IMG/VR virus record: IMGVR_UViG_3300037882_001770 | Coordinates: 62,001-126,000 of that record | DNA: 64,000 nucleotides | Strand: one strand, 5' to 3' | Shown: piece after piece, positions 1 through 64,000 of the stretch | Position numbering within the stretch: position 1 is the stretch's first letter | Layout: each line of letters starts with the position of its first letter | Translations under genes and position numbers: made by a program | Notes under the pieces: generated by a model | Database searches by the model: none | What the model was told of the DNA's origin: nothing | Seen by the model: only the letters and a program-made list of their open reading frames with translations

Positions 1-1
1 T

Positions 2-664
2 AGAATTGTATTGATCGGGGGTCAACAGATACCAACTGATACTGTACGTATAGCTGGCATATTGATCCAAAATATTAGGTTTAGGAGTTATCCTGGCGTT
101 GTCGCCGCCACCAAACTGTGCGGTGATAATCTGTTGGGCAGTTGCGCCGCCGCCAGATGGAACATTGTCGTCGTTGCGGGCGCCAACACCAGCAGTTTGA
201 TTGGAAGTAGCACCCGGGTCGTTTAAATTTATTGCCGGAGTGCTTTGTGTTTCATCTAATGTGCGAACTTCGTCATCTGTGCCAGATTCTTCTGTGTTGT
301 TTGTTTCGGTTACATACCCAGTTGTTGAATCTGGGGTTAATGTTGTACGGGCCGCGGTGATTCTCCCGACCGGCTCAAGTATTTGATTTGCTGATTGTGG
401 GTTTTGTGTATTTGCTCTATCATCTCGTGCCTGCTGACTCACAGTGACTACTTCACCAGAACTAGCAGTAGACGTAGATTGAACGCCATTTAATTGGTTT
501 CTTAATGCAGTAAGCTCTGCCTGCTGTATCTGCAACTGATCGTTGAGAGCCCGCTCTAGCGTAGCATTACTGCTGTTGATTGCCGCTTGAAGTTGCTGTA
601 TGGTTCGACTAACCTCGTTCTGCAATTTAAAAATTCGAGCAGAAAGTTCGGAACTAGTTGACAT
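2..664 (-). CDS. 5' part of a baseplate hub/tail-associated protein, running off the window start (absent from the ORF track)
   Basis: Manual translation from ATG at 664 gives MSTSSELSARIFKLQ...PKPNILDQYASYTYSISWYLLTPDQYNS with no stop before position 1. It starts just after the stop of 666..965. Confidence 0.6.
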   Translation of the reverse strand, partial: MSTSSELSARIFKLQNEVSRTIQQLQAAINSSNATLERALNDQLQIQQAELTALRNQLNGVQSTSTASSGEVVTVSQQARDDRANTQNPQSANQILEPVGRITAARTTLTPDSTTGYVTETNNTEESGTDDEVRTLDETQSTPAINLNDPGATSNQTAGVGARNDDNVPSGGGATAQQIITAQFGGGDNARITPKPNILDQYASYTYSISWYLLTPDQYNS

Positions 665-665
665 A

Positions 666-965
666 TTAGAATCCTAAAGTATTTTTAAGTGTTGTAATCT
701 TGGGCAGGTAGATCAAGGTGTCGGCTTTGAAGTCCAACGGCGGCTTTTGTAAAGTGTTAGGGTTGCGTTGATAAAACACCCACCATAAGTTTGGATTTTC
801 ATAAAGGTCAAATGCCAGCAAATCGGGCCTGTACTGATAAGTTTGATTTATTTTAAAAGCAATATCGTCTGTTAATTTTGGAATAGGTCTATTGACCATG
901 ACATCTAAAAAGAACTGGCTATAGCCTGTTTGGAAATAAGGACTAGTTGAGTCGTATGTAGCCAT
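666..965 (-). CDS. Baseplate wedge protein, T4 gp53-like (LysM-like)
   Basis: YQYRPDLLAFDLYENPNLWWVF motif, 99 aa, baseplate context. Confidence 0.7.
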   Translation of the reverse strand: MATYDSTSPYFQTGYSQFFLDVMVNRPIPKLTDDIAFKINQTYQYRPDLLAFDLYENPNLWWVFYQRNPNTLQKPPLDFKADTLIYLPKITTLKNTLGF

Positions 966-2179
966 TACCAGAATCCTCCTTTGAGTAGATCGCCGTTGGC
1001 AAATTGCTTGAGGCTAAATTGTTTACTAACTTGTTGTCGACTCTGAACTGGCAACAAGGTCAGGTTAATTTCCATTTTGGTGGGCACATAGGTTGGGCGA
1101 TTAAGTCCTAATGTAGGTGGGGCAAACGGAGTTGGCACTGCGCCGGCCGGTATCAATGCGGCTGCCAAACGATTGAGACTACCAAACAGACTGTTGGTGC
1201 TGACGCTTTGACGATCTCGAAGAGTTGTCAAATTTACACCGTTTTGGTTTGGGCTTCCGGCCCGTACATAATCCACATCGGCTGGCAAGTTGTAGTTGAA
1301 TGATTGTATTAAACAAGGATGTTCGTTAAATTGATATTCACCGAGACCGGTTAGATATACCAATGGTGGCGGGCTTCCCCGTTCGGTATCTTGACCGTAG
1401 AACATTTTGGTAGCAGATTTTAAAAAGTGTATCACTGCTAACAAATAATTGGCGTCAGCTGTTCCTTGGGCCGTAAACGTTGCTCTCATTGAGATTGCAT
1501 CAACATAACTATTTTGATAAAAATATCCACGATAGTTGCTGTGCGTTAAATCATACGCACTATAATTGGCCTTGTATACTGTGTCAATTTGTGGTGTATA
1601 CGGAAAAATAATTCCATCAGTTACTGCCAACGGCTGTAATATTCCGGGTTGAGGGGCATTGTACAAATATTTACTTTGTGGTGCTAACCGTAACCGTACT
1701 CGCCAGTCACCGTTGTTGATTTGTCGACGTTGTTGAGCAATGGTTTGCTGTTGACGTGCTTGTTCTCTCGCAGCTGTTTCTCTATCTGCATCAGCTTGTG
1801 CCTGTGTTGCTGGCTCTACAAATCCACTGCCCACATAAACTGGATTGTTGTCTTCGTCTAAGGTCCACCCAGGATTAATGTTTCCATCGTCGTCGTAGGG
1901 TGTTTCTCCATCTGGGCCAGCTGGATATTGATATACTGTATTTCCAGGAACGTCCCTGGCATTTAACAATACTGGACCGGTTGACTCATCAATTGGTGGC
2001 TCAAATCCATCATCAATGAATGCCTGGTCTTGTGCAAATAATATAGCCTCTTGTTGAGTCAGCCCTGAAGCTACTGTTGCGCCCGAATTTACGTCAACAA
2101 CTTCCCAACTTCCGGTCAACTCGTTAAGCAGAGGTTGGTAATTACCGGGTGTCTGTGGTGATGTGTTTAGCTCGGCCAT
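965..2179 (-). CDS. Baseplate/tail-tube initiator-like protein (gp48/gp54 class) with acidic N-terminal extension
   Basis: DWRVRL...GIIFPYTP...THSNY...PPPLVYL...FNEHPCLIQSFNYNLP motifs; TAATG overlap with the gp53-like gene. Confidence 0.55.
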   Translation of the reverse strand: MAELNTSPQTPGNYQPLLNELTGSWEVVDVNSGATVASGLTQQEAILFAQDQAFIDDGFEPPIDESTGPVLLNARDVPGNTVYQYPAGPDGETPYDDDGNINPGWTLDEDNNPVYVGSGFVEPATQAQADADRETAAREQARQQQTIAQQRRQINNGDWRVRLRLAPQSKYLYNAPQPGILQPLAVTDGIIFPYTPQIDTVYKANYSAYDLTHSNYRGYFYQNSYVDAISMRATFTAQGTADANYLLAVIHFLKSATKMFYGQDTERGSPPPLVYLTGLGEYQFNEHPCLIQSFNYNLPADVDYVRAGSPNQNGVNLTTLRDRQSVSTNSLFGSLNRLAAALIPAGAVPTPFAPPTLGLNRPTYVPTKMEINLTLLPVQSRQQVSKQFSLKQFANGDLLKGGFW

Positions 2180-2238
2180 ATTTGTTTTCCTATGCTATAT
2201 TTACCGCAAAAATAAACTACTCGTATAATGATTTCTGG

Positions 2239-2266
2239 TTGACATTAGCCAAAAATATGCTACAAT
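2239..2266 (+). promoter_or_regulatory. sigma70-type promoter for the late sigma gene
   Basis: TTGACA-16-TACAAT with TG extension; AGGAG upstream of the GTG start. Confidence 0.65.
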
Positions 2267-2291
2267 AAATATATTAATAGGAGACTTATCT

Positions 2292-3206
2292 GTGGCCACT
2301 TCATCACTGCCAAGAACACCAGCAAAAACCAATTATCTCAACAACAGGGATATTTTGAAAGAAATACACCTAAGCAAAAATACATATTGCACCTATAGAG
2401 ACCCAGTTCTAGATCATCAATATGATATTATCTTGCCCACTATTTTAAAAATCAATCAGCGGACTATTGCAGAAGCTAGACGCAATCGTGCTGATCGGCT
2501 AAAACGTGAGGGCATTATTGTAGACCCTAAAAAGATCCCAAATACCGATTTAGTGTTTAGAATCACGTGCTGGGAACACATACCAATGGCGCCCAAAAAA
2601 ATATCTAAAACTGCTGCAAAGAAGAAAAAAATTGAAGACATTTTTGAACTTGATTTGCTCGAAGAAGATGACCCATTAGCTGACTTAATTGAAGTTCCGG
2701 TACTAGACGAAAAACACGTGAGGCTTAATTTTCCACCATTTTATCACTATCGCTTAGATGAAAACAAGGAACTGTTCCAGGTAGGAAAAAGTCATTGGAT
2801 TGGAGATTTTGAGAACGGCGAGTTCTCTAAGGATCACGGAACAATGACTAGAAAACTTGCCACAATGTTTATGAAACTGTGTGAGCGATATGCTACTAGA
2901 TCAAACTGGCGTGGCTATACCTACAACGAAGAAATGCGTGGTCAGGCCTTGTTGCAATTGAGTCAGATTGGCCTACAGTTTGACGAATCAAAAAGTCAAA
3001 ATCCATTTGCTTACTATACAGCGGCTATTACTAACTCGTTTACTAGAATTTTGAATTTGGAAAAGAAAAATCAAAATATTCGTGACGACATGTTGGAAAT
3101 GAACGGATTGAACCCTTCGTGGACTAGACAGAATGCCGGAAAGAAAAATCCAAATTTTGGTGCCGCGGTCACTATCACTGCTGGCGAAGACTACGAAGCT
3201 TCTTAA
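2292..3206 (+). CDS. Late-transcription sigma factor, T4 gp55-like
   Basis: YATRSNWRGYTYNEEM...QFDESKSQNPFAYYTAAITNSFTRIL motif. Confidence 0.85.
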   Translation: MATSSLPRTPAKTNYLNNRDILKEIHLSKNTYCTYRDPVLDHQYDIILPTILKINQRTIAEARRNRADRLKREGIIVDPKKIPNTDLVFRITCWEHIPMAPKKISKTAAKKKKIEDIFELDLLEEDDPLADLIEVPVLDEKHVRLNFPPFYHYRLDENKELFQVGKSHWIGDFENGEFSKDHGTMTRKLATMFMKLCERYATRSNWRGYTYNEEMRGQALLQLSQIGLQFDESKSQNPFAYYTAAITNSFTRILNLEKKNQNIRDDMLEMNGLNPSWTRQNAGKKNPNFGAAVTITAGEDYEAS

Positions 3207-3215
3207 CCAGTTGGG

Positions 3216-3244
3216 TTGCAAAACCCAAAATTATCCTGTATACT
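3216..3244 (+). promoter_or_regulatory. sigma70-type promoter, probably leaderless transcript
   Basis: TTGCAA-17-TATACT, ATG at 3252 only 7 nt downstream. Confidence 0.6.
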
Positions 3245-3251
3245 TGATGAT

Positions 3252-4268
3252 ATGACAAATCTATTTCGTAAGACTGCGGTCTGCACAGACATACATTTTG
3301 GATTAAAATCAAACAGTCTTGTACACAATCAAGACTGCTCTGACTTTATTGACTGGTTTATTGATACAGCCAAAAAACAAGGGTGTGAAACCGGAATGTT
3401 TTTAGGCGATTGGCATCATCATAGAGCCAGTATTAATCTACAGACCCTGCATTTTAGTTTAAAAAGTTTACAAAAACTATCTGCGGCATTTGATAATTTT
3501 TATTTTATTCCAGGCAATCACGATCTGTATTATCGAGACAAACGCGACATACACGGAGCAGAATGGGCTCAGCACTTGCCCAATATTCATGTGGTCAACG
3601 ATTGGTTTCACGAAGGCGGTGTAACCATTGCTCCGTGGCTGGTCGGCGATGACCACAAAAAAATACAGAAACTAAACAGTCAGTATGTATTTGGCCATTT
3701 CGAGTTGCCGCACTTTAAGATGAATGCCATGGTAGAAATGCCCGATCATGGAGAGATTCACGTAGATCACTTTAGCGGAGTAGGCGAAGTGTATTCTGGG
3801 CATTTCCATTTGCGACAAAACAAACGCAATATCAACTATATCGGAAACTGTTTCCCCCACAACTTTGCCGACGCCGGCGATGCGGCCCGTGGCATGATGG
3901 TACTAGAGTGGGGGAAACCTGCAAAATACCATGCATGGCCCGGACAACCCCTGTATCGTGTGCTTAAACTGAGCCAGGTCATTGACGATGCGTCCAGTAT
4001 GCTGGCCAGCAACATGCATGTTCGGGTAGAGTTAGACATTGATATCAGCTACGAAGAAGCTAATTTTATTAAAGAAACCTTTATCAAAGATTATAATTTG
4101 CGAGAGATGGCACTGTTACCGGTCAAGAGTACTGCGGTAGATTTAGATCTTGCCCCAGGCGAGATCAAGTTTGAAAGTGTCGACCAAATTGTCACAGATC
4201 AAATCACCAATATTGAGTCTGAGTTTTATGATCCAAAGTTATTGTTAAAAATATATCAAAATCTATGA
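3252..4268 (+). CDS. Recombination nuclease subunit gp47 (Mre11/SbcD-like)
   Basis: Metallophosphoesterase motifs TDIHFG, GDWHH, PGNHD, GHFE, SGHFH; start reassigned to MTNLFRK. Confidence 0.92.
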   Translation: MTNLFRKTAVCTDIHFGLKSNSLVHNQDCSDFIDWFIDTAKKQGCETGMFLGDWHHHRASINLQTLHFSLKSLQKLSAAFDNFYFIPGNHDLYYRDKRDIHGAEWAQHLPNIHVVNDWFHEGGVTIAPWLVGDDHKKIQKLNSQYVFGHFELPHFKMNAMVEMPDHGEIHVDHFSGVGEVYSGHFHLRQNKRNINYIGNCFPHNFADAGDAARGMMVLEWGKPAKYHAWPGQPLYRVLKLSQVIDDASSMLASNMHVRVELDIDISYEEANFIKETFIKDYNLREMALLPVKSTAVDLDLAPGEIKFESVDQIVTDQITNIESEFYDPKLLLKIYQNL

Positions 4269-6028
4269 TTCATATAAAAAATCTAACTGTTAAAAACTTC
4301 ATGAGTGTGGGCAATGCTACCCAAGCTATTGATTTTGACCGCACTGATCTTACCCTGGTACTAGGTGAAAACTTGGATTTGGGTGGTGACGGCAGTCGTA
4401 ACGGCACCGGTAAAACTACAATTATTAATGCTCTTAGCTATGCGTTGTACGGGCAAGCCTTGAGTAACATTCGTAAAGACAATTTAGTAAACAAAACCAA
4501 CGGTAAGAACATGCTGGTCAGCCTAGACTTTATAGTAGGTAGTCAAGAATATCGAATCGAACGTGGGCGCAAACCTAACGTGCTAAAGTTTTATGTAAAC
4601 AACAAAGAACAAGAAATTACCGACGAGGCACAGGGCGACTCGAGAGAAACGCAGGACGCTATTGAGCACACTTTGGGATTAAGCCACGACATGTTCAAAC
4701 ACATTCTAGCACTCAACACTTATACTGAGCCATTCTTGAGTCTTAAAGCAAACGATCAACGCACTATCATTGAGCAACTGCTGGGCATCACAATGTTAAG
4801 TGAACGTGCTGACAAGATTAAAGAACTTAACAAACAAACCAAAGACGGAATTACACAAGAAGAATTTCGGATTCGTGCAGTTCAAGAAGCCAACAAACGC
4901 ATCGAGGAACAGATCGAATCACTTAAACGCAGACAAGTCATGTGGGTGACTAAACATGAAGAAGAGAAAACAAAACTTGAGGCCGCGCTGGCAAGCCTGC
5001 AAGAGATTGACATTACAGCTGAGATTGCGGCACACAAAGAACATTCAGCTTGGGACCAGAAGCGCAAGGATATCAACGAACTATCAGGAGCTATTAGCCG
5101 GGCAAAGACGGATACCGATCGAGAGAATAAAGCCATTGTCAAACTGGAGGCGGAGATTGCGTCGCTTGAAGCTCATACATGCCATACGTGCGGTCAAGCC
5201 TTCCACGACTCCAAGCACCAACAGGTGTTGGCGGGTAAGCAGAAAACTTTGGCAGAGGCGAGAACAGCAAGCCAAGAACATAGCGTTCTCCTATCAGAGC
5301 TACAGGTTGCCCACGACTCCTTGGGCACGTTAGGTAAACCACCTAAAATGTTCTACGACAAAGAATCTGATGCTATTCATCACCAAGCCACATTGACCAA
5401 TTTAGAAAAACAAATTGCCAACAAGGCCACAGAAGTAGATCCGTATACTGAACAAATTGAAGATATGCAACACCAAGCCCTCCAGGAAATCACTTATGAC
5501 ACACTTAATGAACTTACTCGTTTGCAAGAGCACCAAGAATTTCTACTCAAACTGCTCACCAGCAAAGACAGCTTTATCCGCAAAAAAATTATTGAACAAA
5601 ATCTTAGCTATCTAAATGCCAGACTAACACATTATCTAGATCGTGTAGGTTTACCACACACCGTAGTGTTCCAAAATGATCTAACTGTTAGTATCGAAGA
5701 ACTGGGGCGCGAGCTAGACTTTGACAATCTAAGCCGTGGTGAGCGCAATAGGCTGATCCTAAGCATGAGCTGGGCATTCCGTGATGTATTTGAAAGTCTA
5801 TACCAACCCATCAACTTGTTGTTCATAGACGAGATGATTGACAACGGTCTAGATACATCGGGTGTAGAAAATGCGCTGGCATTGCTAAAACAAATGAGTC
5901 GTGAGCGCCACAAGAGTATCTGGTTGGTCAGTCATAGAGACGAACTGGCTGGTCGAGTAGAAAACATTCTCAAAGTGGTCAAAGAAAATGGGTTTACCAG
6001 CTATAATACTGACGTAGAAATTTCATGA
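4265..6028 (+). CDS. Recombination ATPase gp46 (Rad50/SbcC-like)
   Basis: Walker A GSRNGTGKTT, coiled coil with CHTC zinc hook, signature LSRGE, Walker B LLFIDE. Confidence 0.95.
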   Translation: MIHIKNLTVKNFMSVGNATQAIDFDRTDLTLVLGENLDLGGDGSRNGTGKTTIINALSYALYGQALSNIRKDNLVNKTNGKNMLVSLDFIVGSQEYRIERGRKPNVLKFYVNNKEQEITDEAQGDSRETQDAIEHTLGLSHDMFKHILALNTYTEPFLSLKANDQRTIIEQLLGITMLSERADKIKELNKQTKDGITQEEFRIRAVQEANKRIEEQIESLKRRQVMWVTKHEEEKTKLEAALASLQEIDITAEIAAHKEHSAWDQKRKDINELSGAISRAKTDTDRENKAIVKLEAEIASLEAHTCHTCGQAFHDSKHQQVLAGKQKTLAEARTASQEHSVLLSELQVAHDSLGTLGKPPKMFYDKESDAIHHQATLTNLEKQIANKATEVDPYTEQIEDMQHQALQEITYDTLNELTRLQEHQEFLLKLLTSKDSFIRKKIIEQNLSYLNARLTHYLDRVGLPHTVVFQNDLTVSIEELGRELDFDNLSRGERNRLILSMSWAFRDVFESLYQPINLLFIDEMIDNGLDTSGVENALALLKQMSRERHKSIWLVSHRDELAGRVENILKVVKENGFTSYNTDVEIS

Positions 6029-6074
6029 CTTTAAAAAAAATACATTTCCCAAAAGACATGATAACTATAAGTCC

Positions 6075-6503
6075 ATGGTATGGCTTTATGAACAAAAACA
6101 AATCGAAACACTACCCGAAGACTGTGTCGGTTTTGTCTATTTGATTACAAATAACATCACTGGCCGAAAGTATATTGGAAAAAAATTAGCAAAATTTAGT
6201 AAAACTTCATACAAAGTAGTAAAATTAAAGAACGGCAACAAAAAACGCAAGAAAATCAAAAGTAAAATAGATTCAGACTGGCAGCTATACTATGGCAGCA
6301 ACGATCAACTCAACAAAGACATTGCAGAGCTAGGCTCAGACAACTTCACAAGAGAAATATTATTTTATTGCAACTCAAAGGCATCCTGTAGTTACATAGA
6401 AGCTAGAGAACAATTTAATCATAGAGTATTAGAATCAGACGACTACTATAACGGACAGATTGTATGCCGTATACACGGTAGTCACATAAAAAATAAAATT
6501 TAG
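6075..6503 (+). CDS. Small GIY-YIG family nuclease
   Basis: GFVYLITNNITGRKYIGKK and YYGS...E...YN catalytic pattern; basic KLKNGNKKRKKIK insert; no NUMOD tail. Confidence 0.8.
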   Translation: MVWLYEQKQIETLPEDCVGFVYLITNNITGRKYIGKKLAKFSKTSYKVVKLKNGNKKRKKIKSKIDSDWQLYYGSNDQLNKDIAELGSDNFTREILFYCNSKASCSYIEAREQFNHRVLESDDYYNGQIVCRIHGSHIKNKI

Positions 6504-6860
6504 ATAGGCAGCTTTACTGACTCTGTGCTGGGTGTTTGATCCAGCCCCATCGAGGAACGGTGAGATACCCGGTCTAGAACTTTGGGCGTCAAAGGCAATT
6601 GCTAACTTAAGGCAACAAATGGTTAGGGCTCCGTTGAAAAAGATACGACCCTTGCTTATAGGACTTGGATTTATTATCGGGTTACTAGGGTTCCGTTGAT
6701 TTGTGAAGCTAGAGTAAGGGGTACCGGTCAACCGCCTCTGCGTTGGAAACAACAATCTCTTTATAATAAATGACTGCTGTCACTCGGATAATGTGAAAAG
6801 AAGTCAATTCACCGTATTACGGTGAATTGTGACCACATAATCTGGATAATGCTAAAGAAA
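6504..6860 (+). ncRNA. Candidate large structured non-coding RNA (boundaries and strand tentative)
   Basis: Largest gap without a credible ORF. Stems: GCTGG/CCAGC 6527-6545, CTTTG/CAAAG 6580-6594, GTTG-GAAA-CAAC 6742-6753, and the perfect 11-bp CAATTCACCGT/ACGGTGAATTG 6805-6829. Confidence 0.55.
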
Positions 6861-6944
6861 GACAAATAAAAAATTATGTGTGAGCTTTAGCGAAACACAT
6901 AGATCTCTAAGAGATCTCACATAGTCAGCACTAAATAATATACT

Positions 6945-7457
6945 ATGAAAACCCTAAGAGAAATGATGGATTTAATCGAATCTGCTCAAACAGTAGCAGA
7001 ATTCGCACCAAGCGGCATTTATAAACCGCCTGTGATTCCTCGTGAACCTGGTAAGGATCCGTTTGAAGATGATCCCCGTAGCACAACTGTATCCAAAGTT
7101 CAACAACTATTAGACGCCGGCAAGAGTGTATTTGTATTGTTACCGGGTGCTAGAGGTCGTGCAATTGGCACACAAATTGGCGACGATCACTCTTGGTTAA
7201 ATGTTCAATACAAAGGCTGGAAAGATCCTAAGACTCGCAGTAACGCTCGATTAACAGTAAATCTAAAAGCCGACGACGATTCTTCACTAACGCTAACTCC
7301 GGGTAGTCAATTCACTGACAATAAAGATCGCCCATTTGACTATACTTTATCCGGTGAGGCTAAAACCAGCGGTCGCGGATTATTTGAAGTCGAGTTAGAA
7401 GAAGAAATATCCGACGATGCTGTGCGTCGTGTGGAACAACTCGCTCAGTATAAATAA
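6945..7457 (+). CDS. Hypothetical protein, possible internal head protein
   Basis: N-terminus MKTLREMMDLIES resembles a T4 capsid-targeting sequence; TAAATA late promoter 7 nt upstream. Confidence 0.5.
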   Translation: MKTLREMMDLIESAQTVAEFAPSGIYKPPVIPREPGKDPFEDDPRSTTVSKVQQLLDAGKSVFVLLPGARGRAIGTQIGDDHSWLNVQYKGWKDPKTRSNARLTVNLKADDDSSLTLTPGSQFTDNKDRPFDYTLSGEAKTSGRGLFEVELEEEISDDAVRRVEQLAQYK

Positions 7458-7516
7458 AGGTGTAGTTCGCGGGACGGCAATCCCCAACTACTCTAACGCT
7501 TTGAAGGAGCATCAGC
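7449..7516 (+). promoter_or_regulatory. Late promoter plus structured leader of GIY-YIG homing endonuclease
   Basis: TATAAATA, then stems TAGTT/AACTA, GGGA/TCCC and GCT/AGC (the last around the SD); same architecture at 48721-48789. Confidence 0.75.
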
Positions 7517-8092
7517 TTGAAACATATTTACAATAAACTTAATCCCCCATCTGGATTCTACATCTACGCTTATATTAGAGAAAACGGAACACCTTACTAT
7601 ATCGGCAAAGGCAAGGGTATACGAGCCTGGGTAAGTCATGCTAACAAAGGCAAAGGAGCTCATACACCCAAAGACAAATCAAGAATTATAGTTTGTGAAT
7701 CTAATTTAACAGAAATAGGTGCCTTTGCGTTAGAGCGTAGATACATTCGTTGGTATGGACGCAAAGATCTAGGCACAGGTATTTTACTAAACAAAACAGA
7801 CGGTGGCGAAGGCACAGCTAATACCATTAGAACCGTATCGGAAGAAACTAAAATAAAAATTGGATCTGCTAATAAGGGCAGAGTTCAGACCGAAGAAACA
7901 CGAGCTAAACGAAGTGCGTCTCTCAAAGGAAGAAAGCCTTCAGAAGAATCAAACATTAAGCGTGGAGCAAAAGCAAGAGGTAGAGTTCTTGGCCCACAGT
8001 CAGAAGAACGAAAAGCTAAAACAAGTCTTTTAATTAAACAATGGTGGGCGGAACGAAAAGCGTTAGAATTGATCGGGCCAGTCGCGAAATAA
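7517..8092 (+). mobile_element. Free-standing GIY-YIG homing endonuclease with NUMOD3-type repeats
   Basis: [30 protein letters not shown] and [26 protein letters not shown] repeats; TTG start behind AAGGAG. Confidence 0.85.
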
Positions 8093-8398
8093 CGCATGCT
8101 GGATGTCACCTGCTACGAATTGATTGAAGCTCTTGTGTTTAACTTCAAGCTCGCCCTCTAAAGGTGCTACTCGCTTAAAGGCTTCATCCATCTGAGCCAT
8201 GTTTTTAAATTCCATCAAAATCATCCATTCGGGAAGATCCGCTACAGATCGAAAACCCATTTTGCATCTGGTAATTCTGTATGATTCCATTTTGCCTTCT
8301 GAAATCAAATGATCAAAGAAACTTTTCATTCCGTTGACCCATTCTAAATCAGAGATGTCGCCTTCTTTGTTTGCCCAAATTGTGTATAAGTCTGCCAT
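8063..8398 (-). CDS. DUF6614-like protein
   Basis: Pattern YTIWAN...YRITRCKMG...[10 protein letters not shown]...ALFRDWPD recognised from memory. Confidence 0.55.
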
Positions 8399-8832
8399 TA
8401 TTGTAGTGTCCCTAAAATTTCAAAGCCTTTGAGGCCTTGTTTGTACAAGTGTGCTTGGTCAAGATACAAGTATTTGAAACCACGTTCTCTATAGATAGCA
8501 CACTCTGTTTTTAAACTTTCTATGCCTAGTCTAGTCTTTGGATTATGGTAGGTCCATGCAAACTGACTGGCTAGAACGTTTTCCCTGTCGTAGCGTTTCA
8601 TCAAACTAAACGCTACCAATTGCCCTTCTTCGTAATATCCAATTACATCAGTATCGAGATCTGTAAACTGACTGTCAAAAAGTGGCATTACGCTTGCAAA
8701 GTGTTTGTAGATACAATAGGTTCTGTAGATATCTTGTAGTTGTGCAATGTTGGGTTCGTGTAGATATTTCCAGTCAACCTGCGGTTGATATGTAGTTTCT
8801 TCCAATCGTATTCTAGCAAATTGATAAGTCAT
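8398..8832 (-). CDS. GNAT-fold protein resembling the C-terminal domain of arginyl/leucyl-tRNA-protein transferases (ATE1/Bpt)
   Basis: YRTYCIYKH...VIGYYEEGQLVAFS...RLGIESLKTECAIYRERGFKYLYL parallels ATE_C motifs. Confidence 0.55.
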   Translation of the reverse strand: MTYQFARIRLEETTYQPQVDWKYLHEPNIAQLQDIYRTYCIYKHFASVMPLFDSQFTDLDTDVIGYYEEGQLVAFSLMKRYDRENVLASQFAWTYHNPKTRLGIESLKTECAIYRERGFKYLYLDQAHLYKQGLKGFEILGTLQ

Positions 8833-9332
8833 CTGCGTGGATCTTCTCTATGGTGGAACAGCATTTCTAAATATTCCTCCGGCCAAGTATCATAAAATCC
8901 TTTGGCTCCCATGACTTTTGCTTTGTCATTTAGGTCACTTAGGCTTTGAACCAATGCTAGTGCGTATGTTCCTTGATTCATGCAAACACCATTAACCATT
9001 TCCGAATCGTCTGGGTGATCTGCTAATGCCAGTAAATTGTTGCGAACCAAAAACTGTTCATTGAGGTTGTTGATGGTTGTGTTAAATTGGTTGGCGGCAT
9101 AATGATGCCCTTCGTAGACCACAATAACTACGCTTTTGTTTATGCCGTTACGACTAATTTCCGCCAAGTCGGAACCCAAATCTTTGCCAAGTCTTACTTC
9201 AAAGTCACGTTCCAGTCTGGCTTTACGAGCATACGGACAAGGCGGCCACCCACCCAGTGCTGGATTTTTAACTTCTACAAAATCCACAAGCCAGCGTTCA
9301 ATATCTAATTTTACAGTATCTAAGTTTAACAT
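8829..9332 (-). CDS. DUF1415-like protein
   Basis: IERWLVDFV...WPPCPYA...ADHP motif. Confidence 0.55.
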   Translation of the reverse strand: MLNLDTVKLDIERWLVDFVEVKNPALGGWPPCPYARKARLERDFEVRLGKDLGSDLAEISRNGINKSVVIVVYEGHHYAANQFNTTINNLNEQFLVRNNLLALADHPDDSEMVNGVCMNQGTYALALVQSLSDLNDKAKVMGAKGFYDTWPEEYLEMLFHHREDPRR

Positions 9333-9544
9333 TAAAAGAAAGGTAATCCTGATTTTTTTGTTGTTTCTAGATTGTCTTTGACCAACTGACTAATTACAGA
9401 TCTTTCGCTAGTGCTGAGTTGCATGGCTTGATCGTAGGTTATTCCACCTCTCATATACCAACACATGGTCAACGCCTCCTTACGTATGTCTACAGTTTCT
9501 TTTTCCATCTGATCAACCATCTTGGAAATTTGATCAGAGTTCAA
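9332..9544 (-). CDS. Baseplate hub assembly protein, gp51-like
   Basis: 70 aa, WYMRGGITYDQAMQL...ER motif, follows the gp26-like gene. Confidence 0.6.
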   Translation of the reverse strand: MNSDQISKMVDQMEKETVDIRKEALTMCWYMRGGITYDQAMQLSTSERSVISQLVKDNLETTKKSGLPFF

Positions 9545-9546
9545 GA

Positions 9547-10386
9547 TTAGGAGGCGGGCCCGAAAAAACTGGACATATCCAATGTTACTGTTTGTTCGTA
9601 TTCGTGTTTACACTCAGGGCAAGTTATGTTGATTGGCTGTAACTCACCGCTGGATTTGATATCAATAATATGATCTCTGATCTTGTTAAACAAAGTGCGA
9701 TCACAATTTTTCAAAAGTTCTTCAATGTATTCGGGTTCGGTTACCATGGACTGTGGTGTCTTAACAGCGGATATGCTTTGTGCCAATGCCTTGACTGTGA
9801 TTTCGGTCACTCGTTTAAGGGCTGCACTCAACGCTGACATTTTTTCAGTGTCAGGCACATCCGTATCGGGCAACACCTGCAATAGCTTTTGCTGTTCAAA
9901 TTGCAGTTGATTGTTGTCATTGAGATTTTTGTAGGTCATGGGTCTAAAGTAGATTTCCATGTCACCTGATTTGATTGTTTTGGAATAGTCGGGCGCCCGC
10001 ATGCGATCTAACACACTGCGCAAGTCTAGCACATGCTCGCATTCGTGTTGGCATTTTGGACATCTTGTGCCAAAATCCATGCTATGGCCGTAACTAGCAA
10101 TTCGTATAGCTACTAACAAGGTATCCACATCCATGGCAGGTGTAGCCCAGGCATCTTTGACGGACGGAATACAGCTCTCAATGGCATTAACTGTAGCCTG
10201 TCCGTTGTACAACGCATCCGGTGTGCGATAGTTAATTTCGTCGATTGCAGTCATGGGCAACACCGGCACTTCGCCGTTGGTTGGCATTTCCAATGCGCCA
10301 GGCGGATAAAACTGCCCTTGGCTGGGTAAACGTATATAAATCGACGGTTGTCTAAAATATTGTTGTAAAGGGTTGTTTGCGCTCAT
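9547..10386 (-). CDS. Baseplate hub subunit, gp26-like
   Basis: NPLQQYFRQP..YIRLPS, MTAIDE...LLVAIRIASYG, two CxxC motifs (CPKC, CPEC). Confidence 0.75.
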   Translation of the reverse strand: MSANNPLQQYFRQPSIYIRLPSQGQFYPPGALEMPTNGEVPVLPMTAIDEINYRTPDALYNGQATVNAIESCIPSVKDAWATPAMDVDTLLVAIRIASYGHSMDFGTRCPKCQHECEHVLDLRSVLDRMRAPDYSKTIKSGDMEIYFRPMTYKNLNDNNQLQFEQQKLLQVLPDTDVPDTEKMSALSAALKRVTEITVKALAQSISAVKTPQSMVTEPEYIEELLKNCDRTLFNKIRDHIIDIKSSGELQPINITCPECKHEYEQTVTLDMSSFFGPAS

Positions 10387-10410
10387 TTTTTACCTCGGTA
10401 AATAGTAATT

Positions 10411-12618
10411 ATGGCAGACCAATTCGACCCCCAACAATTTCAAGAAGCGTTAGAAGCCTACGAAAACGAAATACGTACTCTGGGCAAGGCCACGGCCGAA
10501 ACAAGAGCTGCATTCCAAGACGCCAAAGCGGCAATAAGACAGCACCAAGCACAAGTGGATGCATCCTGGAAAAAATTAGGAACAAGCGCCACCGACCTGA
10601 CAAAAGGTCTGTACAAAGGCGAAAAAGGTGTTGGTGTTTTTGGAGATGCAGTCGAAACTGCTGGAACTGCGTTACAGACACTAATACTGTTGATACCGGG
10701 CATTGGAATTGCAGCCAAGGCGGCAGCTTTTGCTATTGGCGCCTTTGCTAAGGGTGTTAACGCAGCTGCAAAACAGGGCGATCAACTTTATAAAACCTAT
10801 CAGGATCTAAGCAAAGCCGGCGCAACAACATCTGGCGGTATCCAAGATGTCTTTAGCAACATGCAGAAGTTTGGATATGGCCTCGAGGAACTGGATAAAA
10901 TGGTTTCGTTGGTGTCGGCTAATGCCGAAACCTTGGCCAAATTCAGTTTAACAGCCGGCGAAGGTGCCAGCGCATTTGCCCAAGGCATGCAACAGCTACA
11001 ACGAGATCAGAGTCTACGTGAACTGGGCAAAACCACAGACGATATCAATAATGCTGGCGCCGCATACATTAGACAGCAGGTAGCACTGGGCAGAAATCAA
11101 CGAGACATTGGAGATTCACTCAACAAGACCACTAGAGCTTATATTTTAGAACTGGATCATTTACAGCGCCTGACAGGTAAGAGTGCAGAACAGTTACAAA
11201 AAGAACAAGACGAAGCTCTTGCCGAAGATGCGTACAATCAAGTCATGTCCGAGTTGCAAGATCGTGCCGCCCAAGGCGATGCGGCAGCCGCAGCTCAGAT
11301 AGAAAAAATCAAATCAGTCATGGCAAACATATCGCCTGACTTGCGTAAAGAACTAGCACTCAGTATTGGTGGTGATGTAAGTGCCGCACAAAAATTAATG
11401 ATGTCAGCACCTAGCTTGCTGGGCAACGTGATGAATGAAAGCAAGGGCACAATTGATACCTTGCGTGAAGCTGGAAAAGATCTAACTAGAACCGCAGATG
11501 TGTTTGGTAAAGGTGCCAAAGTTGGTGCGTACGACAGAGAAATTTTTGGCACACTCAAAGATGCTCGAGTGTTTGGCAAGGCACTGGAAAATATTGAAGA
11601 ACGTGATATTGCTGCCAAGAAAAATGCCCACGTTATTGACGATTCAACCAAGTCCATAACCGAAACGCAAATAGCACAAATGAACAGCAGAGATGCTCTG
11701 CAAGGGTTTGTACAACTTGGGGTTGCTCCGGCCACTGCTGCCCTGGGAGGCCTAGCATCAGCAGTTGATGATGTGACCAGTATGTTACCGGGCGCCAAGT
11801 CCACTCCGGGCAAAGGAATGAATACTCCTGGATACGGTGCACAAGGTACCGGCACTAGAGGTGGCAGTGTCGGAAGCATGGCCGCTGGAGCAGCCACAGG
11901 CGCAGTAGTTGGATCAGTTGTTCCAGTTATTGGAACCGGTATTGGTGCAGCCATTGGCGCAGCCGCTGGATACCTTGGATACGGTGCATTTGGTGGCACA
12001 TCAGACAAGCCCGAGGATTACTTAAAATTTGGTGGGCAAAGCGGAAGCAAGGAAGCGTTTGGCAAACTAAACCCAGACATTCAGAAAAGTTTGCTGGCCG
12101 CCGGCAAACAGTACAAAGACATCACAGGCAACATGTTGACCGTTAACAGCGCCTTCCGAGACAGCGAAAAACAAAAAGAGCTGTATGACGCATGGATAGC
12201 CCGTGGCAAAACTGGCATGCCGGTGGCGCCCCCAGGCAGAAGCTCGCACGAAACCGGGCAAGCTGTGGACATTGAACAAGGCAAAAACGATCGCCAGGCG
12301 ATTTCGGCACTTAATGCAGCAGGTTTGTTCCAGACGGTGGCCAACGATCCGGTACACTTTAGCAAAACCAGCGGATACAAATTTGGCGGTATTGCAACCG
12401 GTCCCAGCAGCGGCTACCAGACTCTGTTGCATGGCACAGAAGCTGTGGTGCCCTTACCAGACGGCAAAACAATTCCAGTAGAAATACCCGGATTTACAAC
12501 CAATCTGACAGACCAAACTAGTTTAATGACGCAACAGCTTGACAAGTTAGACGAGCTGGTTAGAACTATGCAAACTCAAGTTAGTGTCAGCACTAAGATA
12601 TTACAACATACACAATAA
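10411..12618 (+). CDS. Tape-measure-like tail protein with C-terminal peptidase M15 (VanY-like) domain
   Basis: Ala/Gly-rich helical N-terminus; SAFR...Q...APPGRSSHETGQAVDI...DPVHF zinc-peptidase motifs; GGIATGP...LHGTEAVVPL tail. Confidence 0.7.
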   Translation: MADQFDPQQFQEALEAYENEIRTLGKATAETRAAFQDAKAAIRQHQAQVDASWKKLGTSATDLTKGLYKGEKGVGVFGDAVETAGTALQTLILLIPGIGIAAKAAAFAIGAFAKGVNAAAKQGDQLYKTYQDLSKAGATTSGGIQDVFSNMQKFGYGLEELDKMVSLVSANAETLAKFSLTAGEGASAFAQGMQQLQRDQSLRELGKTTDDINNAGAAYIRQQVALGRNQRDIGDSLNKTTRAYILELDHLQRLTGKSAEQLQKEQDEALAEDAYNQVMSELQDRAAQGDAAAAAQIEKIKSVMANISPDLRKELALSIGGDVSAAQKLMMSAPSLLGNVMNESKGTIDTLREAGKDLTRTADVFGKGAKVGAYDREIFGTLKDARVFGKALENIEERDIAAKKNAHVIDDSTKSITETQIAQMNSRDALQGFVQLGVAPATAALGGLASAVDDVTSMLPGAKSTPGKGMNTPGYGAQGTGTRGGSVGSMAAGAATGAVVGSVVPVIGTGIGAAIGAAAGYLGYGAFGGTSDKPEDYLKFGGQSGSKEAFGKLNPDIQKSLLAAGKQYKDITGNMLTVNSAFRDSEKQKELYDAWIARGKTGMPVAPPGRSSHETGQAVDIEQGKNDRQAISALNAAGLFQTVANDPVHFSKTSGYKFGGIATGPSSGYQTLLHGTEAVVPLPDGKTIPVEIPGFTTNLTDQTSLMTQQLDKLDELVRTMQTQVSVSTKILQHTQ

Positions 12619-12636
12619 CCCGCTAAATATAAAACT

Positions 12637-14430
12637 ATGTCATGGAAAAAATATTTCAAAGTTGCTGACACAAACGGACAACTTAGCCCAATATCAGGGC
12701 AGAACCAATTTGGGTTGCCTGGCTACAATCGTCAAACAGGCGGCGGTGCTAACTTAGCTACTGGCAACGATTTTGCATTTCGTAACTATGCTAGCCGGCT
12801 TCCAGAAGTATATTCTGGACACCCAAATCGAATCGAGCGTTATAACCAATATGAAAACATGGATTGTGACTCAGAAGTTAATGCCTGTTTGGACATTATC
12901 GCCGAGTTCTCGACGCAGATCAATGAAGACAATCAGACTCCGTTTGAAATCAGTTTTTCAGACAAGCCAACAGATCACGAAGTAGACATTATCAAAAAGC
13001 AATTACAGCAGTGGACCAAGTTAAACAAGTTAGATCAACGTATTTTTAAATTGTTCCGCAACACCATCAAGTATGGTGATCAAGTATTTGTGCGTGACCC
13101 AGAAACATTTGAAATGTACTGGGTTGACATGGTAAAGGTAGCACGTATTATTGTAAACGAAAGCGAAGGCAAGCGGCCTGAACAATACGTTATTCGTGAT
13201 ATCAATCCTAATTTTCAAAATTTAAGTATTGCAGCCAAAACAACTAGCGACTACTATGTGAGCCGAGCCATGGGTGGTGGAATGCAAACCAATCCAACTA
13301 ACCCAGGTGGTGGTGGAGGAGGAAACGGTGGCGGAGACGTGGGCAATAGCAGATTTACACAAGCTATGAACGAAACCTGCCTGGATGCTCGACATGTGAT
13401 ACACATGAGCCTAAATGAGGGTCTGGATTACTTCTGGCCATTTGGACAAAGTATCCTAGAAAACATATTCAAAGTTTTCAAACAAAAAGAATTGCTTGAA
13501 GACTCGGTGTTGATCTATCGTGTACAACGTGCACCAGAGCGCAGAATTTTCAAAATTGACGTGGGCAATATGCCTAGTCACATGGCCATGGCCTTTGTTG
13601 AGCGGGTTAAAAACGAGATGCATCAGCGTCGTATTCCTACTAATTCTGGCGGTGGTAACAACATGATGGATGCTAGTTATAATCCGTTGTCAATCAACGA
13701 AGATTACTTTTTCCCTCAAACTGCCGAAGGTCGCGGATCTAGCGTGGAAACCTTGCCAGGCGGATCAAATCTAGGTGAAATTGACGATTTAAAATATTTT
13801 AACAACAAAATGGCACGTGGATTGCGTGTACCAAGTAGCTACTTGCCAACCGGTCCTGATGACTCAGACCGTGCAATGAATGACGGTCGAGTAGGCACAG
13901 CACTGATTCAAGAATACCGTTTTAACCAGTACTGCGAACGGTTACAAACGTTGATTATGCAAAAACTTGACGATGAATTCAAAATGTTCATGCGTTGGAG
14001 AGGCTTTAACATCGATTCTGGGCTGTTTAACATTACCCTGTGCGCACCACAAAACTTTGCCAGCTATCGTCAAGCCGAGCTAGATACCAGTCGTATTACA
14101 GCATTTACACAGCTAGAGCAGATGCCGTATTTTAGCAAACGTTTTATGATGAAACGTTATCTTGGATTGACTGAAGAAGAAATTGTTGAAAACGAACAGC
14201 TTTGGAAAGAAGAACGTGATCAGCCTGAGCTACAGACAACACAAGGACAAGATCTACGCAGTATCGGTATTACACCTGCCGGTATTGAGTCGGATTTAGC
14301 AACTGGTGAAGAGTTGGCATCAACTGAAACTGGTCTAGAAGCCGGAGCTCCGCAGGGCGGCGTACCACCGGCTGCACCAACCAGCACTGCTCCTACCGGA
14401 CCGGCAGCGCCTTCGGTGCCAGGATTATAA
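12637..14430 (+). CDS. Portal protein gp20
   Basis: LEDSVLIYRVQRAPERRIFKIDVGNMP, EDYFFP...GRGSSVETLPGGSNLGEIDD. Confidence 0.95.
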   Translation: MSWKKYFKVADTNGQLSPISGQNQFGLPGYNRQTGGGANLATGNDFAFRNYASRLPEVYSGHPNRIERYNQYENMDCDSEVNACLDIIAEFSTQINEDNQTPFEISFSDKPTDHEVDIIKKQLQQWTKLNKLDQRIFKLFRNTIKYGDQVFVRDPETFEMYWVDMVKVARIIVNESEGKRPEQYVIRDINPNFQNLSIAAKTTSDYYVSRAMGGGMQTNPTNPGGGGGGNGGGDVGNSRFTQAMNETCLDARHVIHMSLNEGLDYFWPFGQSILENIFKVFKQKELLEDSVLIYRVQRAPERRIFKIDVGNMPSHMAMAFVERVKNEMHQRRIPTNSGGGNNMMDASYNPLSINEDYFFPQTAEGRGSSVETLPGGSNLGEIDDLKYFNNKMARGLRVPSSYLPTGPDDSDRAMNDGRVGTALIQEYRFNQYCERLQTLIMQKLDDEFKMFMRWRGFNIDSGLFNITLCAPQNFASYRQAELDTSRITAFTQLEQMPYFSKRFMMKRYLGLTEEEIVENEQLWKEERDQPELQTTQGQDLRSIGITPAGIESDLATGEELASTETGLEAGAPQGGVPPAAPTSTAPTGPAAPSVPGL

Positions 14431-14437
14431 ATACAAG

Positions 14438-14656
14438 ATGATCCTTAACGAATTATACCAACGTAGTCCTGATGCTTATCAGGATCTTAGTCAAGACAAC
14501 AGCCAACCCGAGTTGGAAAATCTTCGTAAAACTCGGCTGACGTTAAAACAGATCAACAAGTTGCGTCAAATGAATGATGTTCGCAGTTATGAATACAAAG
14601 AAAAGCTCAAACAGGTGCGTCAACAGTATGCACCGCCGGCTCAGCCACTAGTATAA
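14438..14656 (+). CDS. Small head-associated protein
   Basis: 72 aa, between portal and core genes, own TATAAATA promoter. Confidence 0.55.
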   Translation: MILNELYQRSPDAYQDLSQDNSQPELENLRKTRLTLKQINKLRQMNDVRSYEYKEKLKQVRQQYAPPAQPLV

Positions 14657-14753
14657 AAAAATAGGCCATTTCTGGCCATATTTCTACCCTAAAAGTACCA
14701 AGATTATAGATAATATGTAAATATATCTACGAGCCATACCTTAAGGAGAAATT

Positions 14754-15572
14754 ATGACATCGAAATTTGAACAGTTAATTGAATATGTAATTAACGATGA
14801 AGAAGCAAAAGCTAAAGAGCTTTTCCACGATATCGTGGTAGAAAAATCCCGTGAAATTTATGAAAATTTAATGGATGAGTCTGAAGAGTTAGACGAAGAG
14901 TCTGACGCTGAGCGCGACGATCATGCCGAAAAAGCTGGCGAAAAAGTAGCCAAGGATATTGAGTATGACGAAAAGATGGACGAATCATTTGGCGGCGACG
15001 CCAGTGACGACTTGATCGACGACGTAGAAGCCGAAGAACAAGGCATGCAAGAAGCCGAAGAAGAAGTCGAAATCGACGCCGAAGAAGAAGGCGAAGGCGA
15101 TATTGAAGACCGCGTTGTTGACTTAGAAGACAAGTTAGACGAATTAATGGCTGAATTTGAAGCTCTTATGGGCGACGAAGAAGTTGAAACTTCAGACGAC
15201 GAAGTAGTTGACATTGACGGCGGCGACGCTTTGGAAATGGACGACACAGACACAGCTGAATTCAGCGACGAGGAAATGGGCATGATGGAAGCTGTTAGTT
15301 TAGCAGCGGCACCAAAGCCAGTGACTTCTGAGCCAGCAGGTACAAACACCAAAAGCACAAACGCTAACAACAGCGGTGCAGCAGGTGCAGCGGCTAAGCC
15401 AGTTACAACAACTGGTGCAGAAGCTAAAGGTCGTCCAGCACCATCAGCTGGTGAGTTAATTGGTAAAGTACAAAATTCTGTAGGCGGTAACAAAACAATG
15501 TCTCCAGCTACCAAGCCAGTTACAACTCAAGCCACTGGTGTTAATACAAAAACACCTTTTCCTAAGGCTTAA
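14754..15572 (+). CDS. Acidic prohead core protein (gp67/68-like position)
   Basis: Very Asp/Glu-rich, many xxE sites, directly upstream of the protease; strong SD. Confidence 0.6.
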   Translation: MTSKFEQLIEYVINDEEAKAKELFHDIVVEKSREIYENLMDESEELDEESDAERDDHAEKAGEKVAKDIEYDEKMDESFGGDASDDLIDDVEAEEQGMQEAEEEVEIDAEEEGEGDIEDRVVDLEDKLDELMAEFEALMGDEEVETSDDEVVDIDGGDALEMDDTDTAEFSDEEMGMMEAVSLAAAPKPVTSEPAGTNTKSTNANNSGAAGAAAKPVTTTGAEAKGRPAPSAGELIGKVQNSVGGNKTMSPATKPVTTQATGVNTKTPFPKA

Positions 15573-15580
15573 TTAGAGAT

Positions 15581-16231
15581 ATGGCTCGATATCTACAAGA
15601 ACATCTAAGCTTCACTCAAGCACGTGCCGAGGTACTGCTCGAGGAAGCCAAAGATGGCTCTGGACAGAAAACCATGAAGTTAAAGGGTATCTGCATTGAG
15701 GGCGGCGTACGAAACGCAAACGAGCGAGTATATCCAGTAAGTGAAATTGCCAAAGCAGTAGACACTATCAACGAACAAATTAAAACAGGTCATTCGGTAC
15801 TGGGCGAAGTTGATCACCCAGATGATCTTAAAATTAATTTGGATCGTGTAAGTCACATGATTGAAAACATGTGGATGGATGGCCCTGCAGGAATGGGCAC
15901 ACTCAAGATATTACCTACACCGATGGGCGAACTGGTTAAAACCATGTTGCAGTCTGGTGTTAAATTAGGGGTTAGTAGTCGTGGATCAGGAAATGTAAAC
16001 GACGCAAACGGACATGTCAGTGACTTTGAAATTGTCACTGTAGATGTGGTTGCTCAGCCAAGTGCTCCAAATGCATATCCAACAGCAATTTATGAAGGTC
16101 TCTTGAATCACAGAGGCGGTCAGAAATTATTAGATATGTTCAAAGACCCGGCGCAGAGCGGCAAAGCACAGAGATATGTAAAAAGCGAAGTAATTCGTTT
16201 GATACAAGGTCTCAAGATTGAAGGGAAATAA
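15581..16231 (+). CDS. Prohead protease gp21
   Basis: NANERVYP, LGEVDHP, LDRVSH, GVSSRGSG, DVVAQPSAPNA. Confidence 0.95.
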   Translation: MARYLQEHLSFTQARAEVLLEEAKDGSGQKTMKLKGICIEGGVRNANERVYPVSEIAKAVDTINEQIKTGHSVLGEVDHPDDLKINLDRVSHMIENMWMDGPAGMGTLKILPTPMGELVKTMLQSGVKLGVSSRGSGNVNDANGHVSDFEIVTVDVVAQPSAPNAYPTAIYEGLLNHRGGQKLLDMFKDPAQSGKAQRYVKSEVIRLIQGLKIEGK

Positions 16232-16232
16232 T

Positions 16233-17327
16233 ATGCTAGATGCTATTAAACCGTTACTAGATAGCGACTTGATTAACGAAGAAGCTCAACAGCAGATCTC
16301 AGAAGCATGGGAAGCAAAGTTGAACGAAGCTCGTGAACAGGTACGTGCAGAACTCCGCGAAGAGTTTGCACAACGCTATGAGCATGACAAAACAGTGATG
16401 GTGGAAGCCCTAGATCGTATGGTAACAGAAGGTCTTGCAGTAGAACTACAACAAGTACAAGCCGAAAAGCAAGCACTTGCTGAAGATCGTGTCAAGTTCC
16501 AAACCAAAATGAGCGAAAGCGCCACAAAGTTTAATAACTTTATGGTAACCAAATTGGCTGAAGAAATTGGCGAACTGCGCAAAGACCGCAAGATGCATAA
16601 CGAAGGTATGGAAAAGCTGGAAGGCTTTGTTGTACATGCACTTGCACGTGAGATTCAAGAATTTGCACAAGACAAACAAGACGTAGTTAACACTAAGGTT
16701 CGTTTGGTGCGTGAAGCTCGTAATCAGTTGGAAACACTCAAAGCTCGATTCGTAACAGAATCGGCTAAGAAAATGTCCAACGCTGTTAGCACACATCTTA
16801 AGGCTGAACTTAACCAGTTGCAAGAAGACATTAAAGTTGCTCGCGAGAACAATTTTGGTCGTCGTATTTTTGAAGCATACGCAGCAGAATTTGGTGCTAC
16901 TCATTTAAATGAGAAAGCCGAAGTTCGCAAGTTGCATGATATGATTGCTCAGAAAGATGCAAAACTGGCCGAGGCCATCGAAATCACCCAGAAGGCTAAG
17001 ACCCTGGTTGAATCAAAAGAACGCGAAATGCGTATCCTTAAAGAATCTAATCAGCGTGAAGCTGCTTTAGAGGAACTGCTGTCTCCTTTAAACAAGGAAA
17101 AAGCAGAAGTGATGCGTAATTTGCTCGAAAGCGTACAGACAGCACGTTTGTCCAATGCTTTTGAAAAGTATCTACCAGCTGTCCTCGCAGAAGGTTCAGT
17201 AAAAGCCAATAAGGTGATTACAGAATCAGTAAGCGTAGCAACTGGCGATAAATCTGCCCGTGTCATTGAAGAAGAAAATCAAAGCGAAAGCCAAATTATC
17301 GACTTCAAGCGGTTGGCAGGGCTGTAA
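16233..17327 (+). CDS. Prohead core scaffold gp22
   Basis: Coiled-coil protein between gp21 and gp23; start MLDAIK; C-terminal KRLAGL. Confidence 0.85.
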   Translation: MLDAIKPLLDSDLINEEAQQQISEAWEAKLNEAREQVRAELREEFAQRYEHDKTVMVEALDRMVTEGLAVELQQVQAEKQALAEDRVKFQTKMSESATKFNNFMVTKLAEEIGELRKDRKMHNEGMEKLEGFVVHALAREIQEFAQDKQDVVNTKVRLVREARNQLETLKARFVTESAKKMSNAVSTHLKAELNQLQEDIKVARENNFGRRIFEAYAAEFGATHLNEKAEVRKLHDMIAQKDAKLAEAIEITQKAKTLVESKEREMRILKESNQREAALEELLSPLNKEKAEVMRNLLESVQTARLSNAFEKYLPAVLAEGSVKANKVITESVSVATGDKSARVIEEENQSESQIIDFKRLAGL

Positions 17328-17354
17328 TTTAAAGATTAAACAAAGGAGACTTAA

Positions 17355-18551
17355 ATGTCACAAGAATTATTAGAAGGTCGTTGGGACGATACCAAAGAAG
17401 CGTTGCTAGAAGGCCTACAAGGCTCAAAGCGCAATTCCATGAGCGTTATCCTCGAGAACACAAAGAAGTACTTGAAAGAGAACGCTTCTGCAGGTTCAAC
17501 AACATCTGGCAACATTGCTACACTTAACCGTGTAATTCTGCCAGTTATTCGACGTGTTATGCCAACAGTTATTGCTAACGAGTTGGTAGGCGTACAGCCA
17601 ATGACAGGTCCAGTGGGTCAGATTCACACATTACGTGTTCGTTATGCTCAGTCTTTAACAGACAACAGCGCAGCGGCAACAAGCGTAACAGCTGGCCAAG
17701 AAGCATTGTCACCATTCACAATCGCTACAGCGTATTCCACAGTTCCAACAGCTCAAACTGTTGCAACAGGCTACACTGGTAACAACACAGCGAACATGGA
17801 AGGTACAGGCGGTAAGCAAATTTCTGTACAGATCTTGAAACAAGCTGTTGAAGCTAAGACACGTAAGTTACAAGCTCGTTGGACATTTGAATCTGCACAA
17901 GACGCACAAGCCATGCATGGTATTGACGTTGAAGCAGAAATCATGGCTGCTCTTGCACAAGAGATCACAGCTGAGATTGATCAAGAGATCCTCTTGTCTT
18001 TACGTACATTGGCTGCTACAGAGTACACATACAACCAAGCTACTGTATCTGGTACTGCTACATTCGTTGGTGACGAACATGCTGCTTTAGCTGTTTTGAT
18101 CAACCGTGTTGCTAACTTGATCGCTCAACGCACACGTCGTGGTGCAGGTAACTACGCTGTTGTAAGTTCTGCTGCTTTAACTGTGTTGCAATCTGCAACA
18201 ACTTCTGCTTTTGCTCGTACAACAGAAGGCACATTCGAAGCACCTACAAACACCAAGTTTGTTGGTACATTGAACGGTGCAATGCGTGTTTTCGTTGATA
18301 GCTATGCTAGCGACACAACACCAGTATTGGTTGGTTACAAAGGTTCATCAGAAGCTGATGCTCCTGCGTTCTACTGCCCATACATTCCTTTGATGAGCTC
18401 AGGCGTTGTATTGGATCCATCAACATTCGAACCAGTCGTATCATTCATGACACGTTACGGCTTCGTTGAGTTGACCAACACAGCATCATCTTTCGGTAAC
18501 GCTGCCGACTATGTTGGGGAAATTGCCGTTCAAAACTTGTCATTCTCTTAA
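17355..18551 (+). CDS. Major capsid protein gp23
   Basis: VGVQPMTGPVGQIHTLR, VEAKTRKLQARW, AEIDQE, FYCPYIPL, FMTRYG. Confidence 0.97.
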   Translation: MSQELLEGRWDDTKEALLEGLQGSKRNSMSVILENTKKYLKENASAGSTTSGNIATLNRVILPVIRRVMPTVIANELVGVQPMTGPVGQIHTLRVRYAQSLTDNSAAATSVTAGQEALSPFTIATAYSTVPTAQTVATGYTGNNTANMEGTGGKQISVQILKQAVEAKTRKLQARWTFESAQDAQAMHGIDVEAEIMAALAQEITAEIDQEILLSLRTLAATEYTYNQATVSGTATFVGDEHAALAVLINRVANLIAQRTRRGAGNYAVVSSAALTVLQSATTSAFARTTEGTFEAPTNTKFVGTLNGAMRVFVDSYASDTTPVLVGYKGSSEADAPAFYCPYIPLMSSGVVLDPSTFEPVVSFMTRYGFVELTNTASSFGNAADYVGEIAVQNLSFS

Positions 18552-18595
18552 TCAGAGATTGTTTGTTTTATTCAACCCAGGGATGGGAAGAATGG

Positions 18596-18619
18596 AAAAG
18601 CCCCGAAAGGGGCTTTTTT
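18596..18619 (+). terminator. Intrinsic terminator after gp23
   Basis: AAAAGCCCC-GAAA-GGGGCTTTTTT. Confidence 0.9.
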
Positions 18620-18640
18620 GTTGGCCACATAAATATTGTT

Positions 18641-18775
18641 ATGATAACAGCAATAAATTTTTCTGGTAGCAACAAGATTAAACACCCGGTGGTTATTGGA
18701 AACCCTGCCGGGTATTATCACGCAACACCAGCACCGGTAGCAGTGCCGGTACACATAAAAACAGTAGGTAACTAA
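18641..18775 (+). CDS. Small hypothetical protein (44 aa)
   Basis: TAAATA 5 nt upstream of the ATG; TAATG coupling to the next gene. Confidence 0.45.
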   Translation: MITAINFSGSNKIKHPVVIGNPAGYYHATPAPVAVPVHIKTVGN

Positions 18776-19077
18776 TGGCAAACCCACCTCCACCATATGA
18801 AAACATAACAGGCATCAGTCGCACTGTCATGAAAGACAATGCACAAGAGACTGTTACTAACTATAACGGAAATGCTCGTCCGGGCGAAATGACTGTAAAT
18901 CCAAACACCAGTCAAATTTATATAGGCAATACTAACGGCAATTTAAATTTAGTAATCAGTAGCAACGGATCAAATTTGTTTGTGGGCAATGCCAGAGTAT
19001 CAAATACAGTTCCGGCGGGTTTTTATCAAATGTATTACAACCCCACGACCGGTGAAGTAATTTATTACCAGCCCTAA
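18775..19077 (+). CDS. Hypothetical virion protein
   Basis: 100 aa with ARPGEMTVNPNTSQIYIG motif, a type seen in fibre/decoration proteins. Confidence 0.5.
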   Translation: MANPPPPYENITGISRTVMKDNAQETVTNYNGNARPGEMTVNPNTSQIYIGNTNGNLNLVISSNGSNLFVGNARVSNTVPAGFYQMYYNPTTGEVIYYQP

Positions 19078-20225
19078 ATCTTAAACCAACTTAGATATTG
19101 ATGTATTTTGTCAGTAACTGACTGCCAATCGCCCATTACGGGTTGCCGAAACAGTCTAGCACTAGGATACCACGGACTTGAATCTCGACCAAGCAACCAT
19201 CTCCAATCGACTGCATAGTTGTTGAGCATGATCCAGGTAGGGCGACCGAGGGCGCCACTTAAGTGTGACACCGCAGTATCAACTCCAACTACCACATCAA
19301 GATTTTGAATCAATGCTGCTGTGTCGGCCCAACTGCCAATAGTACCTGGAAACAAACTAACCCCAAGGTTAGCTAATTGATCAGACTCGTTGCTGTTGCA
19401 ATCAATTTGCAAATTGATCCATTCGTAGCTTGGATTTTTTTCAATCAGTTGTAGCATGCAATTAAACGGCAATGCCTTGTGTTGATTAATCCACGAATCT
19501 TTTCGGCCACTCCAACAAAAACCAACTCGTAATCGTTTTTTTGCACCAAGATGATCTTGCCAAGCCTTGGCTAAATTTGCATCAGGTGTGATATACTGCA
19601 AAGGAGCCAACAAGTTGTGTAACGTTACTCCTAGCACACCAGGAATACTCATAATAGGAGTCCAATAATCAAAATGTTCAGGAGTATCGCCGGGTTTTAT
19701 GAACTGCTTGACAATCGGGCTTCCGTGTATAAGAGGCACCATGCTAGGATCTAAATCCATTATAACATTTGCGCCCAACGCCTGCAAAGATAATAAAAAT
19801 CTTAAGAATTGTATATTGTCACCGTGGCCCTGCTCACCAATTACCAGTATGGTTTTTTCATTTAGGTCCTGTCCGGCCCACCTGGGTTGATCATATGCTG
19901 GTAAAAGTCCTGCTAGGTGCTCGTACTGCCATCGAGACTCATATGCCGGCCAGCCGTTTGCATAATCTCCTTGCAACAAATAACAAACAGCCAAATTAAA
20001 TCTTGCAGTAATGTTGTCAGGAGCCAACTGAATAGCTCGTTGTAAAAACGGAACAGCTCCAACCGGGTCGCCGACTTCTCTCAACACATTTCCATAATTA
20101 TTAAACGCACCAAAAGACAATCTATCCTGAGTGAGTGCCTGTGCGTAACAGGTCAGTGCTTGCTCGGGGCGGTGATCGGCCCTTGCTTGGTTTCCTTGCT
20201 CTATCAGAAGTTCAATATCATTCAT
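19074..20225 (-). CDS. TPR-repeat plus GT-B (GT9-like) glycosyltransferase
   Basis: N-terminal TPRs (AFNNYGNVLRE, ARFNLAVCYL), EQGHGDNIQF, LDVVVGVDTAVSHLSGALGRP; start reassigned to MNDIELL. Confidence 0.8.
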   Translation of the reverse strand: MNDIELLIEQGNQARADHRPEQALTCYAQALTQDRLSFGAFNNYGNVLREVGDPVGAVPFLQRAIQLAPDNITARFNLAVCYLLQGDYANGWPAYESRWQYEHLAGLLPAYDQPRWAGQDLNEKTILVIGEQGHGDNIQFLRFLLSLQALGANVIMDLDPSMVPLIHGSPIVKQFIKPGDTPEHFDYWTPIMSIPGVLGVTLHNLLAPLQYITPDANLAKAWQDHLGAKKRLRVGFCWSGRKDSWINQHKALPFNCMLQLIEKNPSYEWINLQIDCNSNESDQLANLGVSLFPGTIGSWADTAALIQNLDVVVGVDTAVSHLSGALGRPTWIMLNNYAVDWRWLLGRDSSPWYPSARLFRQPVMGDWQSVTDKIHQYLSWFKI

Positions 20226-20271
20226 TGCTATATTTAATTTGATGCGCCGACCCTGTAGATTATCTGGTTGC

Positions 20272-20370
20272 CATAAATACTTGTCAACGTAATACTGCGT
20301 TTTATGCGGGTAATAAACCCCCCGCGTAGCGGCTAGAACCCGCATGGGACTTCTTTAAGGAGAAAACAAA
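20272..20370 (+). promoter_or_regulatory. Late promoter and GC-rich structured 5' leader
   Basis: CATAAATA at 20272; ATGCGGGT (20304) can pair with CCCGCGT (20321) or ACCCGCAT (20338); AAGGAG SD. Confidence 0.5.
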
Positions 20371-21156
20371 ATGGGTCGTCCACTTAAAATTAAAAAAATT
20401 ATCGAAACCGGCGGTAACGGTAAAGATATCGGTTTCAATGCATTTGATCAATTGACAGCACCAACATTGCCAATTGGCGGCACTATGGAATCTAGCATGT
20501 TTCTTGGTGTAGTCGGTGGTGTTCAACCAACTACAATTGCTACGGCAGCATATCCGATTGTTAAATGCGAAGTTAACATTACTAACAGCGCCAGCGGCCA
20601 AACTCCTGGACTAATCATCCGTCAAAAAGGTGCTCGCAAATTCATGGTTGCTACAACAACCGCAATTGATCCTGAAAATGCAGTACCAAACTCAACTGTA
20701 GCGTTGCGTATTGCTGTAGTTGGCGATACAGACTGGTCGGCTATGGGTGCTCCGGTAGGATATGGTATTGGCACAATCTTTACACCAACAGCAGCATCAG
20801 CAGCGGGCACAACCGGCACAGCACAGGAAGTAGGCACATGTGTACTAACTAGTGACCTAACACCAACTGCTGGCAATATGAGCATTAGTTTCTTTGCTGG
20901 CGCATCTGATTCTACTGAACAGGCAATTAGCAAATTAACTAACAAGTTCTTGAGCGACTTTACAGGTGGTGAAACAGGCGGCAGTGCCAATACAGGCGAT
21001 GTTTGGAATCCTGCACTAGTAGCGCAAAACGTTCGTTATGATGCCAATTTCTTCAGCGACGAAGGCACAGAAATCAAGTCTGGTGCCGAAGCAGAAACAT
21101 TTGCCAACACAACTGGCCAATTAGATCTTGCTATTGTTGAAAAATACACTTCGTAA
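20371..21156 (+). CDS. Hypothetical virion structural protein
   Basis: 261 aa, Thr/Ala/Gly-rich, MGRPLK start, IIRQKGARKFMV; strong SD. Confidence 0.55.
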   Translation: MGRPLKIKKIIETGGNGKDIGFNAFDQLTAPTLPIGGTMESSMFLGVVGGVQPTTIATAAYPIVKCEVNITNSASGQTPGLIIRQKGARKFMVATTTAIDPENAVPNSTVALRIAVVGDTDWSAMGAPVGYGIGTIFTPTAASAAGTTGTAQEVGTCVLTSDLTPTAGNMSISFFAGASDSTEQAISKLTNKFLSDFTGGETGGSANTGDVWNPALVAQNVRYDANFFSDEGTEIKSGAEAETFANTTGQLDLAIVEKYTS

Positions 21157-21172
21157 TTTGTAGTAACCCAAG

Positions 21173-21204
21173 ATCCTTACAGCTATATACTGTAAGGATT
21201 TTTT
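21173..21204 (+). terminator. Hairpin with T-run, likely terminator
   Basis: ATCCTTACAG-7-CTGTAAGGAT followed by TTTTT. Confidence 0.65.
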
Positions 21205-21792
21205 ATGACCACAGCATTTGTACTAGGCAACGGCATTAGCCGAAAAGCAATTTCACTACTGCACCTGCGGCAATACGGTCCTATCTATGGATGTAATGCA
21301 TTATATCGCGATTTTACCCCCGATGTATTGGTGGCAACCGATCGCCCAATATCGGCACAGATACAAGACAGTGGCTACCCGATGAAAAATAAATTCTATA
21401 CCAGACGCCCGTTTACAGGGCACGGCGCACTACCAGTGCCAACAGATTATTTTGGTTACAGCTCTGGTCCTATTGCTACAGGGATAGCCGCCCTGGATGG
21501 ATACAGCACCATATATCTTATTGGATTTGACATGGGGCCCAGCCCCACACAAGGATTCAACAACATATATGCCGACACTGAATTTTATAGAACATCAACA
21601 TCAAACCCAACTTACACAGGAAATTGGATCAAACAGCTATGTCATGTCATGACTGACTTTCCGACCATAAAATTTATAAGAATCATGGGCCCAACTAGCT
21701 CAACAATAAAAGAGTTTGACTCACTTAAAAATTTGGAATATCTAGATTTGTCCACTTTTGCAGACCGCATAAATAATCAAAAGGATCTTTAA
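21205..21792 (+). CDS. CstII/Maf(DUF115)-like glycosyltransferase-fold protein
   Basis: AFVLGNGIS, YGCNALY, PDVLVATD, SSGPIA...GYSTIYLIGFDM. Confidence 0.65.
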   Translation: MTTAFVLGNGISRKAISLLHLRQYGPIYGCNALYRDFTPDVLVATDRPISAQIQDSGYPMKNKFYTRRPFTGHGALPVPTDYFGYSSGPIATGIAALDGYSTIYLIGFDMGPSPTQGFNNIYADTEFYRTSTSNPTYTGNWIKQLCHVMTDFPTIKFIRIMGPTSSTIKEFDSLKNLEYLDLSTFADRINNQKDL

Positions 21793-22392
21793 ATGGCTAG
21801 TTATAAGAACATCAGCGGCAATTGGTATATCACAGTGGAAAACGGTGTTGGCACGATCTATGTTGACGGTAACTTGGATGTGACCGGTAATATTACCTAC
21901 GTCAGCGAACTAGCGGTCAATGATGCATTTATTATTGTGGCAGCAAACAATACAGGCACAGTAACCAGCATGGGCTTGATTGCTCAAAAAACAGACACAG
22001 CATTTGCCGGATTTAGATTCAACACTATTACCAGCGAATGGGAAGTTAGTCCCAGTGTGGCCGAAGACGGCTCTCCAATTTCCCCATACACTGGCATAGT
22101 TACAGGAAACGTCGCAGTTGGTGGATCAAATACACAGGTACAGTTCAACAATAACGGTAGCTTTGGCGCAACTGGAAATTTGACATTCAATTCGGTAACC
22201 AACACACTGACCCTAGGCGGCCCACAAGTTTTTGCAAATATTATAACCACCCCGTCGACTGTGGTTGATTCAGTTAGTTTGTACCATAAAGGAGTCGGAC
22301 AGGGCGACACTGGACTATATGTAGTAAGCCCAACGGTTGATTCAGAATTGATCAGTTCGACTCAAGCTAAAAAGTTTTCAATTATATTTTAA
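21793..22392 (+). CDS. Tail-fibre-associated protein
   Basis: GNLDVTGNITY, GGSNTQVQFNNNGSFG fibre motifs. Confidence 0.6.
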   Translation: MASYKNISGNWYITVENGVGTIYVDGNLDVTGNITYVSELAVNDAFIIVAANNTGTVTSMGLIAQKTDTAFAGFRFNTITSEWEVSPSVAEDGSPISPYTGIVTGNVAVGGSNTQVQFNNNGSFGATGNLTFNSVTNTLTLGGPQVFANIITTPSTVVDSVSLYHKGVGQGDTGLYVVSPTVDSELISSTQAKKFSIIF

Positions 22393-22401
22393 GGAATAAT
22401 C

Positions 22402-22716
22402 ATGGCAATAACATCAGCACTAATCACAACATCGGCGGCCAACGTATATGCCAGCGTGGGCAATACCGCGGTAACCTGGCTATCAATTACTAATTATGGT
22501 GCAGCCAATGCAACAGCCAATGTGCATGTGGTACCATCAGGCGGCACAGCTAACGTTCAAAATCAAATTATTTCGGTTATTGAAATTGTAGCAGGTGACA
22601 CCTACCAAATCTATGCCGGTAATGAAAAATTGTTATTGGGTAACGACGACACAGTTCAAGCGGTGGCCAACGCAAACACTTTACTAAATGCAGTGACAAG
22701 TTTTACATCGGTGTAA
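22402..22716 (+). CDS. Small beta-rich virion protein
   Basis: 104 aa in the fibre cluster, with SD. Confidence 0.5.
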   Translation: MAITSALITTSAANVYASVGNTAVTWLSITNYGAANATANVHVVPSGGTANVQNQIISVIEIVAGDTYQIYAGNEKLLLGNDDTVQAVANANTLLNAVTSFTSV

Positions 22717-23114
22717 TGGGAAATTTTGTAAAAAATCGACAATTACAGTCAGGTAGTACTGGCGTGGTACTGCCTACTGGAAGTTCGGCGAATCGACCTG
22801 ATACCGCAGTGTTTGGCATGATACGTTATAATACAGATATTGGATTTTGTGAATTTTATAACGGTAGTATTTGGCAAAACATGGGTGTTGGCGGAGTGGT
22901 TAGCTACACAGTTGATGATTTTACAGGTGACGGCAGTACCACGGTGTTTACTATGAGTTTGGCTGAAAGTATTGCTACTCAACTCATAGTATTTGTAGGA
23001 TCAATTTATCAAATAGCTGTGACGAACTACACAGTTAATGGCGGTTTTGACATATCTTTTACTTCTGCTCCACCAGCAGGGATACCAATTAACGTTATTC
23101 ATACTGAAAATTAA
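22716..23114 (+). CDS. Short fibre/baseplate-associated protein
   Basis: LPTGSSANRP...GMIRYNT module plus FTGDGSTTVFT domain. Confidence 0.6.
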   Translation: MGNFVKNRQLQSGSTGVVLPTGSSANRPDTAVFGMIRYNTDIGFCEFYNGSIWQNMGVGGVVSYTVDDFTGDGSTTVFTMSLAESIATQLIVFVGSIYQIAVTNYTVNGGFDISFTSAPPAGIPINVIHTEN

Positions 23115-23147
23115 ACAGATAAATATCCTATCATAGGGATATAATAT

Positions 23148-24206
23148 ATGGGAATTAGCTTTGTTGCAGGATCGATGCTTAATAGCGACCTCCAACGAGA
23201 TTCTGATCTTGCATTCAATACTAACCTACTTTATATTGACGTCAGCGGCAATGCGGTAGGCATCAACACAACTACTCCTGCATCTGCACTTGAAGTTGTT
23301 GGCAATATAACAGTTGGTAATGTGCTGATTTCTAACACCGGAAATATCAGTGCTGGCAACGTTTGGATTAACAATTTAAGCAATCCAGTAGCAAATTCAG
23401 ATGCAGCTACTAAATTTTACGTTGACTCGACTAGTGCAAATGTGCTAGGTAATTTAGCAATCAGCAATACCACAATTACAACAAATCTAGCCGATGGAAA
23501 TATTACTTTAACATCCACTGGCAACGGAATTACGCAAGTGTCGGGCTCGGCTGGATTTGGAATTCCTGTTGGGAATACCTCGCAACGCCCAAGTGTGCCA
23601 TTGGTTGGCACACTGCGTTATAATTCGTCTACTAACTTTTTAGAAATATATGATGGCAGCGGATGGGTATCTGCTGCTGGAACCACATCTGCAGTCACAA
23701 ATCAAACTATCGAGCCCGACGGAGGGTCAGCAGTTTATACGCTAGACCAATCAACTACAGCCGTAAGTATTTTGGTCACGATCAACGGTATCAGTCAAAC
23801 ACCCGGAATTGACTACACTGTGGCCGCAGATCAAATTACTTTTACAACAGTTCCGTTGAGCTCTGATATTGTGCAGGTTCGTTTTATTGCCACCACTACC
23901 ACAGTAACAGAAATTACAAATAGTAGCGGCAATACATCGGTCCAAGCAACCGACGCCAGTACCATTAATTTTGAAATCAATTCAGCATTGGCAGCACAAA
24001 TAACCAGCGCCAAGATTGTTAATCTTGCTAGCAGTCACAGTTTACAACTACCAGCATATACCACAGCAAATGCCACAGCATTGGCCAATGTGGCCACAGG
24101 CCAAGTCATATACGTGTCCGACGGCAATGCCGGACAACCGTGCCTAGCGGTATACAGCGCCGGTGCTTTTAAACGAATTGCCCTGGGCAACACAATTTCT
24201 ACCTAA
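23148..24206 (+). CDS. Tail fibre protein
   Basis: NPVANSDAATKFYVD, IPVGNTSQRP...GTLRYN, GQVIYVSDG modules. Confidence 0.7.
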   Translation: MGISFVAGSMLNSDLQRDSDLAFNTNLLYIDVSGNAVGINTTTPASALEVVGNITVGNVLISNTGNISAGNVWINNLSNPVANSDAATKFYVDSTSANVLGNLAISNTTITTNLADGNITLTSTGNGITQVSGSAGFGIPVGNTSQRPSVPLVGTLRYNSSTNFLEIYDGSGWVSAAGTTSAVTNQTIEPDGGSAVYTLDQSTTAVSILVTINGISQTPGIDYTVAADQITFTTVPLSSDIVQVRFIATTTTVTEITNSSGNTSVQATDASTINFEINSALAAQITSAKIVNLASSHSLQLPAYTTANATALANVATGQVIYVSDGNAGQPCLAVYSAGAFKRIALGNTIST

Positions 24207-24268
24207 AACCCTCTCCAAACAGCATTATTCTCTGTTTGCCATAAATATGGTATAAATGGAGACTTGAC

Positions 24269-27200
24269 ATGGCCGTTACACGAATAAAGAATAATCAGAT
24301 TACTGATGCAACTGTTGTTGCTAGTGCAAAACTAGTTGACTACTCGATTACCGCTGGAAAAATTGCTAATAATTTAACCTACGGTAGTGATTTAACGATC
24401 GCCGGTAACCTAACCGTTAACGGAAATACAACCACAATTGACACCACTGTTGTAACAGTCGAAGATCCAATGATCAGCTTGGCCTACAACCAATCAGGAA
24501 GTCCTACACTGGACATTGGTTGGATCGGGGTGCGCGGCACTGCAAACAATGTGGCCTTTATCTGGGACGAAAGTGCCTTAGAATTTGCGGCAGCCTTTAC
24601 CACAGACGATATTGGTAACACCACTATTTCTCTTATTGGCTATGCCAATCTCCATGTTTTAAACGCCAACGTTGCTGGCAATATCTCTATAGGTGGCAAC
24701 GTTGACATTACTGGCAACATTACAAGTATCAACGTAACTGGCAACATTACCGGTGGCAATCTTAACACTCCGGGTCTAGCCAGCGTAGTTGGCAATGTGA
24801 TTGGTGGCAATATCAGTACAGCTGGATTGATTACAGCGGTTGGCAATATCAACTCGGGTGCTAACATTGTGGCAACTGCCAATGTAATTGGTGGCAATAT
24901 CAGCACAGCTGGATTGATTACAGCCGCAGGAAATATTTTAACAAGCGGTATAGTTACTGCTACGGGCAATGTCACTGGTGGTAATTTACTCACCGGTGGT
25001 CTGATTAGTGCCACAGGTAACATCAATTCAGATGCCAATATTGTGGCAACTGCCAACGTGATCGGTGGCAATGTTTCAACTGCTGGATTGGTAACTGCTA
25101 CAGGTAATGTCACAGGTGGTAATTTACTCACCGGCGGTCTGATTAGTGCCACGGGCAACATCAACGGTGGCAATTTGTATTCAGCTGGTACTGTTACCGC
25201 AGTTGGTAATATTACTGCACCGTATTTTATTGGTAATATTATTGGTAATGTTGATGCAGCAGGCGCTAACACACAGGTACAATTCAACGACAGTGACATC
25301 CTAGCTGGCTCAGCTGGATTTACATTTGACAAAACAGCAAATCTAGTAACAGTCACTGGCAACATTCAAGGCGGCAATTTAAGAACAGCAGGACTAGCGT
25401 CAGTAACAGGTAACATCAATTCAGATGCCAATATTGTGGCAACTGCCAACGTGATCGGTGGAAACATCTCAACTGCTGGATTGGTAACTGCTACAGGTAA
25501 TGTCACAGGTGGCAACTTGATTACCACAGGTGTTGCCACAGTAACAGGTAACATCAATTCAGATGCCAATATTGTGGCAACTGCCAACGTGATAGGTGGC
25601 AATATTTCAACAGCTGGATTGATAACAGCCACAGGAAATGTAACCGGTGGCAACTTGATTACCACAGGTGTTGCCACAGTAACGGGTAACATCAATTCGG
25701 GCGCCAACGTGATAGTGGCAGCCAACGTGATTGGTGGAAATATTTCAACAGCTGGTCTAGTGACTGCAACTGGAAACATTACCGGTGGCAACTTAAGATC
25801 GGCTGTGATAACTTCACCAAGTAGTGATATAACCATTACCAGTGATTCTGCAAATGCCAACGTTGTTATTACTCCTAAAGGCACCGGTAACGTAGTTCTT
25901 AACAATGCTTACATCAACAATTTAAGAGATCCTATACTAGCACAAGATGCTGCATCTAAACAATATGTTGATGATGCAGTGTCTTCGGGTATCACAATTC
26001 ATACTCCGGTACGAGTTGAGTCTCCAACAGCTCTCAACGGAACTTATGCGCAGGGCGGAACTACTGCTACGGTGACCAGCACAGTAGCAGGTAACACAGT
26101 GGTGTTTGGTTCTGCAATCAGTCCTCAAGTAAATGATCAATATTGGTTTACCAGTTCGTTCAGTGGTATTCTAGCAAACACACCATACTTTGTTGTAAGT
26201 GCACCAAACACCAGTGCTGCAGTGTTGAGTATCACCTACAGTGGTGCTCCGGTCACAGACATTACTAGCGCAACTGGGTTAACTCAACCAGTGAGAATTA
26301 ATTCTGGTGTTGGTGCTACATTGACCAATGCTGGTGCAAATGCAACATTGGTTATCGACGGCGTTACTCTAAGTAACACCAACCGTGTGTTGATCTATCA
26401 ACAGGCCAATGCAGTACACAACGGTGTATACGTGGTTAGTGAAGCTGGTAATGCTACCACTGCCTGGCAGTTGACACGTAGTGATGATATGAACACCTAT
26501 GCTCCTGATGACCTCAACGGATTAGATGCAGGTGATTATTTCTATGTTCAAGAAGGTGACACTGGTGCAGGCGAAAGTTATGTGATGACCGCTCCGGTTG
26601 GACCAACAATCATTGGTTATGCCAATCTAACATTTACACAGTTTAGCGCCAGTCAAGTTTACTCAGCCAATACGAGTGCTGGTTTGAGTTTGATTGGTAC
26701 AGTATTCTCAGCTAAAGTTGACAACAACACTACAGCATTTGACGGCGGCGGCAATATCATTGTTAAAGCCGGCGCAAATTTAACAACTCCAAACATTGGT
26801 GCTGCAACCGGAACAAGTCTAAGCGTAACCGGCAACATCACCGGTAGTAATGTTGTAGCTACTAATGGTTTTTTTGGCAACGTAAATCTAACAGGCGATA
26901 TTGTTGTTAACAGCTTAACTGCAAATACATTTGTTAGTGCCACTGGTAATGTGATCGGCGGTAATATCAGTACAGCTGGACTAGTAACCGCTACAGGAAA
27001 TGTAACTGGTAGCAACTTGATCACAGGTGGACTAGTAACTGCTACTGGTAACGTAACAGGCGGCAATTTAATTACTGCAGGGTTGATTACAGCCACGGGT
27101 AATGTAACCGGTAATAACGTTACTGCACTCAATCAACTTGGTGCAGCAACTCTGAGTCTAAGTGGCAACGTAACTTCTGCACTCAATGTAACTGGAAACA

Positions 27201-29917
27201 TTGCTGGTGGAAACATCTCCACAGCCGGATTAGTAACTGCCACAGGTAACATCAATTCGGGCGCTAACATCGTGGCCACTGCCAATGTGATTGGTGGAAA
27301 CATCTCAACTGCTGGACTAGTAACTGCCACAGGTAACATCAATTCGGGCGCTAACATCGTGGCCACTGCCAATGTAATTGGTGGTAACTTGATCACTGCA
27401 GGTGTTGCTACGGTAACAGGTAACATCAATTCAGATGCCAATATTGTGGCAACCGCCAATGTAATTGGTGGTAATATCTCAACTGCTGGATTAGTAACTG
27501 CCACAGGCAATGTCACAGGTGGTAACTTGATCACTGCAGGTGTTGCTACTGTAACAGGCAACATCAATTCGGGTGCTAACATCGTGGCCACTGCCAATGT
27601 AATTGGTGGAAACATCTCAACTGCTGGATTAGTAACTGCCACAGGTAATGTCACCGGCGGCAATATCAACACAGCCGGATTGGCTAGCGTCACAGGCAAC
27701 GTAATTGGTGGTAATATCTCAACTGCTGGATTGGTCAATGCCACAGGCAATATCACCGGCGGTAACATAATTGGAAACACCAGTGGTAAATTTGGTAATA
27801 TTGTAATCTCAGGCGATGACATCACCGACACAAACGGTCGAGTCAATATCAACACCGCCGGAGCCGATGTTGACTTTGCAGTCAACGGTGACACAGTAGC
27901 CAATGTGTTTTACGTTGACGCCGGAACAGGCACAGCTAGCTTTGGTACAGCTACACAAACTACCAATGCACTGGTATCATTTAATACACCAACATCAGTG
28001 TTGATGCCAGTGGGTAATACACTGCAACGTCCAAGCGTGGGCGTCACAGGTATGCTGCGTTTTAACACCACTGATAACAATTTTGAAGTATACGATAACT
28101 CAGCCTGGACCGCAGTTGGTGTTCCGGAGTTTACAGTTATTGCAGACAGTCAGTTCAATGGTGACGGATCAACTGTTGCGTTTACAATCCTTGCAGATCA
28201 AACAACCAATAGCTGTATTGTAAGTATCAACGGTGTGGTACAGATTCCAGTTACTGCATACTCTGTGTCTGGCACTACTTTGACATTTACAGAAGCTCCG
28301 CTAGCAGGCGACGTCATTGATGTACGTCAAATTACTAGTACTACCACAGTTACCGCTCTCAGCAACAGCAGCGGCAATGCCGAAGTCAGCGTGAGTGATA
28401 CTGATTCAATAGTAAACATTCGTGGCAATTTAGTTCCAATTGCTAGTAACACATACAGCCTTGGAAATGCAACACACAGCTGGGATAGTTTGTATGTAGC
28501 TGGTAATACAATTTATCTAGGCACATTACAGCTCAAACAAGCAAGTGCAGACACCTTTGCAGTTTACACCGCTGATGGTATAACTGCAGCCAACATTGAC
28601 GTGGGCAGTATTGACGTTCAGTCTATCACACAAGGGACCAGTGCAATTGGTATTGCTGGCAACAACGGCAATGCTTATATCACAGTGGGCGGAACAGCCA
28701 ATGTGGTTGTAACAGCAACCACTGGACAGTTTGTAACTGGAATACAGTCGGTTACTGGCAACATCACTGGCGGCAACATCAGTACAGCGGGACTAATAAC
28801 AGCCGTGGGTAACGTAACGGGCGGCAATATCAGAACCGGCGGACTAATCAGCGCTACTGGCAACATAACCGGTGCCAACTTGAGCATAACAGCAGATGCA
28901 GTAATTACCGGAAACTTAACAGTTAACGGTACCACTACCACAATCAACTCCAACACAATTACCACTAACGACAAGGCCATTACATTAGGTAACAATCAAT
29001 CAACTGGGTCTGCGTTGGATGGTTCTGGAATTGATGTTGGTAGCAACTCACTGGCAACATGGAAATTCAACAACGCAACTACTAGCTGGCAAAGCAATAT
29101 TGGTATTACACCAAGTGCCAATGCTACACTTTCCTTGGGCGGCACAAGTAATTATTGGGGAACTCTGTATGCCAATGCAGTTATAGTGGCCACAACAGCA
29201 GGAGTAACAGGCAATATCACCGGCGGAAATATATTAACAGCTGGATTGATCAGTGCAACTGGCACTATTACTGGCACAGGTAATATCACCGGCGGCAATA
29301 TCAACACAGCCGGATTGGCTAGTATTACTGGTAATGTAATTGGTGGTAATATCTCAACTGCTGGATTGATCAGTGCAACTGGCTCCATTACTGGTGCAGC
29401 TATAACAGGCTCAAGCCTAACAGTGGGCACCGGTAACGTAACAGCGGGCAACATTGTCAATGGCAATGCCAATGGAGTGGGTAATATTGGTAGTTCAACC
29501 ACATACTATAATACTGTATTTGCCAAAGCAACTTCGGCACAATATGCCGACCTGGCAGAAAAATATGTAGCTGATGCCGAATATGCTCCTGGTACGGTAG
29601 TGATATTTGGCGGCTCAGCAGAAGTCACTGTTAATGCGACAGATGCGGACCGTAGGGTTGCTGGGGTAGTATCTACAAATCCAAGCTACATCATGAACGG
29701 TGGGTTAGAAGCCGACTACGTGGCAACTGTGGCGTTAACTGGACGTGTACCGTGTTTTGTAATTGGCCCAGTTAAGAAAGGTGACATGATAGTTGCTGCT
29801 GGGTTAGGCCGTGCTAGAGCCGAGCAAGATCCACGAGTTGGTACTGTAATCGGTAAAGCACTTGAAGATTTTGATGGTATCGAAGGCACAATTGAAGTTG
29901 TGGTAGGTCGATTCTAA
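24269..29917 (+). CDS. Long tail fibre/adhesin (1882 aa) with repeat stalks and C-terminal chaperone-type domain
   Basis: Dozens of TGN(I/V)TGGN(I/L)xTAGL repeats; ends with YADLAEKY...VALTGRVPC...IGKA...IEVVVGR. Confidence 0.85.
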   Translation: MAVTRIKNNQITDATVVASAKLVDYSITAGKIANNLTYGSDLTIAGNLTVNGNTTTIDTTVVTVEDPMISLAYNQSGSPTLDIGWIGVRGTANNVAFIWDESALEFAAAFTTDDIGNTTISLIGYANLHVLNANVAGNISIGGNVDITGNITSINVTGNITGGNLNTPGLASVVGNVIGGNISTAGLITAVGNINSGANIVATANVIGGNISTAGLITAAGNILTSGIVTATGNVTGGNLLTGGLISATGNINSDANIVATANVIGGNVSTAGLVTATGNVTGGNLLTGGLISATGNINGGNLYSAGTVTAVGNITAPYFIGNIIGNVDAAGANTQVQFNDSDILAGSAGFTFDKTANLVTVTGNIQGGNLRTAGLASVTGNINSDANIVATANVIGGNISTAGLVTATGNVTGGNLITTGVATVTGNINSDANIVATANVIGGNISTAGLITATGNVTGGNLITTGVATVTGNINSGANVIVAANVIGGNISTAGLVTATGNITGGNLRSAVITSPSSDITITSDSANANVVITPKGTGNVVLNNAYINNLRDPILAQDAASKQYVDDAVSSGITIHTPVRVESPTALNGTYAQGGTTATVTSTVAGNTVVFGSAISPQVNDQYWFTSSFSGILANTPYFVVSAPNTSAAVLSITYSGAPVTDITSATGLTQPVRINSGVGATLTNAGANATLVIDGVTLSNTNRVLIYQQANAVHNGVYVVSEAGNATTAWQLTRSDDMNTYAPDDLNGLDAGDYFYVQEGDTGAGESYVMTAPVGPTIIGYANLTFTQFSASQVYSANTSAGLSLIGTVFSAKVDNNTTAFDGGGNIIVKAGANLTTPNIGAATGTSLSVTGNITGSNVVATNGFFGNVNLTGDIVVNSLTANTFVSATGNVIGGNISTAGLVTATGNVTGSNLITGGLVTATGNVTGGNLITAGLITATGNVTGNNVTALNQLGAATLSLSGNVTSALNVTGNIAGGNISTAGLVTATGNINSGANIVATANVIGGNISTAGLVTATGNINSGANIVATANVIGGNLITAGVATVTGNINSDANIVATANVIGGNISTAGLVTATGNVTGGNLITAGVATVTGNINSGANIVATANVIGGNISTAGLVTATGNVTGGNINTAGLASVTGNVIGGNISTAGLVNATGNITGGNIIGNTSGKFGNIVISGDDITDTNGRVNINTAGADVDFAVNGDTVANVFYVDAGTGTASFGTATQTTNALVSFNTPTSVLMPVGNTLQRPSVGVTGMLRFNTTDNNFEVYDNSAWTAVGVPEFTVIADSQFNGDGSTVAFTILADQTTNSCIVSINGVVQIPVTAYSVSGTTLTFTEAPLAGDVIDVRQITSTTTVTALSNSSGNAEVSVSDTDSIVNIRGNLVPIASNTYSLGNATHSWDSLYVAGNTIYLGTLQLKQASADTFAVYTADGITAANIDVGSIDVQSITQGTSAIGIAGNNGNAYITVGGTANVVVTATTGQFVTGIQSVTGNITGGNISTAGLITAVGNVTGGNIRTGGLISATGNITGANLSITADAVITGNLTVNGTTTTINSNTITTNDKAITLGNNQSTGSALDGSGIDVGSNSLATWKFNNATTSWQSNIGITPSANATLSLGGTSNYWGTLYANAVIVATTAGVTGNITGGNILTAGLISATGTITGTGNITGGNINTAGLASITGNVIGGNISTAGLISATGSITGAAITGSSLTVGTGNVTAGNIVNGNANGVGNIGSSTTYYNTVFAKATSAQYADLAEKYVADAEYAPGTVVIFGGSAEVTVNATDADRRVAGVVSTNPSYIMNGGLEADYVATVALTGRVPCFVIGPVKKGDMIVAAGLGRARAEQDPRVGTVIGKALEDFDGIEGTIEVVVGRF
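24700..25800 (+). repeat. Coding tandem repeat tract 1 in the long fibre (approximate limits)
   Basis: Near-identical copies of GGTAACATCAATTCAGATGCCAATATTGTGGCAACTGCCAACGTG. Confidence 0.8.
26820..27770 (+). repeat. Coding tandem repeat tract 2 in the long fibre (approximate limits)
   Basis: Includes an 87-nt-period duplication starting at 27239 and 27326. Confidence 0.8.
29447..29541 (+). repeat. 95-bp block identical to 32034-32128
   Basis: GGCAACATTGTCAATGG...GCAACTTCGGCACA compared base by base. Confidence 0.9.
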
Positions 29918-29931
29918 ACAAAAACTCTGCC

Positions 29932-29963
29932 AAAATAGGACTCCTACGGAGTCCTATTTTTTT
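29932..29963 (+). terminator. Intrinsic terminator, potentially bidirectional
   Basis: AAAATAGGACTCC-TAC-GGAGTCCTATTTTTTT. Confidence 0.85.
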
Positions 29964-29993
29964 GACTAAATATTTCATGCTAATGGATATATC

Positions 29994-31112
29994 ATGGGAT
30001 TAACTAGACTTCGGGCCGAGCAGATATCAGACATAGACTATAAACAGGCTGTGCGTGTGATTGCGGTGGCCAATGTCACATTGATAGGAGGAGCGCCTAG
30101 CCAAGTCGACGGCGTGGCTGTTAGCATAGGTGATAGAATTTTAGTAAATGGTCAACTTACTGGAAGCCAAAACGGGATTTATCAAGTACAAACTGTAGGG
30201 TCAGGGTCAACCGGTACGTGGATTCGTGCTGCAGATACCAATACTACCGGTGAATTGGAAGCGGGGACTATTGTTATGGTCACCGAAGGCACAGTTTATA
30301 AAGATACGCAGTGGAAGTTGACCACCAACAATCCTATCATAATCGGGACCACAAGTCTTACCTTTGAGCAGAATTCGGCTTTTGCTTTTGGTAATATATT
30401 TGCTAATAGCACCGCAGTTCTGGCTAACACAGTGGGGGATGTTCTTACTCTAACAGCCGGCAACAACATACAAATTACTGGTAACAATACTAACAAATCT
30501 GTGTCTATCGGAGTTACAGGCCTTAGCATCAACTCGATAGCTAACGGTACGTCTAACGTAAATGTGGTTAGTGCAGGTGGCAACGTCACAGTGGGGGTGG
30601 CTGGTACCAGTAATGTAGTAGTGGTTTCTGCATCGGGCATGAACATCTCCGGAAATCTTATTACTACCGCAGTTGCGTCAGACTTGGTTCCTAGTGTTGA
30701 TATTGGATTTAGTTTGGGCAACGTCACCAACCGGTGGGCAAACTTATATCTATCAGGCAATACAATTTATCTTGGTAATAGTATTATTACTGAAACCGCC
30801 AATGGTGACATTGTTATTGAAAACGCTGGCAGTTTTGCGGTGCCAGTCGGAAACACCGCACAACGAAGCGAAGTTCAGGGAGCTATACGATTCAATACCA
30901 CCATTAACGCATTTGAAACCTACGACGGCGCTGGGTGGAATACTGTGGCATATGGCAATGCCAGCGATTTTCCATTTGGAGAATACGGCGATTTATCTGA
31001 AAATAACAGCGACGCATTTGGAATTAGCACTGTAGAATCATTTGACTGTAACAACGAAGGCACTATTGTGGTTGTCAATTTGGGTGCCGGGGAAGCGTAC
31101 CTGGGTGCATAA
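29994..31112 (+). CDS. Tail fibre protein
   Basis: DYKQAVRV...VDGV...GDRILV...QNGIY domain; VPVGNTAQR...GAIRFNT module. Confidence 0.7.
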   Translation: MGLTRLRAEQISDIDYKQAVRVIAVANVTLIGGAPSQVDGVAVSIGDRILVNGQLTGSQNGIYQVQTVGSGSTGTWIRAADTNTTGELEAGTIVMVTEGTVYKDTQWKLTTNNPIIIGTTSLTFEQNSAFAFGNIFANSTAVLANTVGDVLTLTAGNNIQITGNNTNKSVSIGVTGLSINSIANGTSNVNVVSAGGNVTVGVAGTSNVVVVSASGMNISGNLITTAVASDLVPSVDIGFSLGNVTNRWANLYLSGNTIYLGNSIITETANGDIVIENAGSFAVPVGNTAQRSEVQGAIRFNTTINAFETYDGAGWNTVAYGNASDFPFGEYGDLSENNSDAFGISTVESFDCNNEGTIVVVNLGAGEAYLGA

Positions 31113-31133
31113 ATATAAGATACAGGGGAAATC

Positions 31134-32516
31134 ATGCCAACAGTAGTGCAATTTAGACGTGGAAACACCACACAAAATAACAACTTCACCGGAGCAATTG
31201 GTGAGATATCCGTGGACACCACTCTGAATGTTCTACGAGTTGCAGACGGATCCACAGCTGGCGGATTTGCATTAGTTGGCCAATCTGCATCACAAACAAT
31301 AACAAATAAAATATATCAAGGATCGATTGTAAGTGTTACTGGTAATATCACAAGCGGAAATTTGCTAGTCAATACAGACGCAGTTATTACAGGAAATCTA
31401 ACAGTAAATGGCACAACAATCACAGTAAACAGTAACACTGTCACAATTAACGATAAGTTTATCAATGTTGCTAATAATGCTAGTACAAGTACATTGGCCG
31501 ATGGCGGTGGTATTGGAGTTGGCCCAGTGGGCGCAGAATATGCCAAGTTAGAGTATGATCAGGCAACCAATACATGGAACACTAATATAGGTATCTCTAT
31601 AACTGGTAATCTTAGTGCAACTGGCAACATCACAGGCGGTAATTTTGTAGGAACACTTAATGGGTCAGGCGCAAATGTAACGGCTATCAGTGCCACAAAT
31701 ATTTCTAGTGGTACTTTGAACCAGGCAAGATTGGCTAACTCTGCTGTAACATTGGGAAGCACATCACTGGTACTAGGTGCCACAGTCACAACAATAGCTG
31801 GCTTAACTAGTATAACAAGTAATACATTTGTTGGTGCATTAACTGGGGCGGCTACCACAGCCGGTACGGTAACCACAGCGGCGCAACCAAATATTACTAG
31901 CGTTGGTACGCTAACGACTGTCAGCGTAACAGGCAATGTCACTGGCGGTAATGTTCGAACAGCTGGATTGATCAGTGCAACTGGCTCCATTACTGGTTCT
32001 AGTTTAACAGTAGGCACAGGCAACATAACCGCAGGCAACATTGTCAATGGCAATGCCAATGGAGTGGGTAATATTGGTAGTTCAACCACATACTATAATA
32101 CTGTATTTGCCAAAGCAACTTCGGCACAGTACGCCGACCTGGCAGAGATGTATGTAGCTGATCAAAATTATTTGCCTGGCACCGTGGTGATATTTGGCGG
32201 CTCACACGAAATTACATCCGCAACGCATACACATAGTGCGCAAATTGCTGGAGTAATCTCAACCAATCCAAGTTATCTAATGAATAGTGCGCAAGAAGGA
32301 GCACATGTCTTGCCAGTAGCATTAACTGGCCGTGTTCCTTGTCAAGTAGTTGGTACAATAGCCAAGGGCGATAGATTGGTTGCTAGTAATTTACCTGGAG
32401 TTGCAACAGCATTAGACATGTTGCAATATCAACCCGGCTGTATCATTGGCAAGGCTATAGAAACATACAATTCTTTAGACGTTGGCGTTATTGAAGTGGT
32501 CGTTGGAAGATTATAA
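31134..32516 (+). CDS. Tail fibre protein with Mtd_N-like N-terminus and chaperone-type C-terminus
   Basis: VQFRRGNTTQNNNFTGAIGEISVDT; YADLAEMY...LTGRVPCQV...IEVVVGR. Confidence 0.75.
   Translation: MPTVVQFRRGNTTQNNNFTGAIGEISVDTTLNVLRVADGSTAGGFALVGQSASQTITNKIYQGSIVSVTGNITSGNLLVNTDAVITGNLTVNGTTITVNSNTVTINDKFINVANNASTSTLADGGGIGVGPVGAEYAKLEYDQATNTWNTNIGISITGNLSATGNITGGNFVGTLNGSGANVTAISATNISSGTLNQARLANSAVTLGSTSLVLGATVTTIAGLTSITSNTFVGALTGAATTAGTVTTAAQPNITSVGTLTTVSVTGNVTGGNVRTAGLISATGSITGSSLTVGTGNITAGNIVNGNANGVGNIGSSTTYYNTVFAKATSAQYADLAEMYVADQNYLPGTVVIFGGSHEITSATHTHSAQIAGVISTNPSYLMNSAQEGAHVLPVALTGRVPCQVVGTIAKGDRLVASNLPGVATALDMLQYQPGCIIGKAIETYNSLDVGVIEVVVGRL
32034..32128 (+). repeat. 95-bp block identical to 29447-29541
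   Basis: Direct comparison. Confidence 0.9.
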
Positions 32517-33178
32517 TGCAAGCGCGGTATCGACAAGAATACCCAGGTGAATTTGTTGTGTTGCGTACTACATGGTCTGCTGGAAAAAAACAACAAGAGC
32601 GAGAGTGGATTGACAACCCAATTGAAAATCAACATCTTAGTCATCGTGCTGCATGTATAGGAACCAATTCAGACCTAGCAAGACTTGACCACACCCGCTT
32701 ACAAACGCATCGCGGGGGTTTGTTAGGTAGTAAAAAATTGCAAACGTACGGAACCGGAGACATTGCCTTGACCATGCGATTAGACTTTGCAGTTGAGCTG
32801 GATAATGAAAAATTGCAACAACTGAAAGCATTGCAGTACACCGAGCACAATATTGTATATACTAACACCAAGTTGTGTATTGCAAATCCGGGGTCTTGTT
32901 ATCTTATCCCCTACACACCAAATTTACAAACTGAAGTTGTGCCAATATATCTGGCAGCGTTTGACGGCCATCATGAAATTTTTCTAATAGGTTACAACAA
33001 CGATTCCTCAATTGCCAGCACAGGTTGGATTTCTCAGGTGGCCACAATTATGACTGCTTATTCAGGTACAAAGTTTTTTGTAGTTGGAACAAAATCTAAT
33101 ATTCCACCAAGCTGGTTTGATTGTCCAAATGTAGAACACATGGACTATAGGAAATTTATCACATATTGCGACGTTTAG
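32516..33178 (+). CDS. Divergent CstII/Maf-like protein, probable paralogue of 21205..21792
   Basis: AACIGTNSD, QTYG...LDFAV, IYLAAFDGHHEIFLIGY and KFFVVG match the same scaffold. Confidence 0.5.
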   Translation: MQARYRQEYPGEFVVLRTTWSAGKKQQEREWIDNPIENQHLSHRAACIGTNSDLARLDHTRLQTHRGGLLGSKKLQTYGTGDIALTMRLDFAVELDNEKLQQLKALQYTEHNIVYTNTKLCIANPGSCYLIPYTPNLQTEVVPIYLAAFDGHHEIFLIGYNNDSSIASTGWISQVATIMTAYSGTKFFVVGTKSNIPPSWFDCPNVEHMDYRKFITYCDV

Positions 33179-33603
33179 ATCAGCTGTTCAACAGACTGAA
33201 TTTTATTTTGCACCGCTTCAAAATTTACAGTACTCCATAATCCGGGATGCATAGGTTTTGGCCACACACCAGAATTTAACCAAGCCCAACCACAGTGTTC
33301 GTCATTTAACACAGGAATAAATTCAGAGGCTACACTACAAAAAAATGTATGGTACGCAAACCCGTGATCTGAAGTGGTGAATTTTTCTAACGGAATTAAT
33401 TTTAAATATGCAGGCATTGTGCCCAACTCTTCGGTGCATTCTCTAGTGATGGCGTCCATCAGTGTTTCGCCCGCATCAATCTTGCCACCCGGTAATCCCC
33501 AAGCACCCGGATGTTTAGGATCATTGCGCATAAGATATAGATATCGACCAGTGTTGACTGAGTAAAACCAAACACCTACTGCATTTACAGAACTAGGTTC
33601 CAT
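33175..33603 (-). CDS. Nudix hydrolase
   Basis: WGLPGGKIDAGETLMDAITRECTEELG Nudix box; start reassigned to MEPSSV. Confidence 0.9.
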   Translation of the reverse strand: MEPSSVNAVGVWFYSVNTGRYLYLMRNDPKHPGAWGLPGGKIDAGETLMDAITRECTEELGTMPAYLKLIPLEKFTTSDHGFAYHTFFCSVASEFIPVLNDEHCGWAWLNSGVWPKPMHPGLWSTVNFEAVQNKIQSVEQLI

Positions 33604-34979
33604 GTACCTCCTGGGTATAGTCCTTGGTAACTCTTGACCCATGATGTCCCGTTCCACTCGTATTGTATACTGGTTGTTATATTGGTCACATATTGTACAT
33701 TGTTGGGACTAGAAACAGCTTCAAATGCCACGACCCATTTAGTTCCATCATACTCAATTATATCATTAGCAGATGCAACCAACGGTTGTCCTACATTTCC
33801 AGCCCATGCATCTGCATACCCGTTGTCACTTCCGGTGTCTTCGGTAATCAAATAACGCTGACCCACTGTCGCCGGAACAAGCCCAGCACCAGGCCCACTT
33901 CTTAACGGATCAATTACAGCATTGACTGGTGGTAACGTATTTTGTGGTACAGTGTCTTCGTCAATAGTAAACAGTAAAAACCGATCATCAGTAGGATCAA
34001 ACGCCACGGTGCCAACTACTTCGGTACCATCATCTTGCTCGAGACGTATTAAACTAACACCGGGCCGTAGTACTCCATACATGCCAATGACAGCTGACCA
34101 TAGCAAATTGCTTGGGGGACTGTCGGGCGGAGTAAGACTGGAATTTGGTTCGTCAACAACCTGTTGTGGACGTAACACCTGTAACTTGTTGCCAATCAAC
34201 AAAGCCTGGTACGAATAAGGTGTAAACACCTGTCGAGTGCCCAACAACAAATCATTGTCCAGCACAGCATTTGACGCATCGCCCTGCGCATCAAACACAT
34301 TGGCAATAATACGCTCAACTACACCCAACTTCTTGACCTTGGCCGGACTTGAGATCCAGATAGGCAACGCAAACGTTAAGGTAGCAATATCAATTGGGTC
34401 GTCTGTGCCCATTGGAATGACCCGGTTGGTCCACTGTACACTTTCTAGTTCAACTACACTAAGACTGGTCCAGTCAATGTAATTGTCAGTACTTTGTATT
34501 TCCAGTGCTGGATTAAATAACACCAAAATTTGTTCTAGCAATTGCATTTTTTGATTAGTGTTACTGGTCCATATATCCAATTTCATTGTCAGTTTGTAAG
34601 GAACCGGCATTAGTCGTTCAATAGTAAATGCGTTGCCTTGCGTGGTTTCGTAGGTGTCGGTGGTATCGTCGTAGGTTCGTTGTCTAACTGCTATTCTACT
34701 CACAAAATTTGGTTCTTGCATTCTAGGACGATCGTAATCCAATCCGGTGATGTAAAATGTCATCTGCGGAGTTGATGGCATAGTGCTGGACGAATTATTT
34801 TGCAATACAGTTTGCGCTTGTCTAGACCAATCACCATATTTTACTGGAACCCGAACCAGTGTGTGTTCGGTGCCCTCTTCGTTGCGTCCATACTCAACTG
34901 CAAAGTTACTAAAAATTCTAGCAAACTGTAACATGAAACGACGTATTTGTTCATCGTAGAAAAAATTAGTGAGAGCCAT
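33585..34979 (-). CDS. Tail completion/sheath stabiliser gp15 with C-terminal extension
   Basis: FFYDEQIRRF, VPVKYG, MPVPYKL...DIWT...QILVLFNP. Confidence 0.85.
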   Translation of the reverse strand: MALTNFFYDEQIRRFMLQFARIFSNFAVEYGRNEEGTEHTLVRVPVKYGDWSRQAQTVLQNNSSSTMPSTPQMTFYITGLDYDRPRMQEPNFVSRIAVRQRTYDDTTDTYETTQGNAFTIERLMPVPYKLTMKLDIWTSNTNQKMQLLEQILVLFNPALEIQSTDNYIDWTSLSVVELESVQWTNRVIPMGTDDPIDIATLTFALPIWISSPAKVKKLGVVERIIANVFDAQGDASNAVLDNDLLLGTRQVFTPYSYQALLIGNKLQVLRPQQVVDEPNSSLTPPDSPPSNLLWSAVIGMYGVLRPGVSLIRLEQDDGTEVVGTVAFDPTDDRFLLFTIDEDTVPQNTLPPVNAVIDPLRSGPGAGLVPATVGQRYLITEDTGSDNGYADAWAGNVGQPLVASANDIIEYDGTKWVVAFEAVSSPNNVQYVTNITTSIQYEWNGTSWVKSYQGLYPGGTWNLVL

Positions 34980-35458
34980 TATAGTTCTCCTCTTTTACGA
35001 GCTTCTCGTGTGTAGGCAGATTGACTCATCAAAATTTTTGTATCGTCGTTGTGCATTTTGCCTTTCATTGCTCCACCGTCTCTACGTTTCCATCCGCCAA
35101 TGGTATTAGTTGCATGACGTAATTTTTGAACTTGGCGCATCTTCTCAATGCTTTCTGCACTATGTTTTTTATTGCCGCCGGTTTCTCGATTATTATACAA
35201 AATAATTCCTTGTTCTTTTAATTTATTCGCCCACAAAGTTTCTAACTCATTAAGGCGTTCAATTGTATCGGCTTGATCAACGACTTTCCAGATAAAGTTT
35301 TTAACACCGTGTTTACGCATACTATCATACAAATGGCTTTTTTTGCCTTTACGCATCATATCACAGTGAGCATACCAACGCATTTTAGCATTTGCCTGTA
35401 TTGTTTGGCCTACATACATCTTACCATTGACAAGATTTTTAACAGTATAAATGTACAT
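34979..35458 (-). mobile_element. Free-standing GIY-YIG homing endonuclease (NUMOD3-like)
   Basis: YIYTVKNLVNGKMYVGQT, YNNRETGG, HSAESIEKMR; TAATG overlaps at both ends. Confidence 0.85.
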
Positions 35459-36801
35459 TATCTTCCTGGTGGTCTTGGATTTGGAGGCAAGTTACCGCCC
35501 TGGTCACCGTTGTCGGCATTGGGCTTAAGAATCTCGCTGAGACTTTGTCTGCTTGGTATATTGCCCAGGTCCGTAGTTGACACAGTGTATGGGTTATTGA
35601 CAAAGCCGGCACGTTGACTTTGTGCACCTGGATTGGCTAAATTAAGATCAGTGCGTACCTGCTCTTCAATTTTGACCCAACTGGCTCCGTTGAATCGGAA
35701 CAGACGATTTGGGAAATAATCTAACCGCAATGCATAATCGCCGGCAACTGGATTGGCTGGAAAATTAACACCCGGGGTTACCGGCAAGCCATTCGGTGCA
35801 ATACCGTCACCGGTTAGATATCCTAGTGTATATCCATCTGACCGAGGGGTTATCCCCTCACCGCCTTGTGTGCCATCCACGGTTGGGGAAGTATCGTCGG
35901 CAGTCAATCCAGCACTGCTCGGTTGGCCAGTTTCGTTAGTTGGCAAAATATAAAATTTAACAGTATCGTATCCCGACAACGGTAATTCTGCATAGGCTTG
36001 TGTAAGTATGGCATCGTTGATTTGCAAATCTTTTGGTCGAGTGCTGTCTTTGTCGGCAATTGTGTCCGGAGTTATTGCTGTCCAATATTCAGTATCAGTA
36101 ATTGGTGTTCCGGGCGGCACTGGTTTATTAGCCTGATAATACAAATCACCATCTTGCACTTTTTCGCCTTGTGGATAGAAATTACCAGGATCCCAAACAT
36201 TTGGCGGCATAAATGGCTTGTCAAGTACATCCTTGTACTCTTGAGCATTTACAAGTGGTGTGGCTTTGACCCGCCAAAGGTGCGGTAACCAAGTTTGACT
36301 AAAGCCTTCACTAGCAAATGCCGCGTCTTGAATTACATAATATCTTGGCAATGCCTTGACAAGAGAAGTATCAAGTGGATTGTAATCTTTTAAATTTGGA
36401 AACTCTAACACATCACCAGCCATTAATTTACGACCAACCGAGTCAATCATGTCGTTGTAGTGGAACGTAATAAACAAAGTATCGTTGTTTAAAAACAATC
36501 CAAATTGTGTTAGATCAAAGTCAATGTCCTGCACACGATACACACCACGCATGATAAAAACATCAGGAGCATATGATCGGTCACGGTTTTCGCCCAGAAG
36601 CAGGTCTTCAATAAACAATGGGTTTTCAGTATCATACACCGGTAACGTTGCATCGTTATCTCCGGCATCACCTGTTTTTGGTCCTAGATATTTGTGAACA
36701 TAAATGTCCAACCCGCCAACAGTGTACATTTCACTGATTGTGCGGTCCAAAAACTGGTAGTCATTGGTTCTGTTTGGGCGATAAAGACTCAAGCGTGGCA
36801 T
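35458..36801 (-). CDS. Neck protein gp14-like with internal insertion
   Basis: EMYTVGG..IYVHKYLG, DLTQFGLFLNND, GRKLMAGDVLE. Confidence 0.75.
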   Translation of the reverse strand: MPRLSLYRPNRTNDYQFLDRTISEMYTVGGLDIYVHKYLGPKTGDAGDNDATLPVYDTENPLFIEDLLLGENRDRSYAPDVFIMRGVYRVQDIDFDLTQFGLFLNNDTLFITFHYNDMIDSVGRKLMAGDVLEFPNLKDYNPLDTSLVKALPRYYVIQDAAFASEGFSQTWLPHLWRVKATPLVNAQEYKDVLDKPFMPPNVWDPGNFYPQGEKVQDGDLYYQANKPVPPGTPITDTEYWTAITPDTIADKDSTRPKDLQINDAILTQAYAELPLSGYDTVKFYILPTNETGQPSSAGLTADDTSPTVDGTQGGEGITPRSDGYTLGYLTGDGIAPNGLPVTPGVNFPANPVAGDYALRLDYFPNRLFRFNGASWVKIEEQVRTDLNLANPGAQSQRAGFVNNPYTVSTTDLGNIPSRQSLSEILKPNADNGDQGGNLPPNPRPPGR

Positions 36802-36823
36802 AGTCTAGTATTTATGGGCGTGA

Positions 36824-36852
36824 TTGACTTGAAAATCAAAACGTCGTATAAT
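36824..36852 (+). promoter_or_regulatory. Consensus sigma70 promoter
   Basis: TTGACT-17-TATAAT, ATG 6 nt downstream. Confidence 0.8.
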
Positions 36853-36858
36853 TACAAA

Positions 36859-37113
36859 ATGGACGAACTATTTCAACGCCTAGACCTAGCAGAACGTGCT
36901 ATTGCTACAGTTAAAAACAAAGTGGCCAGACGCGACCTGTTAAAAATGGTAAAAGCCATAGATCGAGCTATAGTGACCGCAGATATGGAAAGTGTTGAAT
37001 GTCGCCGTGTTAAAAAAGAAACAGTGCGTTACCGAGAGCTAGTACAAAATGTAAACGATTTACTCACAAATTTGGAGCAACATATAACCTTCGCTAGTTT
37101 ACTTCGTGGTTGA
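36859..37113 (+). CDS. Hypothetical helical early protein (84 aa)
   Basis: Start reassigned to MDELFQRL, directly behind the promoter. Confidence 0.6.
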   Translation: MDELFQRLDLAERAIATVKNKVARRDLLKMVKAIDRAIVTADMESVECRRVKKETVRYRELVQNVNDLLTNLEQHITFASLLRG

Positions 37114-37138
37114 CCTTTTGAATATTTCACTGTAAAAT
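37110..37138 (+). promoter_or_regulatory. sigma70 promoter
   Basis: TTGACC-17-TAAAAT, ATG at 37146 7 nt downstream. Confidence 0.7.
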
Positions 37139-37145
37139 GCAAGCT

Positions 37146-38294
37146 ATGGCTAAAAACGAAATTGTAATTAAACGACTAAACCCCAAGGGTGCCGAAACCA
37201 AATACGTGGGCTTTGAGCCCGAGTGGAAGTTTCAACCAACACCCGAAAACCGCGTTAGTGCATTTGCCAATGCGTTTCAGTGGTACAATTACCACTACGG
37301 AAAAAAAGACGCCAAGGAAATGTTGTGTCACTATCTTGAACACAATCATCGCCCCAAGGACGCCAAACTCATGCGGGGAATTCCTGACAGCCAAATCCGT
37401 GTGACACCGGCCTGGGTTTGTCGCATGACCTTGTTGGGGTTAGAACTCACCGAACACGAACAGTGCAATATCGATGAACAAATTGCACAAATGCTCAAGT
37501 CCAAACAGGAAATCAAACGTGAAAAAGCCGACGTGGATGCAGATGCAGCAGTGGCCAAACTGACAATTCAAGATCATCTACGTGAAAAAGTAAGTGAGTG
37601 TTGTGGCGAACTCGAAGGCATGTTCGATGACTTTATTGTAGCCGGTGCCAAGATGTCAGCGGACTTCAAGCCCATTGCACTCATGCGTGGCATGAACATC
37701 AGCCCCAACATGATCAGTACAGTAACAGCAGTATGGGAGCTACGACTGGCCGAGTTCAATGAAGTGTTGACCACAGACGATGATCAACTGATTGAAGGCT
37801 ACAGCCACCTCAGCAAAAATCAACTCAAGCAGTGTGTGAAATTTTGTGAAACTGTGTTGGCTGATTGCGGTTCGTACGTTTCTATCAAGAAAACCGAACG
37901 CAAACCCAGGGCGAAGAAAACGGTTAGTCCAGAAAAGCAAGCAAGTAAATTCAAATATCTTAGGGAATTTCCAGAACTTAAAATCAAATCTGAGGCTGCA
38001 GCAAAATTGGTCAATGCATCAGAAGCTTGGTTGTATGATACTGCAAAACGCAAATTGATACATGTACTAGCAGATGCGCATCTGGGTACATTTACAGTAA
38101 AAGGATCAGCAGTTATAGCGTTTGATTCGTTGACAACTGTGCAGAAAACGCTACGAAAACCAGCGGAGCAAATCAAAGCAGTAATGGCCGGCGGCAAGCC
38201 GGCAATGCGTAAAGAATTTGGTGCAATCAAATCAACAGAAACCAAGTGGAACGGACGTGGCAACGAGAATCTTGTGATACTTAAGGCCTGGTAA
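37146..38294 (+). CDS. Hypothetical protein (~382 aa) with basic C-terminal region
   Basis: Long ORF with phage-like codon usage; no motif recognised. Confidence 0.7.
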   Translation: MAKNEIVIKRLNPKGAETKYVGFEPEWKFQPTPENRVSAFANAFQWYNYHYGKKDAKEMLCHYLEHNHRPKDAKLMRGIPDSQIRVTPAWVCRMTLLGLELTEHEQCNIDEQIAQMLKSKQEIKREKADVDADAAVAKLTIQDHLREKVSECCGELEGMFDDFIVAGAKMSADFKPIALMRGMNISPNMISTVTAVWELRLAEFNEVLTTDDDQLIEGYSHLSKNQLKQCVKFCETVLADCGSYVSIKKTERKPRAKKTVSPEKQASKFKYLREFPELKIKSEAAAKLVNASEAWLYDTAKRKLIHVLADAHLGTFTVKGSAVIAFDSLTTVQKTLRKPAEQIKAVMAGGKPAMRKEFGAIKSTETKWNGRGNENLVILKAW

Positions 38295-38314
38295 CTCCAA
38301 CACTAAATATTGGG

Positions 38315-39205
38315 ATGCGTCAAATACCCAATAAAGTTGATTTTTATATCACAAATGTTTGTAATTTAACTTGCGATCGTTGCAATCGCTTTAACAACTT
38401 TGATTTTAAAGGTTGGCAACGCTGGAGCGATTACGAGCAAACATACACCAAATGGAGCGAACTAGTTCGACTTCGTGCAATCACTATCATGGGCGGAGAA
38501 CCGTTCCTTAACCCTTCGTTGGGTGAGTGGATACAAGGACTGAACCGTCTATTTGGAATCGAGATACAAGTTTTGACCAATGGTAGTAGATTCAAGTACA
38601 GCAAAGATCTGTATCCACTGTTTCTTTATCGTAGTCCACAAACTCAAGCTCTGAATCACATCGGTGTAAGTTTGCACAACATGGCCGACTGGGAAGCCAT
38701 GCGAGAAGATATACATTATTTTCTCGAAGGCCCGGTCAAAGAATACAAAAAAGGCGATCCTGAAAATATCTGGAACAGCGATTGGTATTTTATTGACAAG
38801 AATGGCATAATGGTCAATGTGTACGTCAGTAATAATTTTGGAAACGCAGCCATAAAAGTAAACGAGTACAGTCGATTTGTACTGCACAACAATCCTATAG
38901 AGTTGGCACACCAAAACTGCGCCTTTGTCAAATGGAAAAGTTATCATTTCATCAAGGGCAAGCTGTACAAGTGCGGACCTGCTGCACTAATGCCCGAGTT
39001 TGATCTCCAGCATCCGTTTGATATATCAGACGAAGACCGACTGTTGTTGAATTCCTACAAAGCATTAGACCCTGACAACTATGCCGACTACCATGAAGAA
39101 TTTTTTAATAATTTAGACAATCCTATTGCACAATGTAAATTTTGCCCTACAACGTACGATGCTATAACCATTTACCCTGTTCGTAAGGGCAAGGGTTTTA
39201 AATAA
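38315..39205 (+). CDS. Radical SAM protein
   Basis: CNLTCDRC (CxxxCxxC), IMGGEPF, LTNG; C-terminal LYKC...CKFC. Confidence 0.85.
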   Translation: MRQIPNKVDFYITNVCNLTCDRCNRFNNFDFKGWQRWSDYEQTYTKWSELVRLRAITIMGGEPFLNPSLGEWIQGLNRLFGIEIQVLTNGSRFKYSKDLYPLFLYRSPQTQALNHIGVSLHNMADWEAMREDIHYFLEGPVKEYKKGDPENIWNSDWYFIDKNGIMVNVYVSNNFGNAAIKVNEYSRFVLHNNPIELAHQNCAFVKWKSYHFIKGKLYKCGPAALMPEFDLQHPFDISDEDRLLLNSYKALDPDNYADYHEEFFNNLDNPIAQCKFCPTTYDAITIYPVRKGKGFK

Positions 39206-39228
39206 ATACTGGATCAAGGAACACATAT

Positions 39229-39996
39229 ATGGCCCAAGCAGAAAGCACGTTAGATACACTAAAACAGCAATTGATCGAGTATGTTCGATTACAACTGGGC
39301 GATCAAATCGTTGACCTTGAATTGGATCCAGCACACTACGAGTCAGCTTATCAAAAAACAATTGGGGTGTACCGTCAACGAGCACAAAATGCCTACGAGG
39401 AAAGTTACAGCTTTATGGAGCTGGTCAGAGACGTCAACATCTACACTTTGCCACAGGAAGTGATCAGTGTCAGACAAATTTTCCGTAGAACATTCGGCGA
39501 TTCAACTGGTCCTTTTGCATCAAACTTTGATCCGTTCAGTCAGGCCAGTATGAACGTATATCTTATGAACTTCAACGTGGCAGGTGGACTTGCTACTTAT
39601 GACTTTTACAGCCAGTATGTGGAACTAGCTGGTCGCATGTTTGGCGCCTACATGAACTATACATGGAATCCGGTCACTAAAAAACTACAATTGATTCGAG
39701 ACCCCAAAGGCACAGGAGAGAATGTGTTGCTTTGGACTTACAATTTAAAACCAGAAGTTAACATGTTGAGCGACTTTCAAATTAGCCAATGGATTCGCGA
39801 CTACATGACTGCTAATTGCAAATATATCATTGGCGAAGCACGAGAAAAATTTCAAAGCATTGCAGGCCCTCAGGGCGGCACCAGCCTAAATGGCTCAGCT
39901 ATGAAAGCCGAAGCACAGACTCAAATGGATGCCAAAATTGAAGAACTTAAAAACTATGTGGATGGTTCGCAACCATTGACTTGGGTAATTGGTTAA
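39229..39996 (+). CDS. Neck protein gp13
   Basis: LQLG...VDLELDPAHY, YTLPQEVISVRQIF, WIRDY..A.CK..IGEAREKF..IAGPQGG.SLNG. Confidence 0.85.
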   Translation: MAQAESTLDTLKQQLIEYVRLQLGDQIVDLELDPAHYESAYQKTIGVYRQRAQNAYEESYSFMELVRDVNIYTLPQEVISVRQIFRRTFGDSTGPFASNFDPFSQASMNVYLMNFNVAGGLATYDFYSQYVELAGRMFGAYMNYTWNPVTKKLQLIRDPKGTGENVLLWTYNLKPEVNMLSDFQISQWIRDYMTANCKYIIGEAREKFQSIAGPQGGTSLNGSAMKAEAQTQMDAKIEELKNYVDGSQPLTWVIG

Positions 39997-40003
39997 AACA
40001 CGC

Positions 40004-40032
40004 TAGACTTTATTCTAAAATCCTGCTATAAT
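40004..40032 (+). promoter_or_regulatory. sigma70 promoter
   Basis: TAGACT-17-TATAAT, ATG 6 nt downstream. Confidence 0.7.
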
Positions 40033-40038
40033 TATAGC

Positions 40039-40560
40039 ATGGACCTAATGATCGACTTAGAAGGCCTGGGCACAGGACCTGACACTACTATTCTAACTAT
40101 TGCCGCACAGGCATTTGACCCATTTGGCGAACAAGATTTTAAACAGCAGTACTATGCCAGAGTTACTTTGGAAAGTCAAGAAAATCGTAGCATACAGCAA
40201 GGCACCATTGATTGGTGGGCAACTCAGCCAGCAGCCGCACGTGACGAAGCTTTCAATGAAGAAGGTCGAATTCCACTGGATCAGGCGCTGGACGAACTAG
40301 GCAAACTAATTTGGCACAGCAAACGTATCTGGGCACAAGGTCCTACATACGATATGAACATTCTCGAGCATGCATACAAGAGTTATGGAAAACCTATTCC
40401 GTGGCAATTTTATGCTGTGCGTGACAGCCGCACCGTGTTTAGCTTGTGGCCTGATCTACCCAAGCCCCCAACAAGCCATCATGCGCTAGAGGATTGTCGC
40501 AGACAGATCAACTTGTTACAAACTACTCTTAAACATTTTAACATAAAGGCACTAGCATGA
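40039..40560 (+). CDS. DEDDh 3'-5' exoribonuclease (Rv2179c/DUF5051-like)
   Basis: LMIDLEGL, WAQGPTYD, RDSRT, HHALEDC. Confidence 0.85.
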   Translation: MDLMIDLEGLGTGPDTTILTIAAQAFDPFGEQDFKQQYYARVTLESQENRSIQQGTIDWWATQPAAARDEAFNEEGRIPLDQALDELGKLIWHSKRIWAQGPTYDMNILEHAYKSYGKPIPWQFYAVRDSRTVFSLWPDLPKPPTSHHALEDCRRQINLLQTTLKHFNIKALA

Positions 40561-41225
40561 TTATTGGAATTTGTGGATTGATTGGCAGCGGCAAAGATAC
40601 CATTGCAGACTACTTACAAAACATTCACCAGTTTCGGCGAGAAAGTTTTGCCAACACACTCAAAGATGCTGTGAGTGCAGTTTTTGGCTGGGACCGAGAC
40701 ATGTTAGAAGGGCGCACACGTCAAAGCCGTGAGTGGCGTGAACAAGTAGACCCATGGTGGTCTGAACGTTTGAACATGCCTAATCTAACTCCTAGATATG
40801 TGTTGCAAGTCTGGGGTACCGAAGTGGCTCGCAGAAGTTTCCATGACGATATTTGGATTGCTAGTTTAGAAAACAAGCTTCGTAAAACCACAGACGATGT
40901 AGTAATATCAGACTGTCGTTTTCCTAACGAAATTCAAGCAATTAGAAATGCAGGTGGCATTGTTATCCGAGTAAAACGTGGTCCAGAACCTGTTTGGTAC
41001 GAGCTTGCTGAAAAAGTAAACCGCGGCCCTGACAATAACATTGAATGGCGCATGAGTAAAAATCAGCTTGAAACATATGGAATACATGCCAGCGAAACTG
41101 GATGGATTGGAACCAATTTTGACGCAGTAATTGACAACAACGCAGACGGGCTGGATAACTTATATGCTCAGATCAAGCATCTGGTTCAAGATCTCCAGGT
41201 TGCCAGGGCAAATCTGCCCGTTTAA
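40557..41225 (+). CDS. Deoxynucleoside monophosphate kinase (T4 gp1-like)
   Basis: IIGICGLIGSGKDT, TPRYVLQVWGTE, VVISDCRFPNE, HASE. Confidence 0.92.
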   Translation: MIIGICGLIGSGKDTIADYLQNIHQFRRESFANTLKDAVSAVFGWDRDMLEGRTRQSREWREQVDPWWSERLNMPNLTPRYVLQVWGTEVARRSFHDDIWIASLENKLRKTTDDVVISDCRFPNEIQAIRNAGGIVIRVKRGPEPVWYELAEKVNRGPDNNIEWRMSKNQLETYGIHASETGWIGTNFDAVIDNNADGLDNLYAQIKHLVQDLQVARANLPV

Positions 41226-41520
41226 TTTCCTGGGCACAGTTTAGACATATGGTTTTTAAATTGCGTACTCCGCAATTGTGCAGATTGCCATCGATATGAT
41301 ACACCAGTAGTTGACTATTGTACTTGGACCTAAAACCACAGCGATCGCATGTGGGTTTCTTTTTATAGCCCGACAACTGCCATTTGGGAACAGGTGGCTT
41401 TTTTTTCTTGCCTTTTTTGATGCAGTATTCACATCGACTTCGATAATAAACCTGTTCATTGCGATAGCAATTAATAGCACACAACCGTTGATTGCAGGCA
41501 GGACATGTGGGTCGACTCAT
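41173..41520 (-). CDS. Cys-rich zinc-binding HNH-like protein
   Basis: CPAC, CEYC, CDRC, YHIDGNLHNCGVRNLKTICLNC. Confidence 0.7.
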   Translation of the reverse strand: MSRPTCPACNQRLCAINCYRNEQVYYRSRCEYCIKKGKKKKPPVPKWQLSGYKKKPTCDRCGFRSKYNSQLLVYHIDGNLHNCGVRNLKTICLNCAQEIKRADLPWQPGDLEPDA

Positions 41521-41615
41521 CACATACTTATGTAAAACCTTACCGTAAGGGCAGTATTTCGGCTATCTTTTTGACTTATCCGATAAATATTCATAACTAG
41601 AAAAAAGGAATTACC

Positions 41616-44600
41616 ATGGCACTAATATCACCTGGCGTAGAAGTATCAATTGTTGACGAGAGTCAATATATCCCTGCCGCAACCAATTCGGTACCTTACA
41701 TCTTATTGGCCACAGCTCAGAACAAAGTTTCTGGCACTGGCGTGGGTGTTGCGGCTGGAACATTGGCAGCAAATGCTAACAAAACATATTTAATCAGTAG
41801 CCAGCGAGATTTAAGTGCTACGTTTGGAGTTCCTTTCTTTTATAAAACCACAACTGGTACTCCTATCAACGGATACGAACTCAACGAATACGGTTTACTG
41901 GCTGCGTACTCTGCATTGGGTGTATCTAACCGTTGCTATGTACAACGTGTTGACATTGATCTAGCTGAACTCACAGCTACCCTGACACGTCCAACCGGCG
42001 AGCCGGCCAATGGAACATACTGGCTTGATACAGCTAACAGCCTTTGGGGCATTTTTGAATGGAATCAAACCACAGCACAGTTTACCAACAAGGTTCCAAC
42101 TGTTATTACCAACACAGCCAATTTAGAATCTGGCACAACTGTACCATTGCAAAGCATTGGTAGCATTGGTGACTATGCTGTTGTTGCGGCAAGCGTAGAA
42201 AATCCTGTCTACTATAAACGCGGCGGCCCTACTGCTAGTCAATCATCTGCTGCAGAAATCACTAGCCTATACAATACCTGGGTACTGGTTGCTAGCGATG
42301 AGTGGAAGACTGCTTGGCCAACTGTACAAGGCACACTGGCTCCAACTACGTTGACTGCGAACGACACATTTCAAATTAACGGAAACGATTTGTTAGTTCC
42401 GGCATTTCCTGACAACACCGTAACTGGCATAGCCAATTTGATTAATACCACAGGCATCGAAGGCGTGTTTGCTGCCAACATTGGCGGTAAGTTATTCTTA
42501 TATGCCGACAGCACTGCAACTGCCGACGGAAGTACAGCCGGCGAAGGCCTGATAGCAATTGGCAATGGTCCAACTCCAGTTGGTAATCTAATGTCCGCAT
42601 TGGGCATCACTATTGGCGAATATCGTGCTCCTGCATTCCAAAGCTCGTACAGCTACGAAGTTCCGCGCTGGAGAACCACAGATACCAACCCTGAACCAAC
42701 TGGTTCTGTTTGGGAAAAAGACAGCAACGTAAACCTAGGTGCAAACATTGTAATGAAAAAATACAATTCTACACTAGGTTCATTTGTACAAGTACCGGTG
42801 CCAGTCTACATAAACGACTATTATGCAAATTACGGGTTGGACCCAAGTGGCGGCGGAGCAAATATTCCACTAAACACACTGTACGGTCGTACCGACGGCA
42901 TAAATGTGTCTCAATCGGGATTTACAGTGTATAACCGTTATGCAACCGGTCCGACTGTGATTACTGGAACGGTAACAAGCCCAACGTTTATTAACAACAA
43001 TGCCTTTACTATTCGCGCATCAACTCTGGGCTCAGTTGACACTAATCTTGGTACTGTCACTCTTACAACAGCACTTGGGCTCGATGCCGCTGGATTCTGC
43101 TCTGCTGTATCAGCAGCTGGCATACCTTATGTTAGCGCCACAGTCAACAGTGCAGGCGCAATTGTGTTTACCCATTCACTAGGCGGCGACATTGTATTAA
43201 CAAACACTGTTGGCACACCAATTGCTACTGCAGGTATTAATACCACTGTTCGCGGAGTTCGCAACGACGTAAGCGGCACTAGATTGGTCTTGTCAAATTG
43301 GACGTCAGATCCATTCTTTACCTACACTGCCAGTACCACCGCTCCAGACCAAGATCCAGCAGATGGTCGTCTATGGTATTACAGTGCTACAGATCAAGTA
43401 GATATCATGATTCAAAACAACGGCTCGTGGCTTGGCTATCAAAACGTAACTAACGATGTTCGTGGCGACGATCTTAGTGAAACCAATGCTGCCGGTCCAA
43501 TTGTAAGCACTACAGCACCAACTACACAAACTGATGACTCTGCATCACCATTGGTCTACGGTGATTTGTGGCTCAACACCAGCGACTTGGAAAATTATCC
43601 TTTGTTATACCGTTGGACTAACGTTGATGGGAACGGACAGTGGGTACAACTTGACAACACAGATCAAACTACCGAAAATGGTATATTGTTTGCAGATGCA
43701 CGTTGGGCACCAAATGGAACCACAGATCCAATTACAGACGCAATTCCAACAATCACCAGTTTATTAACTAGCAATTATTTGGATCTTGATGCTCCAAATC
43801 CTGGACTATATCCACAAGGCATGTTGTTGTTTAATACTCGTCGTAGTGGATTCAATGTCAAGAGTTTCCAGGTAGATTACTTTAACTCGACCACATTCCC
43901 AGATGACACATTGCCGACTGTTACCAACGCATGGGTCACTGCTAGTGGCAACAAGAACGACGGCGCACCATACATGGGACGCCAGGCACAAAGAGCATTG
44001 ATTGTAGCTGCCCTCAAGTCCGGTATCGATACCAGTACCACTGCTAGAGAAGAACAGAACCAATTTAACTTGTTGGCGTGTACACAGTATCCTGAATTGA
44101 TTCCTAACTTGATTGCTCTCAACAACGAACGCAACAACACAGCATTTGTGGTTGGAGATACACCATTGAGATTGACCCCAGACGAGGTAGTTAATTGGGC
44201 AACAAACGCAGATGGTACTGGCTTGCCTACTGCCGACGGTCTAACAACAGGAGATGTATATTCAGCTGTGTTCTACCCAAGTTGCCAAACAACTGACCTA
44301 AGTGGTAGTGCAGTAGTAACAGCACCAAGTCACATGATGATTAGAACAATTATTCGCAGTGACGAAGTAGCGTTTCCGTGGTTAGCACCAGCAGGTACAC
44401 GCCGCGGTGTAGTTGACAATGCTACACAAATTGGTTACATTAATGAAATCACAGGCGAGTTTGAAAGTCTAGGTGTACGTCAAGGTCTACGTGACTTGTT
44501 GTACGAAAATCGTATCAACCCAATCACATTTGTGCCCGGTGTTGGTATTACCAACTTTGGTAACAAGACTGCAACATCTATTGCAACTGCAATGGATCGC

Positions 44601-44918
44601 ATCAATGTAGCACGTCTAGTAGCATTTATTCGTAGCAGACTTGATACAATTGGTAAACAATTCTTGTTTGAACCAAATGATCAAATCACACGTAATGAGA
44701 TTACCAATGCAATTGACAGCTTGATGATTGATCTTGTGGCCAAACGTGGTATCTATGACTATTTGGTAGTGTGCGATCTTACAAACAACACACCAGCACG
44801 TATTGATCGTAACGAATTGTATGTTGATATTGCGATTGAGCCGGTTAAAGCAGTTGAATTTATTTACATACCAGTGCGTATTAAAAACACTGGAGAAATT
44901 TCTGGAACAGCTAGCTAA
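41616..44918 (+). CDS. Tail sheath protein gp18 (1100 aa)
   Basis: MALISPGVEVSIVDES; WLAPAGTRRG, LYENRINPI, DRINVARL, IDRNELYVDIAIEPVKAVEFI. Confidence 0.95.
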   Translation: MALISPGVEVSIVDESQYIPAATNSVPYILLATAQNKVSGTGVGVAAGTLAANANKTYLISSQRDLSATFGVPFFYKTTTGTPINGYELNEYGLLAAYSALGVSNRCYVQRVDIDLAELTATLTRPTGEPANGTYWLDTANSLWGIFEWNQTTAQFTNKVPTVITNTANLESGTTVPLQSIGSIGDYAVVAASVENPVYYKRGGPTASQSSAAEITSLYNTWVLVASDEWKTAWPTVQGTLAPTTLTANDTFQINGNDLLVPAFPDNTVTGIANLINTTGIEGVFAANIGGKLFLYADSTATADGSTAGEGLIAIGNGPTPVGNLMSALGITIGEYRAPAFQSSYSYEVPRWRTTDTNPEPTGSVWEKDSNVNLGANIVMKKYNSTLGSFVQVPVPVYINDYYANYGLDPSGGGANIPLNTLYGRTDGINVSQSGFTVYNRYATGPTVITGTVTSPTFINNNAFTIRASTLGSVDTNLGTVTLTTALGLDAAGFCSAVSAAGIPYVSATVNSAGAIVFTHSLGGDIVLTNTVGTPIATAGINTTVRGVRNDVSGTRLVLSNWTSDPFFTYTASTTAPDQDPADGRLWYYSATDQVDIMIQNNGSWLGYQNVTNDVRGDDLSETNAAGPIVSTTAPTTQTDDSASPLVYGDLWLNTSDLENYPLLYRWTNVDGNGQWVQLDNTDQTTENGILFADARWAPNGTTDPITDAIPTITSLLTSNYLDLDAPNPGLYPQGMLLFNTRRSGFNVKSFQVDYFNSTTFPDDTLPTVTNAWVTASGNKNDGAPYMGRQAQRALIVAALKSGIDTSTTAREEQNQFNLLACTQYPELIPNLIALNNERNNTAFVVGDTPLRLTPDEVVNWATNADGTGLPTADGLTTGDVYSAVFYPSCQTTDLSGSAVVTAPSHMMIRTIIRSDEVAFPWLAPAGTRRGVVDNATQIGYINEITGEFESLGVRQGLRDLLYENRINPITFVPGVGITNFGNKTATSIATAMDRINVARLVAFIRSRLDTIGKQFLFEPNDQITRNEITNAIDSLMIDLVAKRGIYDYLVVCDLTNNTPARIDRNELYVDIAIEPVKAVEFIYIPVRIKNTGEISGTAS

Positions 44919-44925
44919 AGTGAAT

Positions 44926-44950
44926 CGGGCAAAACCATAAATTTTGCCCG
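44926..44950 (+). other. Intergenic hairpin between sheath and tube genes
   Basis: CGGGCAAAA/TTTTGCCCG stem, no U-tract; CATAAATA promoter follows. Confidence 0.55.
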
Positions 44951-44990
44951 GTCCAGATACCATAAATAACAGTATATAGGAGAATAACAA

Positions 44991-45626
44991 ATGGCCGTTT
45001 CATCGCTAACCAGAATGACAGTGCCTTTGGCCAGTGACCAAAGCTCACCAACACAGGGCTTATTAATGCCCAAACTTAAATATCGCTTCAGAGTGATATT
45101 TGAAAACTTTGGTGTCTCAACACCAAGAACAGAATTGACTAAACAAGTCATGGACTTTACTCGTCCAGAAGTTAGCTTTGAAGAAATCGCATTGCCTATT
45201 TACAATTCAACAGTTAAATTAGCCGGCAAGCATGCCTGGGGTGATTTAACTTGCCAGTTAAGAGATGATGCCGGCGGACAAGTTAGCCGATTGGTTGGCG
45301 AACAATTGCAAAAGCAATTGGACTTTATGGAACAAAGTTCAGCAGCGTCTGGTATTGACTACAAATTCCTAACACGATTTGAAGTATTGGACGGCGGCAA
45401 CGGCGCAAACGAATCGATTGCATTAGAAACTTGGGAAATTTACGGTTGCTATCTAAAGAGTGTAAACTACAACAACATGGACTACGGTACCAGTGAAGCT
45501 GCTACAATTAGTTTAACTGTGTCATTTGACAATGCAGTACAGACCCCTCCTGGATCTGGCGTTGGTGCAGTTGTTGGAAGAACCATTGGTGACGTAGCCA
45601 CAGGCGCTGGTAACGGTCTAGTATAA
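44991..45626 (+). CDS. Tail tube protein gp19
   Basis: KLKYRFRV, FTRPEVSF, KLAGKHAWG, WEIYGCY. Confidence 0.9.
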   Translation: MAVSSLTRMTVPLASDQSSPTQGLLMPKLKYRFRVIFENFGVSTPRTELTKQVMDFTRPEVSFEEIALPIYNSTVKLAGKHAWGDLTCQLRDDAGGQVSRLVGEQLQKQLDFMEQSSAASGIDYKFLTRFEVLDGGNGANESIALETWEIYGCYLKSVNYNNMDYGTSEAATISLTVSFDNAVQTPPGSGVGAVVGRTIGDVATGAGNGLV

Positions 45627-45630
45627 TCTA

Positions 45631-46779
45631 ATGGCATATTTCGGCGAAGACTTCCTTCAAGGATTCTTTGGAGCCGACGGCCTCAAAGACTACAGCCACG
45701 CTTCTAAGACTTTCCAAACCAACGGCTACGAACTTAGTCCTCGCTACAAGTTTCTTTTTCATGTGTTCTTCAATATCAACACAGGGCAAATTCCAGCACT
45801 ACAAAGCACGTTTGGTAACGGTGATGTAGCATCAGTTGGACTCATGGTAAAGAGTGTGCAACTGCCAAGTTATCAAATTGATGTTGAAACACTCAATCAA
45901 TACAATCGTAAACGTTTGGTACAGAAAAAAATTGAATACAATCCTGTGCAGATTGTGTTCAATGACGATCAAGGCGACTTGATTCGAAACATGTGGTACA
46001 ACTATTACAGTTACTATTACAAAGATCCAAGTCAAAAATACGAAGGTGTTCCAGTTACCAATGGTACAATCGGCAATCTAGCAACACTCAGCAACGGCTT
46101 TGGCTACAATACTCGAGACATATACGACAACAGTCGCCAGGTAAATGACTGGGGCTATATCGGTGAAGGCTATCAAGATACCTATGCATTTGGGCCATCT
46201 TTGGGTAATCCCAACAAACCACCATTTTTTCGAGATATTAAAATTTACGGATTGAGTCAAAAAAAGTTTGCGGCCTATGTGCTGGTAAATCCATTGGTTA
46301 CAGAATGGCAACATGATACCTATGATTACAGCCAGGGCAACGGCATAATGACCAACACCATGAGCCTAAGATATGAAACTGTAAAATACTATTCAGGCCC
46401 AATTACCGGCGCACAACCAAGCAACACTGTTGCTGGATTTGCGGATCCAGCGCACTACGACACCAGACGCAGTGCATTGGCACGCCCAGGGTCAACCTCA
46501 ACAGTATTTGGGCAAGGTGGGTTAATTGATGCCGGTACAGGAGTTATTCAAGATCTGGAAGCAATTCTCAGTGGCCGCGGCGGCCTACAAAATGTACTTG
46601 GTGCGGTACAAAAAGCAGGTACAGCATACAACACATTCAAAGACAAAAACATTCGCAGTATTGTCAACACCGAGATTAGAACCGGTGTACCACAAGTATT
46701 GCGTGAAACATTACCTGGTGCTGTAAGACTAGCAGTCAATACCGCCAACGGCATGATATTTCCTACTCCTAAGAAATAG
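45631..46779 (+). CDS. Tail-tube-like baseplate protein (gp19/gp54 fold)
   Basis: KFLFHVFF, VKSVQLPSY, QYNRKRLVQKKIEYNPVQIVFNDD, MSLRYE. Confidence 0.7.
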   Translation: MAYFGEDFLQGFFGADGLKDYSHASKTFQTNGYELSPRYKFLFHVFFNINTGQIPALQSTFGNGDVASVGLMVKSVQLPSYQIDVETLNQYNRKRLVQKKIEYNPVQIVFNDDQGDLIRNMWYNYYSYYYKDPSQKYEGVPVTNGTIGNLATLSNGFGYNTRDIYDNSRQVNDWGYIGEGYQDTYAFGPSLGNPNKPPFFRDIKIYGLSQKKFAAYVLVNPLVTEWQHDTYDYSQGNGIMTNTMSLRYETVKYYSGPITGAQPSNTVAGFADPAHYDTRRSALARPGSTSTVFGQGGLIDAGTGVIQDLEAILSGRGGLQNVLGAVQKAGTAYNTFKDKNIRSIVNTEIRTGVPQVLRETLPGAVRLAVNTANGMIFPTPKK

Positions 46780-46781
46780 CC

Positions 46782-47141
46782 ATGGGCTCAGTAAATTCAA
46801 GCAATCCTAAAATTGATTCGACTGTCAAAATATTTGACGAGTTTTATGCCTACGCAACCAACGTACCGGCACAAGAATATGATGCGGTGTACAGTTATTT
46901 TAGAAGTGTGTTTGGCACAGCCGAAGCCGCCGGTAACTTTACAGTGACCTTGTTTAGAGTCGCCGAAGAATCAGCAACACCAGTGTTGGATCTATTACAG
47001 GACCTGCAAGGACAAAGTACACCAGAGTTGACATTGACTCTGGCCTACTATCTCAACAGCTTGAGAAGTCCTGCTACCCTACTGGGATTAAACAGTCCTA
47101 GTCAACCAAACTATTACGCGGCTAGAAATATCAGATCATGA
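46782..47141 (+). CDS. Hypothetical virion protein
   Basis: 119 aa, in operon with the tube-like gene and gp4. Confidence 0.55.
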   Translation: MGSVNSSNPKIDSTVKIFDEFYAYATNVPAQEYDAVYSYFRSVFGTAEAAGNFTVTLFRVAEESATPVLDLLQDLQGQSTPELTLTLAYYLNSLRSPATLLGLNSPSQPNYYAARNIRS

Positions 47142-47575
47142 GCAAGTTTGCACAGGGCTCTTACATAATTAAAAATAAACAAAAGTACGTAGGCAACGGA
47201 ACACCGCGTTATCGTAGTGGTTGGGAGCATGCATTTATGCGTTTCCTTGACAACAACGACAATGTACACCAGTGGGCCAGCGAAAGTATCAGCATACCGT
47301 ACCGTAACCCAGTTACTGGTAAACAAAGCATGTATGTTCCGGATTTTTTAATCACATACAAGACACGAAACAACACCCTGGTTGCAGAGTTGGTAGAAAT
47401 CAAACCCAAAAAGCAAAGCATTATTGAAAGCAAGATGTCGGAACGAGATCGCATGATTGTAGCAGTAAATTATGCCAAGTGGGATGCCGCTACCAAATGG
47501 GCCAATCGCAATGGCCTAAAGTTTAGAGTAATAACCGAAGACGATCTATTTCATCAAGGTGGTAAACGGCGGTAA
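47138..47575 (+). CDS. Head completion nuclease gp4 (TnsA-like fold)
   Basis: YRSGWE..FM, WASESISIPY, YVPDF, VEIKP, AKW.AA. Confidence 0.9.
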   Translation: MSKFAQGSYIIKNKQKYVGNGTPRYRSGWEHAFMRFLDNNDNVHQWASESISIPYRNPVTGKQSMYVPDFLITYKTRNNTLVAELVEIKPKKQSIIESKMSERDRMIVAVNYAKWDAATKWANRNGLKFRVITEDDLFHQGGKRR

Positions 47576-47582
47576 ATACGCC

Positions 47583-48089
47583 ATGACACGTAAACTTGAA
47601 GAACTGTTTGACATGGCTCCATCGGGCACTGATGTTGAATCACAACCACAGACCACAGAAGAAACACGCTCGGCAATAATTGCAATCGACAGCACAATTG
47701 ACAAAATTGATGCGGCATTACCGGGAGTGCGTGATCTTGATTCAAGTGACCGAGAACTAGACGACATTGCAGCCAAAGCCACAGAAACTTTTGAAAACTT
47801 GACCGATTTGGGATTTAATGTGGACAGCAGATATGCGGCTGAGTTATTTGCAGTGGCCGGAACCATGCTAGGGCATGCTCTTACTGCCAAAACTACCAAA
47901 CTGCAAAAGAAATTAAAAGTTTTAGATTTACAGATGAAAAAGTTAAAATTGGACCAGGATGCAGCCAAGAACAAAGGCGAAGATCCAGATACAATTCCCG
48001 GCGAAGGACAAGTGTTAAACAACCTTAGTCGTAATGAATTATTGGAAAAGTTGATCGGCAACAGAGATCAAAAGAACAAAGACGCATAA
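47583..48089 (+). CDS. Probable terminase small subunit gp16
   Basis: Helical, RYAAELFAVAGTML...KVLDLQMKK resembles the gp16 core; start reassigned to MTRKLEE. Confidence 0.55.
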   Translation: MTRKLEELFDMAPSGTDVESQPQTTEETRSAIIAIDSTIDKIDAALPGVRDLDSSDRELDDIAAKATETFENLTDLGFNVDSRYAAELFAVAGTMLGHALTAKTTKLQKKLKVLDLQMKKLKLDQDAAKNKGEDPDTIPGEGQVLNNLSRNELLEKLIGNRDQKNKDA

Positions 48090-48109
48090 ATATCATATAG
48101 GGAACAAAT

Positions 48110-48718
48110 ATGAAAAATTTTAAAGATTATCTAGCCGAAAGTGCAAGAACCTACAATTATCGCATCAAAATTGTGGGTGATGTTGCTCCTGATTTTGTTA
48201 AATTGCTAAAGGAAAAGTTAGCACAGTTTGACATCATCAAGATGACAGAGTTAAAAACAACCCCGGTTCAAAAAGCACCTGCGGATTTTCCAGCATTTGA
48301 AAATGATCGTGTTTCAAGCATGGACGTAGAGTTTCGTTATCCAGCAATTGAGCCGCAAATCCAACAAATCGCACAGCTACTAGGGCTTGACCCAAATCGT
48401 ATTCGCATGTTAACAACACCGTACGAAGAAAGCATGGCTGAAGAAAAGGACAAGGTTGAAGAACAAAACAAAGATCTATTAACCGATACAGATTTCCCTG
48501 CACCGGATGCTGAACAAAAAGCACTAAGTAAAGATTACTCAGCAGATCCATACAAGCATGCTGTGTTAAAAAATGCGTATCGTAGTGATTTCACTGTGGC
48601 AGGTGGAAAGACTCCGCCAGCAGTTACTACAAATTCAGCACCAATGGGAAATAAAAGCCCAATGACAAAAATTACTCGCCCAGCCAAACCAGCCACTGGC
48701 GCCAACCCGCGTGGCTAA
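48110..48718 (+). CDS. Hypothetical head-associated protein
   Basis: N-terminus MKNFKDYLAES resembles a T4 capsid-targeting sequence. Confidence 0.55.
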   Translation: MKNFKDYLAESARTYNYRIKIVGDVAPDFVKLLKEKLAQFDIIKMTELKTTPVQKAPADFPAFENDRVSSMDVEFRYPAIEPQIQQIAQLLGLDPNRIRMLTTPYEESMAEEKDKVEEQNKDLLTDTDFPAPDAEQKALSKDYSADPYKHAVLKNAYRSDFTVAGGKTPPAVTTNSAPMGNKSPMTKITRPAKPATGANPRG

Positions 48719-48720
48719 CG

Positions 48721-48789
48721 GTAAATAAAAGTGCCCTTCGCGATGCGTCAACATCCAAGGGCTCTAACAGTTTATAAGGAACTATCAGC
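48721..48789 (+). promoter_or_regulatory. Late promoter plus structured leader of HNH endonuclease
   Basis: GTAAATA, stems CCCTT/AAGGG, GATG/CATC and AGTT/AACT; conserved CGC, CTCTAAC and ATCAGC as at 7449-7516. Confidence 0.75.
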
Positions 48790-49434
48790 ATGAGTATTTA
48801 CACCTCTAAAAATTATCGTAAGATTTACGAACAATATCACGGCCCTATTCCAATGGATAACAATGGCCGAACCTATGATATACATCATGTTGATGGCGAT
48901 CATAACAATAATAATCCTGACAATTTAATAGCAGTTTCAATACAAGAACATCATGACATACATCAATCTCGTGGTGACTGGGGTGCGTGTTCTGCTATTT
49001 TAATGAGAATGAAAATATTGCCCGATGAATTATCAAAAAGAGCATCTGAATACAGTATTCAAAGAACCAAAGAAGGGAAGAATGCATTTTCTGGCGGAAG
49101 AATAACAAGAGAAGGAAACGCCAAAAGATTAGCCGACGGCACACATAATTTTTTAAAAAGACCAGATGGCACCAGCATGATATCAGATTTACATGCGGCA
49201 GGAAAAGCATCGTCTAACCCTGTAGTAAAAGAAAAATTAAGAGAAAAAGCATTCCGGCAAATAGCAGAAGGAAAACATGCATTTGTTGGATCAGCAAATA
49301 ATCTTAAAAGAATGTCCAACGGAACACACCCATCGCAAATTAAAAAAACCTGCCCGCATTGCAATAAAACTTGTGATACAGCCAACTACTCTAAGTGGCA
49401 CGGCGATAAGTGTAAAGTCTTAAAAACAGTATAA
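48790..49434 (+). mobile_element. Free-standing HNH homing endonuclease
   Basis: YRKIYEQYHGPIP...DIHHVDGDHNNNNPDNLIAV...H; repeated GxHxF units; C-terminal CPHC...HGDKC. Confidence 0.88.
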
Positions 49435-49462
49435 ATAACATATAATTTACAGGAAAGCAAAA

Positions 49463-51481
49463 ATGTCATTCTTCTATAACCTTAATAAACGCTTGGCAGA
49501 TTTAGCTGCCAAACAAGACCTCACCGAGTCTGTACAAAGTGAGGCTAAAACTAAAAGACTTCCGGGTTTGCCAATCACTCAGAAAGATGTAGAGAAAAAA
49601 TTTGGTGGATCAATGATTAAAATGGCTCAAGCAGCCAAGGAAGCTGGTTTTAGTGATGCTCGCATTACTCAAGCTATGGACGACTTAAAACAAGGTAAAA
49701 ATCCTAATGACGTAGATGAATCGGCATTGCAGGCATATCTAGGCAAAAAGAAATATGGCGAACAGGGCATGAAAGCATTACAAAAGGCCGGACGAGATGG
49801 CGCCAGTAAAGAGAAGATGGCTAAGATTCGGGCGGCACACGACAAAATGGACGAAGCAGACATGGAAGAAGGTAATGCCTTCACTGGTGCATTGGCCAAG
49901 ACACCAAAGGGTGGCAAGTTTAAAGTAGGCAACAAAGAATTTACTGACACAAGCGACCTTGAAGAAGGCTTTAAAGAGATGGATGCCTGGTTAACAGCCC
50001 GTGAAAAAGAAAAAGGCACCGGACGTTACGATAAGAAAAAGATTTCAACTGGTACAGTATACACTCGTAAACCAGAAACATTTGATGACCCAGAAACTGA
50101 TTCAGAGGCCACAGGCGGTGCTCCTAAGCGTCGTGGCCGTCCAAAAGGCAAGGACAAAGGCCCTGAGCGTGTGACAGCCAAGAGTTACAAGTACAAGACA
50201 GGGCGCCCTGCCAAGACCGACGAAGATCTAGATACTGATGGCGTTATGATGACCCGTCAAAGCAACATGAGCAGTGAAAGTGCAGATCCAGCCGATCGTG
50301 GCGAATACGATCGTGAAGGCGAAATGGCCAAACATGATATTAAAACAATTGTGCGTCATGCACAAGCCCTACACAAGATTCTTGGTGACAATGACAATCT
50401 TCCAGAATGGGTACAATCTAAATTGGCCAAGATTGAAGGCATGATGACTTCAGTTGATGACTACATGCAGAATCAGACTGATGAAGAAATGAAAGAAGGA
50501 TGGCGCGGCGGCCTGGCTGGTGAACGCCCATTAATGAAAACAAGACGTTCTGGCGCAGAGACAGCATACGAAGAGATTGTTAGTTTTTTGAAAAGTCCAC
50601 AAAGTGGTATTGAGCCAGTTGCTCGTCAGCATTTAATGAAGTTAGTTAATGAATTGGCTAGACAAGCAACAAAAACTAAAGAAGTGCCTGTAGTTGAAAA
50701 AGCCAAATCAAAAGCACAACAAAAATTCATGGGTATGGTTCACGCCGCACAAAAAGGTGAACGTCCTGCTAGCGGAGCAGTTGCCAAGGTTGCCAAGAGC
50801 ATGGGCAAAAAAGATGCCGAAGATTTTGCCGCCACCAAGCACAAAGGTTTGCCAGAAAAAGTCAAAACCAAAAAAACTGAAGAGGCTAAACCAGACTTTT
50901 TAGATATTGATAAAGACGGCGACAAAAAAGAGTCAATGAAAAAAGCTGCTAGTGAAAAGAAAGAAAAGAAAGTTGAAGAAACATCCACTGATTCAACTTC
51001 CAGTAAAGGTGGCTACAACTTTGGTGGCGGAGTTTACGAAAACTTCAACAGCAAAGTAGAAAACATCATTACCGAAGGCATGAATATCACAGTAAACATG
51101 GCCGCCGGCGACGATGGCGAACCACGCAAGAGTATTACTATCACAGCCGACGGCGCCGAAGCTGACCAATTGGCAGAATTGTTAAAAATGGCAGGACTAG
51201 GCAGTCAATCTGATAAGCAAGAAACTTGTTCATCCTGTGGCGAGTCTGCATGTGCTTGTGACCAAGAAATGGTTGACGAAAATTCACCAGACTGGCCGAC
51301 CGATCAAGTGACCAGTGATGATGCATTGCAATATTCAGGTGGCCTAAACAAACCCAAGTCAACTGGACAAACAACTGTTCCTGTAGTTGCTAGTCAACTA
51401 CGTCGTCAAGTGAGTATGGAAGAAAATGTTGAGCTTGAGCGCAGCTTGTTCAAGTTGTATAAAGATATTTCAGGAAAATAA
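49463..51481 (+). CDS. Large charged putative internal head protein with DUF3008-like and DxDxDG segments
   Basis: Many xxE-small sites; AKSKAQQKFMG...FAATKHKGLPEK; DFLDIDKDGD. Confidence 0.55.
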   Translation: MSFFYNLNKRLADLAAKQDLTESVQSEAKTKRLPGLPITQKDVEKKFGGSMIKMAQAAKEAGFSDARITQAMDDLKQGKNPNDVDESALQAYLGKKKYGEQGMKALQKAGRDGASKEKMAKIRAAHDKMDEADMEEGNAFTGALAKTPKGGKFKVGNKEFTDTSDLEEGFKEMDAWLTAREKEKGTGRYDKKKISTGTVYTRKPETFDDPETDSEATGGAPKRRGRPKGKDKGPERVTAKSYKYKTGRPAKTDEDLDTDGVMMTRQSNMSSESADPADRGEYDREGEMAKHDIKTIVRHAQALHKILGDNDNLPEWVQSKLAKIEGMMTSVDDYMQNQTDEEMKEGWRGGLAGERPLMKTRRSGAETAYEEIVSFLKSPQSGIEPVARQHLMKLVNELARQATKTKEVPVVEKAKSKAQQKFMGMVHAAQKGERPASGAVAKVAKSMGKKDAEDFAATKHKGLPEKVKTKKTEEAKPDFLDIDKDGDKKESMKKAASEKKEKKVEETSTDSTSSKGGYNFGGGVYENFNSKVENIITEGMNITVNMAAGDDGEPRKSITITADGAEADQLAELLKMAGLGSQSDKQETCSSCGESACACDQEMVDENSPDWPTDQVTSDDALQYSGGLNKPKSTGQTTVPVVASQLRRQVSMEENVELERSLFKLYKDISGK

Positions 51482-51484
51482 TAA

Positions 51485-51769
51485 ATGAGCCAAGCTAATG
51501 TAGTTAGTTCTGCAGGTAACATAACCTGGTACACCGACAAAGCAGAGATTGTTGCGCTTGATGATGCAGTTACATATCAAGTGTATGCAACTGCGTTAGG
51601 AAGCGCAGCGGCAGTTGGCAACATCTGGAGTAATGCAGTGTCTGTCGGTGCAAACACAACTGTTCAAATTTATGTAGGTGCTGGTAACAAGCTCACAGTA
51701 ACTGGTACATTTACTGCTGCAGAATTGGGCACTGCAAGCTCTGCACAGTCCGGCGTGATTGGAGGCTAA
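51485..51769 (+). CDS. Small beta-rich hypothetical virion protein
   Basis: 94 aa in a late operon. Confidence 0.5.
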   Translation: MSQANVVSSAGNITWYTDKAEIVALDDAVTYQVYATALGSAAAVGNIWSNAVSVGANTTVQIYVGAGNKLTVTGTFTAAELGTASSAQSGVIGG

Positions 51770-51771
51770 CT

Positions 51772-52146
51772 GTGCGGGCTCAAGAGTTTCTCACTGAGAA
51801 ACGTACGGGCAAAATTGGCCAACGTCGCCAAGTTGGAACTCGTGGATTATCTAAATTTCGGGACCCGGCTGGATTTGATCGCATTTACGAATTAAATCGT
51901 GTGATGATGGCTATAGCTACAGCAGACGGTACCAATGCTCCATTGGATCTAGATACAGAATCTTGGGCCGGTCGTTACAACACAGCACACCCTTACACAG
52001 ACGAAGAAGCCAACATGCTCAAACAAGCACTACGAGCAACAGGCAGTGAACATCACGATTTAAATCGAGGTGATAATCGCAGCCAAGAGTTGAAATCAAC
52101 GCATACCAAAAGTCCTGTACAGGCATTCAAAGGTTATCCAAGATGA
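51772..52146 (+). CDS. Hypothetical head-associated protein, paralogue A
   Basis: MRAQEFLTE start; ends SPVQAFKGYPR. Confidence 0.6.
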   Translation: MRAQEFLTEKRTGKIGQRRQVGTRGLSKFRDPAGFDRIYELNRVMMAIATADGTNAPLDLDTESWAGRYNTAHPYTDEEANMLKQALRATGSEHHDLNRGDNRSQELKSTHTKSPVQAFKGYPR

Positions 52147-52529
52147 GAGCCCGCGAGTTCATGGTAGAACAACGAGAACTTCCGCCCGAACAGTCTGACC
52201 CTATGCGTTACACTTACGTGATTCCAGGACTCAGTGCTAGTGATCCTTATAACAATTATCGATTTGGTGTGGCTATGGCTCGTGCCAGAAGCGATGCTGG
52301 CACAGACGGAATAACCGACGATATGCCCGAGTGGACACCCGAAACAGCATTTGGCGAACACGGTGTTGTAGTTGGTATGAATAGTGGAATTGAACAAATA
52401 ATTGACCAAGCCCTAGCAATGACCAACACTGCTGGCGGCAAAGAACTAGTAAGCACAGCTGATAGCCAAGAACCCGCATTAGTTGATACAACAAGTCCTG
52501 TACAGGCATTTAAAGGATACCCAAGATAA
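52143..52529 (+). CDS. Hypothetical head-associated protein, paralogue B
   Basis: MRAREFMVE start; ends SPVQAFKGYPR. Confidence 0.6.
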   Translation: MRAREFMVEQRELPPEQSDPMRYTYVIPGLSASDPYNNYRFGVAMARARSDAGTDGITDDMPEWTPETAFGEHGVVVGMNSGIEQIIDQALAMTNTAGGKELVSTADSQEPALVDTTSPVQAFKGYPR

Positions 52530-54010
52530 TGGCTATTCCAGATCCAACGCAAGTCGCACCGTGGTATCTACGTAATATCACACAAGCTCTGGCTCTCAAT
52601 GAGTCTACAGGTAATGTGTATGTGCGCACAGATGCGCAACTTACAATTGGCAATGTTGGTAATGTTAATGTAACCGATGTTGAAATTTTAGCATTAGGCA
52701 ACATTGATATCTCTGGCAACACTATGCCGGTGTCAGGCAATGTTACAGTATTTCAAGGCACAGATCCCTGGACAGTAACTGGAAACGTAAACGTCACCGG
52801 CGGCAATGTTGCAACGACCATTGTTGGAACAAATCTTGATGCATTTGGTCGTCTACGAGTCAGCAACCCGTTTACTCTGTTTGACAGTCAAAATCTTTAC
52901 GTAGATGGAGGCCAGTTTTCAAACATCACGGCCACAGGCGGCAACATAGCGTATGTGGCCAGTGAAAGTAGTTTTAACCTTTCTGTCACTGGAGCCATCG
53001 GCTCCAGTACAATTACCCAGAGCAAGACCACACAACCTTATCAACCTGGCAAGAGTTTATTAAGCATGAACTCGTTTGCTTTTGCGACCCTGGCCGCAGG
53101 ATGTCGTCAGCGTGTAGGCTACTTTACTGCCTCCAATGGTGTGTATTTTGAAGCCGACGGCGAAGATCTATATTTGGTAATCCGCAGTAGTGCATCGGGC
53201 AGTCTACAAGAAGAACGCATAGCTCAAGGCGCATGGAACGGTGACCGGCTTACTGGACTAGGTGGGGCCAACAACCCTACTGGCATAGATCTGGATCCGG
53301 CCTTGACCAACATATTTTGGTGCGATATTGAGTGGTTGGGTGTGGGCAATGTGCGTGCCGGGTTCATCATCGACGGCAATTTTATAGTGTGCCACACTTT
53401 TCAACATGCCAATCAGGCCGGCAATACTCGTGTGTACATGACTTCGGCTACTTTGAATCCCCGCTACGAAATAACCAATACTGCCAATACCACTGGGGCT
53501 AGAACTATGAAACAGATCTGCTCTACAGTGATCTCAGAAGGTGGTTACTCTCCCACACCCACAATCAACTATGTGGTCAGCGGCATACAACCCACACGTA
53601 TTTCCACAGGTAATGTGTATACCAACTTGGCCACTATCAGACTGAATCCTGCGTATCCAGATGCTGTGGTAACTCCTGCACAGGTTGATCTCCTGCTCAC
53701 CGATGTTCAATATGGTGTCTTTCAGTTAGTAGTGGGTGCCAGCAATGTGGCCGGCCTGACTTATGCCAACGTCGATGGCGGAGTAGTACAGGCCAATACC
53801 AGCCCGGTTCAAATTGGTGACGGAACTGTGGTCTATTCTGGAGTTAGCAGTAGCCGCGATACATTTGCTGTGAGCGAGGACGTGTCACGTAGATTACAAT
53901 TAGCTCGTCAAGCCAATGGTACACCCATAACTTTGACTCTGTGTGTAGGATATGGTCAAAACAATGCTGACGTAATCTGGAAGTTTGGTTGGTCTGAAAT
54001 TACTAGTTAA
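52529..54010 (+). CDS. Hypothetical beta-rich virion protein (possible lectin/concanavalin-like core)
   Basis: DAFGRLRVSNP, YQPGKS, RVGYF...NGVYF, IEWLGVGNVRAGF. Confidence 0.5.
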   Translation: MAIPDPTQVAPWYLRNITQALALNESTGNVYVRTDAQLTIGNVGNVNVTDVEILALGNIDISGNTMPVSGNVTVFQGTDPWTVTGNVNVTGGNVATTIVGTNLDAFGRLRVSNPFTLFDSQNLYVDGGQFSNITATGGNIAYVASESSFNLSVTGAIGSSTITQSKTTQPYQPGKSLLSMNSFAFATLAAGCRQRVGYFTASNGVYFEADGEDLYLVIRSSASGSLQEERIAQGAWNGDRLTGLGGANNPTGIDLDPALTNIFWCDIEWLGVGNVRAGFIIDGNFIVCHTFQHANQAGNTRVYMTSATLNPRYEITNTANTTGARTMKQICSTVISEGGYSPTPTINYVVSGIQPTRISTGNVYTNLATIRLNPAYPDAVVTPAQVDLLLTDVQYGVFQLVVGASNVAGLTYANVDGGVVQANTSPVQIGDGTVVYSGVSSSRDTFAVSEDVSRRLQLARQANGTPITLTLCVGYGQNNADVIWKFGWSEITS

Positions 54011-54024
54011 AAAGAAAAATAAAA

Positions 54025-54459
54025 ATGAAAAAACTATTAGCACTATTATTACTAGTTCCTGTACTAGCACTGGCACAAAAAGCACCCAAGGGTGTGACCT
54101 ACGATGCACAGGTATTGAGAGTGAGTGATGGCGATACTATTGTTATTTCTGCACCATTTCTGCCACAGCCTCTTAAGCCAGAATTAGCAGTACGTATCTA
54201 CGGAGTTGACACACCTGAAAAAGGACACAGAGCACAGTGCCCTGCAGAAAATGAGAGAGCACTGATAGCTAGTAAATACACCACACAATTAATTCAGCAA
54301 GGCGGAAAAGTTCAAGTCATACTGTATGCATGGGACAAGTTTGGTGGACGTGTGTTGGGTGACATTATTGTCAATGGACAAAGCATTAGAGCAGGACTCA
54401 TTGCCAATGGTTTAGCACGTGAATACTACGGTGACGCCAAGCAAAGCTGGTGTCAATAA
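54025..54459 (+). CDS. Staphylococcal-nuclease (thermonuclease) family protein with signal peptide
   Basis: MKKLLALLLLVPVLALA; RVSDGDTI, VRIYGVDTPE, DKFGGRVLG, GLA. Confidence 0.9.
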   Translation: MKKLLALLLLVPVLALAQKAPKGVTYDAQVLRVSDGDTIVISAPFLPQPLKPELAVRIYGVDTPEKGHRAQCPAENERALIASKYTTQLIQQGGKVQVILYAWDKFGGRVLGDIIVNGQSIRAGLIANGLAREYYGDAKQSWCQ

Positions 54460-54497
54460 ACAATTACAGATGGAAAAGGCTGGTTAAATAACAGCCT

Positions 54498-55658
54498 ATG
54501 AAAGATTTTTATTGCGCTGCCCCATGGAGGGGCCTACACATCAACCCCCGCGGTGATGTTAAGACTTGCTGTGCTGGCAATCCAAATATGTTAGGAAACC
54601 TCAATACACACACTATTGAACAGGTACTTAACAACACGCACATGATTAATGTTCGCAAATCCTTGGCCCAAGGCATACCTCATGCATATTGCGATAATTG
54701 TGTACAGGCTGAACGATTTGGCGCTGAAAGTGAACGACATTGGCACAATAGAGAAAATCCTGGATTTGACTATGCCACAGCCGGTGATCTATATCAGCAC
54801 CCTACAATTGTGGATGTCAGATGGAATATCACTTGTAATCTTAGTTGTAACTATTGTGCGCCGTCGTGTAGTTCAAAATGGGCAGCCTTGCAAAATGTTC
54901 CTTTTAAGTCGGGCAGCCGTCCTTACTACGAGCAGGTTTGCGATTTTATTGAAAAGCATCAAGAGAATATTCGCGAAGTGGCCCTGGTTGGGGGCGAACC
55001 TTTATTACTACCAGAAAATGAACGACTGTTAGACGTTATTCCAGCCGATAGTACTATTACTATCATTACCAACATGAGTGTTGAGTTAGAAAAAAATAAA
55101 ATTTTTAAAAAACTACAGCAACGATCAAAAGTTGGCTGGTCGATGAGTTTTGACAACATTGGTCAACAATTTGAATATGTTAGGTATGGTGCCAGCTGGG
55201 AGTTGTTAAAGCACAATTTAGCCATAGTCAAAGATTTAATAGCTAACCAAGAACACTGGGCTGGAATACATGCAGTTTATAATTTGTATAATGCTACTCG
55301 GTTGTGTGAACTAAGACAGTTTGCACACGAAAATGGAGTTACTGTACTGTGGCAAAACTTATTTCAGCCTGAATATTTAGATCCAGCTTTGCACAGTAGT
55401 AAAATAGCTACCCTGGCCGCAAATGAAATTGAAAAATTTTATGCTCTAGGAATTCACACCGAGCAAGAAAAAACATTTTTTGATACTGCATTAAGAAATT
55501 ACCAATCGATTGACTCCGAGTTAACCAACCCTAGGTATGAGATAACTAAGAAATTTGTCGAGCACATATATCAAATTGAACATGTTTACCATCCGGACCA
55601 CAGTGGATTATTTGCCAAACTTTGGCCTGAACTGTATTCAGCATTCACTTGGAAATAA
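54498..55658 (+). CDS. Radical SAM protein with N-terminal SPASM/Twitch-like region
   Basis: CAAPW...GDVKTCC...CDNC; CNLSCNYC; LVGGEPLL. Confidence 0.85.
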   Translation: MKDFYCAAPWRGLHINPRGDVKTCCAGNPNMLGNLNTHTIEQVLNNTHMINVRKSLAQGIPHAYCDNCVQAERFGAESERHWHNRENPGFDYATAGDLYQHPTIVDVRWNITCNLSCNYCAPSCSSKWAALQNVPFKSGSRPYYEQVCDFIEKHQENIREVALVGGEPLLLPENERLLDVIPADSTITIITNMSVELEKNKIFKKLQQRSKVGWSMSFDNIGQQFEYVRYGASWELLKHNLAIVKDLIANQEHWAGIHAVYNLYNATRLCELRQFAHENGVTVLWQNLFQPEYLDPALHSSKIATLAANEIEKFYALGIHTEQEKTFFDTALRNYQSIDSELTNPRYEITKKFVEHIYQIEHVYHPDHSGLFAKLWPELYSAFTWK

Positions 55659-55664
55659 GTTGTT

Positions 55665-56234
55665 ATGAATATTGTTCCAATTGATCAACAATTATTTTGC
55701 GTGCAGAATTTTGCACCTCCTGCACTTGTTGACAAAATATTAAATACCAACTGGGTGGCATTGAGCTATCAACGCACACAGTTTCGTAAAGATGGGACAC
55801 CGTGGCTTCGTAGACAGATTGACAGTTCTGCTATTGAATGGCACGCCGAATGGGTAGAATTTTTAAAAACCAAGTGGGAGCAAATAACACAACAGTTAGG
55901 TCCTAGCGGTTGGCCTTACCCAACTTATCCAGAATCAACTTTTTGGTTGGATGAGCCCGGATTTGACTGCGGCATACACACCGACGGTGAGTTGCCCGGA
56001 GCAATGCAGTTATACTGGATAGGCAATTCTAATTTAGGAACAACATTTTATCACAATAAAAATGGTAAAAATATACGTGTACAGTTTAAGTTTGTTGCAA
56101 ATCAAGGCTACGTGATGATAAATTTACCAGATCATCACGGTTATCAATTGCTGCAGTGGCACGGTATGTTAACACCAGTTCCTAAAGATACATTCAGGCT
56201 CAGTAGTTATGTGTGGCCAACAAGGATTTATTAA
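55665..56234 (+). CDS. 2OG-Fe(II) dioxygenase-like protein
   Basis: IHTD...GTTFY...WHG...RLS facial-triad pattern. Confidence 0.7.
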   Translation: MNIVPIDQQLFCVQNFAPPALVDKILNTNWVALSYQRTQFRKDGTPWLRRQIDSSAIEWHAEWVEFLKTKWEQITQQLGPSGWPYPTYPESTFWLDEPGFDCGIHTDGELPGAMQLYWIGNSNLGTTFYHNKNGKNIRVQFKFVANQGYVMINLPDHHGYQLLQWHGMLTPVPKDTFRLSSYVWPTRIY

Positions 56235-57803
56235 ATGAGCAAAAGTTTAGAAGGAGTACTAGTAAAGGCCCCACACAAGCGGACTGCATTTACAGATCAA
56301 CAACTAGAAGAATTTATCAAGTGCGCAGATCCCGATACTGGTCCACAGTACTTTATGGATAATTTTTTCTACATACAGCATCCTACTCGTGGCAAAATGC
56401 TGTATCATCCATTTGATTATCAAGCAAGATTGATTAACGTGTATCATCAGTATCGATACTCAATATCAATGATGCCTCGACAAACTGGTAAGAGTACCAG
56501 CGCCGCCGGATATATCTTATGGTACGCCATGTTTGTACCAGACTCAACAATCTTGATCGCAGCCCACAAATACACCGGCGCTCAAGAAATTATGCAACGT
56601 ATTCGGTTTGCATATGAACTGTGCCCAGATCATATTCGTGCAGGGGTTACTAGTTACAACAAAGGAAGTTTGGATTTTGAAAACGGCAGTCGTATTGTGT
56701 CGGCAACAACTACTGAAACTACCGGTCGTGGTATGAGTATATCCTTACTTTACGCCGACGAGTTTGCATTTGTGAGACCCACTATTGCCAAAGAGTTCTG
56801 GACAGCTATTAGCCCCACACTGGCAACAGGTGGTAAGGCAATTATTACTTCAACACCCAACTCAGACGAAGATCAATTTGCGTTATTGTGGAAAGGTGCT
56901 CTCAAATGCGAAGATGAATTTGGCAATCCAACTGAAGTTGGACAAAACGGATTCAAGGCATACCGCAGTTATTGGAAAGAACACCCAGACCGCGATACAG
57001 CCTGGGGCGAAAGCATGCGGGCACAGTTAGGCGAAGATCGATTCCGTCGAGAAATTGATTGCGAATTTATCATCAATGACGAAACACTAATTGCGCCGGC
57101 CAAGTTGATTGATTTACAAGGGCAAGAACCTTTGTACAAAACCGGCCAGGTACGTTGGTTCAAACGCCCTGAAAAAAATCGTATCTATGTTGTGGCCTTG
57201 GACCCAAGTCTTGGAACTGGTGGTGACCCAAGTGCCATACAGATATTCGAAGCAAATACCACAGAACAAGTTGGAGAATGGCGTCATAATCGCACACCAA
57301 TTCCTGAGCAGGTTCGCATATTGGCCGACGTATGTAGGCATATCAATGAAACTGTACAGGACCCACAAAGCATCTATTTCAGTGTGGAAAACAACACCAT
57401 TGGCGAAGCGGCCCTGATCAGCATTGCAGAATATGGTGAAGAAAACATACAAGGGTATTTTTTAAGTGAGCCCAATGGCGGCGGAAGTCGTAGATACCGC
57501 AAAGGATTCAACACCAGCAACAAGCCCAAACTAGCGGCCTGTAACAAATTTAAAACTTTAATAGAAACCGGCCGTATGAAAATACGCAGTTCTAGTCTGG
57601 TCAGTGAACTCAAAACATTTGTAGCACACGGAGTAGGCTATGCTGCCAAACCAGGCGAAACAGACGATTTAGTCATGGCTGCCTTGCTTGCAGTGCGTAT
57701 GATGCAATTGCTACAAACATACCACACAGAAATGGACACAGCCATGCGAGATCACGGCGATAACATAATAGAACCCATGCCTTTCATTGCTACAATGTAC
57801 TAA
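56235..57803 (+). CDS. Terminase large subunit gp17
   Basis: MMPRQTGKS, LLYADEFAF, ITSTPN, ALDPSLG, DDLVMA. Confidence 0.97.
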   Translation: MSKSLEGVLVKAPHKRTAFTDQQLEEFIKCADPDTGPQYFMDNFFYIQHPTRGKMLYHPFDYQARLINVYHQYRYSISMMPRQTGKSTSAAGYILWYAMFVPDSTILIAAHKYTGAQEIMQRIRFAYELCPDHIRAGVTSYNKGSLDFENGSRIVSATTTETTGRGMSISLLYADEFAFVRPTIAKEFWTAISPTLATGGKAIITSTPNSDEDQFALLWKGALKCEDEFGNPTEVGQNGFKAYRSYWKEHPDRDTAWGESMRAQLGEDRFRREIDCEFIINDETLIAPAKLIDLQGQEPLYKTGQVRWFKRPEKNRIYVVALDPSLGTGGDPSAIQIFEANTTEQVGEWRHNRTPIPEQVRILADVCRHINETVQDPQSIYFSVENNTIGEAALISIAEYGEENIQGYFLSEPNGGGSRRYRKGFNTSNKPKLAACNKFKTLIETGRMKIRSSSLVSELKTFVAHGVGYAAKPGETDDLVMAALLAVRMMQLLQTYHTEMDTAMRDHGDNIIEPMPFIATMY

Positions 57804-57813
57804 ATACAACACT

Positions 57814-59619
57814 ATGGCCGCACAGACACCCGCACAACAACTATATGACTTGCTAGTCAGCAGAAACTTTGACCCAGAATTATTGGACAGCACTGGTAAG
57901 CCCAGCCAAATTCCAAGCGAAACTGAAATTTTTAGTTTTGATTTCCAAACCGAATCCGGTAACGATTACGGAACAGTGGTAATCATGCTAGGAGACGACA
58001 ATAATCTAGAAGTATATTTTGGCGACAACATTGGCCGCGGCATGGATGCCCAAGATAAAAAAGAGTGGTTTGATTTCTTATACCAGATACGAATGTTTTC
58101 CAAACGCAACTTGATGAGTTTTGGACTTAAAAATTTAAATCGTTTGCGTTACAGTATGCAAGGTCAGGCTGCAATCAAAGAAGGCCTGTTTGAATCCTGG
58201 TCAGGTACTCGTACACAAAGTTGGAATGGCAAGCAAACTGAAGCCAGACTAATGATAAAACACAAGCGTCCGCTAGGGGAAACCGATGCACGGTTTCGCT
58301 ATGTTGAAAGTTTGTTTGTAGAAACCGCCGAAGGTGAACGTTACAAGTTGCCATTTACAAAGCTAAGTGGTGGCCGAGCCATGGTAGAGCATGTACGCAA
58401 CGGTGGACGTCCATACGATCAACGTGGCCAACACATTAGTGAAATGGTAAACGAACTCAACGTACTAAGCCGTTTCCGTCGAGCAAATCATGGCAAGATA
58501 TTCGAAGGCGACACAGCACAATTGGTCGAGCATGCAAATCAGTATTATGAAACAGCACAACGCACCTTAAAGAGTCTTGGCACCGCATCGGGATATTCCA
58601 ACTATTTTGAATCTTGGAATCCGGAAACTGTGACAGAACAAAATGTAGTCATTGAGGGTCTCAAGCATTTGTTTGTGACTCAAAGTATTGATCAAAGAAT
58701 TGAAGAAGCCTTGCCAATCTTGGCCCGCATACAACAACAGGGAAACGAAATGAAAGAAGCAAACATATTTGAAGCATGGGCAAATCAGCTCGTAGAAGGA
58801 ACCTGGGCCGTTCCAGACACTCCAGAAAAACAAGAGCAATTGGTTACATTGATGAGCAAAGAGTTTCCGGTGGGCGCCGACGCCACCAACGCCACAGAAC
58901 AGTTGTATGATTTGATCGGCGATGACGTGCTATTTGATCAATTAGAAGATCTGGCTGCCAATGATGCCAACGCAGACTGTCGTCAGCTTGTGTATGACCG
59001 TATGCAAGAGCTAGCAGACAATCCAGACATTGCAGAAGTGATGGCAAAATTTACTGTGGATGCGGATATTTCTGCAGAGCCTATAAACGAAAGCCAACTG
59101 ATGGATGCAACCGGTGAAACAATTGGTCATATCTTGAATCGTTTTAAATACGAAGTTAAGAAGTTTGAACAAAACAGTGAACTAGATGATGACTTATACC
59201 ATGCACTGTTTGATTATTGGAACGATGCTGGCGAAATTCCTTACGGTGTACAAAAGGCACGTGACGGAGACCCATATGAATGGGTAGCACAGAATTTACA
59301 AAGTCATTTGTTGGGCGGTGGTATTGTTGGTGGTAATCCAGATGAAGACCGTGGCCTTGAGCGTGAGAGCGTCATGCACGGCGACTATGCTGAAGAAACT
59401 AAAGAGAGTGACGCTGATCTTTTTACTGAAGCTACGTGCAACATGACCGAATCTGGTGAAGCATGCCCGGTGCATGGTGTAAAAGAATGTTGGGGATCTG
59501 ATGATGCTAGCCCATTAGCAGGACAATACGGACATTCGGGCAAAATGAAAGCAGTGGACAAGTCCGCAGATTTCTTAGACAGGTTAAAAGAATTGTCAGG
59601 TCTATTACGTACACGATAA
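57814..59619 (+). CDS. Large hypothetical virion/head protein
   Basis: TAAATA 7 nt upstream; many xxE sites (LFES, IFEA, LVEG, INES, FTEA); ends DRLKELSGL. Confidence 0.6.
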   Translation: MAAQTPAQQLYDLLVSRNFDPELLDSTGKPSQIPSETEIFSFDFQTESGNDYGTVVIMLGDDNNLEVYFGDNIGRGMDAQDKKEWFDFLYQIRMFSKRNLMSFGLKNLNRLRYSMQGQAAIKEGLFESWSGTRTQSWNGKQTEARLMIKHKRPLGETDARFRYVESLFVETAEGERYKLPFTKLSGGRAMVEHVRNGGRPYDQRGQHISEMVNELNVLSRFRRANHGKIFEGDTAQLVEHANQYYETAQRTLKSLGTASGYSNYFESWNPETVTEQNVVIEGLKHLFVTQSIDQRIEEALPILARIQQQGNEMKEANIFEAWANQLVEGTWAVPDTPEKQEQLVTLMSKEFPVGADATNATEQLYDLIGDDVLFDQLEDLAANDANADCRQLVYDRMQELADNPDIAEVMAKFTVDADISAEPINESQLMDATGETIGHILNRFKYEVKKFEQNSELDDDLYHALFDYWNDAGEIPYGVQKARDGDPYEWVAQNLQSHLLGGGIVGGNPDEDRGLERESVMHGDYAEETKESDADLFTEATCNMTESGEACPVHGVKECWGSDDASPLAGQYGHSGKMKAVDKSADFLDRLKELSGLLRTR

Positions 59620-59658
59620 CTATAATGTAACACTAACAACTTGGTTTTATAAATAAGC

Positions 59659-60606
59659 ATGCTCAAAGCATGCTTTTTTATGAATATACTCAATACTCTT
59701 AGAACCGAAAAAGACGGAACCTACAATACCAACATCGCAAATCGAGATCCCTTGCGTATCATTGATCATGCTCTGGGGTTTGACAAAAATTTCAAATGTG
59801 AAGTGTTGGATCAACTGCATGCTCAAACGGATCATCGCCGTACTGTGGCCACTGAGTATATATTCAACAAACAAATACGAAACACTTACTCTAAATTTGA
59901 TTTTGTATTCGATGTCAACACCTGGTATCAAGAAAACGGTATTGATAACCTACAAATATTTGAAAACTCTTCTAAAAAAAATCTAAATTCTTTTATTTGT
60001 TCCTTTAACAATTCGCCGCACGTTGGCAGAAAGTTACTGGTCAGTGCCTTACATTATTATGGATTTTTTAATCCAGAAACCTGCAGCAAAACATTCACAT
60101 TGGAGCCTTATGAGATAATTGGAACCCTGTATGATTATGTTGGAGATCGGGCGGACTGGTATAAAAAGTTTTTTAACGGTTCGCAATGCCCAGATTTTTA
60201 TCAGACACGCTACATATTTGGTTCTATGGTCAGCATGGATCATGGTAGAAATCAACAGCATCTCAAATCCAAAATTGACAACAGCTTTTTACATATAGTT
60301 AGCGAAACCATGCCTACCAGTTATTATCCATTTGTCACTGAAAAATTTTTATACAGTGTGGTTCAAAAAGGTTTGTTTTTGTCCTATGCACAGCCCAGGT
60401 GGCACCGACATGTTGAATATTATTACGGATTTCGACGCTACACTCGTATTTTTAACTATGACTTTGATAGTATAGCCAATCCTCCGCAACGACTAATTGC
60501 ATTACTTGACATGATATCAAAGTTCAGCAAACTAAAACCGTTAGATTGGCACGACTTGTATGCTGTAGAAAAAGAAACCATTGATTTTAATTTTGATCAT
60601 TTCTGA
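59659..60606 (+). CDS. Glycosyltransferase-like protein; frame stays open past the TGA to TAA at 60738
   Basis: IVSETM...VTEKF...GF.RYT.IFNYDFD pattern; in-frame TGA followed by 43 sense codons. Confidence 0.5.
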   Translation: MLKACFFMNILNTLRTEKDGTYNTNIANRDPLRIIDHALGFDKNFKCEVLDQLHAQTDHRRTVATEYIFNKQIRNTYSKFDFVFDVNTWYQENGIDNLQIFENSSKKNLNSFICSFNNSPHVGRKLLVSALHYYGFFNPETCSKTFTLEPYEIIGTLYDYVGDRADWYKKFFNGSQCPDFYQTRYIFGSMVSMDHGRNQQHLKSKIDNSFLHIVSETMPTSYYPFVTEKFLYSVVQKGLFLSYAQPRWHRHVEYYYGFRRYTRIFNYDFDSIANPPQRLIALLDMISKFSKLKPLDWHDLYAVEKETIDFNFDHF

Positions 60607-60744
60607 AGCGGCAATTATTTAAAACATTTAGAAAAACGTGTGGGGCGAAATGGAACCATTGCATCATTTGACAACCAAGTCCGTGCAAAAATCAAGTTTG
60701 CCGACTTGTTTCAAGTAATAGAGCAAACACAATCATAAATACTC

Positions 60745-60773
60745 TTGACGTTGTACAAGCACTAGTATATACT
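60745..60773 (+). promoter_or_regulatory. sigma70 promoter for the ssb operon, adjacent to a late CATAAATA
   Basis: TTGACG-17-TATACT. Confidence 0.7.
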
Positions 60774-60867
60774 ACACAAGTGATACAAACTTTACAGCAT
60801 CACAGGCAACTTAGATCTAGCAATAGATAGGCAACGCATTTTATAAAACTTAGAAAGGCAACTTAAA

Positions 60868-61842
60868 ATGGCATCATTAGCAGAAATACGAGCAAGACTC
60901 GCAGCTTCAGAAGGCAAACAACAAGGCGGCAACTCCACAGGTGGTGATAATGCAATTTACCCACACTGGAACATGGAAGAAGGCCAGTCCGCAACATTAA
61001 GATTCCTCCCCGACGGTAACACAAAGAACACATTCTTCTGGCAAGAACGTGCCATGATTCGTTTACCATTCAATGGTATCAAGGGCGAAGGCGATTCAAA
61101 ACAAGTTTATGTACAAGTTCCTTGCATGGAAATGTGGCAAGAAACTTGTCCAGTGCTGACCGAAGTACGTGGTTGGTTCAAAGACAAGAGCCTTGAAGAA
61201 ATGGGCCGTAAGTACTGGAAAAAACGCAGTTACATTTTCCAAGGCTTTGTTCGCGAGAATCCAATCGCTGACGACAAGACTCCAGCAAACCCAATTCGCC
61301 GATTCATTATTGGTCCACAAATTTTTGCTACTATCAAGTCAGCATTGATGGATCCAGAATTAGAAGAATTGCCAACAGACCTGATGCGTGGATTGGACTT
61401 CCGTATTAGCAAAACAGCCAAAGGTGGCTTTGCTGACTACTCTACATCAAAGTGGGCACGTAAAGAAACTGCACTCGACGAAGCTGAAATGGCAACAATT
61501 GAGCAACATGGACTGTTTGATTTGAGTACGTTCCTGCCGAAGAAACCGACCGAAGCAGAAGTCAAAGTTATTAAAGAAATGTTTGAAGCGTCAGTTGATG
61601 GTCAAAGCTATGATACAGAACGTTGGGGTCAGTATTTCCGCCCAGCAGGTGTATCAGCTCCAGCCGGCACAACAACAGAATCAGCGCCAGCACCTGCAGC
61701 AGTTAATACTCCTGCACCAGCTGTGACGTCTAGTTTTGATGACGAAGAGCCACCAGTGGCGGCTGCACCAATTGAAGCCAAACCTTCGACACAAAAAGCC
61801 GAAGATATTTTAGCAATGATTCGTGCTCGTCAAAAGGCGTAA
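60868..61842 (+). CDS. Single-stranded DNA-binding protein gp32
   Basis: LRFLP, CPV...WFKD...GRKYWKKRSY, GLDFRI...GFADYSTSKW, acidic tail. Confidence 0.92.
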   Translation: MASLAEIRARLAASEGKQQGGNSTGGDNAIYPHWNMEEGQSATLRFLPDGNTKNTFFWQERAMIRLPFNGIKGEGDSKQVYVQVPCMEMWQETCPVLTEVRGWFKDKSLEEMGRKYWKKRSYIFQGFVRENPIADDKTPANPIRRFIIGPQIFATIKSALMDPELEELPTDLMRGLDFRISKTAKGGFADYSTSKWARKETALDEAEMATIEQHGLFDLSTFLPKKPTEAEVKVIKEMFEASVDGQSYDTERWGQYFRPAGVSAPAGTTTESAPAPAAVNTPAPAVTSSFDDEEPPVAAAPIEAKPSTQKAEDILAMIRARQKA

Positions 61843-61854
61843 GCATTTAGTCTA

Positions 61855-61888
61855 ATAATAACACAAGAGGCAACTCTTGTGTTATTAT
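61855..61888 (+). terminator. 15-bp perfect hairpin with GCAA loop between gp32 and uvsX
   Basis: ATAATAACACAAGAG-GCAA-CTCTTGTGTTATTAT. Confidence 0.7.
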
Positions 61889-61915
61889 ATCTTATATAAC
61901 TACAGAGGTAATACG

Positions 61916-62971
61916 ATGGGAAAACCATTTGACGTATCAAAGTTCCGCAAGGACATCACCAAGAGCATTGACGGTCTCAGTATCGGATTTAATGACCCCA
62001 CAGACTGGATTAGCACAGGCAACTTTGCACTAAACTATCTAATCTCAGGAGACTTTAACAAAGGCATTCCGCTAGGCAAAGTTACAGTATTTGCTGGCGA
62101 GTCTGGCGCAGGTAAAAGTTATTTCTGCTCGGGTAATATTATTAAAAATGCACAAGAACAAGGTATTTTTGTTATCTTAATTGACTCAGAAAACGCACTA
62201 GATGAAGATTGGCTCAAAGCCCTAGGTGTAGACACTAGTGATAGTAAATTGCTTAAACTCAGCATGGCCATGATTGATGATGTGGCTAAAACAATTAGCA
62301 CATTTATGAGTGATTACAAAGCTCTACCCGACGGCGAGCGACCAAAGGTGTTATTTGTAATTGATTCATTGGGCATGTTGCTAACTCCTACTGATGTTAA
62401 TCAGTTTGATGCGGGTGAAATGAAAGGTGATCTGGGTCGTAAGCCCAAGGCACTTACTGCATTGGTTCGTAATTGTGTAAACATGTTCGGTAGTTACAAT
62501 GTAGGTTTGGTATGTACCAATCATACCTATGCCAGCCAAGACATGTTTGACCCCGACGACAAGATTTCTGGCGGCCAGGGCTTTATCTACGCATCAAGTA
62601 TTGTGGTAGCCATGAAGAAGATGAAGCTGAAAGAGGACGAGGACGGCAATAAGATTACCGATGTCATGGGTATCCGTGCCGGGTGTAAAGTAATGAAAAC
62701 ACGCTATGCCAAACCATTTGAAGGCGTGCAGGTCAAGATTCCTTATGAAACAGGCATGAACCCGTACTCGGGCATGGTAGACATGGCTGAGAAACGTGGC
62801 CTACTCAAGAAAGAAGGCAACAGCCTAGTGTTTGTGACCAGCGATGGAGAAATTATCAAACAGTTTCGCAAAAAGTGGGAATCGAACGAAGGTGGGTGTT
62901 TAGATAAACTTATGGTTGATTTTAATAATCAAAAAACGGTAAGTACTGAAGACACAGCTACGGAGGAATAA
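61916..62971 (+). CDS. uvsX: RecA-like recombinase UvsX
   Basis: FAGESGAGKS, LIDSENA, VIDSLG, NHTY, ISGG; start reassigned to MGKPF. Confidence 0.93.
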   Translation: MGKPFDVSKFRKDITKSIDGLSIGFNDPTDWISTGNFALNYLISGDFNKGIPLGKVTVFAGESGAGKSYFCSGNIIKNAQEQGIFVILIDSENALDEDWLKALGVDTSDSKLLKLSMAMIDDVAKTISTFMSDYKALPDGERPKVLFVIDSLGMLLTPTDVNQFDAGEMKGDLGRKPKALTALVRNCVNMFGSYNVGLVCTNHTYASQDMFDPDDKISGGQGFIYASSIVVAMKKMKLKEDEDGNKITDVMGIRAGCKVMKTRYAKPFEGVQVKIPYETGMNPYSGMVDMAEKRGLLKKEGNSLVFVTSDGEIIKQFRKKWESNEGGCLDKLMVDFNNQKTVSTEDTATEE

Positions 62972-62973
62972 CA

Positions 62974-63231
62974 ATGTCAGTGGATTTAAGCAAAGAAATT
63001 TGGGACGAGCTCAAACGCTATATCAATACAGTTGATCGTGACGAAGCAGCAGAAACACTGGTATCGGTTTTAATTGACAACGATGCAGATGCAGCCGATA
63101 TCAAAAATGTTTTTAAAAGCGATAGTGAAATAAAGCGAGCCTTGGCCAGTTATCTTCAGGATCATGCAGACGATTACGAAGAGGACGAGGATGAAGACGA
63201 AGAGTACGACGATGATGAAGAGGATTACTAA
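62974..63231 (+). CDS. Small acidic hypothetical protein
   Basis: 85 aa with a D/E tail, between uvsX and uvsY. Confidence 0.6.
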   Translation: MSVDLSKEIWDELKRYINTVDRDEAAETLVSVLIDNDADAADIKNVFKSDSEIKRALASYLQDHADDYEEDEDEDEEYDDDEEDY

Positions 63232-63233
63232 CA

Positions 63234-63686
63234 TTGTGGTATAGTAAAGTTGTTGCAAATCTTGGCGCTATTCCGGACTTTATAGCCCATTACGAGCGCG
63301 AACTCGAACTTGCTAAAACCGATTGCAGGGTAGGCGGATTAATAGAAAAAAATATTACTGCCTTGCCCGGCATTACCGAGCATAGATTTAACCAGCTTCA
63401 AGAAATTGAAGCGGTGTTAAACTTTCTTAATATTCAATTGCGAAAGATTCGCCGCAAGCATTTTCAAAAATATCTTGAAGGATATCAACGTGCTCTAACC
63501 AGCCGAGACGCAGAAAAGTATGTGGATGGTGAGGATGAAGTCATAGATTTTGAAACCTTAATCAACGAAGTCGCATTACTACGCAACAAATATCTGGGCA
63601 TCATGAAAGCCATGGAAAGTAAAAACTTTATGTTAGGGCATGTAGTAAGATTACGAGCCGCAGGCATGGAAGATATATCTCTATAA
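63234..63686 (+). CDS. uvsY: Recombination mediator UvsY-like
   Basis: KYLEGY...TSRDAEKYVDGEDEV...LRNKYLGIMKA. Confidence 0.75.
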   Translation: MWYSKVVANLGAIPDFIAHYERELELAKTDCRVGGLIEKNITALPGITEHRFNQLQEIEAVLNFLNIQLRKIRRKHFQKYLEGYQRALTSRDAEKYVDGEDEVIDFETLINEVALLRNKYLGIMKAMESKNFMLGHVVRLRAAGMEDISL

Positions 63687-64000
63687 TGTTTGCACGTCCA
63701 GAAGAAAGTCATGTTCACAGTTTAGAAACATTAAACGCACTCTACGAGTACGATGATTTTATGGGCAGTATTAAATCAGTAGTGGATATTGGTTGCGGCG
63801 CAGGGCTGGATACCGAATGGTGGGCAACAAGAACAACCAGAGACGACAATCCAGAACCATTAAATATTGAATGTGTTGGAATTGATCTTTTACCTAACCT
63901 GCCCATGGCAAGAAAATACCCAAACATTAAATATCGATCAGCTGACTTTGAAGAAAACATCTCCAGTTTTACTAAAAATAAATTTGATGTGTTATGGTGC
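63686..64000 (+). CDS. Class I SAM-dependent methyltransferase, 5' part (absent from the ORF track)
   Basis: Manual translation MFARPEESH...SVVDIGCGAGLD...VGIDL...FDVLWC, open to the window end; TAATG coupling. Confidence 0.8.
   Translation, partial: MFARPEESHVHSLETLNALYEYDDFMGSIKSVVDIGCGAGLDTEWWATRTTRDDNPEPLNIECVGIDLLPNLPMARKYPNIKYRSADFEENISSFTKNKFDVLWC

Follow-up and report, generated by a model that had tools for sequence, protein, structure and literature searches.

Several described systems place a nuclease gene next to a structured RNA, and the pairing of nuclease and RNA described here resembles these known neighbours in layout only. The Seg endonucleases of phage T4 (SegE, SegB) share with our locus a SegE-type GIY-YIG domain, a position flanked by conserved genes within a plastic part of T4-like genomes, a neighbouring RNA gene (SegB sits among the T4 tRNA genes) and further endonuclease genes nearby. 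In contrast to the Seg enzymes, the nuclease analyzed here carries no NUMOD or HTH module, is single-copy and apparently fixed instead of sporadic, and was not matched by any T4 protein at E 1e-5 in a collection of isolated phages. In OMEGA systems (IscB with HEARO or omega RNA, TnpB with reRNA) a compact nuclease gene likewise adjoins a large structured RNA, which for TnpB and for our locus alike is found 3' of the gene. However, the nucleases of these systems are of the HNH and RuvC types, whereas GIY-YIG or PD-(D/E)XK enzymes are found at our locus and the 142-aa protein contains no HNH or RuvC domain; there is also no Rfam HEARO match, there are no transposon ends and there is no guide of about 16 nt, and one RNA type serves two unrelated nuclease folds or none. 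OMEGA RNAs carry a variable guide segment at one end of a constant scaffold; the RNA described here contains twin variable 7-nt motifs in an internal position, for which neither a target nor a complement was found.

The td group I intron of T4, an intron with a GIY-YIG ORF (I-TevI), offers the closest fold, that of the I-TevI catalytic domain, together with the combination of an ORF and a structured RNA and the use of alternative endonuclease families, but here no intron model matches and no host gene is interrupted. T4 endonuclease II (DenA), a stand-alone GIY-YIG-type enzyme of 136 aa whose cuts are followed up by gp46/47, is similar in being a small nuclease of a T4-type phage without a separate recognition domain; however, it shows no detectable sequence similarity to our protein, and its structure was absent from the Foldseek matches. 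The GOLLD and ROOL RNAs are also large, multi-helix, pseudoknotted and encoded in lake phage genomes, but no Rfam match links our RNA to them, its length is about 400 nt compared with 600-800 nt, and those RNAs have neither the tight linkage to a nuclease gene nor the twin variable motifs. Finally, the type III toxin-antitoxin system ToxIN combines a nuclease gene and a structured RNA with repeats in one transcript; its RNA, however, lies in front of the toxin, and it differs further in having an endoribonuclease of another fold as the toxin and repeats that consist of entire 36-nt units.

The window, a stretch of 64,000 nucleotides, originates from an IMG/VR virus record of 317 kb with an estimated completeness of 89%. 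Related contigs are 262-347 kb long and two of them have terminal repeats, which places the window in a clade of freshwater jumbo phages; their hosts are probably Bacteroidota. As in T4-type phages, genes similar to gp47 and gp46 form a pair (Table 1), and homologues of this pair are found 5' of the nuclease gene and the RNA in most related loci, at a variable distance and with inserts of up to 5 kb in the interval between gp46 and the nuclease gene. The genes on the 3' side vary among related loci without any conservation, and in many loci the RNA closes the transcription unit, with convergent genes opposite. A second GIY-YIG ORF (positions 7517-8092), which carries a NUMOD3 domain according to Pfam, is located 600 nt downstream in the window.

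Table 1. Features of the nuclease-RNA locus (positions in the window)
Feature	Position	Strand	Evidence
gp47-like recombination nuclease subunit	3216-4268	+	Metallophos (Pfam)
gp46-like recombination nuclease subunit	4265-6028	+	SMC_N/AAA_23 (Pfam)
Stand-alone SegE-type GIY-YIG nuclease domain protein, 142 aa	6075-6503	+	Pfam PF19835, PHROG 447, AlphaFold2, Foldseek
Codons of the Lys/Arg-rich beta-hairpin, residues 40-66	6192-6272	+	Alignment, AlphaFold2 model, composition
Structured RNA, type A, family not in Rfam	6519-6917	+	Covariation, G-U pairs, more than 200 unique homologues
5' three-way junction	6519-6590	+	Helices 1-4 of the covariation model; mutual information 6519-6590, 6528-6544, 6558-6571
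Junction, closing helix	6519-6521/6588-6590	+	
Junction, hairpins	6527-6545; 6554-6575	+	
Junction, helix	6546-6549/6583-6586	+	
Pseudoknot, hairpin loop 6671-6676 with 6764-6769	6671-6769	+	Helix 9; mutual information 6671-6769, 6675-6765
Core-closing helix	6711-6714/6757-6760	+	Mutual information pair 6711-6760
Most conserved hairpin, common to types A and B	6717-6739	+	Invariant columns; search anchor
Direct repeat DR1, CTCGGATAATG	6783-6793	+	Mutual information, per-copy table, repeat search
Conserved hairpin between DR1 and DR2	6805-6829	+	Helix 15
Direct repeat DR2, TCTGGATAATG	6841-6851	+	Mutual information, per-copy table, repeat search
Hairpin, covarying stem, conserved GAGC...GCGAA loop region	6876-6900	+	Alignment; motif in 191 of 224 copies
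Perfect hairpin ending the module	6901-6917	+	Terminator-like in many relatives

The gene in front of the RNA encodes little more than a nuclease domain. Its product has a single Pfam match, PF19835 (SegE_GIY-YIG; E 1.7e-32, 112.7 bits against a cut-off of 25), in which residues 3-129 align with profile positions 1-123 of 123, and it is matched by PHROG 447 with an E value of 2.9e-37; this PHROG is mislabelled "NAD synthetase", which explains why relatives in GenBank carry the same label. The protein stops 13 residues past the GIY-YIG domain, Pfam detected no NUMOD, HTH or other domain, and no second domain is seen in the AlphaFold2 model, so that the C-terminal DNA-binding module (NUMOD or HTH) of Seg-type enzymes is missing. 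Its composition is basic, with a pI of 9.3 and 25 Lys and Arg compared with 16 Asp and Glu residues. The initial annotation of this DNA had described a small, basic GIY-YIG nuclease without a NUMOD or HTH tail, and this description was confirmed. The AlphaFold2 model is confident (pLDDT 89) and has the GIY-YIG alpha/beta fold; the best meaningful Foldseek matches were two structures of the I-TevI catalytic domain (1ln0 and 1mk0, probabilities 0.98 and 0.91, with weak E values of 0.1-0.3), and a sequence search of the PDB returned no more than a single marginal match. In the alignment, G19/F20/Y22 and Y33/I34/G35 are invariant across relatives and E109 and N126 are nearly invariant, their correspondence to E75 and N90 of I-TevI being judged by eye. 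With the GIY and YIG motifs, E109 and N126 conserved, the protein looks catalytically competent from its sequence.

The Lys/Arg-rich stretch KLKNGNKKRKKIKSK, which had been regarded as an insert, is indeed present, with 12 Lys and Arg among its 27 residues, and forms a long beta-hairpin in the AlphaFold2 model. It is not peculiar to this protein, however, since it is nearly invariant among relatives, and a shortened form occurs in a relative of 357 aa with SegE and NUMOD3 domains, a full-length Seg-like protein. The stretch is therefore a conserved beta-hairpin of the family rather than a private insert. Relatives within the clade are 70-94% identical and have intact frames; short relatives of 130-146 aa were found in 239 isolated phage genomes, every one at less than 60% identity, including cyanophages, Melnitz, and phages of Sinorhizobium, Stenotrophomonas, Cellulophaga and Flavobacterium. 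Within its known family, the nuclease represents a new variant that lacks the tail.

The gap 3' of the nuclease ORF measures 441 nt, is conserved in dozens of IMG/VR contigs with 77-90% nucleotide identity, and contains an RNA region whose nucleotide conservation is as high as that of the neighbouring gene. A structured region starting at the stop codon with no terminator in between had been predicted for this gap, and this was borne out: the first covarying helix begins at position 6519, 16 nt past the TAG stop codon (6501-6503), no terminator-like site was found on the plus strand between the stop codon and the RNA, and covariation is far above chance. The RNA reaches to about position 6917, beyond the end given for it in the initial annotation. 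Our model comprises 82 pairs in 15 helices, the pseudoknot included. In 29 copies these pairs are paired to 94.6%, compared with 38-45% for slid partners, and 35 of them have changed on both sides, compared with 2-10 in the slid controls; the observed value was reached in none of 500 shuffles. RNAalifold predicted 68 pairs, of which 20 have changed on both sides, and mutual information calculated from 96 unique copies contributed the closing helix of the three-way junction, the core-closing helix and the pseudoknot, in which five of the six pairs of helix 9 show changes on both sides. One helix predicted by RNAalifold (6712-6715/6782-6785) was dropped, its place being taken by the covarying core-closing helix. 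Single-sequence folding resulted in z-scores of -2.5 for the plus and -3.5 for the minus strand and thus cannot separate the two, so that covariation and G-U pairs were needed to assign the strand; the many G-U pairs fix the plus strand as the one encoding the RNA.

This RNA represents a new class, absent from Rfam. At the gathering score, Rfam 15 found only freshwater-2 in the whole window (20285-20373, outside the RNA), and at E values of up to 10 the region 6300-7100 gave chance-level rows alone, without any intron or HEARO match. ARAGORN detected neither a tRNA nor a tmRNA, and blastn of the locus against isolated phage genomes yielded no match. A 17-mer scan of prokaryote genomes returned mostly chance matches in GC-rich genomes and the RNA itself in only three loci, and full-text literature searches retrieved no description of the RNA or of its pairing with a nuclease. 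The simplest reading is that the nuclease transcript includes the RNA at its 3' end, the two probably being co-transcribed.

Many loci match the RNA model in the 3' half only and possess another, internally conserved 5' half of similar length, which we refer to as type B; two further loci (L037 and L044) combine divergent 5' variants with the same 3' module. The half of the RNA that adjoins the nuclease gene thus comes as types A, B, C and D, and as these differ in the 5' half and share the 3' module, the RNA consists of a constant 3' module and a replaceable 5' domain. Among 224 relatives, 128 have a perfect hairpin some 75 nt past DR2 with at least four T in the 8 nt behind it. The corresponding hairpin in the window has no T run, and terminator-like calls in this region are on the minus strand only.

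Within the 3' module, the direct repeats DR1 and DR2 are located 58 nt apart and contain a core of 7 nt that is identical within one RNA and differs between RNAs. Identical cores were found in all 141 unique RNAs from a repeat-based search and in 227 after a scan for type B. This search demanded identical cores, and independent support comes from the alignment-based mutual information, in which the paired positions 6786/6844 and 6790/6848 agree in all of the 96 aligned copies (100%), yet vary between copies; tabulating the cores copy by copy showed the same identity within each RNA. There are at least 15 versions of the core (e.g. GGATAAT, AGATGAT, GGATGAA, ACATGAA, ACGAAAT and GTCGGAA). With respect to the variable, guide-like segment that the initial annotation suggested looking for, short twin motifs therefore exist, but their target was not found: the complement of the motif has no consistent site inside the RNA, neither the complement nor extra direct copies are positionally enriched within 3 kb, and the motif is not enriched across the window. 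A function as promoter elements was rejected because of this lack of enrichment in the window and because the spacing to an upstream GTGAC is too short for sigma-70. A location of the DR1 core in a hairpin loop is likewise not established: it is apparent by eye in several copies, but a strict MFE test found it in only 40 of 227. Possible explanations for the twin motifs are a shared trans partner (in the manner of a seed or guide), a single protein for which the RNA has two sites, pairings that exclude each other, or an identity required in some strand-exchange step.

How closely the RNA is linked to the nuclease gene was determined in censuses anchored on the RNA, in which patterns of the conserved hairpins were searched in IMG/VR and unique copies with at least 600 nt upstream were evaluated, the matches listed representing a sample. 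A small nuclease gene on the same strand is located upstream in 196 of the 200 unique copies listed; it encodes a GIY-YIG protein in 183 and a PDDEXK_15 protein in 13 of them, and the remaining four RNAs have non-nuclease genes as upstream neighbours (a PNP_UDP_1 phosphorylase, a MazG-like ORF, an Mtd_N protein and an ORF on the opposite strand). The spacing between nuclease gene and RNA is mostly 4-20 nt, and the GIY-YIG gene is directly adjacent to the RNA in 163 of the 183 listed cases. For type A (98 copies listed) the GIY-YIG gene is adjacent in 69 and separated by an insert of 0.3-2 kb in 13, a PDDEXK_15 gene is adjacent in 12 and separated by an insert in one, and another gene is found in three; for type B (102 copies listed) the GIY-YIG gene is adjacent in 94 and separated by an insert of 0.3-2 kb in seven, another gene is found in one, and PDDEXK_15 genes, be they adjacent or behind an insert, do not occur. 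The inserts are single ORFs of 275-356 aa (two such ORFs in locus L177) without Pfam or PHROG match. The PDDEXK_15 proteins belong to the PD-(D/E)XK nucleases (PF24608, about 170 aa, E 1e-24 to 1e-26) and are unrelated to the GIY-YIG enzymes; their genes are located 4-68 nt 5' of the RNA on the same strand.

In the reverse direction, the RNA model matched 68 of 72 loci that were anchored on the GIY-YIG gene and had room downstream. Two of the unmatched loci are L037 and L044 with their divergent RNAs, and the other two (L028 and L068) end inside an ORF 3' of the GIY-YIG gene, as in the insert-bearing loci, and are uninformative. At larger evolutionary distance, gene and RNA occur independently: relatives of the nuclease with 36-48% identity in Melnitz, a cyanophage, phiN3 and S-SRM01 have other genes within 29-149 nt downstream, and nhmmer detected no RNA at these loci. 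Such independent occurrence is an outcome that the initial annotation had itself named as speaking against its proposal. The co-occurrence of gene and RNA is thus very tight in the clade but not exclusive in either direction. For the earlier proposal that the RNA serves as a cofactor or guide of the GIY-YIG protein this means that the linkage it relies on is real within the clade, but that the same RNA also stands behind the 13 PDDEXK_15 genes and the four non-nuclease genes.

Each genome contains one nuclease and one RNA. The 317 kb genome of the window encodes a single SegE-type gene and no PDDEXK_15 gene, and the same is true for five relatives that are 76-100% complete; in five PDDEXK_15-bearing contigs, which are only 6-18% complete, no SegE-type gene was found. 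Nuclease and RNA types are discordant with a quick gp46 tree, on which PDDEXK_15 requires at least two switches, the nuclease type at least 2-4 changes and the RNA type at least four, which indicates that the cassette or parts of it have been exchanged between lineages.

We consider it about an even chance that the locus is a co-transcribed cassette, in which an interchangeable slot for small DNases precedes an autonomous RNA whose gene anchors recombination. This two-part cassette, a small nuclease gene followed by a pseudoknotted RNA of about 400 nt, would close the gp47-gp46 operon of freshwater T4-like jumbo phages. Read-through from the nuclease gene across the gap of 4-20 nt, which contains no terminator, would produce the RNA, and the terminal hairpins would end it. 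The RNA would be functional on its own, an autonomy suggested by its architecture, which stays the same whether the gene in front encodes one of two unrelated nuclease folds or no nuclease at all. The slot would accept small DNases interchangeably, either SegE-type GIY-YIG enzymes with the basic beta-hairpin or PDDEXK_15 enzymes, and the highly conserved RNA gene would provide the right-hand recombination anchor during slot swaps. The nuclease gene occurs once per genome and seems to be fixed, and in this it resembles a gene that benefits the phage rather than an element engaged in homing; in a role analogous to that of T4 endonuclease II, the enzyme may cut DNA for later processing by gp46/47. 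The RNA is probably not a dedicated guide for the GIY-YIG enzyme, because its occurrence behind an unrelated fold and behind non-nuclease genes, and the presence of the protein family elsewhere without the RNA, argue against a dedicated GIY-YIG ribonucleoprotein. There are, however, three counterpoints to the autonomy of the RNA: adjacency is kept in about 88% of the copies listed despite the plasticity of the region, which could reflect selection for a functional link; in a protein without a recognition domain, specificity may come from elsewhere; and the twin 7-nt motifs vary in the way that a specificity determinant would.

These counterpoints lead to the most serious alternative, a functional partnership in which the RNA would bind, regulate, scaffold or target the small nuclease whose gene precedes it in the shared transcript, whatever its family, with the twin motifs supplying specificity and the basic beta-hairpin of the GIY-YIG enzyme holding the RNA. 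Such a partnership would account for the same-strand small nuclease gene in 196 of the 200 copies listed, mostly at a distance of 4-20 nt, for a protein that has a conserved basic hairpin in place of a DNA-recognition domain, for hypervariable motifs that are always identical within one RNA, for the presence of one nuclease and one RNA per genome, and for an adjacency that persists where all else in the region is in flux. A specific protein-RNA interface is hard to square, however, with type A RNAs standing next to two unrelated folds, GIY-YIG and PD-(D/E)XK; in addition, four loci have the RNA without a nuclease, the GIY-YIG family, including its basic hairpin, lacks the RNA in the four phages of other families that were checked, and an unrelated ORF separates gene and RNA in about 10% of the loci. 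The complement of the motifs was not found within 3 kb, and seven nucleotides are too few as a guide alone. We regard this partnership as rather unlikely, though as more probable than the explanations that follow.

Alternatively, the nucleases might be selfish, free-standing homing endonucleases similar to T4 Seg proteins that have lodged beside their target, the conserved RNA gene, in which case the adjacency would reflect the choice of homing site and co-conversion. The protein belongs to the SegE family, and its site is precisely the one also used by a second, unrelated nuclease family; in locus L139 a full-length gene with SegE and NUMOD3 domains is followed by a truncated PDDEXK_15 remnant and then by the RNA, a second GIY-YIG/NUMOD3 gene lies downstream in the window, and the relative in phiN3 is located among annotated homing endonuclease genes. 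The disagreement of cassette types with the gp46 tree also fits this explanation, as does the fact that the RNA half adjoining the nuclease gene is replaceable and comes as types A to D. Active homing genes, however, are sporadic and have empty target sites, whereas no empty slot was found in the 196 nuclease-downstream loci among the matches listed and the gene is single-copy and present in six of six near-complete genomes. The protein also lacks the DNA-binding domain responsible for the site preference of Seg enzymes and is well conserved (70-94% identity, intact frames), which makes homing of this kind rather improbable. Still more speculative, and in our opinion improbable as well, is that the RNA constitutes the specificity or scaffold subunit of a new kind of modular phage nuclease, with the identical, fast-evolving twin motifs pairing with a nucleic-acid target and the RNA recruiting the minimal GIY-YIG or PD-(D/E)XK domain encoded immediately 5' of it.

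A GIY-YIG ORF beside a large structured RNA, together with alternative endonuclease families, is a classic pattern for introns, and the ORF and the RNA might therefore be a group I or group II intron, or its remnant, with a homing endonuclease ORF. This explanation is largely refuted and very improbable, since no Rfam intron family was found even at E values of up to 10 with permissive filters, gp46 is complete and the downstream genes are variable, so that there is no split host gene, and in many loci the RNA is the last element of its transcription unit, opposed by convergent genes. That the region is instead a decayed coding sequence for a C-terminal DNA-binding domain, a tail that Seg proteins normally have, or a small unannotated ORF (ORFs of 55 aa on the plus and 106 aa on the minus strand overlap it) is hardly credible and is refuted by covariation, as its indels are not multiples of three, helix substitutions are compensatory, nucleotide identity is 77-90%, and the same region is found behind PDDEXK_15 and non-nuclease genes.

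The RNA of these jumbo phages, large and pseudoknotted and represented by more than 200 distinct natural variants, is a class missing from Rfam, and RNAs of such size and conservation have often proved to be ribozymes, scaffolds or regulators. Two of its features are unusual, namely the near-obligate place, among the matches listed, behind a minimal nuclease from either of two unrelated superfamilies, and two motifs that change together and stay identical to each other. If nuclease and RNA cooperate, this would represent a new principle of nuclease targeting, and if the RNA should be a specificity subunit, RNA-directed cleavage would reach nuclease folds never known to use RNA. If, on the other hand, the two are independent, the locus would be a clean natural case of a nuclease gene being exchanged in place for one without homology to it, with a conserved RNA gene as the anchor.

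The RNA carries twin direct repeats with a common 7-nt core, which within any one RNA is always identical in both repeats and which differs between RNAs, with at least 15 versions across them. This pattern is covariation of identity and not of complementarity, and no complementary partner for the core was found inside the RNA or within 3 kb. Near its 3' end, a GAGC-N3/4-GCGAA hairpin is found in 191 of 224 copies among the matches listed. In its loop region, a GNRA-like mini-hairpin could be framed by tandem G-A pairs, and the hairpin may serve for protein binding or for a tertiary contact. Elsewhere in the window, the Rfam freshwater-2 RNA motif gives a full-length match (20285-20373, + strand; 69.3 bits, gathering score 49.9), with an ATG directly 3' of the motif.

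Features of the RNA and its neighbourhood (L numbers, related loci with their own coordinates; all others, window)
Feature	Position	Strand	Remarks
DR1 (direct repeat)	6783-6793	+	7-nt core shared with DR2
DR2 (direct repeat)	6841-6851	+	7-nt core shared with DR1
Hairpin	6876-6900	+	freely covarying stem, conserved GAGC-N3/4-GCGAA loop region; window and relatives
ORF	6945-7457		170 aa; between RNA and second nuclease gene
Second nuclease gene	7517-8092	+	GIY-YIG + NUMOD3; 600 nt 3' of RNA
Inserted ORF	L018:3390-4418		between nuclease gene and RNA
Inserted ORF	L023:536-1606		between nuclease gene and RNA
Inserted ORF	L036:3440-4453		between nuclease gene and RNA
Inserted ORF	L050:3431-4261		between nuclease gene and RNA
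Inserted ORF	L048:3426-4451		between nuclease gene and RNA
Inserted ORF	L010:1512-2501		between nuclease gene and RNA

In about 10% of loci among the matches listed, a single ORF (275-356 aa; no Pfam or PHROG match) lies exactly between nuclease gene and RNA. Downstream, the second nuclease gene of the window is a typical free-standing homing endonuclease gene, whose relatives occupy varying positions in related loci; the ORF preceding it matches nothing in Pfam or PHROG, and at this place it is not conserved in relatives.

At a single locus (L139:2526-4447), a full-length SegE+NUMOD3 gene is followed by a truncated remnant of a PDDEXK_15 nuclease gene and then by an RNA with an altered middle part, an arrangement suggesting that nuclease genes turn over at the RNA-adjoining site. 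In two other phage lineages (L093:2460-4534 and L120:7003-7918) the gene found close to the RNA is not one for a nuclease but one for a PNP_UDP_1 nucleoside phosphorylase, which may represent a second recurrent context.

GenBank relatives of the GIY-YIG protein encoded directly upstream of the RNA widely bear the label 'NAD synthetase', apparently spread from PHROG 447 and in conflict with their clear GIY-YIG nuclease domain. Such relatives are carried by Cellulophaga and Flavobacterium phages, and the RNA is present on three contigs binned into metagenome-assembled Bacteroidota genomes (L270, Haliscomenobacter; L237, Flavobacteriales; and L289); together, this hints at Bacteroidota as hosts.

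What the first reader, a model, noticed from the sequence alone, without database searches (positions are those of the whole stretch)
6504..6930. ~420-nt hairpin-dense non-coding region: candidate large ornate RNA
Seen: the only long gap in a gene-dense window, visibly more GC-rich than the preceding gene. It contains stems at 6527-6545, 6559-6569 (GGT-GAGAT-ACC), 6580-6594, 6602-6626, 6742-6753 (GAAA tetraloop) and a long composite stem at 6791-6838 with an 11-bp perfect core. It has an internal repeat TAGGG(C/T)TCCGTTGA at 6624 and 6686, and GGATAATG at 6786 and 6844. CTGACT (6518) could pair with AGTCAG (6923) to close the whole domain. Established: phages carry large structured RNAs such as GOLLD and ROOL. 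Inference: this is a large ncRNA; I could not match it to RNase P, tmRNA or intron consensus by eye.
Basis: partly seen in the sequence, partly recalled or inferred. Interest (0 to 1): 0.8.

Follow-up and report, generated by a model that had tools for sequence, protein, structure and literature searches.

The report
Conserved 400-nt phage RNA behind nuclease gene
The gap holds a real, strongly conserved, roughly 400-base folded RNA that hundreds of freshwater T4-like phages carry right after a small nuclease gene; it is an uncatalogued sister form of the little-known Polynucleobacter-1 RNA, and its function is still unknown.

Summary
Window 6504-6944 is the longest ORF-poor gap in the window. 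On the + strand it encodes a structured RNA of about 400 nt (~6506-6921). I found homologues in over 400 fetched viral and metagenome loci, all freshwater where labelled. Among 97 non-redundant copies, 16 helices (77 bp) are 95% canonical. 47 pairs show two-sided compensatory changes, against 7-15 in slid controls. These include a 7-bp loop pseudoknot. The RNA is better conserved at nucleotide level (median 82.6%) than the neighbouring genes.

No Rfam family matches the window RNA. Its 3' domain (~6655-6921) is homologous to the undescribed 3' part of RNAs whose 5' part is Rfam RF01718 (Polynucleobacter-1, Weinberg 2010). Two mutually exclusive 5' domains therefore share one 3' domain.

A small stand-alone nuclease gene lies upstream on the same strand in nearly every copy with enough upstream sequence. 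It is usually GIY-YIG and sometimes PD-(D/E)XK. One locus is a clear exception.

Two direct 7-mers about 55 nt apart are identical to each other in 239 of 244 RNAs, although at least 12 variants exist. This is unexplained.

Function is unknown. My best guess is a trans-acting, partner-binding RNA made from the 3' end of the nuclease transcript. I class it as a new variant of a known kind.

The parts
6075..6503 (+). Stand-alone GIY-YIG nuclease gene (142 aa, catalytic domain only). It is the constant upstream partner of the RNA.
   Evidence: PF19835 SegE_GIY-YIG E 1.7e-32, phrog_447. It lies upstream of the RNA on the same strand in 282 of 288 viral loci with upstream sequence, and in 95 of 120 metagenome loci.
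6506..6921 (+). The whole structured RNA (approximate ends).
   Evidence: nhmmer profile hit 6505-6927, E 8e-125. The alignment of 97 non-redundant copies loses conservation before ~6506 and after ~6921. G-U pairs fix the strand.
6517..6655 (+). Type A 5' domain, specific to the window-like subfamily. Helices: P1 6519-6521/6588-6590; P1a hairpin 6527-6545 (hypervariable, covarying); P2 6546-6549/6583-6586; P2a hairpin 6554-6575; P3 hairpin 6600-6614; P4 hairpin 6625-6652.
   Evidence: Helices are 97.7-99.6% canonical; P1a is 73% because of alignment slippage. Every helix has 2-6 pairs with compensatory double changes. In type B RNAs this domain is replaced by RF01718, and the two never occur together.
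6662..6683 (+). P5 hairpin. Its loop (6669-6675) forms the pseudoknot.
   Evidence: 7 bp, 99.7% canonical, 3 covarying pairs.
6765..6771 (+). 3' strand of the pseudoknot. It pairs with the P5 loop 6669-6675 (AUUUAUU/AAUAAAU).
   Evidence: 7 bp, 96% canonical, 5 covarying pairs, 70 compensatory cells. Type B RNAs keep the pairing with other sequences (UUAGCGU/ACGCUAA, CUAGUAUU/AAUACUAG).
6684..6710 (+). Almost invariant segment ACUAGGGUUCCGUUGAU.UGUGAAGCU. Its pairing is unproven.
   Evidence: Invariant or near-invariant columns. The RNAalifold hairpin here never varies, so it remains untested.
6711..6760 (+). Junction core. P7 6711-6714/6757-6760 encloses P8 hairpin 6717-6739 (GGGGUACCGG-UCAA-CCGCCUC) and P9 GNRA hairpin 6742-6753.
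   Evidence: The pair flanking P7 switches U-A/A-U 51:45. P8's closing pair switches G-C/A-U 74:22. All 3 pairs of P9 covary.
6783..6793 (+). Twin repeat 1 (CUC-GGAUAAU-G).
   Evidence: The 7-mer is identical to that of repeat 2 in 239 of 244 non-redundant RNAs, although at least 12 variants exist.
6807..6827 (+). P10 hairpin (AUUCACCG-UAUUA-CGGUGAAU) between the twin repeats.
   Evidence: 8 bp, 96.4% canonical. 2 covarying pairs in type A and 4 in the combined A+B set.
6841..6851 (+). Twin repeat 2 (UCU-GGAUAAU-G).
   Evidence: As for repeat 1. Mutual information is 0.85-0.86 bit between equivalent positions, and at most 0.44 with any other column.
6853..6876 (+). A-rich linker of variable length.
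   Evidence: Variable length and sequence in the alignment.
6877..6899 (+). P11 hairpin with a conserved internal UGA/GAA (tandem G-A, k-turn-like) motif and a 2-bp tip.
   Evidence: All 5 pairs of the outer stem covary (115 cells). Both pairs of the inner stem covary. The k-turn-like reading comes from the sequence pattern only.
6901..6917 (+). P12 terminal hairpin. This is the probable 3' end, and it is only a weak intrinsic terminator.
   Evidence: 7 bp. 5 pairs covary in type A and all 7 in A+B. At least 4 U in the next 8 nt occurs in only 34 of 97 copies, and not in the window.

Best explanation
Identity. The interval encodes, on the + strand, a compactly folded RNA of about 400 nt. It is a sister form of the RNA whose 5' third is catalogued as Polynucleobacter-1 (RF01718). 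A subfamily-specific 5' domain (type A here) is fused to a shared 3' domain. The 3' domain holds a hairpin-loop pseudoknot, a three-way junction core, two identical 7-mers flanking a hairpin, a G-A-motif hairpin and a terminal hairpin. A large clade of uncultured freshwater T4-like phages carries it at the end of the rightward replication/recombination gene block (gp47-gp46-nuclease-RNA), facing convergent late genes.

How it most likely works (inference). It is transcribed as the 3' end of the nuclease mRNA. The folded domain then acts as a stable, trans-acting RNA that binds a partner. The two identical 7-mers would serve as twin docking sites for two copies of one partner, protein or RNA. 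The exchangeable 5' domain would be a second, lineage-specific interface.

Shown: conservation, fold, strand, modularity, gene neighbourhood. Inferred: co-transcription, stability, partner binding. I put identity at about 0.9 and the proposed mode of action at about 0.3. The overall confidence given is a compromise between the two.
For: 120 of 120 hits in an independent metagenome scan are true copies. Structure: 77 bp are 95.0% canonical and 47 pairs show double compensatory change, against 36-48% and 7-15 pairs when partners are slid. RNAalifold gives 35 of 70 pairs with compensatory change. The pseudoknot covaries in both types. RNA nucleotide identity to the window (median 82.6%) exceeds that of the gp46 gene (74%) and the GIY gene (77.6%). 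There is no open frame, and lengths fall in all three classes mod 3. The 3'-domain homology with RF01718-bearing RNAs: RF01718 scores 107.9 and 105.4 bits in L078 and L038, directly followed by the shared domain. The same gene association was reported in 2010 (PMC2864571). No conserved promoter lies in front of the RNA where other genes are inserted. Contigs from four metatranscriptome runs cover 6069-6815, and two bridge the gene/RNA junction. Twin 7-mers: 239 of 244 identical, at least 12 variants, and dozens of concerted changes on a tree.
Against: No experiment or strand-specific read data exist. The metatranscriptome contigs carry no direction, may include DNA, and show no discrete RNA ends or excess depth over the gene. 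No partner was identified. No complementary or third copy of the 7-mer sits at a fixed place within 3-4 kb. A protein partner that co-evolves with frequently toggling bases is not an easy explanation for perfect concordance. Cultured relatives that carry the GIY-YIG gene have no room for such an RNA after it, so the RNA is not a general requirement of that gene.
Confidence: 0.5

Rival explanations
1. Cis-acting 3' UTR element. The fold protects or terminates the nuclease/recombination transcript, or tunes expression of the potentially toxic nuclease, and has no life of its own.
For: It starts 0-10 nt after the nuclease stop codon in most loci. It has no conserved promoter of its own. It ends in hairpins at a convergent gene boundary. 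Metatranscriptome contigs bridge gene and RNA.
Against: A 400-nt fold with a pseudoknot, invariant single-stranded stretches and exchangeable domains is far more than 3'-end protection needs. The RNA persists unchanged when 0.8-2 kb of other genes are inserted between nuclease and RNA (39 viral loci), and when the nuclease is replaced by an unrelated fold. P12 is a poor terminator in two thirds of copies.
Confidence: 0.25
2. RNA subunit of the nuclease. The RNA binds the domain-only nuclease and guides, gates or inhibits it, analogous to HEARO/omega RNA with IscB or to RNA antitoxins.
For: The RNA is almost invariably linked to a small nuclease that lacks any DNA-binding domain. It lies directly downstream on the same transcript, as omega RNAs do. 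The basic loop of the RNA-linked GIY-YIG proteins is about 6 residues longer than in RNA-less cultured homologues.
Against: The same RNA, including the twin 7-mers, follows two unrelated nuclease folds: GIY-YIG and PD-(D/E)XK. This is unexpected for a tight, fold-specific ribonucleoprotein. GIY-YIG homologues at 37-48% identity work without it in cultured phages. There is no hypervariable guide-like end segment. One locus (L560) has the RNA with no nuclease. The phages are related and syntenic, so linkage may be inherited position.
Confidence: 0.12
3. Ribozyme or intron-derived element: self-cleaving, self-splicing, or a remnant whose homing endonuclease is the upstream gene.
For: GIY-YIG and PD-(D/E)XK are both classic intron/homing endonuclease families. 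Strongly conserved junction nucleotides and a pseudoknot are typical of ribozymes.
Against: No Rfam hit to any group I, group II or small ribozyme model even at E<=10. gp46 upstream is complete, and in most loci the downstream gene is convergent, so there are no exons to join. The nuclease family is a single-copy conserved gene in cultured T4-like phages rather than sporadic. RNA contig ends show no common cleavage site.
Confidence: 0.05
4. DNA-level element (replication origin, recombination site or homing target). The twin identical 7-mers flanking a palindrome would be crossover or binding sites, which must be identical as in recombinase overlap regions.
For: Identity rather than complementarity of the two 7-mers, with a perfect palindrome between them, recalls sites that must match each other. 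The element lies at the boundary of the replication/recombination and late gene blocks.
Against: Long-range helices, a pseudoknot and many conserved G-U pairs would be A-C mismatches on the other strand, so they make sense only for a single-stranded + strand RNA. No copy lacking the inter-repeat segment was found among 250 non-redundant RNAs.
Confidence: 0.05
5. Decayed coding sequence, for example the lost DNA-binding domain of a Seg-type endonuclease, or chance hairpins.
For: The GIY-YIG protein is shorter than T4 SegE. The single-sequence fold z-score is modest.
Against: The region is more conserved than the flanking genes. Indels fall in all phases, and the longest stop-free stretch has a median of 66 aa in any frame. 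ORFs in the region have no Pfam or PHROG hits. Compensatory changes are massive.
Confidence: 0.01

Closest known systems
Polynucleobacter-1 RNA motif (Rfam RF01718; Weinberg et al. 2010, PMC2864571)
   Same: Same genomic niche: freshwater sequences, directly downstream of the same GIY-YIG gene family (GOS11034 / PSSM2_218-like). RNAs that carry RF01718 continue into a 3' domain of about 270 nt that is homologous to window ~6655-6921. That domain includes the pseudoknot, junction core, twin 7-mers, P10, G-A hairpin and terminal hairpin.
   Different: The RF01718 model (141 positions) covers only the type B 5' domain. The window has a different 5' domain and gives no RF01718 hit at E<=10. The two 5' domains never co-occur. 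Rfam does not model the shared 3' domain, and the paper's supplementary description of the motif does not mention one. [quoted passage not shown]
HEARO / omega RNA of IscB, and TnpB reRNA (nuclease-associated structured RNAs)
   Same: A conserved structured RNA of a few hundred nt, genetically tied to a small nuclease gene and transcribed with it.
   Different: No sequence or model match. There is no guide-like variable end. The same RNA accompanies two unrelated nuclease folds. It sits in a syntenic phage locus, not a transposon.
Large ornate RNAs found near phage genes (GOLLD, ROOL; PMC12286853)
   Same: Phage-borne, multi-helix, pseudoknotted, of unknown function, discovered by comparative genomics.
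   Different: It is half the size or less. No Rfam match. It is not next to tRNAs: there are none in the window. Oligomerisation is untested.
Group I introns with GIY-YIG or PD-(D/E)XK homing endonucleases (e.g. T4 td / I-TevI)
   Same: A nuclease of a homing-endonuclease family next to a conserved structured RNA in a T4-like phage.
   Different: No intron model match and no interrupted host gene. The nuclease precedes the whole fold instead of sitting in a loop.

Membership tests
Polynucleobacter-1 RNA (RF01718) | Match to the RF01718 covariance model at or above its gathering score (37 bits) | tested here: not met
   No RF01718 hit in window 5900-7100 even at E<=10, nor in the whole window at gathering score. 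Bona fide members L078 and L038 score 107.9 and 105.4 bits.
Polynucleobacter-1 RNA (RF01718) | Location downstream of the GOS11034 / PSSM2_218-like gene family in freshwater sequences | tested here: met
   The window RNA starts at the stop codon of the 142-aa GIY-YIG gene. This gene's homologues occur in cyanophages and precede RF01718 in L078 and L038. The 2010 description is. The holding runs are lake and freshwater metagenomes.
Polynucleobacter-1 RNA (RF01718) | Homology to the rest of the RNA that contains the motif (wider family, not part of the Rfam model) | tested here: met
   A profile of type A RNAs hits type B loci over profile positions ~205-422 (E 1e-6 to 1e-24), directly 3' of their RF01718 match.
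Group I intron | Match to group I models (P3-P9 core) and an interrupted host gene | tested here: not met
   No hit at E<=10. gp46 is complete (587 aa), and the downstream gene is unrelated or convergent.
GOLLD / ROOL / HEARO / OLE (large ornate RNAs in Rfam) | Match to the family covariance model | tested here: not met
   The only Rfam hit in the window is freshwater-2, at 20285-20373. Nothing matches in the region at E<=10.
Structured non-coding RNA (generic) | Compensatory base-pair changes beyond controls, no coding signal, defined strand | tested here: met
   47 of 77 pairs have double changes against 7-15 in slid controls; 95% canonical against 36-48%; conserved G-U pairs; indels in all phases.
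Intrinsic terminator (for P12) | GC-rich hairpin followed by a U tract on the RNA strand | tested here: inconclusive
   The hairpin is conserved and covaries. At least 4 U in the next 8 nt occurs in only 34 of 97 copies, and not in the window. The scan tool calls terminator-like sites here only on the - strand.
RNA-guided / RNA-partnered nuclease system | Physical and functional dependence of the nuclease on the RNA | not testable with these tools
   Only genomic linkage could be measured. Replacement of the nuclease fold with the RNA unchanged argues against a fold-specific complex.

The most novel reading that the evidence does not exclude
The RNA is a functional partner of phage recombination/repair nucleases. 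It would be a folded RNA that recruits, gates or templates a stand-alone nuclease domain, GIY-YIG or PD-(D/E)XK interchangeably. Its two must-be-identical 7-mers would mark a mechanism that needs sequence identity between two sites, for example paired docking of two identical molecules or a strand/template-switch-like step. This would be a new kind of nuclease-associated RNA in lytic phages.
Probability: 0.12. Interest if true: 0.9.

Novelty: new variant of a known kind. Interest (0 to 1): 0.62.

Why it matters
Polynucleobacter-1 has sat in Rfam since 2010 as a 141-nt orphan motif with 16 examples and no function.

This work shows four things:
- It is only one of two alternative 5' heads of a much larger RNA of about 400 nt.
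- It is the most conserved nucleotide sequence of its neighbourhood.
- It is tied almost without exception to a small nuclease gene of either of two unrelated folds.

The RNA also carries an unusual evolutionary signature: two sites that must stay identical rather than complementary. Standard RNA covariation tools do not look for this, and it points to an unknown interaction.

If a function is found, it would add a new class of phage RNA. It would also give a handle on the biology of abundant uncultured lake phages.

Tried and rejected
- Rfam at gathering score and at E<=10 on the window region, and on seven divergent loci. Nothing matched the window RNA. This search did reveal RF01718 in type B loci.
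- GenBank phage collection by blastn, for type A and type B RNAs and for the 5-kb neighbourhood. No match, so there is no cultured model.
- Coding or pseudogene reading. Rejected.
- Group I intron reading. Rejected: no model hit and no exons.
- Own sigma-70 promoter. One 9/12 match at 6470-6499, no more than chance, and not conserved where genes are inserted.
- Watson-Crick partner for the twin 7-mers. No column has MI above 0.45 bit. The anti-repeat register 6785-6789/6840-6844 is 85.8% canonical without covariation. No reverse complement or third copy sits at a fixed position within 3-4 kb.
- T4 gene-60-type bypass. Most 7-mers read RGA followed by UAA or UGA, which recalls a take-off codon plus stop. 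However, the phase between the invariant upstream UGA (6771) and repeat 1 differs among copies, no ORF enters it, and variants UCA and CGA exist.
- Mobile mini-element with target duplication. No copy lacks the inter-repeat segment.
- Host assignment from the genome collection. The 17-mer gave mostly chance hits. The three true hits are MAG contigs that are probably phage.
- DenA/EndoII identity of the nuclease. No PDB sequence match.
- A covariance model was not built. The RNA exceeds the size the tool can calibrate, and only sequences already fetched could have been searched.

Full report
THE REGION. Window 6504-6944 lies between a 142-aa ORF (6075-6503, +) and a 170-aa ORF (6945-7457, +). 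It is the longest ORF-poor gap in the window at 441 nt; the next longest are 335, 279 and 261 nt. It is richer in G+C (0.42-0.465) than the preceding gene (0.31-0.345). Upstream lie T4-type gp47 (3216-4268, Mre11/SbcD-like motifs) and gp46 (4265-6028, SbcC-like; phrog_77, E 2e-101). The 142-aa protein is a bare GIY-YIG catalytic domain (PF19835 SegE_GIY-YIG, E 1.7e-32). The window is part of a 317-kb IMG/VR contig. The runs that hold the sequence are lake and freshwater metagenomes. Folding the single sequence gives only modest z-scores (-2.65 on +, -3.84 on -). Hairpin density alone is therefore weak evidence.

IT IS CONSERVED AND IT IS RNA. Loci encoding relatives of the GIY-YIG protein carry the 441-nt sequence at 77-90% identity right after the gene. 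In an alignment of 97 non-redundant copies (A1), RNAalifold predicts 70 pairs, and 35 of them show two-sided compensatory changes. My own search for stacked, covarying column pairs and a fixed helix list give 16 helices with 77 base pairs. Of the cells, 95.0% are canonical. 47 pairs show double compensatory changes (866 cells). When the 3' partners are slid by 1-3 columns, the figures fall to 36-48% canonical, 7-15 pairs and 52-129 cells. Many pairs are conserved G-U, which would be A-C on the other strand, so the RNA is the + strand. Lengths fall in all three classes mod 3. The longest stop-free stretch in any frame has a median of 66 aa. ORFs in the region hit no protein family. The RNA is the best conserved nucleotide sequence of the neighbourhood: median identity to the window is 82.6%, against 74.0% for the gp46 gene and 77.6% for the GIY-YIG gene.

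ANATOMY IN WINDOW COORDINATES.
- 5' domain: P1 6519-6521/6588-6590; P1a hairpin 6527-6545; P2 6546-6549/6583-6586, enclosing hairpin P2a 6554-6575; hairpins P3 6600-6614 and P4 6625-6652.
- 3' domain: hairpin P5 6662-6683, whose loop 6669-6675 forms a 7-bp pseudoknot with 6765-6771 (5 covarying pairs).
- An almost invariant stretch at 6684-6710.
- P7 6711-6714/6757-6760, enclosing P8 6717-6739 and the GNRA hairpin P9 6742-6753.
- Twin repeats 6783-6793 and 6841-6851, flanking hairpin P10 6807-6827.
- An A-rich linker.
- Hairpin P11 6877-6899, with an internal UGA/GAA motif that looks k-turn-like by sequence pattern only.
- Terminal hairpin P12 6901-6917.

Conservation ends at about 6921. P12 is followed by a U tract in only about a third of copies, and not in the window.

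Stem 6580-6594 (70.6% canonical), stem 6602-6626 (79.8%, no covariation) and the closing CTGACT/AGTCAG pairing (38.8%) are not supported. The TAGGG(C/T)TCCGTTGA repeat is peculiar to this window.

RELATION TO A KNOWN FAMILY. Rfam finds nothing in the region even at E<=10. A profile of A1, however, also hits about 35 further GIY-YIG loci over its 3' half only (profile positions ~205-422), beginning about 245 nt after the gene. In those loci the intervening sequence is Rfam RF01718, the Polynucleobacter-1 RNA: 107.9 bits in L078 and 105.4 bits in L038, against a gathering score of 37. Reading L078 shows the RF01718 match followed by counterparts of P5 and the pseudoknot (with different sequences), the GGUACCGGACAACCGCC hairpin, the twin repeats, a P10 hairpin, the G-A hairpin and a terminal hairpin. 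The pseudoknot is kept in type B RNAs with other sequences. Across all fetched loci the two 5' domains are mutually exclusive. One search gave 153 type A against 38 type B. A type-B-specific 17-mer then fetched 106 more type B loci. An independent metagenome scan gave 120 true copies out of 120: 56 type A, 54 type B, and the rest truncated or divergent. Weinberg et al. (2010) described Polynucleobacter-1 from 16 examples. [quoted passage not shown] They also noted that its 3' half is not always detected and that no purified phage carried it (PMC2864571). The window RNA therefore fails the defining test for RF01718 but belongs to the same wider RNA family. It is a sister variant with a different head. 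Neither variant has a blastn match in 50,697 GenBank phage records.

GENOMIC CONTEXT. The phages are related and syntenic: gp46 is 54-87% identical in protein. The common order is gp47, gp46, optional inserted genes (often a radical-SAM/SPASM protein), nuclease, RNA, then convergent minus-strand genes. The convergent genes include DUF6614 and a T4 baseplate-protein homologue. In the window, ORF170 and a Seg-like homing endonuclease (7517-8092; GIY-YIG plus NUMOD3) are inserted between the RNA and the DUF6614 gene.

Among viral loci, every RNA with at least 600 nt of upstream sequence has a small nuclease gene upstream on the same strand:
- GIY-YIG in 282 loci: 243 within 120 nt, and 39 at 0.6-2.1 kb with other genes in between.
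- A 168-aa PD-(D/E)XK nuclease (PF24608, E 2.8e-25) in 6 loci.

In the metagenome sample the counts are 95 GIY-YIG and 7 PD-(D/E)XK. Two contigs there are too short to reach the nuclease. One clear exception, L560, has a MazG-like ORF instead. PD-(D/E)XK occurs with type A and with type B heads, so the nuclease was replaced more than once while the RNA stayed. Conversely, homologues of the GIY-YIG protein (37-48% identity) in cultured T4-like phages have only 29-148 nt before the next gene. These phages include Melnitz, phiN3/phiM12 and cyanophages, and the gene is often mislabelled 'NAD synthetase' there.

EXPRESSION. No conserved promoter precedes the RNA in loci where another gene was inserted upstream. 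The one sigma-70-like match in the window (6470-6499, 9 of 12) is no more than chance. Contigs from four metatranscriptome runs lie on 6069-6815, and two bridge the gene/RNA junction (6408-6656 and 6413-6620). This fits co-transcription. The contigs have no direction, though. They may contain DNA, they come mostly from relatives, and they show no discrete ends or excess depth.

AN UNEXPLAINED SIGNATURE. The two direct repeats vary in concert and identically:
- In A1, positions 6786/6844 are G/G 40, A/A 52, discordant 4.
- Positions 6790/6848 are A/A 48, G/G 44, discordant 4.
- Mutual information between equivalent positions is 0.85-0.86 bit, against at most 0.44 with any other column.
- In 250 non-redundant type A+B RNAs, the 7-mers of the two repeats are identical in 239 of 244 cases. 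There are at least 12 variants, among them GGAUAAU, AGAUGAU, GGAUGAA, AGAUGAG, GCAUAAU, ACAUGAA and AGAUCAA. The spacing ranges from 47 to 68 nt.
- On a tree of the 3' domain with the repeats masked, the 7-mer changes 66-71 times by parsimony. Concordance is 244 of 244 at positions 1 and 5. The counts may be inflated by recombination and tree error. Even so, all combinations of the variable sites occur, which needs repeated concerted changes.
- PD-(D/E)XK-linked RNAs keep the rule.

This is not Watson-Crick covariation. No cis partner or third copy was found. A gene-60-like bypass is excluded by variable phase, and a polymorphic mini-element is excluded because the inter-repeat segment is always present. 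I read the repeats as twin sites that must look alike to one partner. This is an inference.

WHAT IT MOST LIKELY IS AND DOES. Shown: a real structured RNA of about 400 nt, with modular architecture, on the + strand, abundant in uncultured freshwater T4-like phages, next to a nuclease gene. Inferred: it is made as the 3' end of the nuclease transcript and acts as a stable, partner-binding RNA (about 0.3). Rivals:
- A purely cis-acting 3' UTR (0.25). Its complexity, and its persistence when genes are inserted upstream, argue against this.
- An RNA subunit or guide of the nuclease (0.12). The near-universal linkage is attractive, but it is weakened by the swap between unrelated nuclease folds, by RNA-less homologues and by synteny.
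- A ribozyme or intron remnant (0.05).
- A DNA-level site (0.05).
- Decayed coding sequence (0.01).

NOVELTY. The gene association and a 141-nt motif of the sister form were published in 2010. The following are not in Rfam, nor in the one paper of the searchable library that names the motif:
- the type A RNA itself;
- the shared 3' domain with its pseudoknot;
- the two-head modularity;
- the abundance in phage contigs;
- the nuclease-fold replacement;
- the identity-covarying twin sites.

I rate it a new variant of a known kind. Interest is moderately high, because function remains open and the identity signature is unusual.

Noticed in passing
window 20285-20373 (+): Match to Rfam freshwater-2 RNA (RF02980): 69.3 bits against a gathering score of 49.9, directly upstream of an AAGGAG...AUG start region.
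   Followed up: no
L123:5043-5549 (-), also L139, L154, L181, L116, L169 and 7 metagenome loci: In the slot in front of the RNA, the GIY-YIG gene is replaced by a 168-aa PD-(D/E)XK nuclease (PF24608, E 2.8e-25). This is a non-orthologous nuclease replacement at one position, and it occurs with both RNA head types.
   Followed up: partly
GenBank T4-like phages (e.g. KR052482.1 165973-166389; KJ019035.1 151422-151862): Homologues of the 142-aa GIY-YIG protein (PF19835; phrog_447) are annotated 'NAD synthetase' in many cyanophage, Sinorhizobium, Acidovorax and other T4-like phage records. This looks like a propagated misannotation of a single-copy conserved nuclease gene.
   Followed up: partly
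window 6945-8092: ORF170 (6945-7457, no family hit) and a Seg-like homing endonuclease (7517-8092; GIY-YIG plus NUMOD3) are inserted between the RNA and the DUF6614 gene (8063-8398, -). In most related loci that gene follows the RNA directly. The first ~19 residues of ORF170 (MKTLREMMDLIESAQ...) recur in L002-L008 in front of unrelated sequence.
   Followed up: partly
L177:865-1875 (+) and 56 other loci: A radical-SAM/SPASM protein gene (336 aa) sits between gp46 and the GIY-YIG gene in many relatives. Other inserted genes without family hits (264-337 aa) lie between the nuclease and the RNA in about 40 loci. The block is a hot spot for gene insertion, yet the nuclease and the RNA are kept.
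   Followed up: partly
L560:11016-11359 (+): This is the only RNA copy found with ample upstream sequence and no nuclease gene before it. A 98-aa MazG-like ORF precedes it, and a DnaQ-like exonuclease ORF follows about 650 nt downstream. The genomic context differs from all other loci.
   Followed up: no
L389 (NZ_JBBAKG010000003.1, 148-kb contig), L356, L408: The RNA occurs on contigs binned as bacterial MAGs (Haliscomenobacter sp., Flavobacteriales). The 148-kb contig is probably a phage genome binned with a bacterium, so it is not reliable host evidence.
   Followed up: no
window 387-665, 36802-37136, 60607-60867: Three further gaps of 261-335 nt without ORFs of 60 aa or more. There is no Rfam hit at gathering score. 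They were not examined.
   Followed up: no
window 6115-6290 (GIY-YIG protein residues ~44-68): The lysine-rich loop of the GIY-YIG protein (KLKNGNKKRKKIKSK) is about 6 residues longer in the RNA-linked clade (types A and B) than in the RNA-less homologues of Melnitz, phiN3 and a cyanophage.
   Followed up: no

What the first reader, a model, noticed from the sequence alone, without database searches (positions are those of the whole stretch)
7449..7516. Covarying ~55-nt leader shared by two unrelated homing endonucleases
Seen in sequence: the leaders of the GIY-YIG gene (7517) and the HNH gene (48790) align segment by segment. Copy A: TAGTT-CGC-GGGA-CGGCAA-TCCC-C-AACTA-CTCTAAC-GCT-TTGAAGG-AGC-ATCAGC-start. 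Copy B: CCCTT-CGC-GATG-CGTCAA-CATC-C-AAGGG-CTCTAAC-AGTT-TATAAGG-AACT-ATCAGC-start. All three stems differ in sequence yet keep pairing. The unpaired parts (CGC, CGxCAA loop, C bulge, CTCTAAC, AAGG, ATCAGC) are conserved, and both copies follow a TAAATA late promoter. Established: T4 I-TevI-type genes use RBS-occluding hairpins. Inference: conserved unpaired nucleotides suggest a ligand- or protein-binding RNA module that travels with selfish nucleases of different folds. I do not recognise it as a named family.
Basis: partly seen in the sequence, partly recalled or inferred. Interest (0 to 1): 0.88.

Follow-up and report, generated by a model that had tools for sequence, protein, structure and literature searches.

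The report
Antisense RNA module of homing-endonuclease cassettes
The shared leader in front of two unrelated homing-endonuclease genes is real and belongs to a large family absent from Rfam, but its base-pairing fits the opposite strand, so it most likely encodes a ~70-nt antisense RNA that restrains the selfish nuclease gene, much as the transposon IS10 restrains its transposase.

Summary
Both leaders (7449-7516 and 48720-48789) share a late-promoter box, two covarying hairpins and conserved linkers. There are 130 copies in the window plus 119 uncultured viral contigs, nearly all upstream of endonucleases from at least four N-terminal domain families. Nothing in Rfam 15 matches, and no copy was found in cultured-phage records.

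The interpretation changes. Non-Watson-Crick cells are A.C on the gene strand and therefore G.U on the opposite strand (293 against 8). The opposite strand pairs in 98.7% of cells against 86.2%, and folds about 5 kcal/mol better in 111 of 121 copies.

A TATTTA box, the reverse complement of the late-promoter core, lies 4-6 nt beyond the helix in all three codon phases. The second hairpin is followed by a U-rich tail.

Best reading (confidence about 0.55): face-to-face late promoters make a ~70-nt cis-antisense RNA covering the endonuclease 5' UTR and Shine-Dalgarno sequence. No transcript data exist. A T4 I-TevI-type RBS-occluding hairpin is not supported.

The parts
7449..7456 (+). Copy A sense late-promoter box TATAAATA. 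It overlaps the stop codon of ORF 6945-7457. On the minus strand it forms the U-rich tail of the predicted antisense RNA.
   Evidence: All 17 ATAAATA sites in the window lie sense-oriented just upstream of ORFs. TAAATA lies 5 nt from the first base of the stem in 64 of 94 copies.
7462..7491 (-). Copy A hairpin 2 of the predicted antisense RNA. Outer 6 bp, a G-C pair flanked by two bulged G, inner 4-5 bp. It is followed by AC and a U-rich tract, so it looks like a terminator.
   Evidence: All 11 pairs show compensatory changes and 98.6% of cells are paired. Fold. Tail has a mean of 6.7 U in 12 nt.
7493..7515 (-). Copy A hairpin 1 of the predicted antisense RNA. The 7-nt loop CCUUCAA is complementary to the Shine-Dalgarno sequence.
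   Evidence: Five of 8 pairs covary; the three outer pairs, including one G.U, are invariant.
7525..7530 (-). Copy A TATTTA box inside codons 3-5 of the endonuclease ORF. It reads TAAATA on the minus strand and is the predicted antisense late promoter. It lies 8 nt from the helix here, against 5 nt in most copies.
7517..8092 (+). Copy A endonuclease gene: GIY-YIG-like N-terminus (YYIGKG type) plus NUMOD3, with a TTG start.
48720..48727 (+). Copy B sense late-promoter box GGTAAATA. It is also the start of the inserted cassette.
48733..48762 (-). Copy B hairpin 2 of the predicted antisense RNA, followed by ACUUUUAUUUA.
48764..48788 (-). Copy B hairpin 1 of the predicted antisense RNA: 9-bp stem, loop CCUUAUA.
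48795..48800 (-). Copy B TATTTA box in codons 2-4 of the HNH ORF. It is the predicted antisense late promoter, 5 nt from the helix end.
48790..49434 (+). Copy B HNH_3 endonuclease gene.
48719..49462 (+). The whole inserted cassette of copy B: promoter, antisense module, HNH gene and a 3' ATAAATA (49431-49437) that serves the downstream gene.
   Evidence: In about 50 related contigs the two flanking genes lie 4-6 nt apart with no motif. Only the window's own contig and L134 carry an insert (744 and about 1000 bp), and both have the motif.

Best explanation
The element is the 5' control module of free-standing homing-endonuclease cassettes in a clade of uncultured T4-like jumbo phages, probably from fresh water. 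It holds two late promoters that face each other about 75 bp apart.

The left promoter (TAAATA, then about 5 nt, then G) starts the endonuclease mRNA at the foot of a hairpin. The right promoter is read as TATTTA inside codons 2-4 of the endonuclease. It points backwards and would start a ~70-nt RNA at the G opposite the last C of ATCAGC.

That RNA folds into two hairpins:
- Hairpin 1 has an 8-9 bp stem with two G.U pairs and a CCUU loop complementary to the Shine-Dalgarno sequence.
- Hairpin 2 has about 11 bp with two bulged G. It is followed by AC and a U-rich tract, which is the complement of the left promoter, so it looks like an intrinsic terminator.

The RNA is fully complementary to the endonuclease 5' UTR. 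It would pair with the mRNA, beginning loop-to-loop at the Shine-Dalgarno hairpin, and block translation or trigger cleavage. This would keep the nuclease low, as RNA-OUT does for the IS10 transposase.

Shown here: the structure, its strand preference, the conserved promoter-like boxes and their spacing, membership of the cassette, and the association with endonucleases.

Inferred: that the antisense RNA is made, that it ends at the U tract, and that it represses the endonuclease.
For: 1. Strand asymmetry. On an alignment made without any structure (A1), non-Watson-Crick cells are A.C 41 against G.U 2 on the gene strand. On the model-based alignment of 121 distinct copies there are 293 G.U cells on the antisense strand against 8 A.C, or 67 against 8 without the two invariant G.U pairs. 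Cells pair in 98.7% on the antisense strand against 86.2% on the sense strand.

2. CTCTAAC and ATCAGC pair only on the antisense strand. In about 20 copies found by the model but not by the word pattern, this helix covaries: A-U to G.U, G-C or U-A, and U.G to U-A, C-G or A-U.

3. The antisense strand folds better. Copy A gives -21.1 kcal/mol (z -2.5) against -14.3 (z -1.3); copy B gives -22.4 (z -3.5) against -15.0 (z -2.6). The family mean is -17.2 against -12.3, with the antisense strand more stable in 111 of 121 copies.

4. The TATTTA box is present in 101 of 117 unique contexts. It lies 5 nt from the helix end in 74 copies, 4 nt in 11 and 6 nt in 13. It occupies codon phases 74/15/12. Within one HNH family the N-terminus switches between MIFI and MYLQ while the box stays. 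This mirrors the sense box, which lies 5 nt from the stem in 64 of 94 copies.

5. ATAAATA is this phage's gene promoter: all 17 sites in the window are sense-oriented just upstream of ORFs. The antisense box is a full ATAAATA in 88 of 121 copies.

6. TATTTA is kept in three copies that lack the sense TAAATA, and the two boxes never covary. That argues against a long-range RNA helix between them.

7. The tail has a mean of 6.7 U in the 12 nt after hairpin 2.

8. The motif is present only where an endonuclease cassette is inserted.

9. Precedent exists. CfrI is an antisense RNA to a homing-endonuclease gene in the T4-like cyanophage S-PM2 (PMC2984593).
Against: - There is no transcript evidence of any kind. 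The phages are uncultured, and none of the cultured-phage records examined carries the motif.
- In the window itself both antisense boxes read GTAAATA, not the ATAAATA of the 17 gene promoters, so they may be weak.
- The U tract starts 2 nt after a bulged stem, and the simple terminator scan did not flag it.
- A cis-antisense RNA does not need invariant sequence. Even so, three stem pairs, two bulged G and two A are invariant. Something more than pairing is therefore involved.
- The model-based alignment leans towards the antisense structure it was built from. G.T pairs would also be tolerated in a minus-strand DNA hairpin.
- The position of the transcription start relative to TATAAATA is taken from my knowledge of T4 and was not checked here.
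Confidence: 0.55

Rival explanations
1. This is a sense-strand 5' UTR element. The hairpins form in the endonuclease mRNA. They would control its translation or stability by occluding or presenting the RBS, by acting as a 5'-terminal stabiliser hairpin, or by binding a protein or ligand at conserved single-stranded segments.
For: The large hairpin and the short Shine-Dalgarno hairpin also form on the sense strand and covary there. The sense late transcript would start at the foot of the large hairpin. T4-family endonuclease genes are known to use late promoters plus RBS-sequestering hairpins (PMC2988022). Dassa et al. reported conserved hairpins in endonuclease 5' UTRs from ocean metagenomes (PMC2677866).
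Against: A.C cells outnumber G.U cells 41 to 2 on this strand. The most conserved segments cannot pair on this strand and have no evident partner. The sense fold is weaker, with z of -1.3 and -2.6. The Shine-Dalgarno sequence is in a loop, and its predicted accessibility does not differ between read-through and late RNA (0.65 against 0.68). This reading does not explain a TATTTA box kept in three codon phases.
Confidence: 0.2
2. This is a DNA-level module. The conserved ~90 bp would be a recombination or portability cassette, like the promoter-stem-loop cassettes that shuffle genes in T4-type phages, or a minus-strand DNA hairpin used during replication or homing. Its conservation would then reflect shared ancestry and gene conversion among cassettes, not an RNA.
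For: The same 5' module is joined to at least four unrelated nuclease domains. It even dictates their first codons, giving MxIY, MYL or MIFI. It marks the exact 5' edge of the insert. Several copies persist next to decayed endonuclease genes. G.T pairs are tolerated in DNA hairpins.
Against: Sixteen of 19 pairs show compensatory changes while the stems differ widely in sequence. That indicates selection for pairing, not mere ancestry. A recombination site would conserve sequence, not structure. Both boxes match the phage's own promoter and keep promoter-like spacing.
Confidence: 0.12
3. This is an insulator. The hairpin plus U tract would only stop stray minus-strand transcription, and the TATTTA box would be a by-product of nuclease N-termini or AT-rich codon use.
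For: A hairpin followed by a U-rich tail is present on the minus strand. Many GIY-YIG proteins begin with an Ile-Tyr strand.
Against: Neighbouring genes are on the plus strand, so there is little minus-strand transcription to stop. The box is kept in three phases and across unrelated nucleases, at fixed distance from the helix. Hairpin 1 and its anti-Shine-Dalgarno loop would have no role.
Confidence: 0.05

Closest known systems
IS10/Tn10 RNA-OUT and RNA-IN antisense control of transposase (comparison from my own knowledge)
   Same: A selfish element's nuclease or transposase gene has an outward-facing promoter inside its 5' end. That promoter faces the gene's own promoter. It makes a ~70-nt stable stem-loop RNA complementary to the 5' UTR and RBS of the mRNA.
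   Different: Here both promoters are T4-type late promoters. The RNA has two hairpins. There is no sequence relation to IS10. The element is a homing-endonuclease cassette in a lytic phage. Expression and repression are not shown.
CfrI antisense RNA of cyanophage S-PM2 (Millard et al. 2010, as described in PMC2984593)
   Same: It is an antisense RNA overlapping a homing-endonuclease gene in a T4-like phage.
   Different: CfrI is about 225 nt and links the endonuclease gene to psbA. It is not described as a compact two-hairpin module shared by many endonuclease families. BLAST of the motif against cultured-phage records found nothing, and the model found nothing in the four cyanophage endonuclease loci fetched. 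S-PM2 itself was not fetched.
T4 I-TevI / segB / Aeh1 mobE regulation: a late promoter plus an RBS-sequestering hairpin (PMC2988022)
   Same: A late promoter sits immediately upstream of a homing-endonuclease gene, with RNA structure around the RBS. The apparent purpose is to limit nuclease expression.
   Different: In T4 the inhibitory hairpin forms only in longer early or middle transcripts and buries the Shine-Dalgarno sequence. Here that sequence is in a loop, the structure lies downstream of the late start, and the pairing favours the other strand.
Conserved 5' UTR hairpins of free-standing endonucleases in 'fractured genes' (Dassa et al. 2009, PMC2677866)
   Same: These are metagenomic phage endonuclease genes of different families. 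They share a hairpin with a TATAAATA box and two conserved complementary motifs.
   Different: Those untranslated regions are 27-51 nt and were interpreted on the sense strand.

Membership tests
Any Rfam 15 family | Covariance-model match at or near the gathering score | tested here: not met
   The window at gathering score gives only freshwater-2, elsewhere in the window. At E up to 10 the two loci give only chance hits of 9-14 bits.
T4-type RBS-sequestering hairpin (I-TevI, segB, mobE) | Late promoter immediately upstream of the endonuclease ORF | tested here: met
   A TAAATA box lies 3-5 nt before the structure in 88 of 94 copies. The same heptamer precedes 17 genes in the window.
T4-type RBS-sequestering hairpin (I-TevI, segB, mobE) | The Shine-Dalgarno sequence is buried in a stable helix that needs sequence upstream of the late start, so late transcripts free it | tested here: not met
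   The Shine-Dalgarno sequence lies in the loop of a 3-4 bp hairpin downstream of the start. Its unpaired probability is 0.65 in read-through RNA and 0.68 in late RNA.
Cis-antisense RNA control of a mobile element (IS10 RNA-OUT type) | Outward promoter inside the 5' end of the gene, facing the gene's own promoter | tested here: met
   This is met at sequence level only. The TATTTA box is the reverse complement of the late-promoter core. It occurs in 101 of 117 copies, 4-6 nt from the helix, in all three codon phases.
Cis-antisense RNA control of a mobile element (IS10 RNA-OUT type) | Stable structured antisense RNA complementary to the 5' UTR and RBS | tested here: met
   98.7% of cells are paired, and 16 of 19 pairs have compensatory changes. 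G.U cells outnumber A.C cells 293 to 8, and the antisense MFE is better in 111 of 121 copies. The loop CCUU is complementary to the Shine-Dalgarno sequence.
Cis-antisense RNA control of a mobile element (IS10 RNA-OUT type) | The antisense transcript exists and lowers expression of the gene | not testable with these tools
   No expression data are available. The phages are uncultured.
Intrinsic terminator (for the 3' end of the antisense RNA) | G+C-rich hairpin directly followed by a U tract | tested here: inconclusive
   The hairpin is followed by AC and then U4AU3A in copy B; the family mean is 6.7 U in 12 nt. The stem is bulged, and the simple scan did not flag it.
CfrI (S-PM2) | Sequence or structure similarity to the S-PM2 antisense RNA locus | tested here: not met
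   No BLAST match of the motif was found in 50,697 phage records, a collection of GenBank phage genomes. S-PM2 was not fetched or searched directly.

The most novel reading that the evidence does not exclude
Free-standing homing endonucleases of a widespread clade of uncultured jumbo T4-like phages carry a dedicated, portable antisense-RNA gene built from two face-to-face late promoters. This ~70-nt RNA has an invariant G.U pair and invariant bulged G. It would be a family-wide brake on nucleases of any fold, possibly acting in trans between copies or through a common protein partner. That would make it the first RNA regulator known to be specific to homing-endonuclease cassettes.
Probability: 0.45. 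Interest if true: 0.8.

Novelty: new variant of a known kind. Interest (0 to 1): 0.72.

Why it matters
How free-standing homing endonucleases are kept harmless to the phage that carries them is known only case by case in T4 and Aeh1, through promoter choice, RBS hairpins and autorepression. A portable RNA module shared by GIY-YIG, HNH and other nucleases would show that regulation travels with the selfish gene as a cassette. It would also show that phages reuse the antisense logic of transposons.

The work also gives:
- a clean new structured-RNA family, with more than 120 covarying members, that could be added to Rfam;
- a way to flag endonuclease cassettes in viral metagenomes;
- an example of a promoter imposing the first codons on unrelated proteins.

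Tried and rejected
- Rfam at gathering score and at E up to 10 gave no family.
- I considered a long-range helix between the sense TAAATA and the TATTTA box in read-through RNA, which would be a T4-like occlusion. It appears in the MFE fold of copy B only, at ensemble frequency 0.04. The two boxes never covary. TATTTA is kept where the sense box is absent, in L017, L023 and L065. Predicted accessibility of the Shine-Dalgarno sequence and start codon does not change. Rejected.
- I considered that TATTTA is only an Ile-Tyr protein motif. It occurs in three codon phases and in unrelated nucleases. Rejected.
- I looked for the motif in cultured phages. BLAST with the window region and with the best-scoring copy found nothing. 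The model found nothing upstream of the closest cultured homologues of endonuclease A, in Synechococcus phages S-SRM01, S-N03, RN05-S and B23.
- The genome collection gave only 5 short contigs from metagenome-assembled genomes, at least three of them from Swedish-lake bins, so there is no host clue.
- Single-linkage clustering of whole endonuclease proteins merged everything through shared C-terminal DNA-binding modules. I replaced it with clustering on the N-terminus.
- A first fixed-spacing pattern found nothing, because the two copies differ in length.
- Literature searches for the motif words and for antisense control of phage endonucleases found only CfrI and the T4 hairpin work.

Full report
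**1. The observation**

- Copy A runs from TATAAATA (7449-7456) to ATCAGC (7511-7516), ahead of a TTG start at 7517.
- Copy B runs from GGTAAATA (48720-48727) to ATCAGC (48784-48789), ahead of ATG at 48790.

The composite word pattern occurs exactly twice in 64 kb, against none expected. A covariance model run without filters finds only these two copies (87.6 and 82.7 bits; next hit 17.6 bits).

The downstream genes are unrelated nucleases.
- ORF 7517-8092 has NUMOD3, a sub-threshold GIY-YIG match and PHROG 314 'homing endonuclease'.
- ORF 48790-49434 is HNH_3.

**2. It is a large family**

About 100 of these show the whole architecture: late-promoter box, two hairpins, linkers and start codon. 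Model and profile searches of these loci plus the window give 130 copies. About 20 of them lack the exact words used for the scan, and there are up to four copies per contig.

Of 102 distinct complete downstream ORFs, the N-terminal domains fall into these clusters:

| Cluster | Members |
|---|---|
| YYIGKG-type GIY-YIG-like (as in copy A) | 32 |
| TGLKYLG type | 29 |
| HNH | 26 |
| Classical GIY-YIG | 5 |
| Singletons | 10 |

PHROGs calls most of them homing endonucleases: family 314 in 53, family 655 in 27, family 12324 in 12, plus several HNH families. Pfam finds NUMOD3, HNH, HNH_3, GIY-YIG, TnsA-N and Vsr domains. The association with selfish nucleases of different folds is therefore confirmed.

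**3. It belongs to the inserted cassette**

The window comes from a 317-kb viral contig. The window holds portal, major head, sheath and large-terminase genes of a T4-like jumbo myovirus.

In about 50 related contigs the genes flanking copy B lie 4-6 nt apart and carry no motif. Only the window's own contig and L134 have an insert (744 and about 1000 bp), and both begin with the motif. The insert spans 48719-49462. It ends with its own ATAAATA (49431-49437), which would serve the downstream gene.

**4. The structure is real, but it fits the other strand**

On 94 unique copies aligned without structural information, RNAalifold predicts 14 pairs, 13 with compensatory changes. The exceptions are lopsided: 41 A.C cells against 2 G.U cells on the gene strand. 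An A.C on one strand is a G.U on the other.

CUGAU, the complement of ATCAG, pairs with GUUAG, the complement of CTAAC, through C-G, U-A, G.U, A-U and U.G. This extends the small hairpin to 8-9 bp, with a 7-nt loop that begins CCUU.

| | Antisense MFE, kcal/mol (z) | Sense MFE, kcal/mol (z) |
|---|---|---|
| Copy A | -21.1 (-2.5) | -14.3 (-1.3) |
| Copy B | -22.4 (-3.5) | -15.0 (-2.6) |

The words were fixed by my search pattern, so I examined the copies found only by the model. There the helix covaries: A-U changes to G.U, G-C or U-A, and U.G changes to U-A, C-G or A-U.

On the model-based alignment of 121 distinct copies:
- 98.7% of cells pair on the antisense strand, against 86.2% on the sense strand;
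- 16 of 19 pairs have compensatory changes, and none of 500 shuffles reaches any of the five measures;
- G.U cells outnumber A.C cells 293 to 8, or 67 to 8 without the two invariant G.U pairs;
- the antisense fold is more stable in 111 of 121 copies (mean -17.2 against -12.3 kcal/mol).

That alignment leans towards the structure it was built on. The counts, made on MAFFT alignments, do not.

**5. A second promoter box**

Just inside the ORF lies TATTTA, the reverse complement of the late-promoter core.
- It is present in 101 of 117 unique contexts.
- It lies 5 nt from the helix end in 74 copies, 4 nt in 11 and 6 nt in 13.
- It occupies all three codon phases (74, 15 and 12).
- Within a single HNH family the protein begins MIFI or MYLQ while the DNA box is unchanged.

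The sense box shows the same geometry: TAAATA, then 5 nt (64 of 94 copies), then the G that opens the large hairpin. In this phage ATAAATA behaves as the gene promoter, because all 17 occurrences are sense-oriented just upstream of ORFs. The antisense box is a full ATAAATA in 88 of 121 copies.

From my knowledge of T4, transcripts start about 5-7 nt after the box. On that basis both RNAs would begin at the foot of a helix.

After the second antisense hairpin come AC and a U-rich tract, which is the complement of the sense promoter (mean 6.7 U in 12 nt). This looks like a terminator. The simple scan did not flag the bulged stem.

**6. Mechanism**

The simplest reading is a compact antisense-RNA gene of about 70 nt between two face-to-face late promoters. 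The RNA is complementary to the whole 5' UTR of the endonuclease mRNA. Its CCUU loop faces the Shine-Dalgarno loop of the mRNA, the usual entry point for antisense pairing. It would limit translation or stability of a nuclease that has a strong Shine-Dalgarno sequence. This is the logic of IS10 RNA-OUT and RNA-IN.

The alternative I tested first was a T4-like occlusion helix between TAAATA and TATTTA in read-through RNA. It fails on three counts:
- the boxes never covary;
- TATTTA persists in three copies without the sense box;
- predicted accessibility of the Shine-Dalgarno sequence and start codon is the same in read-through and late RNA.

**7. What remains open**

There is no transcript evidence. 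None of the cultured-phage records examined carries the motif. The genome collection gave only five short contigs from metagenome-assembled genomes, at least three from Swedish-lake bins.

In the window the antisense boxes are GTAAATA, not ATAAATA.

Three outer pairs of hairpin 1 (including one G.U), two bulged G and two flanking A are invariant in 121 copies. Pure cis-antisense pairing does not require this, so a protein or RNase partner or trans action between copies is possible.

Some copies stay intact beside decayed endonuclease genes.

**8. Comparison and novelty**

Rfam 15 has no such family. The literature held here describes three related things:
- RBS-sequestering hairpins for T4-family endonucleases (PMC2988022);
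- conserved 5' UTR hairpins of metagenomic endonucleases (PMC2677866);
- one antisense RNA, CfrI, overlapping an endonuclease gene in cyanophage S-PM2 (PMC2984593).

None describes this module. I rate it a new variant of a known kind: antisense control of a selfish gene, realised as a portable two-promoter cassette. Confidence in the antisense reading is about 0.55.

Noticed in passing
window 20285-20373 (+): There is a freshwater-2 RNA (RF02980, 69.3 bits against a gathering score of 49.9). It lies right after the late-promoter box ATAAATA at 20273 and just before ORF 20371-21156. It is the only Rfam family in the window.
   Followed up: no
window 49431-49437 and the empty sites in L121-L136: The HNH cassette ends with its own ATAAATA, which overlaps the endonuclease stop codon. 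In relatives without the cassette the flanking genes lie 4-6 nt apart, and the upstream gene's last codons supply the Shine-Dalgarno sequence. The insert therefore replaces translational coupling with a new promoter.
   Followed up: partly
window 6075-6503 (+): A SegE-type GIY-YIG ORF (PF19835, E 1.7e-32) sits next to a gp46-like SMC/AAA_23 gene. It has neither the motif nor a late-promoter box, so not every nuclease-like gene here uses the module.
   Followed up: partly
L082:7705-7790, L054:4394-4480, L031:1051-1134, L095:3258-3338: These motif copies score as well as any, yet they sit next to truncated, frameshifted or missing endonuclease ORFs. In L054 the next gene is a 1428-aa ORF 125 nt downstream.
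   Followed up: partly
window 24269-29917 and 31134-32516 (+): A 1882-aa ORF is built of degenerate repeats with 51, 87 and 138-nt periods. It shares an 85%-identical 227-nt stretch with the 460-aa ORF further on. It looks like a fibre or decoration protein.
   Followed up: no
window, 17 ATAAATA sites (for example 2265, 14427, 24241, 41583, 48086): The count is no higher than chance (17 against 14 expected). However, every site is sense-oriented and about 5-130 nt (most under 35 nt) upstream of an ORF start. Most are preceded by C, which gives a CATAAATA-like late-promoter consensus for this phage.
   Followed up: partly
window 59656-59685 (+): The self-complementary word AGCATGCT occurs twice, followed by a T run, directly after the ATAAATA at 59649. 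This is a terminator-like hairpin that overlaps the start of ORF 59659-60606.
   Followed up: no
L017:1335-1436, L023, L065: Three copies have GTCAACAAAAATG in place of the sense TAAATA box. They keep the U-rich complement and the TATTTA box.
   Followed up: partly
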